From sequence record SRR20825019_2074: a DNA stretch of 37,646 nucleotides. The stretch is one strand, 5' to 3'. Positions 1 through 37,646 of this stretch are shown piece after piece. The notes under the pieces were generated by a model. The model searched no databases. It was not told the origin of the DNA and saw only the letters and a program-made list of their open reading frames with translations. The stretch's first letter is position 1; each line of letters begins with the position of its first letter. Position numbers and translations under genes: made by a program.

Positions 1-79
1 TCCGGTTCCACTTTCTAGTAAGGTGTCCAAAATGCACACCTGCTTCCAGTAAGTCTTTTACTTCAATTTTACTTGCCAT
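1..79 (-). CDS. rpsB: 30S ribosomal protein S2, 5' end (runs off the window)
   Basis: Manual translation from ATG at 79-77 gives MASKIEVKDLLEAGVHFGHLTRKWN, the S2 signature LLEAGVHFGH; downstream of rplM-rpsI as in Bacteroidota. Confidence 0.96.
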   Translation of the reverse strand, partial: MASKIEVKDLLEAGVHFGHLTRKWNR

Positions 80-90
80 TTTTTGTACTT

Positions 91-167
91 AGTTTACGTT
101 CCGTTGTAAGTAGCAATGTGCAGGTGGTCACAAATTTTGTTCGCCCTGCCCATTTAGATGCTAAACC
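91..167 (-). promoter_or_regulatory. Structured rpsB 5' leader, candidate S2 autoregulatory RNA
   Basis: Nested complementary segments: GCAGG(120-124)/CCTGC(145-149), AATG(115-118)/CATT(151-154), TAGCA(111-115)/TGCTA(159-163), alternative GTTTA(92-96)/TAAAC(162-166). Confidence 0.5.
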
Positions 168-229
168 AGTTTCCAAAAAGTCGATAATTTTATCCCTTTT
201 GGAACAACGACAACTTTGGTTAAAAATTT

Positions 230-258
230 AACCCTGAAATTTGGATGTTTTCAGGGTT
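230..258 (-). terminator. Stem-loop after rpsI (terminator or processing hairpin)
   Basis: AACCCTGAAA(230-239)/TTTCAGGGTT(249-258) perfect 10-bp inverted repeat with A/T-rich flanks. Confidence 0.55.
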
Positions 259-304
259 TTCAATGAACTTATCTATAATTGAGTGTCGAAACACCCAATG
301 TATA

Positions 305-691
305 TTAACGTTTGGAGAATTGGAATTTCTTACGGGCTTTCTTCTGACCGAATTTCTTTCTTTCCACCATTCTTGGATCCCTTGTCAACAAACCTTCTGG
401 TTTAAGGATTCCCCTGTTTTCGATATCAATTTCGCACATTGCCCTGGACAAGGCCAAACGTACGGCTTCTGCTTGACCAGTGATACCGCCACCGTAAACA
501 TTTACTTTTACGTCGTAGTTTCCTTCGGTCTCGGTTAAAGTAAAAGGTTGTTTTACTTTATATTGCAATGTACCTGTGGTAAAATAATCGTTAAGATCTC
601 TTTTGTTTACTGTAATGTTTCCAGAACCTTCGGAAACGTAAACTCTGGCCACAGCTGTTTTTCTTCTGCCTATCTTATGAACCACTTCCAT
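305..691 (-). CDS. rpsI: 30S ribosomal protein S9
   Basis: [22 protein letters not shown] and C-terminal [25 protein letters not shown]. Confidence 0.99.
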
Positions 692-1146
692 TATTTGTAG
701 TCGTTTAAGTTTATTGCTTTTGGTTTTTGCGCTTCTTGTCCGTGCTCTGCACCGGCATATACCTTAAGGTTTCTGAAAAGTTCAGCTCCAAGCTTGTTCT
801 TTGGAAGCATTCCTTTTACAGAGTTCTCAATGATGCGCTCAGGATGCTTTTCCAATACTTCCTTCGCAGAAGCGGAACGTTGTCCACCTGGATAACCTGT
901 GTATCTTTGATATTCCTTATCGTCCCACTTGTTTCCGGTCATGTCGATTTTCTCGGCATTGATGACAATTACATTGTCCCCACAATCAACATGAGGGGTA
1001 AAGTTGGTCTTATATTTCCCTCTAAGTATCTTGGCTACTTTAGACGCCAATCTTCCTAAGGTCTGTCCTTCAGCATCAACCAATAACCATTGCTTGTCAA
1101 CAGTAGATTTATTGGCGGAAATAGTTTTATAACTTAATGTATCCAC
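691..1146 (-). CDS. rplM: 50S ribosomal protein L13 (GTG start)
   Basis: [36 protein letters not shown] motifs; TAATG overlap with rpsI. Confidence 0.99.
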
Positions 1147-1193
1147 TTCTCGAATATTATTGATTTAAATAACCTATCCCGATTAACGGGCTG

Positions 1194-1224
1194 CAAATGT
1201 ACAATTATTAGATTGAATTACAAA
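1194..1224 (-). promoter_or_regulatory. Bacteroidota housekeeping promoter of rplM-rpsI-rpsB
   Basis: Minus strand TTTG (1224-1221), 19-bp spacer, TACATTTG (1201-1194), matching the -33 TTTG / -7 TAnnTTTG consensus. Confidence 0.8.
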
Positions 1225-1392
1225 CGGTTGATTGGGAATATTTTTTCACTTTTTTCAAATTCAATATTAAAGCATAAAAATCGGCCAAAAGATAGATCGG
1301 TAAAATGTTAAAAAGAGTTAAAAATAGTTTGAACTGTAACTCTACACAATTTCCTAGGTCTTTATCGTGTCAATCAATCAAAAAACGAACAC

Positions 1393-4044
1393 GTGAGAAA
1401 CGCAGCTCTGGTTTTCCTGACCCTATTCCTCATTTTTTCCGCACAAGCACAAGATTCCACCGAAGTCATCATCAAAAAGAAGTATACTACCCAATCTTTG
1501 GGCGAGTATGTGGCGCCCACTATTAATGGTATATTGGAAGACGAGGCGTGGAACCTAGTTGAATGGGGCGGGGACTATGTTGAGTGGCAGCCCGATGAGA
1601 ATACACCTCCATCACATCAAACCCAATTCAAAATACTTTACGATAGCAAGAACTTATATATAGGTGTGCGGTGTTTTGATGACGAGCCTGATAAAATTGT
1701 GAAGCGTTTATCCCGAAGGGACGGATTTGATGGGGACTGGGTGGAGTTCAATATTGATAGCTATTTTGATAAACGTACCGCTTTCTCCTTTACCATTACG
1801 GCTGCAGGTGTGAAAGGAGATGAGTTTATATCAAACAATGGAAATAATTGGGACGAAAGTTGGAACCCTATTTGGTATGCCAAAACCAATGTTGATGATA
1901 AGGGATGGACGGCTGAGCTGCGCATCCCTTTGAGTCAGTTAAAATTTGGAAATGCAGAAGAGCAAGTTTGGGGACTCCAGTCCACACGTCGTTTTTTTAG
2001 AAGTGAGGAACGTTCGCTCTGGCAACGTAAACCTGTAGATCAGCCCGGTTGGGTGAGCGAGTTTGGAGAGCTGCATGGGTTAAAGAACATTGAACCTCAA
2101 AAGCAGTTGGAAATTCAGCCTTATACCGTCGCCAAAACCGAAACCTACGAAGCCGAGGAAGGAAATCCGTTCCGGGACGGTAGCGAGAGCAATATCACCG
2201 CTGGACTCGATGCTAAAATAGGAATCACCAATGACCTTACCTTGGATTTGACTGTAAACCCAGATTTTGGTCAGGTAGATGCAGACCCCTCCGCCATTGC
2301 GCTGGATGGTTTTCAGATATTTTTTCAAGAACGTCGTCCCTTTTTTGTGGAGAACAAGAATATTTTTGATTTTAGTGTCTCCCAATCCGAAGCGGGCAAC
2401 ACTTTTGGGTCGGACAATATTTTCTATTCCCGTAGGATAGGCAGAAGTCCGCAGGGATATCCAGACACCGCAGATGGCGAGTTCGTGGACCAACCCGACA
2501 ATACCCCGATCATTGGTGCAGCCAAGTTTAGTGGAAAAACCAAAGATGGATGGGCCATAGGCGTTCTCGAAAGTGTGACCGCCCAACGGACCGCTACTAT
2601 AATAAATGATGAAGGCGGGACTCGAAAAGAAATGGTAGAGCCCTTGACCAATTATTTTGTGGGAAGGTTGCAAAAGGATTTCAACGAGAGAAACTCCTAT
2701 ATCGGGGGCATTTTTACAGCGACCAACCGCGAACAAATCCCCGAACAGCTTAATTTTCTGCATGATGCCGCGTACACGGGCGGACTGGATTTTAAACATC
2801 AATGGGCCAATCGGGACTGGTATGTTGGTGGCAATATTACCATGAGCCATGTTCGAGGTAGTGAGGAAGCCATTACCAATACCCAACAATCCATTACGCA
2901 CTTGTTCAATAGGGTGGGCGCGGACCATGTTGCCGTGGATACCACAAGGACATCGCTTACGGGTACGGGAGGAAATGTGCAAATAGGTAAGATAGGCAAC
3001 GGACATTGGAAATTTGAATCCGGGGCCACATGGCGTTCCCCTGAACTGGAACTCAACGATATCGGGTTTCAGCGTCAGGCAGATGATGTGCGTCACTACA
3101 CTTGGATTGGATATCAAACCCTAAAACCGGATAGTACCTTTAGGCGTGTGGGCATCAATTATAACCACTGGACAGCATGGGATTTTCAGGGGAATCACAA
3201 TTATTTGCAGTTCAATACCAACAGTTGGCAAAACTGGAAAAACAACTACCAGACCAATATCGGGTTCAATTTTGCGCCGATTGAGTATTCCAACTTCGCA
3301 TTACGGGGCGGTCCTAGATTGCGACAGTCTCCGTGGGTGAGCTTTTGGAATAATATCAGCACGGATTATCGAAAAAAATTACGGTTTTCTTTTTATCATA
3401 ATGGGCGAAGAGCTTTGGACAACTCCATCAAGAACTATTATATGGAGGGAGGGTTTGCGTACCAACCGATAAATGCCTTGCGGGTTTCCGTATTCCCTTC
3501 TTTGGACATCAATCATGACAAACTTCAGTTCATTGATAATTTTGACGATATAAATGGTTCACCAAGATATCTGAATGGAAAAATAGATCAGCATACTTTG
3601 AGTATGTCCGTTCGGTTGAACTATACCATTAATCCCAACCTGACCATTCAGTATTGGGGGCAACCATTTATTTCCCGGGGACGCTATTCCAATTTTAAAC
3701 ATATTACCGACCCTGTCGCCAAGGTTTTCGAAGATAGATTTGTCCAATACACTTCGGAACAGACCAGTTTATCCGATGGCACTTATGCTATTGATGAGGA
3801 TTTGGACGGGGTAGCCGATTTTAGTTTTGATAACCCCGATTTTTCCTTTGTGCAGTTTCGTTCCAACTTGGTTATTCGATGGGAGTACATCCCGGGCTCG
3901 GAAATATTCTTGGTATGGTCGCAAGACGTTTCAAGAGATGGAAATCCTACAAATGGTTTGTTGTCCAGTTTGGGCGACAATATCTTCGGACAAAAACCAC
4001 AGAACATCTTCTTATTGAAGGCTACGTATCGGTTTGTATTGTAA
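1393..4044 (+). CDS. DUF5916-type outer-membrane protein with N-terminal CBM9-like sugar-binding domain
   Basis: Sec signal peptide; PxIxGxLxxxxW and WTAELRIP (CBM9-like); DLTVNPDFGQVDAD, ERRPFFVE, FYSRRIG typical of this family; beta-barrel-like terminal strand LLKATYRFVL. Confidence 0.8.
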   Translation: MRNAALVFLTLFLIFSAQAQDSTEVIIKKKYTTQSLGEYVAPTINGILEDEAWNLVEWGGDYVEWQPDENTPPSHQTQFKILYDSKNLYIGVRCFDDEPDKIVKRLSRRDGFDGDWVEFNIDSYFDKRTAFSFTITAAGVKGDEFISNNGNNWDESWNPIWYAKTNVDDKGWTAELRIPLSQLKFGNAEEQVWGLQSTRRFFRSEERSLWQRKPVDQPGWVSEFGELHGLKNIEPQKQLEIQPYTVAKTETYEAEEGNPFRDGSESNITAGLDAKIGITNDLTLDLTVNPDFGQVDADPSAIALDGFQIFFQERRPFFVENKNIFDFSVSQSEAGNTFGSDNIFYSRRIGRSPQGYPDTADGEFVDQPDNTPIIGAAKFSGKTKDGWAIGVLESVTAQRTATIINDEGGTRKEMVEPLTNYFVGRLQKDFNERNSYIGGIFTATNREQIPEQLNFLHDAAYTGGLDFKHQWANRDWYVGGNITMSHVRGSEEAITNTQQSITHLFNRVGADHVAVDTTRTSLTGTGGNVQIGKIGNGHWKFESGATWRSPELELNDIGFQRQADDVRHYTWIGYQTLKPDSTFRRVGINYNHWTAWDFQGNHNYLQFNTNSWQNWKNNYQTNIGFNFAPIEYSNFALRGGPRLRQSPWVSFWNNISTDYRKKLRFSFYHNGRRALDNSIKNYYMEGGFAYQPINALRVSVFPSLDINHDKLQFIDNFDDINGSPRYLNGKIDQHTLSMSVRLNYTINPNLTIQYWGQPFISRGRYSNFKHITDPVAKVFEDRFVQYTSEQTSLSDGTYAIDEDLDGVADFSFDNPDFSFVQFRSNLVIRWEYIPGSEIFLVWSQDVSRDGNPTNGLLSSLGDNIFGQKPQNIFLLKATYRFVL

Positions 4045-4046
4045 TT

Positions 4047-4071
4047 GTCACATCGAGCGCAGTCGAGATGT
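4047..4071. repeat. REP-like palindromic unit
   Basis: GTCACATCGAGCGCAGTCGAGATGT between convergent genes; shares the GAGCnnnGYCGA core with units at 6543-6598 and 7848-7870. Confidence 0.7.
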
Positions 4072-4089
4072 CTCATAAAGAAGTATCAA

Positions 4090-5190
4090 TTATACTTCAA
4101 TTATCTTTTTGAGTGCTGTCACCATAGCAGCATTCGCCTCTTTATTGCCTATGGTAATACGTACTTTTCCAGGGGCGCCAAATTGTGAAACAGGTCGTAC
4201 CATAATACCCTGTTCCATCATTTTATCGGTGAACTCCATTTCGGGGAATGGCGGATCAATGATAAAAAAGTTGGCTTGGCTCGGCCAATATTTGATGCCG
4301 AGTTCATCAAAGGCTTTGGCTACAAAAGTTCTGCCTTCCAAAACCGTTTTTACGGTTGCCTCGATGAATTCGGTGTCGTTCAAAGCCCCAATGGCAGCCT
4401 CGATTGAAGTCAATGGTAATAAAAAAGGTTTGTGTATCAAACGTACATAATTGGCAATGGTTGTCGTGGTATACCCATATCCGATGCGTTGCCCAGCCAA
4501 TCCGTAGGTTTTGGAAAAACTGTTGAGTCCAATCACATTGTGACCTTCCAATACATAGGGCAATGCGGTAACATAATCCTCAGCGTCCGCAAAATGGCGG
4601 TAGACTTCATCAAACACCACCACAATATTTTTGGGGACACGCGCCATAAAATCGTCCATTACGGATTTTGGAATGTAGGTTCCCGTAGGATTGTTGGGAC
4701 TGGTCAAAAAAATGATCTTGGTCTTCTCCGTGATGGCATTCAAAATACCTTCCACATCCAAATCGTAGTTGGGAGATAGTAAAGGAACATCTACCTGATT
4801 GGCACCATACCATCTCGAAAAAACGGAGTAGGGCAAAAAGCACGGGTTAGAAAATATCACTTCGTCCCCTTCGTTGATGAAAGCCCGTAGTAGTATATCA
4901 ATGACCTCAGAACCGCTATTTCCGCACAAAAATTGGTCTGCGCTCAACTGGCCATCAAAATCTTGGATCAAGGCTTCGCGTAAACGAATATCGGTCTGGT
5001 CGGGGTAGATATCGATATTGCCCAGTGCTGCTTTCATAGCAGCAACGGCCTTGGGCGATGCACCCAAAGGATTTTCGTTGGAGGATAGTTTATATATTTT
5101 TTTATCCGTCGGGGGAATGTTTTTTCCGCCTTTATAGACTTCTTTCGGCACCAAATGGGCCTTGAAAATGGATTTTATATTTTTTTTCAT
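4090..5190 (-). CDS. HisC-like PLP aminotransferase, probably an aromatic amino acid aminotransferase
   Basis: KLSSNENPLG, GNSGSEVI, SPNNPTG, DEVY, SFSKTYGLAGQRIGY (PLP lysine). Start placed at MKKNIKS (5190) to avoid overlap with the upstream ORF. Last gene of the homogentisate cluster. Confidence 0.85.
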   Translation of the reverse strand: MKKNIKSIFKAHLVPKEVYKGGKNIPPTDKKIYKLSSNENPLGASPKAVAAMKAALGNIDIYPDQTDIRLREALIQDFDGQLSADQFLCGNSGSEVIDILLRAFINEGDEVIFSNPCFLPYSVFSRWYGANQVDVPLLSPNYDLDVEGILNAITEKTKIIFLTSPNNPTGTYIPKSVMDDFMARVPKNIVVVFDEVYRHFADAEDYVTALPYVLEGHNVIGLNSFSKTYGLAGQRIGYGYTTTTIANYVRLIHKPFLLPLTSIEAAIGALNDTEFIEATVKTVLEGRTFVAKAFDELGIKYWPSQANFFIIDPPFPEMEFTDKMMEQGIMVRPVSQFGAPGKVRITIGNKEANAAMVTALKKIIEV

Positions 5191-5207
5191 CTTTTGGTTT
5201 TGGTCTT

Positions 5208-5588
5208 TTATTTCCACCATGACAAATTATTTCTAACAGAATAGGCAGTTGCTATGGCTAAACCAATTGTTGTTATGATATAGAGAAGACAAATTGTGCT
5301 ATGTGAACTTTTTTTAACGTGTTTACTTAAAATCTTTTGATACCTGCTAATAAAATATACATAGTTAATGATGATTAATGTTGTCAATACAATCGAGCTT
5401 CTATAATCTAAAAATTTAACGCTAATTCCTTTTATTTGAAATAAGTAAATATCTCTTAAGACAAGGAAATTAAGCCCTAATAAAACTGACATTACTAGAA
5501 TGGTTGATAGGAAGGGGATTTTGGATTTGTCTCCTTTTTTTGTTTTATCATAGTAGTGATATAAAAAGCCAAAAAAGTAATGATACAT
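5208..5588 (-). CDS. Small AT-rich membrane protein (about 3 TM helices)
   Basis: 126-aa ORF fills the gap on the operon strand; three hydrophobic stretches; visibly more AT-rich than its neighbours. Confidence 0.7.
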   Translation of the reverse strand: MYHYFFGFLYHYYDKTKKGDKSKIPFLSTILVMSVLLGLNFLVLRDIYLFQIKGISVKFLDYRSSIVLTTLIIINYVYFISRYQKILSKHVKKSSHSTICLLYIITTIGLAIATAYSVRNNLSWWK

Positions 5589-5611
5589 TTTCTTCTATTT
5601 AGCCAAAAAAA

Positions 5612-6481
5612 TCATAAACCCTCCGCAAACAACAAATACGCCATCGCCTTTTCCGTATCACCCTCTTCCAACAACTGTTTGGCCAAGGTATGCAATTCGG
5701 TTTTGGATTTATTTTGAACTCCATCAACCTCAATAACAGTTTTAATTGCTTCGGTAGTGGGCAATTGTTCCAAATTCCCCAATCGCCCTAAATTGTTTCC
5801 TGTGAGTATCTCGCTTTCACGAATCCCTTTCGGCAATGCATCTACCCCAATTCCATGAGTGCGGATGGGCTTTGGAATCTCAAACAAGGATTCTTTTATG
5901 GCTCGGATGTACCAGTTGCCTCCCATACGGCCCACCAAATCCAACTTTTCGGTGTCCAGAATATCATCGGTTAAGTACGCATCGTTGATGTGAATCATGT
6001 CCACTTGGGCAATGATCAAGTTTCCTGCTCCTGGGGTTTGGGCCAGTTCCACTACTTCCAAAACCGAACATTCAAAAGATACGGGTGCTTCGCCCACGCG
6101 TGGTGGTTTTACTTTTACGCTGGGAACTTCAGTAAAGCCCGCTTTTACAAATTCGTTGACCCCTTTGTCATAAGCAGTGCTCGAGAGCGACATCTGCTCC
6201 GCCATTTTGTGGTTCACCACATTGATGACCACTTCGGGCACTTCTACCACATTTTGATGCGTATGTTTTAAGGAATTGTCCCTGCCGCTTCGTGTTGGGG
6301 AAAACACCATCACGGGCGGATTGGAACTGAAGACGTTAAAAAAACTGTACGGGCTCAAATTTACTTTGCCCTCGGCATCCACGGTGCTTGCAAAGCAAAT
6401 CGGCCTTGGAGCCACCGCAGTGGATAGAATAGTGTAAAGTTCGGGTTGAGGTATGGTGGTTGGGTCTAAGGTTTTTATCAT
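5612..6481 (-). CDS. Flavin reductase-like (DIM6/NTAB, FMN split-barrel) protein
   Basis: VAPRPICFAST, NLSPYSFFN, EAPVSFEC, VGRMGGNWY motifs; C-terminal LTGNNLGRLGN extension. Confidence 0.88.
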   Translation of the reverse strand: MIKTLDPTTIPQPELYTILSTAVAPRPICFASTVDAEGKVNLSPYSFFNVFSSNPPVMVFSPTRSGRDNSLKHTHQNVVEVPEVVINVVNHKMAEQMSLSSTAYDKGVNEFVKAGFTEVPSVKVKPPRVGEAPVSFECSVLEVVELAQTPGAGNLIIAQVDMIHINDAYLTDDILDTEKLDLVGRMGGNWYIRAIKESLFEIPKPIRTHGIGVDALPKGIRESEILTGNNLGRLGNLEQLPTTEAIKTVIEVDGVQNKSKTELHTLAKQLLEEGDTEKAMAYLLFAEGL

Positions 6482-6542
6482 TTAGATTGATTTTGTTTTA
6501 TTGTTCCTGCGCCTCGGCAGTAATCGATATTGTTTTAAAGTG

Positions 6543-6598
6543 GGTGACTGAGCGGTGTCGAAGTCACCATTCAATAGTTTCGACTCCGCTCAGCTGCC
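6543..6598. repeat. Inverted pair of REP-like units
   Basis: GGTGACTGAGCGGTGTCGAAGTCACC (6543-6568) followed by TTCGACTCCGCTCAGCTGCC (6579-6598, reverse complement GGCAGCTGAGCGGAGTCGAA). Confidence 0.75.
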
Positions 6599-6602
6599 AA
6601 AA

Positions 6603-7823
6603 TTATTTAGCAGGCAACACTTTAGTGGTCACTTCGCCAAATCCGACTCTAATATCGTCTTTTTGTGCGTAACCTTTCATTGTTACCGTATCACCGTCTT
6701 CAATGAATTTGCGTTCGCTTCCATTTTTTAGTTTGACGGGTTTTGTACCGCCCCAGGACAATTCCAACATAGAACCAAAACTGTTTTCTTCCTTACCGGA
6801 AATGGTTCCGGAAGCCATCATATCCCCAATGTTGATGTTGCATCCATTTACCGTATGATGCGCCAATTGCTGGGCCATATTCCAGTACATATGTTTAAAG
6901 TTGCTCAGGCAAACGGTGGTTTCCTCACCTTTTTCTGGTTGGATGCGGACTTCTAAATTGATGTCATAATTTTTGTCGCCCTCAAATTGCAAATAAGGCA
7001 ATACTTCAGGCTCTTGTTTGGGCCCTGTTAGTTTGAAGGGTTCCAAAGCCTCTAAGGTCACTACCCACGGAGAAATCGATGAGGCAAAATTCTTGGCCAG
7101 AAACGGGCCAAGCGGTACATATTCCCATTTTTGGATATCCCTGGCCGACCAATCGTTGAACAATACCAGCCCGAAGATGTAATCCTCAGCATTTTTGGTA
7201 GAGATGGATTCGCCCAATGGCGTCTCTTTTCCGCAAATGAATCCCATTTCCAATTCAAAATCCAAACGTTGCGTAGGACCAAAAACGGGAGCCTCTGCAT
7301 CGTTGGGCTTTGTTTGACCTTTGGGACGATAAATGGGCTGTCCGCTCACGATAATGGAACTTGCCCTCCCGTGATAGCCGACTGGAATGTGCTTCCAATT
7401 GGGCAAGAGCGCATTTTCTGGGTCACGGAACATTTTCCCTACATTGGTGGCATGTTCCAAACTTGAATAAAAATCCGTGTAATCACCAATGGCAACGGGC
7501 ATATGCATCTGGGCTTCGGATTGCTTCACAAAGAGCTCTGGCTTTCCGGCCAAGACTGACTCGCGATCCTTTAACCAATACTGAATCTTTTTGCGTACCC
7601 GTGTCGTGATTTCCTTCCCAAGGGAAATAAAATCGTTCAAGGTATCTTTTTCCAGTAGCGCCGTGTTGAAATCGAACACGTCCAATTCGGCCACGGCGGC
7701 CAAATCCAAAATATGTTCGCCTACGGCAACCCCTACCCTTGGACTTCTATCCTTGGTGGAAAAAATCCCGAAGGGAATATTGTGAATCGAAAAATCTGAG
7801 TTTTCAGGTATATCTATGATCAT
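6603..7823 (-). CDS. fahA: Fumarylacetoacetase
   Basis: DFSIHNIPFG, GDYTDFYSSLEHATNVG, PVGYHGRASS, LDFELE, NDWSARDIQKWEYVPLGPF, ASGTISG. Confidence 0.97.
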   Translation of the reverse strand: MIIDIPENSDFSIHNIPFGIFSTKDRSPRVGVAVGEHILDLAAVAELDVFDFNTALLEKDTLNDFISLGKEITTRVRKKIQYWLKDRESVLAGKPELFVKQSEAQMHMPVAIGDYTDFYSSLEHATNVGKMFRDPENALLPNWKHIPVGYHGRASSIIVSGQPIYRPKGQTKPNDAEAPVFGPTQRLDFELEMGFICGKETPLGESISTKNAEDYIFGLVLFNDWSARDIQKWEYVPLGPFLAKNFASSISPWVVTLEALEPFKLTGPKQEPEVLPYLQFEGDKNYDINLEVRIQPEKGEETTVCLSNFKHMYWNMAQQLAHHTVNGCNINIGDMMASGTISGKEENSFGSMLELSWGGTKPVKLKNGSERKFIEDGDTVTMKGYAQKDDIRVGFGEVTTKVLPAK

Positions 7824-7847
7824 TGAATGGTATGTGTAATTCCTGCA

Positions 7848-7961
7848 CTTCGGCTTTGCTCAGCATTAACTCTGGCAGTACTCTGTTTTTTTGTCATTTC
7901 GAAAGGATGTGAGAAATCTGAATTTTAGATTTCTCCATCGCTTGGCTCATTTCGAAATGAC
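7848..7961. repeat. REP-like cluster: single unit plus long nested hairpin
   Basis: CTTCGGCTTTGCTCAGCA (reverse complement TGCTGAGCAAAGCCGAAG); GTCATTTCGAA(7893-7903)/TTCGAAATGAC(7951-7961) enclosing GAGAAATCT(7911-7919)/AGATTTCTC(7927-7935). Confidence 0.7.
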
Positions 7962-7978
7962 CCTCAATTCAATCAAAT

Positions 7979-9136
7979 TTACTCCAACCACGATTTATAA
8001 TACTTTCCATCATCAATTTTGAGGGCGTTCTCCGTAACCTGCAAGGGTTTGAAGGTATCGATCATCACGGCCAACTCCTCTGTGCCCTTTTTGCCTATAC
8101 TCGCCTCGTACGTGCCAGGGTGTGGCCCGTGCGGAATCCCTGCTGGATGCAACGATATATAACCCGGCCCTATCCCTGTCCGGCTCATAAAATCCCCATC
8201 CACGTAGTACAATACTTCGTCCGAATCTATATTGGAATGGTTGTACGGCGCTGGAATAGATTTTGGGTGGTAATCATACAGCCTGGGGCAGAATGAACAT
8301 ATCACAAAAGCACCGGTCTCAAATGTTTGATGTACAGGTGGCGGTTGGTGCACGCGTCCCGTAATCGGTTCAAAATTATGGATGGAAAACCCGTAAGGGA
8401 AGTTGTAACCGTCCCAGCCTACTACATCAAAAGGATGTGTGGCATAAACGAGTTGATGCAACATGCCTTGCTTTTTGATTTTCATTAGAAACTCTCCTTT
8501 TTCATCAAAAGTTTCCAAGTCCTGAGGCAATTTGTAATCGCGCTCACAGAAAGGGGAGTGCTCCAAAAGTTGTCCGAACCAGTTCCGATACCGTTTTGGG
8601 GTATAAATTGGATGGAAGGACTCAGCGTATAAAATGCGGTTGTCCTCTGTATCAAACTCTATTTGATAGATCATCCCACGTGGAATGATGAGGTAATCCC
8701 CATACTCAAACGGAATATTGCCCAAAAAGGTTTTTAAGGTCCCCGCTCCTTTGTGGATAAAGAGCATCTCATCCGCATCGGCATTTTTATAAAAATAATC
8801 CGTCAGCGATTTTTTTGGAGCGGCCAAACCTACATGCACGTCGTTGTTCACCAAAAGGGGTTCGCGCGATTCCAAGAAATCATCTTTGGGAGCTACATCA
8901 AAACCGATGAACTTACGGCTAGTAATGTTCTTTTCCACCGCAATCTTTGGGCTCACGTCCAAGGCTTTTCCTATTTCCTTGACCTGCGTAGGCCGATGTA
9001 CGTGATAGGAAAGCGAGGACATTCCATCAAATCCGATGGTACCGAAAAGCTGCTCGTAATAGAGTCCTCCACCAGGTTTTTCGAATTGGGTATGACGCTT
9101 GGGCGGAATTTTCCCGAGTTTATGATAAATAGGCAT
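7979..9136 (-). CDS. hmgA: Homogentisate 1,2-dioxygenase
   Basis: Start at MPIYHKLG; NADADE, HPFDVVGWDG, HQPPPVH, PYNHSNIDSDEVLYY, HPAGIPHGPHPG (iron-binding region). The upstream in-frame extension is repeat sequence. Confidence 0.95.
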   Translation of the reverse strand: MPIYHKLGKIPPKRHTQFEKPGGGLYYEQLFGTIGFDGMSSLSYHVHRPTQVKEIGKALDVSPKIAVEKNITSRKFIGFDVAPKDDFLESREPLLVNNDVHVGLAAPKKSLTDYFYKNADADEMLFIHKGAGTLKTFLGNIPFEYGDYLIIPRGMIYQIEFDTEDNRILYAESFHPIYTPKRYRNWFGQLLEHSPFCERDYKLPQDLETFDEKGEFLMKIKKQGMLHQLVYATHPFDVVGWDGYNFPYGFSIHNFEPITGRVHQPPPVHQTFETGAFVICSFCPRLYDYHPKSIPAPYNHSNIDSDEVLYYVDGDFMSRTGIGPGYISLHPAGIPHGPHPGTYEASIGKKGTEELAVMIDTFKPLQVTENALKIDDGKYYKSWLE

Positions 9137-9145
9137 TTTTTTATC

Positions 9146-9213
9146 AGTTTTGAGTTTAAAGTTATGAGTTATGAGTCTGAAATTCAATAACCCATAACTC
9201 ATCACTCTTAACT
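9146..9213. repeat. Inverted heptamer tandem arrays
   Basis: AGTTTTG-AGTTTAA-AGTTATG-AGTTATG-AGTCTGA (9146-9180) then AATAACC-CATAACT-CATCACT-CTTAACT (9186-9213); CATAACT is the reverse complement of AGTTATG. Confidence 0.85.
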
Positions 9214-9217
9214 ATGA

Positions 9218-10360
9218 TTAATGCAATGTGCCACGAAGCTCTTGCTCACGCTCTATGGCTTCGAACAGTGCTTTAAAGTTACCTTTTCCAAACGACTGTG
9301 CACCCTTTCTTTGGATAATTTCAAAGAACATCGTTGGTCTGGGCTCTACCGGTTTGGTGAAGATTTGCAATAGGTACCCTTCGTCATCGCGGTCCACCAA
9401 GATGCCCAGTTCTTTCAACGGGGCAATATCCTCGTCAATTTCACCGACACGGTCGGAAACGGCATCGTAATAGGTTGCTGGAACCCGTAGGAATTCTACA
9501 CCTCGGCTTCTAAGGTCGCGAACGGTCTGGATGATGTCATCCGTGGCAACAGCAATATGTTGAACGCCTTCATCCTCATAAAAGTCCAAATATTCTTCTA
9601 CTTGGGATTTTTTCTGCCCTTCGGCAGGCTCGTTGATAGGAAATTTAATTCTTCCGTTTCCGTTGCTCATCACTTTGCTCATCAAAGCGGTGTATTCGGT
9701 AGAGATATCCTTGTCATCAAAAGAAAGGATGTTCTTGAACCCCAACACATCCTCGTAGAACTTCACCCAATGGTTCATTTTGTTCCATCCTACGTTGCCT
9801 ACCATGTGATCCACAAATTTTAGACCGGTAGGCTCTGGATTGTAATCGGGTGTTTCCCATTTTTTAAACCCGGGAAGAAATGTTCCGTTGTAATCCTTGC
9901 GTTCCACAAAAATATGGATGGTCTCCCCGTAGGTATGGATTCCTGCGCGCACCACTTTTCCATTCTTATCCTCTTCAACTTTAGGCTCCATATAGGATTT
10001 GGCACCGCGTTGCATGGCATTGTTATAAGCTATGGTGGCATCATCTACCCAAAGGGCCACGACTTTTACACCATCACCATGTTTGTCGATATGTTTGCCT
10101 ATTTCGGTTCCACTTTTCAGGGGAGAGGTAAGTACCAATCGAATTTTATCCTGCACCACTACGTAGCTCTCACGGTCTTGCAGACCAGTTTCCAAACCTG
10201 CCTGAGCGTACGATTGAAAACCGAAAGCCGTTTTGTAGAAATGTGCTGCTTGCTTGGAGTTGCCTACATATAGTTCGATGTAATCTGTCCCGTTTATGGG
10301 CATAAAATCTTCGGTAGTGTTTGCTCCTTGTGGAATAGTGGATGTTTCCATGGTGTCCAT
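9218..10360 (-). CDS. hppD: 4-hydroxyphenylpyruvate dioxygenase
   Basis: DHMVGNV, FPINEP, GVQHIA, GYLLQIFT, FFEIIQRKGAQSFGKGNFKALFEAIE; start could be 10351. Confidence 0.98.
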   Translation of the reverse strand: MDTMETSTIPQGANTTEDFMPINGTDYIELYVGNSKQAAHFYKTAFGFQSYAQAGLETGLQDRESYVVVQDKIRLVLTSPLKSGTEIGKHIDKHGDGVKVVALWVDDATIAYNNAMQRGAKSYMEPKVEEDKNGKVVRAGIHTYGETIHIFVERKDYNGTFLPGFKKWETPDYNPEPTGLKFVDHMVGNVGWNKMNHWVKFYEDVLGFKNILSFDDKDISTEYTALMSKVMSNGNGRIKFPINEPAEGQKKSQVEEYLDFYEDEGVQHIAVATDDIIQTVRDLRSRGVEFLRVPATYYDAVSDRVGEIDEDIAPLKELGILVDRDDEGYLLQIFTKPVEPRPTMFFEIIQRKGAQSFGKGNFKALFEAIEREQELRGTLH

Positions 10361-10383
10361 ATTTTTTTGTTTAGTCCTTATTA

Positions 10384-10406
10384 TTGTTGCATCAACAACA
10401 AAAATA
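10384..10406 (-). promoter_or_regulatory. hppD -7 promoter element with adjacent palindromic operator candidate
   Basis: Minus-strand TATTTTTG (10406-10399) directly followed by TTGTTG-N3-CAACAA (10384-10398). Confidence 0.65.
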
Positions 10407-10487
10407 ATAATTTTGGGATACGAAAACGATTTTACCTACTCAATTTTGAGTTAAAATTTTTGATGCTCTTTGTCAATGGCACTTGTG

Positions 10488-10509
10488 AAAATAGGAATTC
10501 CTATTTTTG
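10488..10509 (+). promoter_or_regulatory. Perfect 20-bp palindrome overlapping the marR -7 element
   Basis: AAAATAGGAATTCCTATTTT (10488-10507) is self-complementary; TATTTTTG at 10502-10509. Confidence 0.55.
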
Positions 10510-10527
10510 TGGCTATTCTTTTAAAAA

Positions 10528-10974
10528 ATGCTCAGTCGTATCGATGAAATACAGGGAATGGGGTTCCATTTGGATTTGGTGCTCCGCAAGATTCAAAAGG
10601 CCTATTTGCGCAAATTTGATGAGCTTGGTGTGGACACGACCATTGAGCAATGGGTGATTCTTTATCAAATCCATCAATTGGGAGATGATGCGAGTCAACG
10701 GGACATTGTGAACGAGAACTTTCGGAACAGGGCCACGACCTCACGTGTCATTGCAGGTCTGGAGCGTAAAGGCTGGATTTCCAAGACTCGTTTTGAAGGT
10801 GATCAAAAGCGATTTAAATTAGAACTTACCCCCAAAGGACAGGAAATCTTGAATATTACTCTGCCCAGTGCCCTAGCTTTACGAAAACTTGCCGTTAAGG
10901 ATGTGGACACATCGGAATTTGAAATCTTTTTAAAGGTTTTGGACAGAATCGGGGAGAATTACGAAGAAAACTAA
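10528..10974 (+). CDS. MarR-family transcriptional regulator
   Basis: TIEQWVIL, SQRDI, RATTSRVIAGLERKGWI, DQKRFKLELTPKG winged-helix pattern; divergent from hppD. Confidence 0.92.
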   Translation: MLSRIDEIQGMGFHLDLVLRKIQKAYLRKFDELGVDTTIEQWVILYQIHQLGDDASQRDIVNENFRNRATTSRVIAGLERKGWISKTRFEGDQKRFKLELTPKGQEILNITLPSALALRKLAVKDVDTSEFEIFLKVLDRIGENYEEN

Positions 10975-11708
10975 ACCCAATGGTCAAAAGCCAGCTTGGC
11001 GATGGTTACCAAGCCAATCAATAGTATTAAGATCAAGCTGATTTTTCTAAACTTTTCCTGTGGGATATACTTTAATATTCTTTTCCCCAAGTAAGTGCCT
11101 ATCAATCCAATAGCGAATAAAAATGGAAGGTACATCAACTCTTGTTTACCAATATATCCATTGCCATAATAAACGAAGGTCCGTGAGAAATCGATCATAA
11201 AATCGATGAACGCCGAAGTAGCGATGAAAGCACTTTTTTCCAAATTAAAGGCGGCCATGGTAAGTCCGCGAATGGCCCCTCCAGTTCCCAAGAGGCCTGC
11301 TGAGAAGCCCGATAGTGCCCCTCCGATTATCGAGTTCTTTTTGTTGGGCAGCACAATGATTTCACTTTTAATCAAGAACAAAAGACTGAAAACCACAAGG
11401 AAAACCCCCAACACAATTTCCAGTGCATAACTGTTAGCTATTTTGGATAGAAAACCACCTATAATGACGAAGAGCACGGATGGAACCCCGATGTAAAGCA
11501 ATAATTTTTTGTCCAGCCCTTTTTTGAACAGGAAAATCTTGCTGATGTTGCTGGACAAATGAAAAATGGCCGTCATTCCAAGTACGGAGTAGAAATCAAA
11601 ATAAAAATTACCGATCGGTACAAAGAATACCGAAGAGCCAAAGCCCCCGATGGTCCCGATAATTTCGGCTACCAGGGCGAGCAGAAGAAAAATGTAGTCT
11701 ACTTTCAT
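10971..11708 (-). CDS. TauE/SafE (sulfite exporter family) membrane protein
   Basis: About 8 TM helices, GTIGGFG and GLLGTGG glycine motifs in the two halves. Confidence 0.88.
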   Translation of the reverse strand: MKVDYIFLLLALVAEIIGTIGGFGSSVFFVPIGNFYFDFYSVLGMTAIFHLSSNISKIFLFKKGLDKKLLLYIGVPSVLFVIIGGFLSKIANSYALEIVLGVFLVVFSLLFLIKSEIIVLPNKKNSIIGGALSGFSAGLLGTGGAIRGLTMAAFNLEKSAFIATSAFIDFMIDFSRTFVYYGNGYIGKQELMYLPFLFAIGLIGTYLGKRILKYIPQEKFRKISLILILLIGLVTIAKLAFDHWV

Positions 11709-11888
11709 TCGTTTGAAAGATAGTGTGGTTTGCTGAATGGTATTTAATTTTGTGTCATTTTAACCAAAAAAAATCTTAAAACCAGGTTTTTGTGTTAATT
11801 GAGCATATAAACTGGATAATCTATTAGACGTCAGGGTAGGAAAACTACCCCAACTTTGTACCTGTATAACTTTAGATATACAATTGCT

Positions 11889-12452
11889 ATGAAAAAGAAT
11901 AATTTTTATCCAACAATATGGTCGACAGCACCTTACACTCCGAGTGTCCTTACCGATTGGTATGGCTCGGAGAACAAAGGAGCAGAGTTGATTTTGTCCA
12001 ATGAGGCCGCAACGGCTTATCATGTTTCAGAAATGACATTGAACATTACCAAGTTTTCAGCAATAGATGAACAAGGTAAAGAACATTTTATAATAGATTT
12101 TCCCGGTCAAAACCCGGTAACGTTCAAGGGTATCGGATCTGGCAACTTTATACGCTCCAAGAGCGTACTTTCCCTGCCCGAAGGTAAATACACTGCATTT
12201 CGCTTTTACATGGCGGGATGGGGCAACCAGTTTATTTACCACGATGGGGTGGAGGAAACCGCCAATTCGTTCGATCGTCTGGATTTTCGAATCGAGAACG
12301 GATTTAGGGTGGCTAAGGGCAATGCACCCGAAGTTAAATTGTGGTTTGACTTTGCTCCCTACCAGTGGAAGCGACACTTTAAACCGCTTACGGATTTGTT
12401 TATTGGGAGTAAAAGTCAAAAACCACGATTGGCCAATAGTTTTGGCAATTGA
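11889..12452 (+). CDS. Hypothetical protein, weak DUF4382-like resemblance
   Basis: ATG at 11889; LPEGKYTAFRF and VKLWFDF resemble DUF4382 motifs; no signal peptide visible; followed by a terminator. Confidence 0.6.
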   Translation: MKKNNFYPTIWSTAPYTPSVLTDWYGSENKGAELILSNEAATAYHVSEMTLNITKFSAIDEQGKEHFIIDFPGQNPVTFKGIGSGNFIRSKSVLSLPEGKYTAFRFYMAGWGNQFIYHDGVEETANSFDRLDFRIENGFRVAKGNAPEVKLWFDFAPYQWKRHFKPLTDLFIGSKSQKPRLANSFGN

Positions 12453-12476
12453 TTGATTAAGCTATGAAAAGGAATG

Positions 12477-12504
12477 AAAAAGGCACCGTTTGGGTGCCTT
12501 TTTT
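12477..12504. terminator. Bidirectional intrinsic terminator
   Basis: AAAAAGGCACC-GTTTG-GGTGCCTTTTTT between convergent genes. Confidence 0.88.
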
Positions 12505-12507
12505 ATT

Positions 12508-13122
12508 TTAAACGGTCTGTTCCGAAATTTCTATCGGCACACCGTGGTAAAAGTTGTTGAGTATCGAGTCCATTTCTTCCCGACCCGCAACAATATTTTC
12601 GATTTTGTCCCAAAGTTCCTCTGGAAGGAGTCCGCGTAAAGGCTGTTGCTGTTTGGTAATGTTCCCAAAGACCTTTTTGATCTTGTTGTCCCAGACCTTA
12701 TAGTATTTTAATAGGTCGTCGGGGTACACGATCTTTCGTCGGGTCCCTTCGTCGGCCGCCCGAAATGGCAAAGGAATGTTCAGGTAACCGTAATCATCGG
12801 TCAATTGTTCCCCTGGTTGAATGTCCCTGATGGCAATTTCAAAATCGTAGGCTGTAGTAAGGCAGTTGGAATTGAAACTATGGTTAACGTACCTTCCGTT
12901 GTCCCAACATAAAATGTAGTTGCCCTTGTTGTTTCGAAAAGTATAGGTGTCCAATATATTTTGATAGATCGGTGCCATCTGTTGTAATTCCAAGGGAGTG
13001 AATTCTCTGTCCAATTGGTCCAATACCCATGTAACGGTTCCCGCGGGAATAAACTTTGTAGCGACCACGCCGTACCCAATTTCGTTGCTGATAAAGCGCA
13101 GTTCTGTATCTGGATGAATCAT
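12508..13122 (-). CDS. SET-domain protein (putative lysine methyltransferase)
   Basis: IGYGVVAT, RYVNHSFNSN, AIRDIQPGEQLTDDY SET signature motifs. Confidence 0.9.
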   Translation of the reverse strand: MIHPDTELRFISNEIGYGVVATKFIPAGTVTWVLDQLDREFTPLELQQMAPIYQNILDTYTFRNNKGNYILCWDNGRYVNHSFNSNCLTTAYDFEIAIRDIQPGEQLTDDYGYLNIPLPFRAADEGTRRKIVYPDDLLKYYKVWDNKIKKVFGNITKQQQPLRGLLPEELWDKIENIVAGREEMDSILNNFYHGVPIEISEQTV

Positions 13123-13243
13123 TTTATATGTAATGAATTTTTGAATGAAGGTATAAAATTGTTCGATCCGTTGATTGAAAATTTACAGGGGTGCGCTACG
13201 TTTCAAATTAAATGCTAACTATATTGATTTTTAGTGAGTTGAT

Positions 13244-13495
13244 TCATTTTTTTTTGAGTACTTCGTACACTGAAAAACTGCGGGCAAACTGATGCATTTC
13301 CTTGCCGTCCGCCTTGATGATGACCACAGGCAGCGTAAATACCATGGACTGTCCAGTAAATTCCGTTTCTTCCTCCACATCCACCACGCGAATGTTGACA
13401 TCGGGAAAATTTTCCTGAACGGCTTCCAATAGTTTTGGTTTCAGTACCTTGCAGACACCACAGGTTTTACTCGTAAAATAGATAAGTTCCATCAT
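13244..13495 (-). CDS. Small thioredoxin-family protein (CGVC)
   Basis: YFTSKTCGVCKVLKP active site, VFTLP cis-Pro loop; ends in an A9 run. Confidence 0.82.
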   Translation of the reverse strand: MMELIYFTSKTCGVCKVLKPKLLEAVQENFPDVNIRVVDVEEETEFTGQSMVFTLPVVIIKADGKEMHQFARSFSVYEVLKKK

Positions 13496-13519
13496 CTATG
13501 TTGCAATGGGGTCTTATTC

Positions 13520-14338
13520 CTAATAATCCGAATATTCGGTGGGGTACAACAACCAGATATCCGCATGGGATACGTTGTTTTCATATTTGGATATGGCAAT
13601 GAGTTCCTTCCACTCAGGAGAATCCACAAAAGCCTCCCAATTTTTATCTCTGGTGGCCATATCGGGATGGGTGGTCATATACATTAAATTGGGCATTTTG
13701 GGTCCTGAAAGTACTTCCCCATAGAACACAGCGTTGAAACCCAATCGGTCAAAAAGTTTGACTTCCCCACCTGCGTTGAACATATCCACTTTGTTGCGAT
13801 AGTATTCTTCCGTGGGCGATTCATAGCTTCGCAGTTCGTAGATCCGTTCCGCGCGTGGACCGTCCAAGTTGGGAGTTTCCATCTGCGGCATATCGGAGAA
13901 AGCCTGCATTAGGATGGATTCTATATGATTATAGGGCGGATTATCGTAATTCGCATCGATGTAGGAACTTCCAGCAGCTAGGTAGGTGCTGTCCTCAAGA
14001 ATTTTATTTTCCAATGCCCGAAAGTCATCCAAACTTTCAAAAGGCAATAAAACATAGGTTTTCTGCACAGTATCGGTTTCCGTGACCCTTGATTTGAATA
14101 CCCCGACCTTGTCGATACCCTGTTTTTTTACGGCGGGCAAAAAGGCGTTTTTTAGATAGGCATCGGTAGCGTTGACCTGCTCTTCGGAACTGAAGTAGTA
14201 GATTTTTAGTTGATAAAACTCCCGTTCATCTTGTACGGTTTCGGGAGTCTCGGCAGTTGCTGTGGTTTCGGGCTTTGGATTGCCACAGCTTGCTATGGCC
14301 AGTACGACCAAAAGCATGGTTAGTTTGATAATTTTCAT
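13520..14338 (-). CDS. NIPSNAP-family lipoprotein
   Basis: Lipobox IASC; two NIPSNAP-like halves (FYQLKIY; RIYELRSYES, MPNLMYM, WEAFVDSPEW, PTEYSDY). Confidence 0.87.
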   Translation of the reverse strand: MKIIKLTMLLVVLAIASCGNPKPETTATAETPETVQDEREFYQLKIYYFSSEEQVNATDAYLKNAFLPAVKKQGIDKVGVFKSRVTETDTVQKTYVLLPFESLDDFRALENKILEDSTYLAAGSSYIDANYDNPPYNHIESILMQAFSDMPQMETPNLDGPRAERIYELRSYESPTEEYYRNKVDMFNAGGEVKLFDRLGFNAVFYGEVLSGPKMPNLMYMTTHPDMATRDKNWEAFVDSPEWKELIAISKYENNVSHADIWLLYPTEYSDY

Positions 14339-14427
14339 CTTAGTCCAGTTTAGTTTGATGTGATATGGTCTTTTGTTTTAAAAAAGACATTTCAAGATAG
14401 GGATTTATTTGATCACAGCGGGATTGA

Positions 14428-15612
14428 TCATCGGCCGAAAGATGGTTTGCTTTTAAAGGCCAGCGCCATCAGACCAAGAAGCGGTCCCAACGCTAAAATC
14501 ATGTACACTGAATTGGAACCTGTCCACGTTCGCATTTCATTCAGCAATTGAATACTGACAATGGTAATGGCAAAACCTACGCAGTTTACGATGGTGAGCG
14601 CTGTTCCTTTTATTTCCGTAGATGCATTTTGTGCCACCAAGGTGGAAAACAATGGTGAATCTGCAATGACCACCACCCCCCAAAAAATGAGAAAGGCCAC
14701 AAAAAGTATTTCGGATTCTTGACTAAATAGGAAAGGGGAAACCAAACAGCAGAAGCACGAAAGCAATAGCGCCATAAATGCCACTTTCTTGGTCCCGATT
14801 GATTGGGCGAGATACCCGCCTAAAACACAGGCCAATCCTCCAACTCCTATGATCAGAAAGGACAGCAGCGGAATGTTGAACATGGTTTGTGGATGCAACA
14901 GGGCGTAGGTCTGCAACATGATCGGAACGAACGCCCAAAACGCGTAGAGTTCCCACATATGCCCAAAATACCCGAAGGCCGCCGAGCGGAAGCTTTTGTT
15001 CCGAAATACGGTTAAAAAAGCGGACAATTGTAATTGTTGACTTTGTTTACGGTAAGGTCCGTTGGGAACAAGCGTGACCATTAAAGTTCCGCCCAATAGG
15101 GATAGGGACGAGGTCGAAACTATAACGGCTTTCCAAGAAAAGGTATCGGTCATTTCTTTTAACAAATGTGGAAATGCAGTACCGACCACGAGCGCGCCAA
15201 CCAAATATCCCAATGATTTACCGAGACCTTTTTCAAAATAGTCTGCGGCAATCTTCATGCCTACGGGATAGATGCCCGCGAGAAAAAATCCTGTAAAAAA
15301 CCGAAAGGAGAGGAGACTACCTAAGCTGTTACCTTCCCAAACCACCCCCAAATTGAAAAGTGCCCCCAAAACAGCACAGGAAAAAAATACCTTGGATGGG
15401 GAAAACCTATCGGCAATGGACAAAACGGCAAAGACCAAGGTACCGACGATAAACCCAAACTGGACTGCAGAGGTCAGGTGGCCCACAGCATTGTCATTTA
15501 GCCCGAAGGTGGCCACCAAATCGCGCATAACCCCATTGCTCGCAAACCAAAGCGAAGTACAGCAAAACTGTGACAACACGATGATGGGGAGGATGTGTTT
15601 GGAGGGGTTCAT
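14428..15612 (-). CDS. MFS transporter
   Basis: About 12 TM helices; IADRFS, RFFTGFFLAGIYP, GYFGHMWELYAFW. Confidence 0.92.
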   Translation of the reverse strand: MNPSKHILPIIVLSQFCCTSLWFASNGVMRDLVATFGLNDNAVGHLTSAVQFGFIVGTLVFAVLSIADRFSPSKVFFSCAVLGALFNLGVVWEGNSLGSLLSFRFFTGFFLAGIYPVGMKIAADYFEKGLGKSLGYLVGALVVGTAFPHLLKEMTDTFSWKAVIVSTSSLSLLGGTLMVTLVPNGPYRKQSQQLQLSAFLTVFRNKSFRSAAFGYFGHMWELYAFWAFVPIMLQTYALLHPQTMFNIPLLSFLIIGVGGLACVLGGYLAQSIGTKKVAFMALLLSCFCCLVSPFLFSQESEILFVAFLIFWGVVVIADSPLFSTLVAQNASTEIKGTALTIVNCVGFAITIVSIQLLNEMRTWTGSNSVYMILALGPLLGLMALAFKSKPSFGR

Positions 15613-15709
15613 TTAGAATTTTTCAAGGATGGGTATAACATACAAGATTGAAGGATGACATTTTGCAGTATTTTTGTTTGGGGAGGTTGGAGATGGTGGT
15701 TGTTTTTTA

Positions 15710-16270
15710 TTATTTATCATTCAATGGATAAATTTTAGCCATCATTTTTTCGAATCCAATTATCACATCTTCTGCTAAGGAGACCCAATATTTGTATAAA
15801 AGCTTTTCTTTATCACTTATATTGAATGAAAGTAATTCCATATTATTAATTTCATCATCAGCTTTTTCTTTAGCAGCTCTTTCTCCACCTGCTTTTTCAT
15901 TTGCAGTTCTCTTGTCCTTGTATTTTTTTTCCAGAAAGTTCTCAGTTCCATCCAAAAATGTTAAACAATCTTCAAATGATTTAGCTGAGGCATTGTGAAC
16001 AAATTGATTACGTATATCAAAAAATGTTTTGATGTATTTCTTATACTCCTTGTCGAGTAATTTAGAGTCTAGCAGCAATATCAATTTTTGATTCATTGAT
16101 AAAGCTTGACTTGTGTTTCCCGTTGATATTGCTGAATCTTCGAGTTTTAAAACTGTTCTCAAAAACATACTAGCCAAGTTTTCAAATCTTACCGAAGATG
16201 ATAAAACCAATACTTTAATCCTAGCTTCATATTCAGAAAATCCAGTGCCTTTTGTTATTATATTTTCCAT
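15710..16270 (-). CDS. AT-rich helical protein with HEPN-like RxxxxH motif
   Basis: DIRNQFVH (R-N-x3-H at 15995-16012) and an upstream FE (possible HEPN glutamate) in a helical context. Confidence 0.6.
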   Translation of the reverse strand: MENIITKGTGFSEYEARIKVLVLSSSVRFENLASMFLRTVLKLEDSAISTGNTSQALSMNQKLILLLDSKLLDKEYKKYIKTFFDIRNQFVHNASAKSFEDCLTFLDGTENFLEKKYKDKRTANEKAGGERAAKEKADDEINNMELLSFNISDKEKLLYKYWVSLAEDVIIGFEKMMAKIYPLNDK

Positions 16271-16343
16271 TTAAACTAAAGTTACTATTAATGATTTTAT
16301 GTATGACGGCCTGCAAATAATAAAATTGGGTTTTGTTAAAAGT

Positions 16344-16640
16344 TTATTTGAATTCCACTTTCTTATATCCCCACCTAATAATCAAGATGAGGAGAAGATT
16401 GATAACAATATGTATCATCGGAAATAATATGATAAACCATAAACTTCTAATGCCATATTCGTCGTGACCGATAAAGGGAGGATTGCCATAAATCAAATAC
16501 AAAGTATATATAATGAACAATAAAGTGTTTAACCCAAAAGATAATTTATTGTTCTTCCATTTTGATAGCATGGGAACATTGATAATCCATAGGATTCCAA
16601 TGACGAGGACAATCAAAACAAAAAGGTATGCCAAAACCAT
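16344..16640 (-). CDS. Small AT-rich 3-TM membrane protein
   Basis: Three hydrophobic segments with a GHDEYG loop; directly downstream of polA on the same strand. Confidence 0.65.
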   Translation of the reverse strand: MVLAYLFVLIVLVIGILWIINVPMLSKWKNNKLSFGLNTLLFIIYTLYLIYGNPPFIGHDEYGIRSLWFIILFPMIHIVINLLLILIIRWGYKKVEFK

Positions 16641-16674
16641 CGTGTGAAAAGTAGTTTAACTTACTTCTTTTATG

Positions 16675-19509
16675 TCAATGCGCCTCCAACCAATTCTCAC
16701 CAATACCCACTTCCACATCCAAAGGAACAGAAAGTTTGTAGGCATTTTCCATTTCGGACTTGATGAGCTTTTTCATTTCCTCCAGTTCGGGCTTGTAGCA
16801 ATCGAACACCAATTCATCATGTACCTGCAACAACATTTTGGTCTTGTATTTGCCTTCGGAAAGCTTTTTATGGATGTTGATCATCGCAATCTTGATGATG
16901 TCCGCAGCACTCCCTTGAATGGGGGCGTTCACCGCGTTTCGTTCCGCAGCTCCGCGCACCACTTGGTTTCCCGCATTGATGTCCTTTAAATACCTGCGAC
17001 GGCCCAACACTGTTTGCACGTAGCCATTATCACGGGCAAAATCCACAAGTTCGCTCATGTAATTGCGCAACTTCGGGTAGGTTTTGTAATAGGTGTCAAT
17101 AAGTTCCTTCGCCTCCGAACGGCTCAAATCCGTTTGGTTGCTCAATCCAAAAGCAGACACCCCGTAAATGATCCCAAAGTTTACCGTTTTGGCATTGCTA
17201 CGCTGTTCGCGGGTCACTTCGTCAATTGGCACGTTAAAAACCTTGGATGCAGTGGAAGCGTGAATATCCTCACCATTTTTAAAGGCAGAGATCATTGTGT
17301 CTTCTTCACTCAATGCCGCGATGATGCGCAACTCTATCTGTGAATAATCCGCAGCCAAGAGCACATAGTTTTCATCCCGTGGTATAAAGGCCTTTCGCAC
17401 CTGTCTGCCACGTTCGGTTCGGATCGGTATGTTCTGAAGGTTCGGGTTGTTGCTGCTCAAACGGCCCGTAGCGGCAACGGTTTGCATATAATCGGTATGT
17501 ACGCGACCTGTTTTTTCCTGAACCTCGTTCGGTAGGGCATCCACGTAGGTACTTTTTAGCTTGGCCAATCCACGGTAGTCCAACACGTTTTGGATGATCT
17601 TGTGGTCCTTGGCCAAGTAGGAGAGCACATCTTCCGAAGTGGAAAACTGGCCCGTTTTGGTCTTTTTGGGTTTGTCCACCAGCTTGAGCTTATCAAATAG
17701 GATGTCCCCTAATTGTTTAGGAGAAGCAATGTTGAATTCCTCGCCCGCTTCCTTATAAATACTTTGCTCCAGTTCCTTGATGTCCTTGTCCAACTGTTCC
17801 GAAAGGCCACCCAGATAATCCTTGTCCAGATTGATGCCTTCCAATTCCATATCCGCCAATACGCGAAGCAAAGGAATCTCAATATCAGAGAACAGCTTGT
17901 CAGTATGGGCATCTTTGAGCTCTGGCGTAAATTTTAGCCCCAATTGAAAGGTAACATCGGCATCTTCCACCGCATATTCCGTTTGCTTTTCCAAAGGAAC
18001 GTCCCGCATATTGAGCTGATTTTTGCCTTTTTTGCCAATGAGTTCTGTGATGGAAATGGGGGTATAGTTGAGGTACGTTTCAGCCAATACATCCATATTA
18101 TGGCGCATATCGGGGTTGATGAGGTAGTGGGCCAGCATGGTATCGAACAGTTTGCCCTTGACTTCCACACCATAGTTTTTCATCACTTTAATATCGTACT
18201 TGAGGTTTTGTCCTACCTTTTCGATGGCTTCGGATTCAAAAAACGGACGCAGTTTTTCAATCAAAGGTTTCGCATCGTTTTCATTGTCTGGGAAGGGCAC
18301 ATAAAACCCTTTGCCTGGCGACCAACTAAAGGCAATCCCGACCAATTCGGCTTCCAACGGATTGAGGGACGTGGTCTCCGTATCAAAACATACGGAAGGT
18401 TGTTTCATCAGCATGTCCATAAAAAGTTCCATGCCCAGACCATCTTGCACATTCTGATAAAAATGGGGCACATCACCGATGGTCATTCGGCTGTTCACAT
18501 CTTTAATGGTGGCTGCAGCTTCGGATGGGTCACCGCCAAATAGGGTAAACTGACCGCTTCCCGCCACTTGTGCTTCCTTTTTTGCCGTTTGTGTACTGGT
18601 TACTTGGGTAGTTGCCTCGGCTTCTTCTGTAAATAATTTGATGAATTGGTCTTTCAGTCTACGGAATTCAAGCTCTTCAAATATTTCCTGGACTTTTTCG
18701 GCATCGGGTGGACACATTTCGTAATCCTCCGCATGGAATTGTACATCGCAATCCGTTTTGATCTCTGCCAATTTTCTGGACAATCGTCCCAACTCGGCAT
18801 TCTCTTCCACCTTCTCTTTCATCTTTCCCTTGAGCTTGTCGGTATTGGCCAACAATCCTTCCATGGAATCGAACTGCTCAATAAATTTTTTGGCCGTTTT
18901 GTCGCCTACACCTGGGAGGCCTGGAATATTGTCACTGGCATCGCCCATCATCCCCAAATAATCGATTACCTGTTCGGGACGCTTAACACCGAAGCGTTTC
19001 TGTACTTCGGGGATGCCCCAGATTTCGATACCATTGCCCATTCGGGCGGGGCGGTACATAAAAATGTTTTCGCTCACCAACTGACCAAAATCCTTGTCGG
19101 GCGTGACCATAAATACCTTGTAATTTTCCTTTTCTGCCTGTTTGGCCACCGTTCCAATGAGGTCATCGGCTTCGTAGCCTTCCAATTCCACGATCGGAAT
19201 TTTCATGGCCTCCAAAATTTGTTGGATGTAGGGCACGGCGATACGAATGGCATCGGGCGTTTCATCACGGTTTGCTTTATAGTCCTCGAACATTTCCACA
19301 CGCTCTACGCTGCCTCCTTTATCAAAAGCAACCGCTAAATGGTCGGGCTGCTCGCGTTTGATCACATCAAAAAGGGAATTCATAAATCCCATAATGGCTG
19401 AGGTGTCCATGCCCTTGGAATTGATTCTTGGGTTTTTGATGAGGGCGTAGTAGCCACGAAAAATAAGCGCGTAGGCGTCTAGTAGGAATAGTCTTTTTTG
19501 GTCAGACAT
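16675..19509 (-). CDS. polA: DNA polymerase I
   Basis: 5' nuclease (LLDAY, EADD, GDASDNIPG), 3'-5' exonuclease (FDTETT, QNLKYD, YAVED), polymerase motifs DYSQIELR, KTVNFGIIYG, QVHDELVF. Confidence 0.99.
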   Translation of the reverse strand: MSDQKRLFLLDAYALIFRGYYALIKNPRINSKGMDTSAIMGFMNSLFDVIKREQPDHLAVAFDKGGSVERVEMFEDYKANRDETPDAIRIAVPYIQQILEAMKIPIVELEGYEADDLIGTVAKQAEKENYKVFMVTPDKDFGQLVSENIFMYRPARMGNGIEIWGIPEVQKRFGVKRPEQVIDYLGMMGDASDNIPGLPGVGDKTAKKFIEQFDSMEGLLANTDKLKGKMKEKVEENAELGRLSRKLAEIKTDCDVQFHAEDYEMCPPDAEKVQEIFEELEFRRLKDQFIKLFTEEAEATTQVTSTQTAKKEAQVAGSGQFTLFGGDPSEAAATIKDVNSRMTIGDVPHFYQNVQDGLGMELFMDMLMKQPSVCFDTETTSLNPLEAELVGIAFSWSPGKGFYVPFPDNENDAKPLIEKLRPFFESEAIEKVGQNLKYDIKVMKNYGVEVKGKLFDTMLAHYLINPDMRHNMDVLAETYLNYTPISITELIGKKGKNQLNMRDVPLEKQTEYAVEDADVTFQLGLKFTPELKDAHTDKLFSDIEIPLLRVLADMELEGINLDKDYLGGLSEQLDKDIKELEQSIYKEAGEEFNIASPKQLGDILFDKLKLVDKPKKTKTGQFSTSEDVLSYLAKDHKIIQNVLDYRGLAKLKSTYVDALPNEVQEKTGRVHTDYMQTVAATGRLSSNNPNLQNIPIRTERGRQVRKAFIPRDENYVLLAADYSQIELRIIAALSEEDTMISAFKNGEDIHASTASKVFNVPIDEVTREQRSNAKTVNFGIIYGVSAFGLSNQTDLSRSEAKELIDTYYKTYPKLRNYMSELVDFARDNGYVQTVLGRRRYLKDINAGNQVVRGAAERNAVNAPIQGSAADIIKIAMINIHKKLSEGKYKTKMLLQVHDELVFDCYKPELEEMKKLIKSEMENAYKLSVPLDVEVGIGENWLEAH

Positions 19510-19529
19510 TTTATAATTTTTTTGAAGTA

Positions 19530-19537
19530 CAAAGTTA
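19530..19537 (-). promoter_or_regulatory. polA -7 promoter element
   Basis: Minus-strand TAACTTTG 20 bp upstream of the ATG. Confidence 0.6.
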
Positions 19538-19575
19538 GAAGTACGAATTTTTAAATGTACGAATTGCTGTTTAAA

Positions 19576-19706
19576 AGATGTGAGATTCTAGATGCGAGAT
19601 TTGAGACGGTTTTTTAGAACCAAGAGCAAAGAGTCAAGAATCAAGATAATTGAGTGAAAAAGTCTTGATTCTTGTTTCCAAAAGCGCAGCGGTCTTGCGT
19701 CTGGCA
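19576..19706. repeat. Inverted heptamer tandem arrays (AGAnnnn / TCTnnnn)
   Basis: AGATGTG-AGATTCT-AGATGCG-AGATTTG-AGACGGT (19576-19610), AGAACCA-AGAGCAA-AGAGTCA-AGAATCA-AGATAAT (19616-19650), then TCTTGAT-TCTTGTT (19663-19676) and TCTTGCG-TCTGGCA (19693-19706). Confidence 0.85.
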
Positions 19707-19708
19707 AT

Positions 19709-20710
19709 CTATTCATAAAAACTGGTCACTTCTCGGTTTTCGTGCCCGTTCTCGGAATACTCCCGATACGTAAACCCAGGGTGCACGCAGTAACCGCCCG
19801 TTTCCCCATTTTTGTTGATGGCCAAGAACCCGATTTGGAAATCTTTTCGGCCCTCATTTTTCTTCATGATGCGTTTTACACCTTCCTCACAGGCTTCTTG
19901 CGGGCTTTTTCCTTGACGCATGAGTTCCACGATCAAAAAACTGCCCACAGTACGGATGACTTCCTCACCAACTCCCGTGGCCGTGGCACCGCCCACTTCG
20001 TTATCAATGAAAAGTCCCGCGCCAATAATGGGGGAGTCCCCAACGCGCCCAGCCACTTTGTAGGCCATGCCGCTGGTGGTGCATGCTCCCGCAATGTCCC
20101 CATTGTCGTCAATGGCGAGCATACCAATGGTGTCGTGGTTTTCTATATTGATGGTGGTCTCGTATTTGGAGGTTTTCAGCCACTCTTCGTATTGTTTTCG
20201 TGTACTTTCGGTAAACAGGTCCTCCTTTTTAAAACCTTGTTCGTAGGCAAATTTTTCGGCACCCTTACCTGCTAAAATGATGTGAGGTGTTTCTTCCATC
20301 ACCTTTCGGGCCACGGAAACGGGGTGCACAATGTTCTGCATGCAGACCACGGAACCGCAATTGCCATCTTTGTCCATTATGCAGGCATCCAAAGTCACGT
20401 TGCCATCACGATCGGGACGACCGCCTTTGCCCACGGTCTCATTGGTTTCGTCAGCTTCTTCGACCCTAACGCCCTGTTCCACGGCATCAAGTGCATTGCC
20501 GCCCGATTTTAAGACTTCCCAGGCCTTTTCTGTGGCGTTAAAAAAGTTCCAGGTGCAGACCACAATCGGTTTTACGGCGGTTTGTACAGGAATGGTGGAA
20601 GCTGGGGCAACTTCGGGCTTTGTGTCCGTTTTACAGGCGGCCAATGTGGAGGCGGAAACCAGTCCAGCAGCGGACAGACTGGAATTTTTGATGAATTTGC
20701 GTCGTTCCAT
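19709..20710 (-). CDS. N4-(beta-N-acetylglucosaminyl)-L-asparaginase (glycosylasparaginase), Tat lipoprotein
   Basis: MERRKFIK twin-arginine signal, LAAC lipobox, NHDTIG autocleavage site, GRVGDSP, ATGVGE. Confidence 0.92.
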   Translation of the reverse strand: MERRKFIKNSSLSAAGLVSASTLAACKTDTKPEVAPASTIPVQTAVKPIVVCTWNFFNATEKAWEVLKSGGNALDAVEQGVRVEEADETNETVGKGGRPDRDGNVTLDACIMDKDGNCGSVVCMQNIVHPVSVARKVMEETPHIILAGKGAEKFAYEQGFKKEDLFTESTRKQYEEWLKTSKYETTINIENHDTIGMLAIDDNGDIAGACTTSGMAYKVAGRVGDSPIIGAGLFIDNEVGGATATGVGEEVIRTVGSFLIVELMRQGKSPQEACEEGVKRIMKKNEGRKDFQIGFLAINKNGETGGYCVHPGFTYREYSENGHENREVTSFYE

Positions 20711-20750
20711 GGGTTGGTATGTTTAATTTTAAGGGTTATAAAGATACAAT

Positions 20751-21470
20751 ATGATCGTAGAAGTGTGTGCCAATTCCTTGGAATCGGCAAGGAATGCCGA
20801 AAGGGCAGGAGCGAATCGAATTGAACTTTGTTCGGAGCTTGGTGTTGGCGGTGTCACCCCATCCGCAGGATTGATTCAATTGGTGAAAAGGGAGTTGTCG
20901 ATTCCCGTTCATGTTCTAATTCGTCCTAGGGGCGGACATTTTACGTATTCCGATGCTGAATTTGAAGTGATGAAGGCCGATATCTTGGCATGTAAAGCCC
21001 TAGGGGTGCATGGTATTGTTTCGGGGATTCTGATGGATGATTTTTCGTTGGATGTTGGACGAACAAAAGTTTTGGTGGAATTGGCCAAGCCGATGCATTT
21101 TACCTTTCATCGTGCGTTTGATTGGGTGGCCGAACCTTTGGAAGCCATCCAACAGCTTGAAGCGATAGGGGTTCAGACCATTTTAACTTCTGGCGGAGAA
21201 CCATGTGCAGAAAAGGGAATCAAAAGCTTGGAGTTTTGGCAACAAAAAACATCCATGACCATTATGGCAGGAGGGGGAGTATCACCAGGGAACGCATCAA
21301 AATTTAAAGATATTGGTCTGCATGCCATACATTGTTCGGGTACTTCCTTTGGAAATCTGATTGTGCTGAATGGGAAAATCAGTATGAACTCCGCCAAACA
21401 TTTAGTGGAAGATGAGGTGGCCGTTTCGAATTTGGAAACACTGACCTCGATTGTTCGAGCCGTTAAATAA
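20751..21470 (+). CDS. cutC: CutC-family TIM-barrel protein
   Basis: EVCANS, RIELC, GGVTPS, LIRPRGGHFTYS, TFHRAFD, ILTSGG. Confidence 0.95.
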   Translation: MIVEVCANSLESARNAERAGANRIELCSELGVGGVTPSAGLIQLVKRELSIPVHVLIRPRGGHFTYSDAEFEVMKADILACKALGVHGIVSGILMDDFSLDVGRTKVLVELAKPMHFTFHRAFDWVAEPLEAIQQLEAIGVQTILTSGGEPCAEKGIKSLEFWQQKTSMTIMAGGGVSPGNASKFKDIGLHAIHCSGTSFGNLIVLNGKISMNSAKHLVEDEVAVSNLETLTSIVRAVK

Positions 21471-21524
21471 TAGTAAAAAGCACTGCTAAAAAGCAGATTA
21501 GCCCTAATTTTGTAAAAAAATTGT

Positions 21525-22757
21525 ATGTCCCGATTTATCATTTTGGCAATTCTTTACTTGGTGCTGGCCGTCTATGGTTTTCAAGCATTCCGTACGCTGT
21601 TCAAGAGTCCGTTGATGCATTGGGCCTACATTATACTGTTTTTGGGTGCCTTGATTTTTTTGACCATTAAGGTTATGACCTATGACGAGGGGGATGGATT
21701 TAAAGGAACTGCAGCCATTGCAGGCACCATTTTCGCTGCATTCTTTTTATTGGCACTGGTGTTGGGGTTCTTCCTTTTGTTGGAGGATATTGTACGGCTG
21801 TTGGGCTTTGGTTACAATAAAATTGTAGGTGTCTCCGATCCTGATGCAGGGTACTTTCCATCACGCAGAAAATTTATAAGTGGTATAGCGCTCGGTTTGG
21901 CGGCCTTGCCTTTTGGAGCGTTGTTGTATGGAATGTACCGTGGAAAATATAACTATCAGGTATTGAAGTATGAGCTGGAATTTGATGACTTGCCCGATGC
22001 TTTCCACAATTATCAGATTACCCAAATATCCGATGTGCACAGCGGTAGTTTTGACGATTACCAGAAAGTTGAATATGGTGTAAATCTGGTCAACGAACAG
22101 AAGAGCGACGTCATTTTCTTTACAGGTGATATCGTGAACCTAAAGTCCGATGAGCTGGAACCATGGAAAGAGGTTTTCTCCCGTCTGGATGCCAAGGATG
22201 GCGTATACTCCATTTTGGGCAACCACGATTATGGGGATTATGCCGTTTGGGATACGGAGGAAGATAAGGAAGAGAACTTGGAATATCTCAAGACCATGCA
22301 AAAGGAAATGGGTTTTGACCTGTTGCTGAACTCCAATCGGTTTTTGGAAAAGGATGGGGATAAGATTGCACTCGTAGGAGTGGAGAACTGGGGCCGCGGC
22401 GGATTTAAGAAAGCGGGCGACCTCCAAAAGGCCAAGGAAGGTATTTCTCCGGAAGATTTTAAAATATTATTAAGCCACGATCCATCACACTGGGAGGATG
22501 TGGTAATCCATGACGACTACCATTTTCATTTGACCTTGAGCGGACACACCCACGGCATGCAGTTTGGGGTGGAGATTCCAGGATGGGTGAAGTGGAGCCC
22601 CGTGAAGTGGCGCTACAAATATTGGGCGGGCATTTATAAAGAATTGGGACAGTTCATCAACGTGAACCGAGGTTTCGGATTTATTGGATACCCGGGCCGT
22701 TTTGGAATTTGGCCCGAGATATCCGTAATTACTTTGAAGAAGAAGGGATTGGCCTAA
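21525..22757 (+). CDS. Membrane-anchored YkuE-like metallophosphoesterase
   Basis: Four TM helices then SDVH, TGD, GNHD, LSHDP, LSGHTHG calcineurin-like metal motifs. Confidence 0.93.
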   Translation: MSRFIILAILYLVLAVYGFQAFRTLFKSPLMHWAYIILFLGALIFLTIKVMTYDEGDGFKGTAAIAGTIFAAFFLLALVLGFFLLLEDIVRLLGFGYNKIVGVSDPDAGYFPSRRKFISGIALGLAALPFGALLYGMYRGKYNYQVLKYELEFDDLPDAFHNYQITQISDVHSGSFDDYQKVEYGVNLVNEQKSDVIFFTGDIVNLKSDELEPWKEVFSRLDAKDGVYSILGNHDYGDYAVWDTEEDKEENLEYLKTMQKEMGFDLLLNSNRFLEKDGDKIALVGVENWGRGGFKKAGDLQKAKEGISPEDFKILLSHDPSHWEDVVIHDDYHFHLTLSGHTHGMQFGVEIPGWVKWSPVKWRYKYWAGIYKELGQFINVNRGFGFIGYPGRFGIWPEISVITLKKKGLA

Positions 22758-22765
22758 GTACAGGA

Positions 22766-24070
22766 TTACTTCAACCAATTGAAGACATCTTGCATAAATT
22801 CTTGACATTGGTAATCGTCCACGCCTTCCCAACTGGTCATATAAAGTGAAACCATGGCTTCGCCCATGACCACTAGTTTTCCTCCTTTTTTGGTCTTTAC
22901 GTAGGTAGCCGCGGGATAGGCTTTACCCAATTCATCTCCATAAACAAAAGGAGTTCCACCGATTACTTTTCTGGCTTCATGATAGGATATTTTTAATGGC
23001 TCATTGTGTATTTCCCCTTTTATAGTGTGGCCGCCCGGAAGTTTATCGGGGATGGCATCTCCATATTGGATGCCGTAGGGCGCTATGAGGTCGTTAACAT
23101 TCGTGTCGCTCAAAGATGACCAATACTCACTGTCCATTATGATAAATAGACTTCCGCCCCCGTCAATAAACTTGTGGATGGCCTTGACCTCTTTTTCTGT
23201 GTACTGTTTTTTGGGAATGTGGATGTACAGAATGTCGATGTCCGACAACATCTTTGAATCTATTTCTGTTTTCGCATAATCCACTGTGGCGTTGATGGCT
23301 CTTGCTGTTTTGTAGAGTTCCTCCGTCATCATATAGACCCTACTGATTTTTTCATTCTCCAAATCCATGGATTTGGGGTCGTTCCAAAACACCTGATCAT
23401 GCGCAACATCCATCAAAATATGGGTGTAATCATCCATTGTGTTCCGCTTTATGGAAATGTTTTTGAACCAGCCTTCGCTGCCTTCACCTACCCAAAGGCC
23501 AATTTTTCCGTGGCCACTGACATTGATCTGTTCTTCGACCGTAAAAGTGGGAGTGTTTGAACCATCCACATAAACATCCACTTTGGGATAATGGATTTCC
23601 AATTTTACATGGAACCAGTCATCGGGGGCAGGAGCGGGGTCGATATGGGTCTCATATTTTCCTGGGTGGTTTTCGCGCAAGGTTTTCCAATCCAAATGTG
23701 GCATGGCAATGTATTGTACCATATGCTCTTTTTTATTTGGATTCTGAAAGTTGAAGGGCCTAAAGTAAACGGCATCGAAAATGGAATTGTCTTTCCCGTT
23801 AAAGGCCACCCCAACGAAACTTGCACCGGTCTTATTCTTTCCTTTGATGTCGAGTTCAATGGTGCCGTTCTGAAAATCGGAGCCTTTCAGCCATAAAAGG
23901 CCGTCCCCGGGTTTACCGTTCAAATGAATGACCCCGTTGTCAAAATCGACCTCCCTATTGTGGACCTCCCAATTTTTAGGGTCATCAAGATTTTTGTTGG
24001 TTTGTCCTAGAACGGAAAAAGAAATGGTCAATAAGAAAATGGATAATAAACATGTTTTTAAGGATTTCAT
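22766..24070 (-). CDS. Secreted two-domain protein: DUF1080-like concanavalin fold plus DUF4350/GATase-like domain
   Basis: Sec signal from MKSLKT (24070); FQNGTIELDIKG, FDAVYFRPFNF, DWFHVK, GKIGLWVG; second half ILMDVAH, EVKAIHKFIDGGGSLF, GKLVVMGE. Confidence 0.7.
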   Translation of the reverse strand: MKSLKTCLLSIFLLTISFSVLGQTNKNLDDPKNWEVHNREVDFDNGVIHLNGKPGDGLLWLKGSDFQNGTIELDIKGKNKTGASFVGVAFNGKDNSIFDAVYFRPFNFQNPNKKEHMVQYIAMPHLDWKTLRENHPGKYETHIDPAPAPDDWFHVKLEIHYPKVDVYVDGSNTPTFTVEEQINVSGHGKIGLWVGEGSEGWFKNISIKRNTMDDYTHILMDVAHDQVFWNDPKSMDLENEKISRVYMMTEELYKTARAINATVDYAKTEIDSKMLSDIDILYIHIPKKQYTEKEVKAIHKFIDGGGSLFIIMDSEYWSSLSDTNVNDLIAPYGIQYGDAIPDKLPGGHTIKGEIHNEPLKISYHEARKVIGGTPFVYGDELGKAYPAATYVKTKKGGKLVVMGEAMVSLYMTSWEGVDDYQCQEFMQDVFNWLK

Positions 24071-24215
24071 TGTGTTTGTTTTTTGATTGAAATCCAAAAC
24101 TACCGCAGAACAAGGCTTGATGAGCAGGCAAAAGCCGACCAAATCGAGTTCAAAATTCGGTCATTTACCGAAAACCGAACAATTTTGGGCGAATATTAAT
24201 ATCTTCGAGTATGCT

Positions 24216-25484
24216 ATGAAAAGCCCTGATAATTACCATATCGAATTGTGCATGAAATTGCTTGAAGAGAAATTTTCCTTCGGCAACGGACATGGATATA
24301 CCCAGAAGGATTTGGAGCAGCTTTCCTCCTATATTGAGGAGCATACTGGGTACTACATCAGTTTGTCCACTTTAAAACGGGTGTGGAAGGGCACTTATAA
24401 AACACAGCCCCAAATCGCTACCTTGAATGCCCTTGTGGAAGTGCTTGGCTATAAAAACTGGCAGGATTTTAAGATTCAGCATCAAAAAGCCAAGCTTGAA
24501 GAAGAGAAGGGTTCAAAAAGAAGCAAATGGCCCTTTTATTTGGCAGCACCTATAGTGGCGATTATTTTGACGGTAATCGTGTTTTCTTTTGGAGAAAGTG
24601 GGGCATCAAACGTAAAAATTGAGGGTCCCGTAAGCTTTAGTGCGGACAAAACGGTTGCCAAAGGTGTTCCGAATACGTTTATTTTCGAGTATGACCTGAG
24701 CCATGTGGTAGCCGACAGTTTTTTTATCCAACAATCTTGGAATGCCTGGCGCAAGGAAAAAATCGACCCCAAAAAGGAGGTGTATGCTTCAACCTATTAT
24801 GAAAGTGGTTTCCACCGAGCCAAATTGATTGCGAATGATGAGGTGGTCGCCACCCAAGCGGTCCATATTTTAAGCGATGGCTGGGAGCCACATGTATATT
24901 ATTCTGAGGCCGACGACATATTTATCGATTTTAAGGGCGAGAGATTTGTTGCGGATGGAAGATTGCATCTGCCTATCGAGCTGCTTAAAAAACGAGGCTT
25001 GGATACTTCCCGCTACTTTATGTCTCGCATTTCGCATAGCGATGACTATGGGGTTTCTTCCAATAACTTTGGATTCAAAACAAAAATCAAAGTGGAAAAG
25101 GCGTTGGAATCCAACTGTCCGTGGGTAAATGTTTTATTGATTACCACCGAGCATGTATTTTCGGCTAAGCTTGTCCGCAACGGCTGTGAAACGGGGGCCA
25201 GCTATAAATTGGGTGAAATCTACAAGTCCGGGAAGGACAATAATCTCTCCAAATTGGGAACGGACCTTTATGAATGGAATGATTTGGAGATAAAGGTCGA
25301 GGGAAAGAAAGCCACCATATTGTTGAATGGGAAGGAAGCCTATTCTGAGAATTACCAAGAGGACCTTGGAAACATTGTAGGTCTTTCCTATGTATTCGAG
25401 GGAACCGGGTCCATTGATTTTGTTGAACTTACCGATGAGAAGGGAAAAGTAGTTTTCCAAGACGATTTTGAAGTTTATGAGTAA
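24216..25484 (+). CDS. Membrane-anchored protein: N-terminal HTH-like domain, one TM helix, periplasmic PKD-like and concanavalin-like domains
   Basis: Start at MKSPDN; ISLSTLKRVW...PQIATLNALVEVLGY is HTH-like; basic KRSK then TM WPFYLAAPIVAIILTVIVFSF; YYESGFHRAKL (PKD-like); WNDLEIKVEG and GSIDFVEL (beta-sandwich). Confidence 0.7.
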   Translation: MKSPDNYHIELCMKLLEEKFSFGNGHGYTQKDLEQLSSYIEEHTGYYISLSTLKRVWKGTYKTQPQIATLNALVEVLGYKNWQDFKIQHQKAKLEEEKGSKRSKWPFYLAAPIVAIILTVIVFSFGESGASNVKIEGPVSFSADKTVAKGVPNTFIFEYDLSHVVADSFFIQQSWNAWRKEKIDPKKEVYASTYYESGFHRAKLIANDEVVATQAVHILSDGWEPHVYYSEADDIFIDFKGERFVADGRLHLPIELLKKRGLDTSRYFMSRISHSDDYGVSSNNFGFKTKIKVEKALESNCPWVNVLLITTEHVFSAKLVRNGCETGASYKLGEIYKSGKDNNLSKLGTDLYEWNDLEIKVEGKKATILLNGKEAYSENYQEDLGNIVGLSYVFEGTGSIDFVELTDEKGKVVFQDDFEVYE

Positions 25485-25595
25485 TGGAATTGGGATGGCT
25501 CCCATCACAATTTAGAGTGAAGCAATGTTCAAAGCGTTGAAAGGCTGTAAAACATTCAACTTTTTTCTTATTTTTGACTGTAAACCTTAGAATAC

Positions 25596-25895
25596 ATGTC
25601 CAAATTCGGAGAACTTATAGATTTACAGGTCCCAGTTTTATTAGACTTTTATGCGGAATGGAACGAGCAGTCCACCTCTATGCATCCAGTGTTGAGCGAT
25701 GTTGCCGCTGCTCTTGGCGATAAGGGAAAGGTGATAAAAATTGATGTGGACAAGAACAAGGAACTTTCACAGGCACTCCGTATCAAAGGGCTGCCCACTT
25801 TAATGATCTACAAAAAAGGTGAAATGGTCTGGCGCCAAAGCGGAGAGCAGGACGCCAATACCTTGATCGGTATCCTAAACGAATACATCCAATAA
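25596..25895 (+). CDS. Thioredoxin-fold protein without CxxC (WNEQS)
   Basis: PVLLDFYAEW, KIDVDKN, IKGLPTL are thioredoxin motifs; no cysteine in the 99-aa protein. Confidence 0.9.
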   Translation: MSKFGELIDLQVPVLLDFYAEWNEQSTSMHPVLSDVAAALGDKGKVIKIDVDKNKELSQALRIKGLPTLMIYKKGEMVWRQSGEQDANTLIGILNEYIQ

Positions 25896-25924
25896 AAAAA
25901 GCGAGGTTTTTCCCCACTTTTTTT
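25894..25924 (-). terminator. Intrinsic terminator of the DUF2723 gene
   Basis: Minus strand AAAAAAAGTGGGG-AAAAA-CCTCGCTTTTTTT; the stem pairs fully only on the minus strand through two G-U pairs. Confidence 0.7.
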
Positions 25925-25927
25925 ATG

Positions 25928-28900
25928 CTATTCTTCTTCTGGAATTATGGACTCTGGAATACTGTCGGGTGCATCGATTGGAACGGAACCTTCCATGTCC
26001 GGGTCTATCGGGGGGATTGATTCATCCATTACATCCTCCTCTTCATCCACAAATTGGGAGAATTTGTCAATGTACTCATTGAAGATAATGGTTTCCGACT
26101 CTGCCAATTCCTTGTCCCCATTTTCAATCAAAATGTCAATGTTTCTACGGTAGGCCTGCATATCGGATAGGATGTCGTCTATTTTATCGTATTGCTCATC
26201 CAAAGGAATGTTGGCGTAGTATTCCAAATGTTCTTGATAGACCTTTTTGAGCTTGCCGAAAAGCTCTCGGGCTTTTTGGGTTTCGCCCACTTTATAATAG
26301 CCATCTACAAATGGTTCAACAAAGGCATAGAAATAATAATGCTCCACGGGCATGTTTTCCATGGCAATATTGATGACGTCCTTGGCCTCATCAATCTTGT
26401 TTTCTGCAATCAAGGTTTCCATCAGGCGGGCCAAATTGCTTCTAAAAGAAAGTCCCTGTGAACGCGTTTGTGGATCGTGATAGATCTCATCGCTTCCTGC
26501 ATTGCCCCATTCCCAATCCTTGACAATATCGTACATCAGATCGGTATCGATTCGGCCCATTTCAAAGGAATTTCTGTTTGGCGTTTTGATGGGGACCAAT
26601 TTGTACACAAGTCCATCGAGTTGCAGGTAATCCTTCATCCAGATGTATTCTGCACTGTCAAAACTACCTCCGGAAAAATAGATGGGGCGCTTCCAATCGT
26701 TGTTGGCGATGAGGTCCAACATCAATATCCTGTTCTTGGGAAGTGCACCGGTTGGCAGGTCAATATCGATATAATCCACGATCAAGGCAGAATCCTTCTC
26801 TTTGACAAGGCCACTTTCCAATACATTTTGTTTGTTGACAGGAATCCTGATCTTATTGGTGGGGTAGTACACAATATCCAAGGTGCTTTCGGAGTAATTG
26901 CTTAAATCTGCTCCCTGATTGGTGAGTATATGCCTGAATTTAGTTTGTGGCTTATCACTATCCACCCAATTGATGAAGTCCTTAATGTCCCACCTGTTGT
27001 CGGTAATGCCTTGGTAATAGATGGCATCCCTAGTTCCGTACCTATACTTGTCATGCGTTAATTGCGATGGAATGGCATCGCTTTCGTACGCTTTTCGCTT
27101 CATCTGGTCAATGTACCAATCTGTTGCAAAAAGGCTGGTATTGACCACACGGACGTCTGTTCTATAATTCTCGATTTCTTGGGCGTACCATATTGGGAAG
27201 GTGTCATTGTCCCCGATTGTGAACAATATGGCTCCCGCATCTTCTTTCGTGGAATCTAGATAAGCTTTTGCCGTAGCTGGGGCCGTATATCGGTCAGATC
27301 TATCATGATCGTCCCAGTTTTGATAGCCCATCAGCAATGGTACCGCCAAAAGACATATAGTTGTGATTGCCGGAGCCGCTATTTTGGACGAAACCAATTT
27401 TTTAAATTCTTCAAACAGTCCGTATACACCGATACCTATCCATATACAGAATACATAGAAGGACCCTACCAAGGAGTAATCCCTTTCCCTAGGTTGAAAG
27501 ATGTATGGGTTGGTATAAAACTGTATCGCAAGCCCCGTGAACATAAAGAACACGAAGAGCACCCAAAACTGTTTTGGGTTTCTGGAAACTTGGAAGACAA
27601 TACCTAAAATTCCGAGCAATAGCGGTAGGAAGAAATAGGTATTTCGACCCTTGTTATTTTTCCAGTCACTGGGGAGGTTTTCTTGGCTGCCCAACCGAAT
27701 ACTGTCAATAAAATTGATGCCGCTGAGCCAGTTTCCGTTTTCATCGTACCTGCCCTGCATATCATTTTGTTTTCCAACGAAATTCCACATGAAATAACGC
27801 ATGTACATATAGCTGAACTGGAAATCGAAAAGGTACTCTACGTTTTGCCAAAGGGTAGGGGGTTGCACCTCAATATATTCACCGAATTCCCTTAAAAAGC
27901 GGATATATTGTTCTGTATCCAGTTCTCCTTGCGAATAGGCTGTTTTGAATTGGTTTACCGCCTGTCGAAGATCGTTATTGGATATATATTCCGATTTTAT
28001 CTTGAATTCCAGGGCGCCAAAATATTTCATATAGTTTTCGGCGTGTTGATCGCTCCACATTCTGGGCAAAAACCCTACGTGCTTTTCGTTGGGGCCTGGA
28101 ATAGCTCCTTTGTAATGGTTTACGATAACATATTTGCCCGTTTCCAAGTCTTTTTCGTACTTCGGGCTATCATCCCTATCTTCTCCCGAAGTCGCAAAGG
28201 TGTCCGAGTAATAGGCTCCGTAAACAGGACTATCTACCCCTGGATATTGTTCCCTGTTATAGTAGGCCAGTAGCGCTCGGGCATCGGCCGGGTTGTTCTC
28301 ATTGACAACGGTTTTTGCATTTGCTCTAATGGGAAGCATCAACCAAGAAGAGAATCCTAGGATAAGGAACATCAAACAAAGTACAACAATATTGGCATTG
28401 TAATAATTGTGTTTTCGGGTGTATCTCAAACCGAAATAGAAAGCGGCCACAAATAATAGCCCCATGATGATGGATCCCGAATTAAAGGGTAGCCCAATTT
28501 CGTTTATAAAGAATACCTCGCTCCAACCAAATAGTTCCAGAACGTAGGTCAAGGAGAATTTGTAGACCAAGATGAGTACCGCTACAACAATTATGTTGGC
28601 CAATAAGAAGTTTTTAACCGTGGTGGTCTTATATTTTTTGAAATAGTAGAGCAATCCTATGGAAGGAATCGCCAAGAAGCCCATGAACTGTATACCAAAG
28701 GTAAGACCTATTACAAAAGAGATGAGCATGAGCCATCGGTGACCTCTAGGGTCTCCCAAATTATCTGTCCATTTTAGGCCCAACCAGAGCAATAATGCCA
28801 TCATAAAACTGGCCATGGCATACACCTCGGTCTCTACAGCGTTGAACCAAAAACTATCTGAAAATGTAAATGCAAGCGCTCCGACCAAACCACTGCCAAG

Positions 28901-29266
28901 TATGGCAATAGCCTTGCTATCGGTCATTTCATTCTTTTTGGCAACCAACTTTCCTGTTAAGTTGGTAATGGTCCAGAAAGTAAACAATACGGCAAAAGCA
29001 CTGGATACAATGGATACAGCATTTACCATAAGAGCTATTTTCGTAGGGTCGCCAAAGGCGAACATGGCGAAGAAGGCACCAATCATTTGCAATAATGGAG
29101 CCCCGGGCGGGTGCCCTACTTGTAACTTTGCCGAAGTGGAAATGTATTCACCTGCATCCCAAAAACTTCCTGTGGGTTCAACGGTAAGGGCATATACTAT
29201 AAACGCAATGGCGAAGGAAGTCCACCCAAGGATGGTATCCCATTTTTTGAAGTCTTTTGCAAACAT
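25928..29266 (-). CDS. DUF2723 / TMEM260-like GT-C membrane glycosyltransferase
   Basis: SFWDAGEY, GHPPGAP, WFNAVETEVY, PRERDY, FTIGDNDTFP motifs; many TM helices and a helical C-terminal domain. Confidence 0.9.
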   Translation of the reverse strand: MFAKDFKKWDTILGWTSFAIAFIVYALTVEPTGSFWDAGEYISTSAKLQVGHPPGAPLLQMIGAFFAMFAFGDPTKIALMVNAVSIVSSAFAVLFTFWTITNLTGKLVAKKNEMTDSKAIAILGSGLVGALAFTFSDSFWFNAVETEVYAMASFMMALLLWLGLKWTDNLGDPRGHRWLMLISFVIGLTFGIQFMGFLAIPSIGLLYYFKKYKTTTVKNFLLANIIVVAVLILVYKFSLTYVLELFGWSEVFFINEIGLPFNSGSIIMGLLFVAAFYFGLRYTRKHNYYNANIVVLCLMFLILGFSSWLMLPIRANAKTVVNENNPADARALLAYYNREQYPGVDSPVYGAYYSDTFATSGEDRDDSPKYEKDLETGKYVIVNHYKGAIPGPNEKHVGFLPRMWSDQHAENYMKYFGALEFKIKSEYISNNDLRQAVNQFKTAYSQGELDTEQYIRFLREFGEYIEVQPPTLWQNVEYLFDFQFSYMYMRYFMWNFVGKQNDMQGRYDENGNWLSGINFIDSIRLGSQENLPSDWKNNKGRNTYFFLPLLLGILGIVFQVSRNPKQFWVLFVFFMFTGLAIQFYTNPYIFQPRERDYSLVGSFYVFCIWIGIGVYGLFEEFKKLVSSKIAAPAITTICLLAVPLLMGYQNWDDHDRSDRYTAPATAKAYLDSTKEDAGAILFTIGDNDTFPIWYAQEIENYRTDVRVVNTSLFATDWYIDQMKRKAYESDAIPSQLTHDKYRYGTRDAIYYQGITDNRWDIKDFINWVDSDKPQTKFRHILTNQGADLSNYSESTLDIVYYPTNKIRIPVNKQNVLESGLVKEKDSALIVDYIDIDLPTGALPKNRILMLDLIANNDWKRPIYFSGGSFDSAEYIWMKDYLQLDGLVYKLVPIKTPNRNSFEMGRIDTDLMYDIVKDWEWGNAGSDEIYHDPQTRSQGLSFRSNLARLMETLIAENKIDEAKDVINIAMENMPVEHYYFYAFVEPFVDGYYKVGETQKARELFGKLKKVYQEHLEYYANIPLDEQYDKIDDILSDMQAYRRNIDILIENGDKELAESETIIFNEYIDKFSQFVDEEEDVMDESIPPIDPDMEGSVPIDAPDSIPESIIPEEE

Positions 29267-29388
29267 AAGAGTTGGTTATTAACCGAATTGTGGCGAATTT
29301 AGTAAATATAGAACAGAAGCCTAGCCCTTTTTGGAAAACCTTTAACACCCATGTTCAAGAAAAATAGCGTGTATTCTTATCAAAAATA

Positions 29389-29419
29389 TTTGTTGAAACC
29401 AAAGTTTGTTTTAAATTTG
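29389..29419 (+). promoter_or_regulatory. tRNA promoter
   Basis: TTTG (29389-29392), 19-bp spacer, TAAATTTG (29412-29419). Confidence 0.78.
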
Positions 29420-29460
29420 CACGCTCAAAAGCTGAATCAAATTTAGCTTTTATATGGTAC

Positions 29461-29532
29461 TGGCCTATGGTGTAATTGGTAACACAGCTGATTTTGGTTC
29501 AGTCGTTCAAGGTTCGAGTCCTTGTAGGCCAA
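29461..29532 (+). tRNA. tRNA-Gln (UUG), CCA not encoded
   Basis: Acceptor stem TGGCCTA/TAGGCCA, anticodon arm GCTGA-TTTTGGT-TCAGT, T arm CAAGG-TTCGAGT-CCTTG. Confidence 0.97.
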
Positions 29533-29533
29533 C

Positions 29534-29572
29534 AAAAAGCCCCTTAAATCATCGGATTTGAGGGGCTTTTTT
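29534..29572. terminator. Bidirectional terminator after tRNA-Gln
   Basis: AAAAAGCCCCTTAAATC-ATCG-GATTTGAGGGGCTTTTTT. Confidence 0.9.
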
Positions 29573-29589
29573 ATTGTTATATTTTTTGT

Positions 29590-30192
29590 TTAAACGATTT
29601 GCTTATCCATGCTGGGCATTGGCCTGTAGGTGTAATATTGCAGTACCTCCTCCAATGCCATTATCAATGCTTTGTTGATGGGCATGATTTTGGAACCCAT
29701 TTGATAATCGATTTGGTTCAGTTGCATGTAGTAATCCGTAAATACGGGGACATACATTCCCTTTGAAATTGCTTCGGAGGTGGCTTGATAATTTTCAGCC
29801 TGTTCCTCTTTGATTATTTTACAAGTGGCCAAGCGCAGATTCCCGTCCTTATCCTTGCTTGCGGCATAGCCAAAAAGCCTACAAATCAAACCTCTCTGAC
29901 TATAACTGCCACAGTGGCCCTTGCTCACTATGGAGACCGGTGTCAACAAAAAACAAGTTCGATCGTGGGACGTGTTCAAAGACTCAAGGGCTTCTTCGGC
30001 CTTACCTGATAAAAATAACTGGAATGCCCATGGTAAAAATTCCAAGGGTGATGCATCAATGTTGGGATAGGTGCAACATTTTCCACAACCGGAAACACAA
30101 CCAAGCTTCGATTTTTCCTGAAACTGTTGGGTTTCTTGCTCCAATTGACTGAATAACGCTTCAACCGATCGGACTTTCTGTTCTAGTGTCAT
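29590..30192 (-). CDS. YkgJ-family cysteine-cluster (putative Zn/Fe-S) protein
   Basis: CVSGCGKCC, CFLL, CGSYSQRGLICRLFG pattern. Confidence 0.88.
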   Translation of the reverse strand: MTLEQKVRSVEALFSQLEQETQQFQEKSKLGCVSGCGKCCTYPNIDASPLEFLPWAFQLFLSGKAEEALESLNTSHDRTCFLLTPVSIVSKGHCGSYSQRGLICRLFGYAASKDKDGNLRLATCKIIKEEQAENYQATSEAISKGMYVPVFTDYYMQLNQIDYQMGSKIMPINKALIMALEEVLQYYTYRPMPSMDKQIV

Positions 30193-30361
30193 TTATTGGA
30201 GGGCGAAGGTATATCTTATTTTGATCCATGGTGCAAATATTTTTTCAGAAAAAAGAGTGGTGCCTTCAAGGGTTGTGTCACTCAAAAAATAATTCCATAT
30301 TTGAAACATCTACGTAGCATTTATCCCAAATCTTTTATTAACCTATTAAATGCGAAAGCGT

Positions 30362-31189
30362 ATGAATGTATTGGAAAAAGCAAAGGCTGTGATAGATGGC
30401 TTTGACTTTAACGAAGAGCACATTGCCAAGTTCAACGAAAGTGCAGGAACTGAATTGAGTTCCGAAAGCCTAAAAAACTATCTTAAAAAATGGTTGCTGT
30501 ACTATCTGATCCCAGAATTAACAGCGTATGATTCTGAAGAAGAGGTGCCATTGGGAACCACCAAACTGTACGGACTTCCTCATCTGCCGGACTCGTTGGA
30601 GTTTCCTGAGGATATGATATTTGCGGGCCAGTTCAATCTAGCCGAAATTAAGCCACACGACATTTTTAATGAGACTCCCAAAGACTCTGGTATTTATTAT
30701 TTTTTCGTAGAGGTGGATGGTTTGGATTCGGAGGTGTTTTTTTATGATGGCCCTGTTGCTGATCTAAAAATAAGGGAATACCCCAATGGAGATGAATATG
30801 AACCGTCTGAAACATTAGATTTAGGGGGTAATAGTGAAGAACTTTACATGAGGTCCAGTATCATTGGATGGTGGATTGAAGCTAAAGAGAGATATGTAGG
30901 ATATGATCTAGCGACCATAATTGGGGCGGATGTTTTGAAAAGGTTGGAAGGGCTTTTACAAAAAGAAGCAGGAAGCTTCACTCTATATGATCATCTTGGC
31001 AGTCTTCCAGATGAATACTTTTTCGGAAAACCAACGTATTATCAAGGAGAGGATGGGGATACCCCTGATTTTTATCCTGGCTTTTTTAGTTTTGAACCAC
31101 CATGGCAGGAGGATTGTTTTATAAATCTTAGTGTTTGGCAGGACAAGGGGTCAAAAGGATATTATGGCGATATTGAAATAACCTGTTAG
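30362..31189 (+). CDS. DUF1963/YwqG-like protein
   Basis: TKLYGLPHLP, FAGQFNLAEI, GIYYFF, FFGKPTYYQ match the family pattern; very acidic. Start 30362 or 30350. Confidence 0.7.
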   Translation: MNVLEKAKAVIDGFDFNEEHIAKFNESAGTELSSESLKNYLKKWLLYYLIPELTAYDSEEEVPLGTTKLYGLPHLPDSLEFPEDMIFAGQFNLAEIKPHDIFNETPKDSGIYYFFVEVDGLDSEVFFYDGPVADLKIREYPNGDEYEPSETLDLGGNSEELYMRSSIIGWWIEAKERYVGYDLATIIGADVLKRLEGLLQKEAGSFTLYDHLGSLPDEYFFGKPTYYQGEDGDTPDFYPGFFSFEPPWQEDCFINLSVWQDKGSKGYYGDIEITC

Positions 31190-31213
31190 CATGTTGAAAC
31201 ATTAGGTAGCAAT

Positions 31214-31254
31214 AAAAAACCCCGCAAAGTCAAATTTGCGGGGTTTGTTTTTTT
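31214..31254. terminator. Bidirectional terminator
   Basis: AAAAAACCCCGCAAA-GTCAAA-TTTGCGGGGTTT then T-rich tail, between convergent genes. Confidence 0.88.
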
Positions 31255-31267
31255 AAATATTTTCTAA

Positions 31268-34200
31268 TCAGTTTTTGTTCACCCGGTAAGTAATTCCCCT
31301 GTTGGTGATCACTCTTCCGTTCTTCACGGTCAATGTCGCTTGATCGGAGGCTAGGGGAGTGCAGCTTCCGGACGAATTGGAAACAAGCACACGATATATG
31401 TAACTGTCTTTTGCGGAATCCGGAGTTGTAAGGGTCAGGTTTGCGCTAGATGTTCCCGTGTATTCACTTCCGTCGGCAATAGGCACAAAATTACTTCCGC
31501 CATCGGTACTTACCTGCCATTGGTAGGTGTCCACATTGCTGGCCACAACCGAAAGGTAGCCATTGTTTCCCACAACCACGGTTTGGTCGGTTGGTTGTGT
31601 GGATACGCTAAATGGTGTTACGGTAATGGTTTGCTCCACGTCCAGGGTGTTTCCTGCCGCATCGGTAATGCGATAGGTACGTGTAATGGTTTCGGGGTCG
31701 CTTCCGCCATCACTTACATCGCTCACAAAGGTCACCGTTGGATTTGGATCACAATTGTCAGCTTCGTCGGTTATTACGGTTACATCTGGTGTTGGAATAT
31801 CGGAAGCACAATTTACCGTTATTGGCGAAGGTGTACTGGAAGTTGGAGCTTCCGTTTCTACCGTTATTGTTGTTGTGGCAGCCAAATCAGGGTAAGGTGG
31901 GTCGCCTGGCATCCCCCCATACTCCACCAAATATCCTTTGGGCTGATAATCGCCGCTTGCGGCCCCCGTATTGGATAAGTCGTTCCATGAACCTGGTAGT
32001 CCTACTCCTGGAGCTGTTATATGTGCATAATCTTCATTTCCGGAATTGTTGGGTTCGCCGGAGTTCCAGAATTCATATCCAAATGCGGTTCCTCCGCCAG
32101 TGCCTCTCCAAAAGAGAGTTCCAGTTTCGGGTCCGGTTACCCAATACCAATCTCCTTCGGTCGTGGCATCACTTGCCCCTATCCATCCCGCTCCCGGTGC
32201 CTGCGAGCCCAAGAGGTCGGACTCGTCCTGAACAGAGATTGTGGCCAAATATCCCTGTAGTCCATAAAATGTTCTTAGCGCGGCCGCATCCCTGGCGGCT
32301 GTCCATGTGATTCCCTCTGCGGCCACGTATTCATAATAGTGTCCTGTCGATTCCAAATAGTTGGCCTCGTTCATTACAATGGAAAACGTCCGTGTATCCC
32401 CACCGTTTACAGTTGCGGTGGTTTGGAAAATCACACCAGCAATTGCGGCTTCAAATTCTGCCAAGGTCGCGGGTCCCTCCAAGAACAATCTTCCTTCTGA
32501 GGTGTCCCAACTAGCTGTTATGTTAGGGTGTGTTCCTGTTAAGCTCAATACATCGCCTGATACATCGTAGTTGGAAGTAATTTGAATATAAACAGCGTCC
32601 AAGGTACTACTGTCGGTATCGGTGATCTCTACGGTTTCCACCACGGGAATTGGGTCGCCTGGACAAAATGTTTGGTCTCCGGTTGCGGTTATGGATGGTG
32701 GGTCATTATCGTCAAAAGTATCGTCCCTAAAATCTAAATCCCCTCCCGAGGTAACATCACCATCAGAGTCGGGCAGCATCAAAGAGCCTCCGTTAGTGTT
32801 CAGTGGATTGTCTATGGTGCCTCCTGGGTCGGCGTATCCGGTTGTGGTGTCGATATTATTGTCCAAGCCATCATTATCGCTATCCGACCCTGAAAGTGTC
32901 AAGACTGCTTCGGTGGTGTCGGAGGTCCCATCATTGTCAGAATCCAAATCCATAAAATCAGGTGCTCCGTCCCCATCGGTATCTACGGGGGTGATTCCGC
33001 TGCTTTCGTAGGCGTCGTCTAGTCCGTTGTTATTGGCATCTATTCCCGAAGGTGCTATATAGTTTAAAGATGTTTGAGCCTCCACATTGTCCGGTATGCC
33101 ATCTCCGTCACTGTCCAAATCCTGATAGTTTGGAATACCATCACCATCTGTGTCAACCGTTGTGCAATCAACCGCGCCACCGTAGCTTGCACCATGGACA
33201 CGAGCTCTGGTTTGATAGGCTATTACCCTAAAGGATTGAAAATTACTTTGTGATACATTAAAAGTTATTTCGGTAATCGACCCAGAGGGAATTGCGGTGG
33301 CATCAGCTAAGTAAGTGCCATTGGAATATTGGATTTGCATATCCGAAGTGCCCGAGGCTGCCGATAAAAACACGCTAACAGTAGTCCCTATTGGAATTGG
33401 GTTGGCAAACTGAAATGATATAATGGATTGATCTTCATAGGTAGATGTGGAGTTATAGGCATATGAGGTGCCTGGGTTACCTTCCGCATTGGATGGGTCT
33501 CTAAAATATTGAACGTTGGTCGCTGTTTGCACAAAATTCCCTGAGACTCCTCCACATTCATCAACATCCAAAATACCGTCATTGTCGTCATCGACATCAG
33601 CTGTATCAGGTACACCATCACCATCAAGGTCGGCACTACTTGCGCTACATGTTGAATATAATTTGGAAAAAGGGATGTTCTGTTTTGAAATGGACGGACC
33701 TTGATATGCTACAGATAGATTTTCTCCTCCTCCATTTTCAAAGAATAGCACGGTGATATCGTGAAGTCCGGGTGATAAGGTTATGGTTCCCGAACGTTCT
33801 TGGGAGCCATGTGCGCCATCGTTGTTCACTACCTGGGCCCCGTCGATGTATAATTTGGAGCCATCATCTGAAGTCGTGTAAAATGTGTAGCTTCCCTGTG
33901 TATCTATTTGGATGAATCCCGTGTACCTAATGCTAAAGTTATCGGTATCTCCTGGGTCTTCTTGATTTTGAAGCGCATCTACATCAAAACTAGTATAAGT
34001 ACCGGATCCGAGATATCCCGATATTGGGATGTTGTCCACAGTGCTTCCGGAAGGTGAACTGTCGTAAAATTCAAAGTCAACCTCACCATTACAAATGCCG
34101 GAGATTCCCTTCACAGCTGCATTATCTATAAAATATTGCTCGCTATTATTGTCGTTGTCCATTCTAACCCTAATCTCTAAGGTGGAGTTGGCAGTGCTGG

Positions 34201-34666
34201 AAAATCCAAACCCATATGAAGAGTTTAAAGGATCGGAATTTGAACCGGATGCATTTACAAATTGTTGCCAAGAACCTCCATCAACCCGGTATTCGCCAAT
34301 CATATAATCACTTCCATTTTCCATATCATTTGGGTCATCCACCCAGGTGTCCATGCTAAAACCAATATAGTCGTATCCGGTAATGTCAATGGGGTTGACC
34401 TGCCAGGTCCGCCCTGCATCCAGATTTCTACCTCTTAACGAATTGTTTATTACCGACAACTTATTTCCTCCATTGGTAGTCCATGACGATAAAGAAGGTC
34501 CAGTAGCTGTTCCATTTTCTGTCCCATTTCCATATGTGAAGTTTTCGCTCCAAATAGTGGTCTGTGAAAATGAAAGAAAGGTTCCCAACAAGAAAAATGC
34601 CAATAGTAGCATCCATCCACTGGGAAAATGATTCATCTTTTTATTAAAGAACGAGGTTGTGCCCAT
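31268..34666 (-). CDS. Large secreted adhesin-like protein: PA14, Ca-binding DxDxDG repeats, C-type lectin, HYR-like and Ig-like domains
   Basis: Signal peptide ending FSFSQ; PA14 DNFSIRYTG...[10 protein letters not shown]; repeated DxDGDGIPD; CTLD GHYYE...WIGASD...EPNN...[25 protein letters not shown]...YQWQ...YRVLV. Start could be 34636. Confidence 0.88.
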
Positions 34667-34686
34667 GTATTTATTTCAATCTTGCA

Positions 34687-34716
34687 CAAAATTAACTGGT
34701 GCACAGAGGCTTCAAA
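34687..34716 (-). promoter_or_regulatory. Promoter of the adhesin gene
   Basis: Minus strand TTTG (34716-34713), 18-bp spacer, TAATTTTG (34694-34687). Confidence 0.6.
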
Positions 34717-34904
34717 ATATTTGTTGTGAACGGTTGTAAAAGGAGTGTTAACATGGTGATATATGGAGAATGGCATGTTTTGTGGTCAAACTATATGGTT
34801 CGTTTGAATGAGATGTACGGGTTCGCATGCACCTTTCTTTATGATTTGTATAAGTTAATACATTGAAAAATAGATAGGGACAACTTATTTTTGTTCGGGG
34901 AGGG

Positions 34905-34937
34905 GTTGCACATGCGATATTATTTGTTGTATATTTG
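34905..34937 (+). promoter_or_regulatory. rimP-nusA-infB promoter
   Basis: GTTG (34905-34908), 21-bp spacer, TATATTTG (34930-34937). Confidence 0.7.
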
Positions 34938-34966
34938 CAAAACTGAACGGATATAAAAGTATTCAT

Positions 34967-34992
34967 GAGGGGACCTTGAGTCCCCTCTTTTA
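34967..34992 (+). promoter_or_regulatory. rimP leader attenuator hairpin
   Basis: GAGGGGAC-CTTGA-GTCCCCTC then TTTT, in the 5' UTR of rimP, where a short terminator-like leader is known in many bacteria. Confidence 0.75.
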
Positions 34993-35011
34993 TTACTTAT
35001 TTCTCATTTTT

Positions 35012-35473
35012 ATGTTGAAGGATAAAGTGGAATCGTTGCTGGGCAAGGCGTTGGAAGAGCACTCTTCCTTGTTCTTGGTAGATTTTAAAATGGGCAGCGA
35101 CAACAGTATCAAAGTGGTTTTGGATGGTGATGAAGGGGTGAGTCTGCAAGACTGTATGAACATTAGTAGGGCCATTGAACATAATTTGGATCGCGAGGAA
35201 GAGGATTTTTCCTTGGAGGTTACATCGGCCGGAGCTACTTCGCCGTTAAGGTTGCCCCGTCAGTACAATAAAAATGTTGGAAGAAAATTACAGGTCAAGA
35301 CCACCTCTGGGCAATTGGAGGGTACATTGGTAGCGACCTCGACAGATAGCATTACCTTGGAGTGGAAGGCTCGTGAGCCCAAACCCGTGGGTAAAGGAAA
35401 AGTTACAGTACAGAAAAAGCAGGAAATCGCCTTTTCTGACATTCAAGAGGCAAAAGTTAAATTAAAATTTTAA
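35012..35473 (+). CDS. rimP: Ribosome maturation factor RimP
   Basis: DGDEGVSLQDC, FSLEVTSAG, RQYNKNVGR; ATG at 35012; first gene of the nusA-infB operon. Confidence 0.95.
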   Translation: MLKDKVESLLGKALEEHSSLFLVDFKMGSDNSIKVVLDGDEGVSLQDCMNISRAIEHNLDREEEDFSLEVTSAGATSPLRLPRQYNKNVGRKLQVKTTSGQLEGTLVATSTDSITLEWKAREPKPVGKGKVTVQKKQEIAFSDIQEAKVKLKF

Positions 35474-35485
35474 TTGTAGTAGAAA

Positions 35486-36718
35486 ATGGAAAACCTAGCG
35501 CTCATCGAATCCTTTTCGGAGTTTAAGGACGATAAGTTTATTGACAGGGTGACCCTTATGGCGATTTTGGAAGAAGTATTCCGAAGTGCGTTAAAGAAAA
35601 AATTTGGTTCTGACGACAATTTTGATATCATTATCAACCCCGATAAAGGGGATTTGGAAATATGGAGAAACCGTGTGGTGGTTGAAGATGGGGAGGTTGA
35701 AGAGCCCAATGAGGAAATATCCTTGTCCGAAGCTAGAAAAATCGAGCCCGATTTTGAAGTTGGCGAGGATGTATCAGAAGAGGTAAAGCTTATCGATCTT
35801 GGGAGAAGAGCTATTCTGGCATTGCGCCAAAACTTGATATCCAAGATACATGAGCACGATAATACCACCATCTACAAGCAATTTAAAGACTTGGAAGGTG
35901 AGATATATACCGCTGAGGTGCATCATATCAGACATCGTGCAGTAATTTTGTTGGATGATGAAGGAAACGAAATCATCCTTCCAAAGGAAAAGCAGATACC
36001 TTCCGACTTTTTCCGAAAGGGAGATAATGTTCGAGGAATTATCGAAAGTGTGGAACTTAAAGGAAACAAGCCGGCCATTATCATGTCCAGAACATCACCG
36101 ATTTTCTTGGAGCAATTGTTCTTTCAAGAGATTCCAGAGGTGTTCGATGGCTTGATCACCATTAAAAAAGCAGTTCGTATCCCAGGTGAAAAAGCGAAAG
36201 TTGCTGTTGACTCCTATGATGATAGAATTGATCCCGTGGGTGCCTGTGTGGGTATGAAGGGTTCAAGAATCCATGGTATCGTACGTGAGTTGGGCAACGA
36301 AAATATTGATGTGATCAATTGGACCAACAATCCGCAATTGATGGTGACTAGGGCTTTAAGTCCTGCAAGAGTATCATCCGTTAAACTAAACGATGAGAAA
36401 AAAACAGCACAAGTATACCTAAAGCCGGAGGAGGTTTCCAAAGCTATTGGTAGAGGTGGGCATAATATACGTTTGGCTGGTCAATTGACTGGTTATGAAA
36501 TAGATGTGTTCCGTGAAGGCGTTGAGGAAGATGTGGAGTTGACCGAGTTTTCCGATGAAATCGAAGGCTGGGTAATCGAAGAGTTCAAGAAGATTGGATT
36601 GGATACCGCACGCAGCGTTCTGGAGCAAGATGTTAAAGACTTGGCGAAGCGAACCGATTTAGAAGAGGAAACAATTCAGGAAGTCGTTCGCATCCTCAAG
36701 GAAGAATTTGAAGATTAG
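35486..36718 (+). CDS. nusA: Transcription factor NusA
   Basis: EIPEVFDG, RIPGEKAKVAV, DPVGACVGMKGSRI, AIGRGGHNIRLA. Confidence 0.99.
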   Translation: MENLALIESFSEFKDDKFIDRVTLMAILEEVFRSALKKKFGSDDNFDIIINPDKGDLEIWRNRVVVEDGEVEEPNEEISLSEARKIEPDFEVGEDVSEEVKLIDLGRRAILALRQNLISKIHEHDNTTIYKQFKDLEGEIYTAEVHHIRHRAVILLDDEGNEIILPKEKQIPSDFFRKGDNVRGIIESVELKGNKPAIIMSRTSPIFLEQLFFQEIPEVFDGLITIKKAVRIPGEKAKVAVDSYDDRIDPVGACVGMKGSRIHGIVRELGNENIDVINWTNNPQLMVTRALSPARVSSVKLNDEKKTAQVYLKPEEVSKAIGRGGHNIRLAGQLTGYEIDVFREGVEEDVELTEFSDEIEGWVIEEFKKIGLDTARSVLEQDVKDLAKRTDLEEETIQEVVRILKEEFED

Positions 36719-36759
36719 GCTTATATTAGCAGCGAAAATTTAGGGAAGTAAAATTATTT

Positions 36760-37646
36760 ATGGCAGAAAATCCAACAATACGACTTAACAAAGTTCTCAG
36801 AGAATTGAACATTTCACTGGATAGGGCAGTCGATTACCTAGCCTCGGAAGGGCATGAGGTAGAGGCGCGTCCTACCACTAAAATATCCAATGAGGTGTAT
36901 CAAGTTCTGTTGGATGAGTTCCAAACGGATAAGAGTAAAAAGGTCGCTTCTAAGGAAGTTGGTGAAGAAAAGCGCAAGGAAAAAGAAGCTATCCGAATCC
37001 GTATGGAGAAGGAGCAGGAAGAGCGCAGGTTGGCCAAAGAGAAGAAAGAGGCTGAGCAGGAAGTAGTAAAGGCCAAAGCGGAGCTTGCTGGACCAAAGAC
37101 AGTAGGCAAAATCGATTTGGATAAAAAGCCAGAGCAGCCAAAGAAAGAAGAGCCAAAACAGCAAGAAGAAGCGCCAGCTCAGAAAGAAGAAGCGCCAAAA
37201 GTTGAGCCAGAAAAAGCCAAAGAGACTGAAAAGCCTAAAGCTTCGGAGCCGGAAAAAGCCGTAGAGAAAGAAAGTAAAGAAACTGAAACCAAGGAGGAAA
37301 AGGTTGAGGCGGAAAAACCAAAAGAGGCTACGGAAAGCACTGAGTCTGGTACTTTAAAGACCAATTACCAGAAACTTTCCGGACCTAAAATCACAGGTGA
37401 TAAAATTGACCTTTCGCAGTTCAAGAAACCGGTGAAAAAGAAAAAGGAAGACCCTCAAAAAGGAAACAAGGGAGGGGCTTCATCCGATGCCGGAGAGCGC
37501 AAAAAGCGTCGTAGAAGAATAGTAAAGAATGGCCCGCAAACTGGTGGGGGCAATAGAAATAGTAGGCCTGGAGTAGGTAGAAAGGGACAGCGTTCCAATG
37601 CACCTAAAGTTGAGCCGACAGAAGAAGAAGTACAAAAACAAGTAAG
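36760..37646 (+). CDS. infB: Translation initiation factor IF-2, N-terminal part (runs off the window)
   Basis: Manual translation MAENPTIRLNKVLRELNISLDRAVDYL...PTTKIS, then a Lys/Glu-rich linker; follows nusA; absent from the ORF track because no stop codon lies in the window. Confidence 0.95.
   Translation, partial: MAENPTIRLNKVLRELNISLDRAVDYLASEGHEVEARPTTKISNEVYQVLLDEFQTDKSKKVASKEVGEEKRKEKEAIRIRMEKEQEERRLAKEKKEAEQEVVKAKAELAGPKTVGKIDLDKKPEQPKKEEPKQQEEAPAQKEEAPKVEPEKAKETEKPKASEPEKAVEKESKETETKEEKVEAEKPKEATESTESGTLKTNYQKLSGPKITGDKIDLSQFKKPVKKKKEDPQKGNKGGASSDAGERKKRRRRIVKNGPQTGGGNRNSRPGVGRKGQRSNAPKVEPTEEEVQKQV

Follow-up and report, generated by a model that had tools for sequence, protein, structure and literature searches.

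Secretion and anchoring of proteins in Bacteroidota are at present explained by three folded C-terminal domains (CTDs of types A, B and C) and by lipoprotein export. The known signals of the T9SS (type IX secretion system) are folded domains of seven strands, and type B CTDs share conserved motifs such as PNGDG, IFNRWG, LPxGxYFY and GYxYLxR. As for other C-terminal signals, the beta-signal of outer-membrane proteins is read by BamA and the PTS1 tripeptide by the TPR domain of PEX5, and TPR domains and C-terminal-processing enzymes commonly read C-terminal peptides. In sortase- and exosortase-type tags, a short motif precedes a hydrophobic transmembrane segment and a cluster of basic residues. 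The dockerin, a Gram-positive module, is folded, calcium-binding and duplicated, and is about 70 aa long.

In the sections of the T9SS sorting-signal literature considered here, type A, B and C CTDs and the "short" type A CTDs are the only signals described. As far as the sections used of PMC12618676 go, three orphan type B substrates of F. johnsoniae share a single orphan carrier, and the secretion of SprB needs all five type B motifs. In P. intermedia, 48 "short" CTDs retain motifs B, D and E according to the excerpt used of PMC11969387, and their length of about 45-60 aa is an estimate from the spacings stated there; the type C CTD of ChiA needs about 100 aa, as given in the part considered of PMC10202324.

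The window analysed here is the whole stretch of 37,646 nt from sequence record SRR20825019_2074. Its minus strand carries, at 31268..34666, the gene of an exported adhesin-like protein of 1132 aa (hereafter P0001), defined from the ORF list and the translation. By inspection of the translation, P0001 begins with a putative Sec signal peptide of about 35 residues (34562..34666, ending in LSFS/QTT). It continues, on the same strand, with a PA14 domain (residues 238-334, 33665..33955; Pfam PF07691, E 5.3e-17), a C-type lectin-like region with a weak match below the curated cut-off (residues 803-883, 32018..32260; PF00059, E 0.003), an HYR-like domain with four cysteines (HYR_4C, residues 942-1016, 31619..31843; PF23237, E 2.9e-06) and a last Ig-like domain, delimited with an AlphaFold2 model (residues ~1021-1114, 31325..31606). 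Beyond this domain the first-pass annotation had seen only a short tail, and the translation agrees: positions 31268-31324 are exactly the stop codon and 18 residues, in which an 11-residue core defined by the alignment of tails (residues 1119-1129, 31280..31312) is followed by NKN (31271..31279) and the free C-terminus. A bidirectional terminator-like hairpin with a 12-bp stem (31217..31246) lies just 3' of the stop codon, so P0001 really ends here and has not been truncated. With a pI of 4.05 (158 D+E versus 33 K+R) the mature protein is very acidic; the 18 residues of the tail include five K+R and no D/E, the remainder being mostly polar.

Further 3' there are a convergent gene of 279 aa and a CxxCxxCC-domain gene, with no PorP/SprF carrier directly downstream, and the neighbours of P0001 (the CxxCxxCC protein, a TMEM260-like glycosyltransferase and RimP/NusA) are not kept as partners across genomes. 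In Flagellimonas/Muricauda the orthologs of P0001 are named just "PA14 domain-containing protein", "hypothetical protein" or "C-type lectin domain protein".

It had been claimed from the letters alone that P0001 lacks a CTD of type A or B and likewise a lipobox and a barrel, and Pfam, NCBIfam and the translation are in agreement with this. Pfam gave no C-terminal match at E<=1, including type A PF18962 and type B PF13585 (CHU_C), and NCBIfam at E<=1 on the whole protein gave neither TIGR04183 nor TIGR04131, the two models whose match at the C-terminus had been named as refuting, nor any other sorting-signal model; on the last 44 residues it gave no match at E<=10. Elsewhere in the same genome there are 9 type A and 15 type B model matches. 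The folded beta-sandwich of about 70-100 residues by which type A, B and C CTDs are defined has no counterpart in the 18 residues beyond the last Ig-like domain. As for anchoring as a lipoprotein or a barrel, in the putative signal peptide no lipobox cysteine is found by inspection after LSFS/QTT, the domains are PA14, lectin-like, HYR and Ig, and the protein ends in RVNKN. A sortase- or exosortase-type tag (LPXTG, PEP-CTERM, GlyGly-CTERM) finds no hydrophobic stretch here and no NCBIfam model match. We also compared the tail with a profile built from 12 type B CTDs of the sampled genomes: it scored -0.8 bits, a value equalled or exceeded by 94% of 2000 shuffles of the tail. A derivation of the tail from the IFNRWG hairpin of type B CTDs, with which it has I-x-N-R in common, was considered and is unsupported by this score.

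The suggestion that endings of the type ITNxxIxxRV occur on other flavobacterial proteins proved right, and they are numerous and sit on unrelated exported proteins. Within the same family, the back-translated core pattern ITNRx[IV]TYRV matched 112 times, with 60 of the 401 sampled genomes and 48 of 302 genera represented, and the reversed control pattern gave no match in this set. A sample of the whole phylum had the pattern in 3 of its 28 genomes from this family and in none of its 372 genomes from 56 other Bacteroidota families. The hosts include Maribacter, Aquimarina, Arenibacter, Flagellimonas/Muricauda, Zobellia, Cellulophaga and Tenacibaculum. Among viral contigs there were six pattern matches, one a genuine tail (on a contig end) and five chance matches, with no sign of phage involvement among them.

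The consensus of the tag is T-V-I-T-N-R-R-I-T-Y-R-V-[N/K]-x-[N/D]-COOH, of which P0001 carries a variant of 15 residues; its core and NKN agree with the definition [VI]-I-T-N-R-x-[IV]-T-[YF]-R-V at 1-4 residues from the stop. Among 174 distinct tails I-T-N-R-x-[IV]-T-Y-R-V is nearly invariant, a uniformity that is partly ascertainment, most tails having been retrieved with the pattern itself; exactly three residues, [N/K]-[K/P/R]-[N/D], follow the V in 154 of them. The variants seen are ITHRV, ITNKKITFRV, ISNRRITYRT and NRNTT[YF]RV. The motif lies 1-4 residues from the stop in 107 of the 112 fetched copies (by set, 1-4 residues in 31 of 32 matches and 2-3 residues in 76 of 80). Four Aquimarina-type copies have it in an internal position, with an additional beta-sandwich of about 118 aa behind it, hence a free C-terminus straight after the motif is not always needed. 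Selection acts on the tag peptide, because 129 identical decapeptides are encoded by 129 different 30-mers, with all synonymous codons in use and a third-position identity of 0.415. The tag is thus a real, strictly conserved feature common to many marine flavobacteria. A full-text search found no paper with the motif string, subscription journals and supplements lying outside its scope; the tag is so far unannotated, and an earlier description may exist.

The tag is modular, sitting behind at least eight unrelated domain types. In 45 scanned tailed proteins we found Calx-beta, beta-helix, SdrD_B, CUB, FG-GAP, cadherin-like, Big_9, LamG, PA14, DUF11, GEVED, CshA, DUF7933, Ig_7 and HYR domains, and in none of the 45 CHU_C or Por_Secre_tail. 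By inspection, a putative signal-peptide-like start is present in all 47 tailed proteins with a complete N-terminus. P0001, a predicted Sec-exported, multi-domain adhesin-like protein with no T9SS CTD, is a carrier of the same kind. Its last Ig-like domain is present in 7487 representative proteins, and many of the top matches end, as we read their ends, in T9SS CTD-like sequence; the common Ig domain dominated a HMMER search of 1.84 billion representatives with the Ig-plus-tail module, and the tail is absent from all 150 matches listed. The genome of the window has a second copy of the tail, and both copies sit behind the same Ig-like domain.

In an AlphaFold2 model of residues 1021-1132, made with an alignment of 51 sequences, the Ig-like domain is a beta-sandwich with pLDDT ~90 (model residues 1-95), and the tail beside this confident domain has no secondary structure and is predicted to be flexible or disordered (pLDDT 53-59). 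Such a model fits a peptide that would fold upon binding, and the donation of a strand to a partner, as suggested in the first-pass annotation, may be the way in which it does so. The extra Aquimarina domain was modelled as a sandwich of seven strands (pLDDT ~75-90), and the tail preceding it stays disordered. This domain has no Pfam or NCBIfam match, is single-copy in that genome, and gave in Foldseek weak matches to carbohydrate-binding-type sandwiches, none at E<=0.001; the idea that it is a fused receptor or a CTD is unsupported, and it provides no Rosetta-stone evidence. A complex prediction of the Ig domain and tail with the PorP/SprF (residues 26-318) and the PorE-like protein (residues 22-530) of the same genome, run with no controls and with custom alignments unused, scored 0.00, a value that weighs neither for nor against binding.

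Two thirds of the tag copies fall in one conserved locus, which has the order type B protein, PorP/SprF, PorE-like, one to four tailed adhesins, giant fibre protein, second type B protein and second PorP/SprF. The giant fibre protein is about 3000-4300 aa long, often collagen-like, and without a recognisable CTD. Its N-terminal ~80 residues keep 54-90% identity across genera and are single-copy in 62 of 63 genomes; its repeats are not kept from one genus to another, and no repeat resembling a cohesin was recognised among them. Twenty loci, chosen for having at least two nearby matches, a choice that favours clusters, were considered in detail, and in 17 of them the PorP/SprF and PorE-like genes are directly upstream of the tailed genes. 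In our tally of the ORF tables, all 41 ORFs between the PorE-like and the giant gene are tailed (39 canonical, 2 variant), and the tailed genes adjoin one another with no PorP/SprF gene in between. The number of tailed genes per locus varies from 0 to 4, and so does their kind.

Within 25 kb of the best PorE-like match, a gene that comes after the type B CTD and PorP/SprF genes, there are 74 of the 112 tails, and within 25 kb of the start of the giant gene 78 of 112. In 40 of 50 genomes the nearest tail lies no more than 1.5 kb from the start of the giant gene, with a median distance of 708 bp. Among the 401 genomes, 54 have both the tail and the giant N-domain, 6 the tail only, 9 the giant only and 332 neither, and 57 of 60 tail-positive versus 13 of 341 tail-negative genomes contain a PorE-like ortholog of 51% identity or more; these counts come from one family, whose genomes are not independent, and therefore overstate the association, and tail, PorE-like ortholog and giant may together just mark one clade. 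For eight of the genomes without a canonical tail (9 with the giant, 13 with the PorE-like ortholog) the locus was fetched: one (G376) has a variant tail, in another (G181) the record ends inside the next gene, and six have no tailed gene. Conversely, G193 and G237 have tails and the giant with no PorE-like match of at least 51% identity.

Away from the locus there are 38 of the 112 tails, including both copies of the window's genome. This genome does have the locus, split over two contigs and with no tailed gene inside: contig C24 carries a type B protein of 1073 aa, a PorP/SprF of 318 aa, a PorE-like protein of 649 aa and then the N-terminus of the giant, and the end of contig C21 carries the 3' end of the giant, a type B protein of 675 aa and a PorP/SprF. 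P0001 has 60% identity over 768 aa to tailed proteins within the locus of other genera, and we propose that its gene is an "orphan" copy outside the locus, served in trans.

In the tail-negative genome G047, the gene after the PorE-like gene has 58% identity to one family of tailed proteins (family 0) up to the start of the tail. Past this point the G047 homolog runs on for about 980 residues more, with a type B CTD after them, and its own PorP/SprF comes next. The architecture and the synteny suggest that the tag may substitute for a CTD, to which, in the type B case, it has no detectable similarity. The earlier proposal of a minimal sorting signal defining a separate route stands in one half: the signal is shared, modular and C-terminal, but it lies within loci of the T9SS type B kind. 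A separate route is not supported, given the position of the tails near the PorE-like and giant genes and the type B CTD of the G047 homolog.

The T9SS type B CTD (TIGR04131/PF13585), with its PorP/SprF and PorE-like genes, shares with the tag the extreme C-terminal place on adhesin-like Flavobacteriaceae proteins exported by Sec and the kind of operon (F. johnsoniae Fjoh_3952-3951-3950, in the part considered of PMC12618676), and in the related genome it stands at the corresponding end of the homologous adhesin. The tag differs in being of about 15-22 residues instead of about 90, in having no HMM match and no likeness to the profile above shuffles, in being modelled as disordered and not as a seven-stranded sandwich, and in that tailed genes have no PorP/SprF gene of their own. 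With the type A CTD (TIGR04183/PF18962) it shares a C-terminal place on surface or secreted proteins of Bacteroidota and an end in a basic, alternating, beta-strand-like stretch, but it has no model match, whereas motifs B, D and E persist in the short P. intermedia CTDs (PMC11969387, in the excerpt used). The type C CTD of ChiA is far longer.

With a probability of roughly 0.6, we consider the tag as a short linear sorting or docking tag that ties CTD-less adhesins to a T9SS-linked fibre system. It would mark Sec-exported adhesin-like proteins as accessory parts of one conserved surface system, and it would be disordered until bound to a conserved component of the locus, probably as a small beta-hairpin. 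That the tag binds something, that its partner is encoded in the locus and that the adhesins leave by T9SS are inferences that go beyond the conservation, modularity, C-terminal position, peptide-level selection, genetic linkage and replaced CTD architecture shown above. Binding would give the adhesin passage to the cell surface and a hold there, and the tag would thus do the job that a type B CTD and a dedicated PorP/SprF carrier do for the homologous adhesin of the tail-less relative.

A narrower form of this reading is possible at clearly less than even odds: the tag would be a minimal T9SS secretion signal, read like a type B CTD by a PorP/SprF-type carrier of the locus in or at the SprA translocon, with the protein anchored afterwards by this carrier. 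Tailed proteins occupy the positions of T9SS substrates, PorP/SprF genes flank the locus, and the Ig_7 ("CHU_C associated"), GEVED, HYR and cadherin-like domains found in them usually precede T9SS CTDs; the G047 homolog uses a type B CTD with its own PorP/SprF, and the orphan carrier of F. johnsoniae offers a precedent for service in trans (PMC12618676, sections used). However, the T9SS signals described are folded seven-stranded domains, even the short ones of P. intermedia retain motifs B, D and E in the excerpt used, SprB needs all five type B motifs in the sections used of PMC12618676, and the tail does no better than its own shuffles against the type B profile.

Another narrower form of the main reading, also at clearly less than even odds and with the closest genetic linkage on its side, is a dockerin-like peptide that would fasten interchangeable adhesins to the giant fibre, for example to its conserved N-domain, or to a type B protein; the adhesins would cross the outer membrane as passengers of the partner or be attached after export. 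The gene closest to the tails is that of the giant, as the distances and the co-occurrence indicate, its conserved and single-copy N-domain would be apt as the receptor of a peptide that hardly varies, the tailed genes vary in number and kind as exchangeable cargo would, and the giant is itself without a recognisable CTD. Against this reading, the interaction is predicted from genetics, the repeats of the giant cannot be a docking array for an invariant tag because they are not conserved between genera, in one genome (G201) the stretch fetched contains the giant and no tailed gene, and, besides G376 with its variant tail, seven further tail-negative genomes have the giant, most of them not inspected. 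Piggy-back export through T9SS, moreover, has no precedent known to us. The likeness to the cohesin-dockerin pairs of cellulosome scaffoldins consists in a modular C-terminal tag, in unrelated exported carriers and in a gene beside a giant repetitive protein; there is no sequence likeness and, as said, no cohesin-like repeat was found in the giant.

It is improbable that the tag retains the protein in the periplasm or marks it for processing, instead of sorting it to the surface, through the TPR/beta-propeller of the PorE-like protein or a protease or quality-control site, even if the series of tailed genes follows the PorE-like gene directly, the constant spacing to the C-terminus fits recognition of a free end, the dibasic RR may be a cleavage site, and TPR domains and C-terminal-processing enzymes would offer a precedent by analogy. 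The carriers, with their lectin, cadherin, PA14 and Calx-beta domains, are big multi-domain proteins of a kind typical for surface adhesins, proteins homologous to them are T9SS substrates, and G193 and G237 have tails and the giant with no PorE-like match of at least 51% identity. The beta-signal/BamA and PTS1/PEX5 pairs likewise share with the tag a short linear motif whose spacing to the free C-terminus is fixed, and the latter also a TPR-bearing protein, here encoded beside the tag gene, but the tag has no terminal aromatic residue and no relation to PTS1, and its carriers are soluble multi-domain proteins, not barrels.

An inherited end-piece that has no sorting function and serves as a structural cap, or else an element of the DNA itself, for example a recombination site common to paralogs, to which the many tandem tailed genes and the shared Ig-like domain behind which both tails of the window's genome sit might point, is highly improbable, because the tail follows at least eight unrelated domains and lies outside the Ig fold in the model, the Ig domain occurs in thousands of proteins and the tail in none of the 150 top matches listed, and gene conversion or a DNA site is excluded by the lack of conservation of the tag DNA.

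Going back to the sorting or docking tag, we put forward tentatively, at somewhat below even odds, that it belongs to an unrecognised branch of type IX-linked assembly, in which a disordered peptide of about 15 residues replaces a type B domain of 90 residues and its carrier, and loads interchangeable adhesins on a giant collagen-like fibre. The adhesins to be loaded would be of the lectin, PA14, cadherin, Calx-beta and beta-helix types, and the fibre would be built by the PorP/SprF and PorE-like module. If this is true, no smaller sorting or docking signal of Bacteroidota would be known, and marine Flavobacteriaceae would have a cellulosome-like "plug-in adhesin" system.

A class of large adhesin-like proteins with neither the three folded CTDs nor lipoprotein export, and with a peptide of 15 residues instead, is present in about 15% of the sampled Flavobacteriaceae genomes. 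Predictors of T9SS cargo based on CTD models miss these proteins, which are annotated as "PA14 domain-containing" or "hypothetical". Provided that the tag serves for targeting or docking, surface display in marine flavobacteria would gain a portable handle of very small size, and the minimal recognition need of a T9SS carrier or anchor, a long-open question, would become directly testable. The tag would also name the cargo of the conserved giant-fibre locus, which is likely to be relevant to the attachment of these bacteria to algae, particles or animals.

The tail under study closes P0001, a 1132-aa adhesin-like protein that ORF translation places on the minus strand of the window (31268-34666); the stretch singled out by the first-pass annotation corresponds to its stop codon and final 18 residues. 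A strong terminator-like hairpin (window 31217-31246) lies directly 3' of this stop, and therefore the gene genuinely finishes there. Judged by eye, the N-terminus reads as a Sec signal peptide that lacks a lipobox cysteine. Pfam assigned PA14 and HYR_4C domains and, weakly, a C-type lectin domain, with no match at the C-terminus; the NCBIfam T9SS sorting models were absent from the whole protein and, for its last 44 residues, gave no match even at E <= 10. Elsewhere in the same genome there were 9 matches to type A (TIGR04183/PF18962) and 15 to type B (TIGR04131/CHU_C) T9SS C-terminal domains (CTDs). The mature protein has a pI of 4.05, with 5 of its 33 basic residues in the tail. The annotation was right on all its observations: a short basic tail on a very acidic protein, with no type A or B CTD, lipobox or barrel. 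The orthologs go by the names 'PA14 domain-containing protein', 'hypothetical protein' or 'C-type lectin domain protein', and a Flagellimonas aurea record has a module nearly identical to that of P0001, which places the window's organism in Flagellimonas. P0001 is surrounded by unrelated genes with housekeeping or miscellaneous roles, for a CxxCxxCC protein, a TMEM260-like glycosyltransferase, RimP and NusA. The TMEM260-like gene (window 25928-29266, minus strand), two genes downstream of P0001, encodes a 1112-aa TMEM260-like (DUF2723) membrane protein of the protein O-mannosyltransferase type (Pfam E 6.3e-70); no such gene arrangement was observed around the tailed genes in other genera.

As a search pattern we used the back-translated core of the tail (hereafter the tag), I-T-N-R-x-[IV]-T-Y-R-V, and as a control the same pattern reversed. 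In 401 genomes of the same family the pattern gave 112 matches, in 60 genomes and 48 of the 302 genera, and the control gave none; the similar endings that the annotation had mentioned on other flavobacterial proteins were thus recovered. In a phylum-wide sample of 401 genomes, the pattern was present in 3 of the 28 genomes of this family and in 0 of the 372 genomes of the other 56 families, and among the genomes searched the tag is confined to one family. With one genome per prokaryotic species there were at least 127 matching stretches; the 80 loci fetched were from marine Flavobacteriaceae (Maribacter, Aquimarina, Arenibacter, Flagellimonas/Muricauda, Zobellia, Cellulophaga, Tenacibaculum, Croceitalea, Eudoraea, Robiginitalea and others), the sole exception being a Patescibacteria MAG with a chance match. 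Viral contigs yielded a single genuine tail, sited on a contig end. Scanning the window's own genome (4.4 Mb, 111 contigs) in all six frames, we found a second tailed ending, ...NIRVQTIITNRKVTYRVN, after the same kind of Ig-like domain (locus L184, contig C82:251360-253217, plus strand). None of the ATG codons in this second gene gives it a signal peptide; translation from a TTG, 37 codons before the first ATG, would yield MTYIRFLIGLIALVLILF..., hydrophobic and signal-peptide or anchor-like, which suggests that the gene starts at this TTG.

The position of the tag is fixed. The motif was 1-4 residues ahead of the stop in 31 of 32 matches from the first 30 loci, and 2-3 residues ahead of it in 76 of 80 matches from the second set. 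The five exceptions were one chance match and four copies, one in the first set and three in the second, in which an extra domain of ~118 aa follows the motif: L002:1152-1499 (minus), from genome G231, and the Aquimarina records L054:431-787 (plus), L078:43-399 (minus) and L113:431-790 (plus). This unannotated domain, a 7-strand beta-sandwich with the end CGC..FY[EK][LI], sits behind two different carrier types, had only weak fold matches to carbohydrate-binding modules and was single-copy in the one genome checked; as a pointer to the receptor of the tag it provided no clue.

The consensus of 174 distinct tails was [T/I/L]-[V/I]-[K/R]-[V/A]-x-[T/S]-[V/I]-I-T-N-R-[R/K/G]-[I/V]-T-Y-R-V-[N/K]-[K/P/R]-[N/D], with exactly three residues past the motif V in 154 of them, an invariance that is partly ascertainment, because the pattern itself found most tails. 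By synteny or homology we recovered the variants ...ITHRV, ITNKKITFRV, ISNRRITYRT and NRNTT[YF]RV, the Y-to-F change occurring in 14 of 60 tail-bearing Flagellimonas-type relatives. The natural variants VITNRRITHRVNKN (L192:14086-17592, minus), VITNKKITFRVNKN (L037:2203-5592, minus) and VISNRRITYRTKKN (L038:12551-16861, plus) occupy the usual site, between a PorE-like gene and a giant fibre gene; therefore some positions tolerate change, and the DNA pattern undercounts tails. The 129 copies of an identical decapeptide were encoded by 129 different 30-mers, with all synonymous codons in use and a third-position identity of 0.415, and codons so divergent rule out gene conversion or a DNA-level element. 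Purifying selection acts on the peptide.

When the last Ig-like domain and the tail were modelled together with AlphaFold2, from an alignment of 51 sequences (the window and 50 of the 53 modules found, leaving out L053, L121 and the window duplicate L017), the sandwich had a pLDDT of about 90 and the tail was without secondary structure (pLDDT 53-59). The Ig domain itself is widespread, with matches in 7487 representative proteins at E <= 0.001; the tail was absent from all 150 listed matches, many of which, when their ends were read by eye, finished in T9SS CTD-like sequences. The tail therefore lies outside the preceding fold, and it behaves as a separate linear motif.

The residues ahead of the tag represent at least 8 unrelated domain types. 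The 20 loci encode 48 canonical tailed proteins; in the 45 that we scanned, the three longest being omitted for their size, we found Calx-beta, right-handed beta-helix, SdrD_B, CUB, FG-GAP, cadherin-like, Big_9, LamG, PA14, DUF11, GEVED, CshA, DUF7933, Ig_7 ('CHU_C associated'), HYR, F5/8-C and LTD domains; CHU_C or Por_Secre_tail was found in 0 of the 45. All 47 tailed proteins with a complete N-terminus had, by inspection, a signal-peptide-like start, typically ending A/G-Q. Since export-type starts and adhesin domains occur here without a CTD, the tag sits on exported adhesin-like proteins and occupies the position usual for the T9SS CTD in Bacteroidota proteins of this build.

The 20 loci were fetched for having at least 2 nearby matches, a selection that favours clusters, and 17 of them shared one gene order: a type B (CHU_C) protein, PorP/SprF (~317 aa, TIGR03519 above cut-off), a PorE-like protein, 1-4 tailed genes and the giant. 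The PorE-like protein (~645 aa; TPR, PD40 propeller, CarboxypepD_reg and OmpA domains) matched the CHU_0125_OmpA and T9SS_PorE models over the full length, below their cut-offs. Tallying the ORF tables of these 17 loci, we found that 41 of 41 ORFs of at least 90 aa from the PorE-like gene to the giant were tailed (39 canonical, 2 variant). Giants, where complete (2958 and 4261 aa), have a signal peptide, a conserved N-terminal domain (QTTVTL.DQCNCEVLSGT...) and then genus-specific repeats, collagen-like G-x-x in several, with no recognisable T9SS CTD; 3' of them lie genes for a ~675-aa type B protein (Big_9/cadherin) and another PorP/SprF. The N-terminal domain (QTTVTLQDQCNCEV... in the window's genome) was single-copy in 62 of the 63 genomes possessing it among the 401 sampled from the family, with 54-90% identity across genera.

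Synteny was tight. Of the 112 tails, 74 (in 48 of 60 genomes) were no more than 25 kb from the best PorE-like match in the genome, and 78 were within the same distance of the point where the giant starts; from there to the nearest tail was 1.5 kb or less in 40 of 50 genomes (median 708 bp). Both tail and giant N-terminal domain occurred in 54 of the 401 genomes, the tail only in 6, the giant only in 9 and neither in 332, while a PorE-like ortholog (at least 51% identity) was present in 57 of 60 tail-positive versus 13 of 341 tail-negative genomes; as the sampled genomes are kin, these counts are descriptive and not a test. The 6 tail-only genomes were fragmented or incomplete assemblies, or had the internal-variant copy only (G231), and one of the 9 giant-only genomes, G376, had the variant tail ITHRV.

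In the window's own genome the locus is present, split by the assembly within the collagen-like G-x-x repeats of the giant. Contig C24 carries a type B protein (1073 aa), PorP/SprF (318 aa; 81% identity to that of locus L039), a PorE-like protein (649 aa; 73-75%) and, with collagen-like repeats, the N-terminal part of the giant (C24:2-763, L182); the end of contig C21 carries the giant's 3' end (L183:14155-14961), followed by genes for a 675-aa type B protein and PorP/SprF. This locus contains no tailed gene, the two tailed genes being 'orphans' on contig C82, and P0001 is 60% identical across 768 residues to in-locus tailed proteins of other genera. The type B protein heading the locus (L182:4085-7306, minus strand) carries, ahead of cadherin-like domains, about 13 thrombospondin type 3-like repeats (DCDGDGV.NGKEKEDGTDPLDPCDF...) that are nearly identical, contain cysteines and are very acidic.

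An architectural swap was found in the tail-negative genome G047, where the PorE-like gene is immediately followed by a gene for a protein of 2133 residues. Up to the tail's first residue (...NSTSEF...), this protein shares 58% identity with the commonest tailed family (Calx-beta, SdrD_B, beta-helix), and in place of tail and stop it has about 980 further residues and a type B CTD, its own PorP/SprF gene being next. Of the 120 relatives listed for the HYR-Ig part of P0001, 60 had canonical tails, 2 variants and 26 an end fitting a crude type B pattern, many of the other 32 being type B-like or partial. The tag and a type B CTD with its carrier are therefore alternative endings of homologous adhesins. 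At the tail-negative loci L194 (G047:C82:85000-104900) and L193 (G182:C4:493000-512900), PorE-like genes lie within runs of type B CTD and PorP/SprF pairs.

Our reading, to which we give a probability of about 60%, is that the tag is a short linear sorting or docking signal, giving CTD-less adhesins a route to the cell surface and a hold on it. The tag would stay disordered until it binds its partner, some conserved member of the PorP/SprF, PorE-like and giant-fibre system; through this binding the adhesin would reach the surface and stay there. The minimal sorting signal proposed by the annotation holds as far as a shared, modular tag is concerned; the PorP/SprF and PorE-like genes directly upstream in 17 of 20 cluster-selected loci tell against a route separate from the T9SS. 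Types A, B and C CTDs are described as 7-stranded folds of about 70-100 residues (PMC10202324; PMC10994853), and 'short' type A CTDs as retaining motifs B, D and E (PMC11969387); the tail, in contrast, matches no HMM, shows no fold and lacks a dedicated carrier gene. Its similarity to the type B profile was not above that of shuffles, and a resemblance to the IFNRWG motif of type B CTDs was also lost in the shuffle test. Unlike lipoprotein, barrel and sortase-type tags, the P0001 tail lacks the features tested for these classes.

In a more specific form, the tag may be a minimal T9SS signal recognised by a PorP/SprF carrier, a possibility that we hold tentatively; as a precedent, PMC12618676 describes in F. 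johnsoniae one carrier for several orphan type B substrates, and static complexes of type B, SprF-like and PorE-like proteins. Held almost as probable is a dockerin-like peptide plugging adhesins onto the giant fibre or a type B protein; the acidic repeat array, encoded beside genes of basic-tailed proteins, is a possible docking scaffold. A role in periplasmic retention or processing, or a tag without function, is less likely.

Pfam and NCBIfam have no model for the tag, and no paper containing the motif strings was found among the main texts of openly accessible papers, which the full-text search covered. We rated the sorting or docking signal proposed here as belonging with T9SS-linked C-terminal sorting or docking signals, with a substantial chance that it represents a new mechanism, and G047 and G182 are natural comparison strains for the function of the tag.
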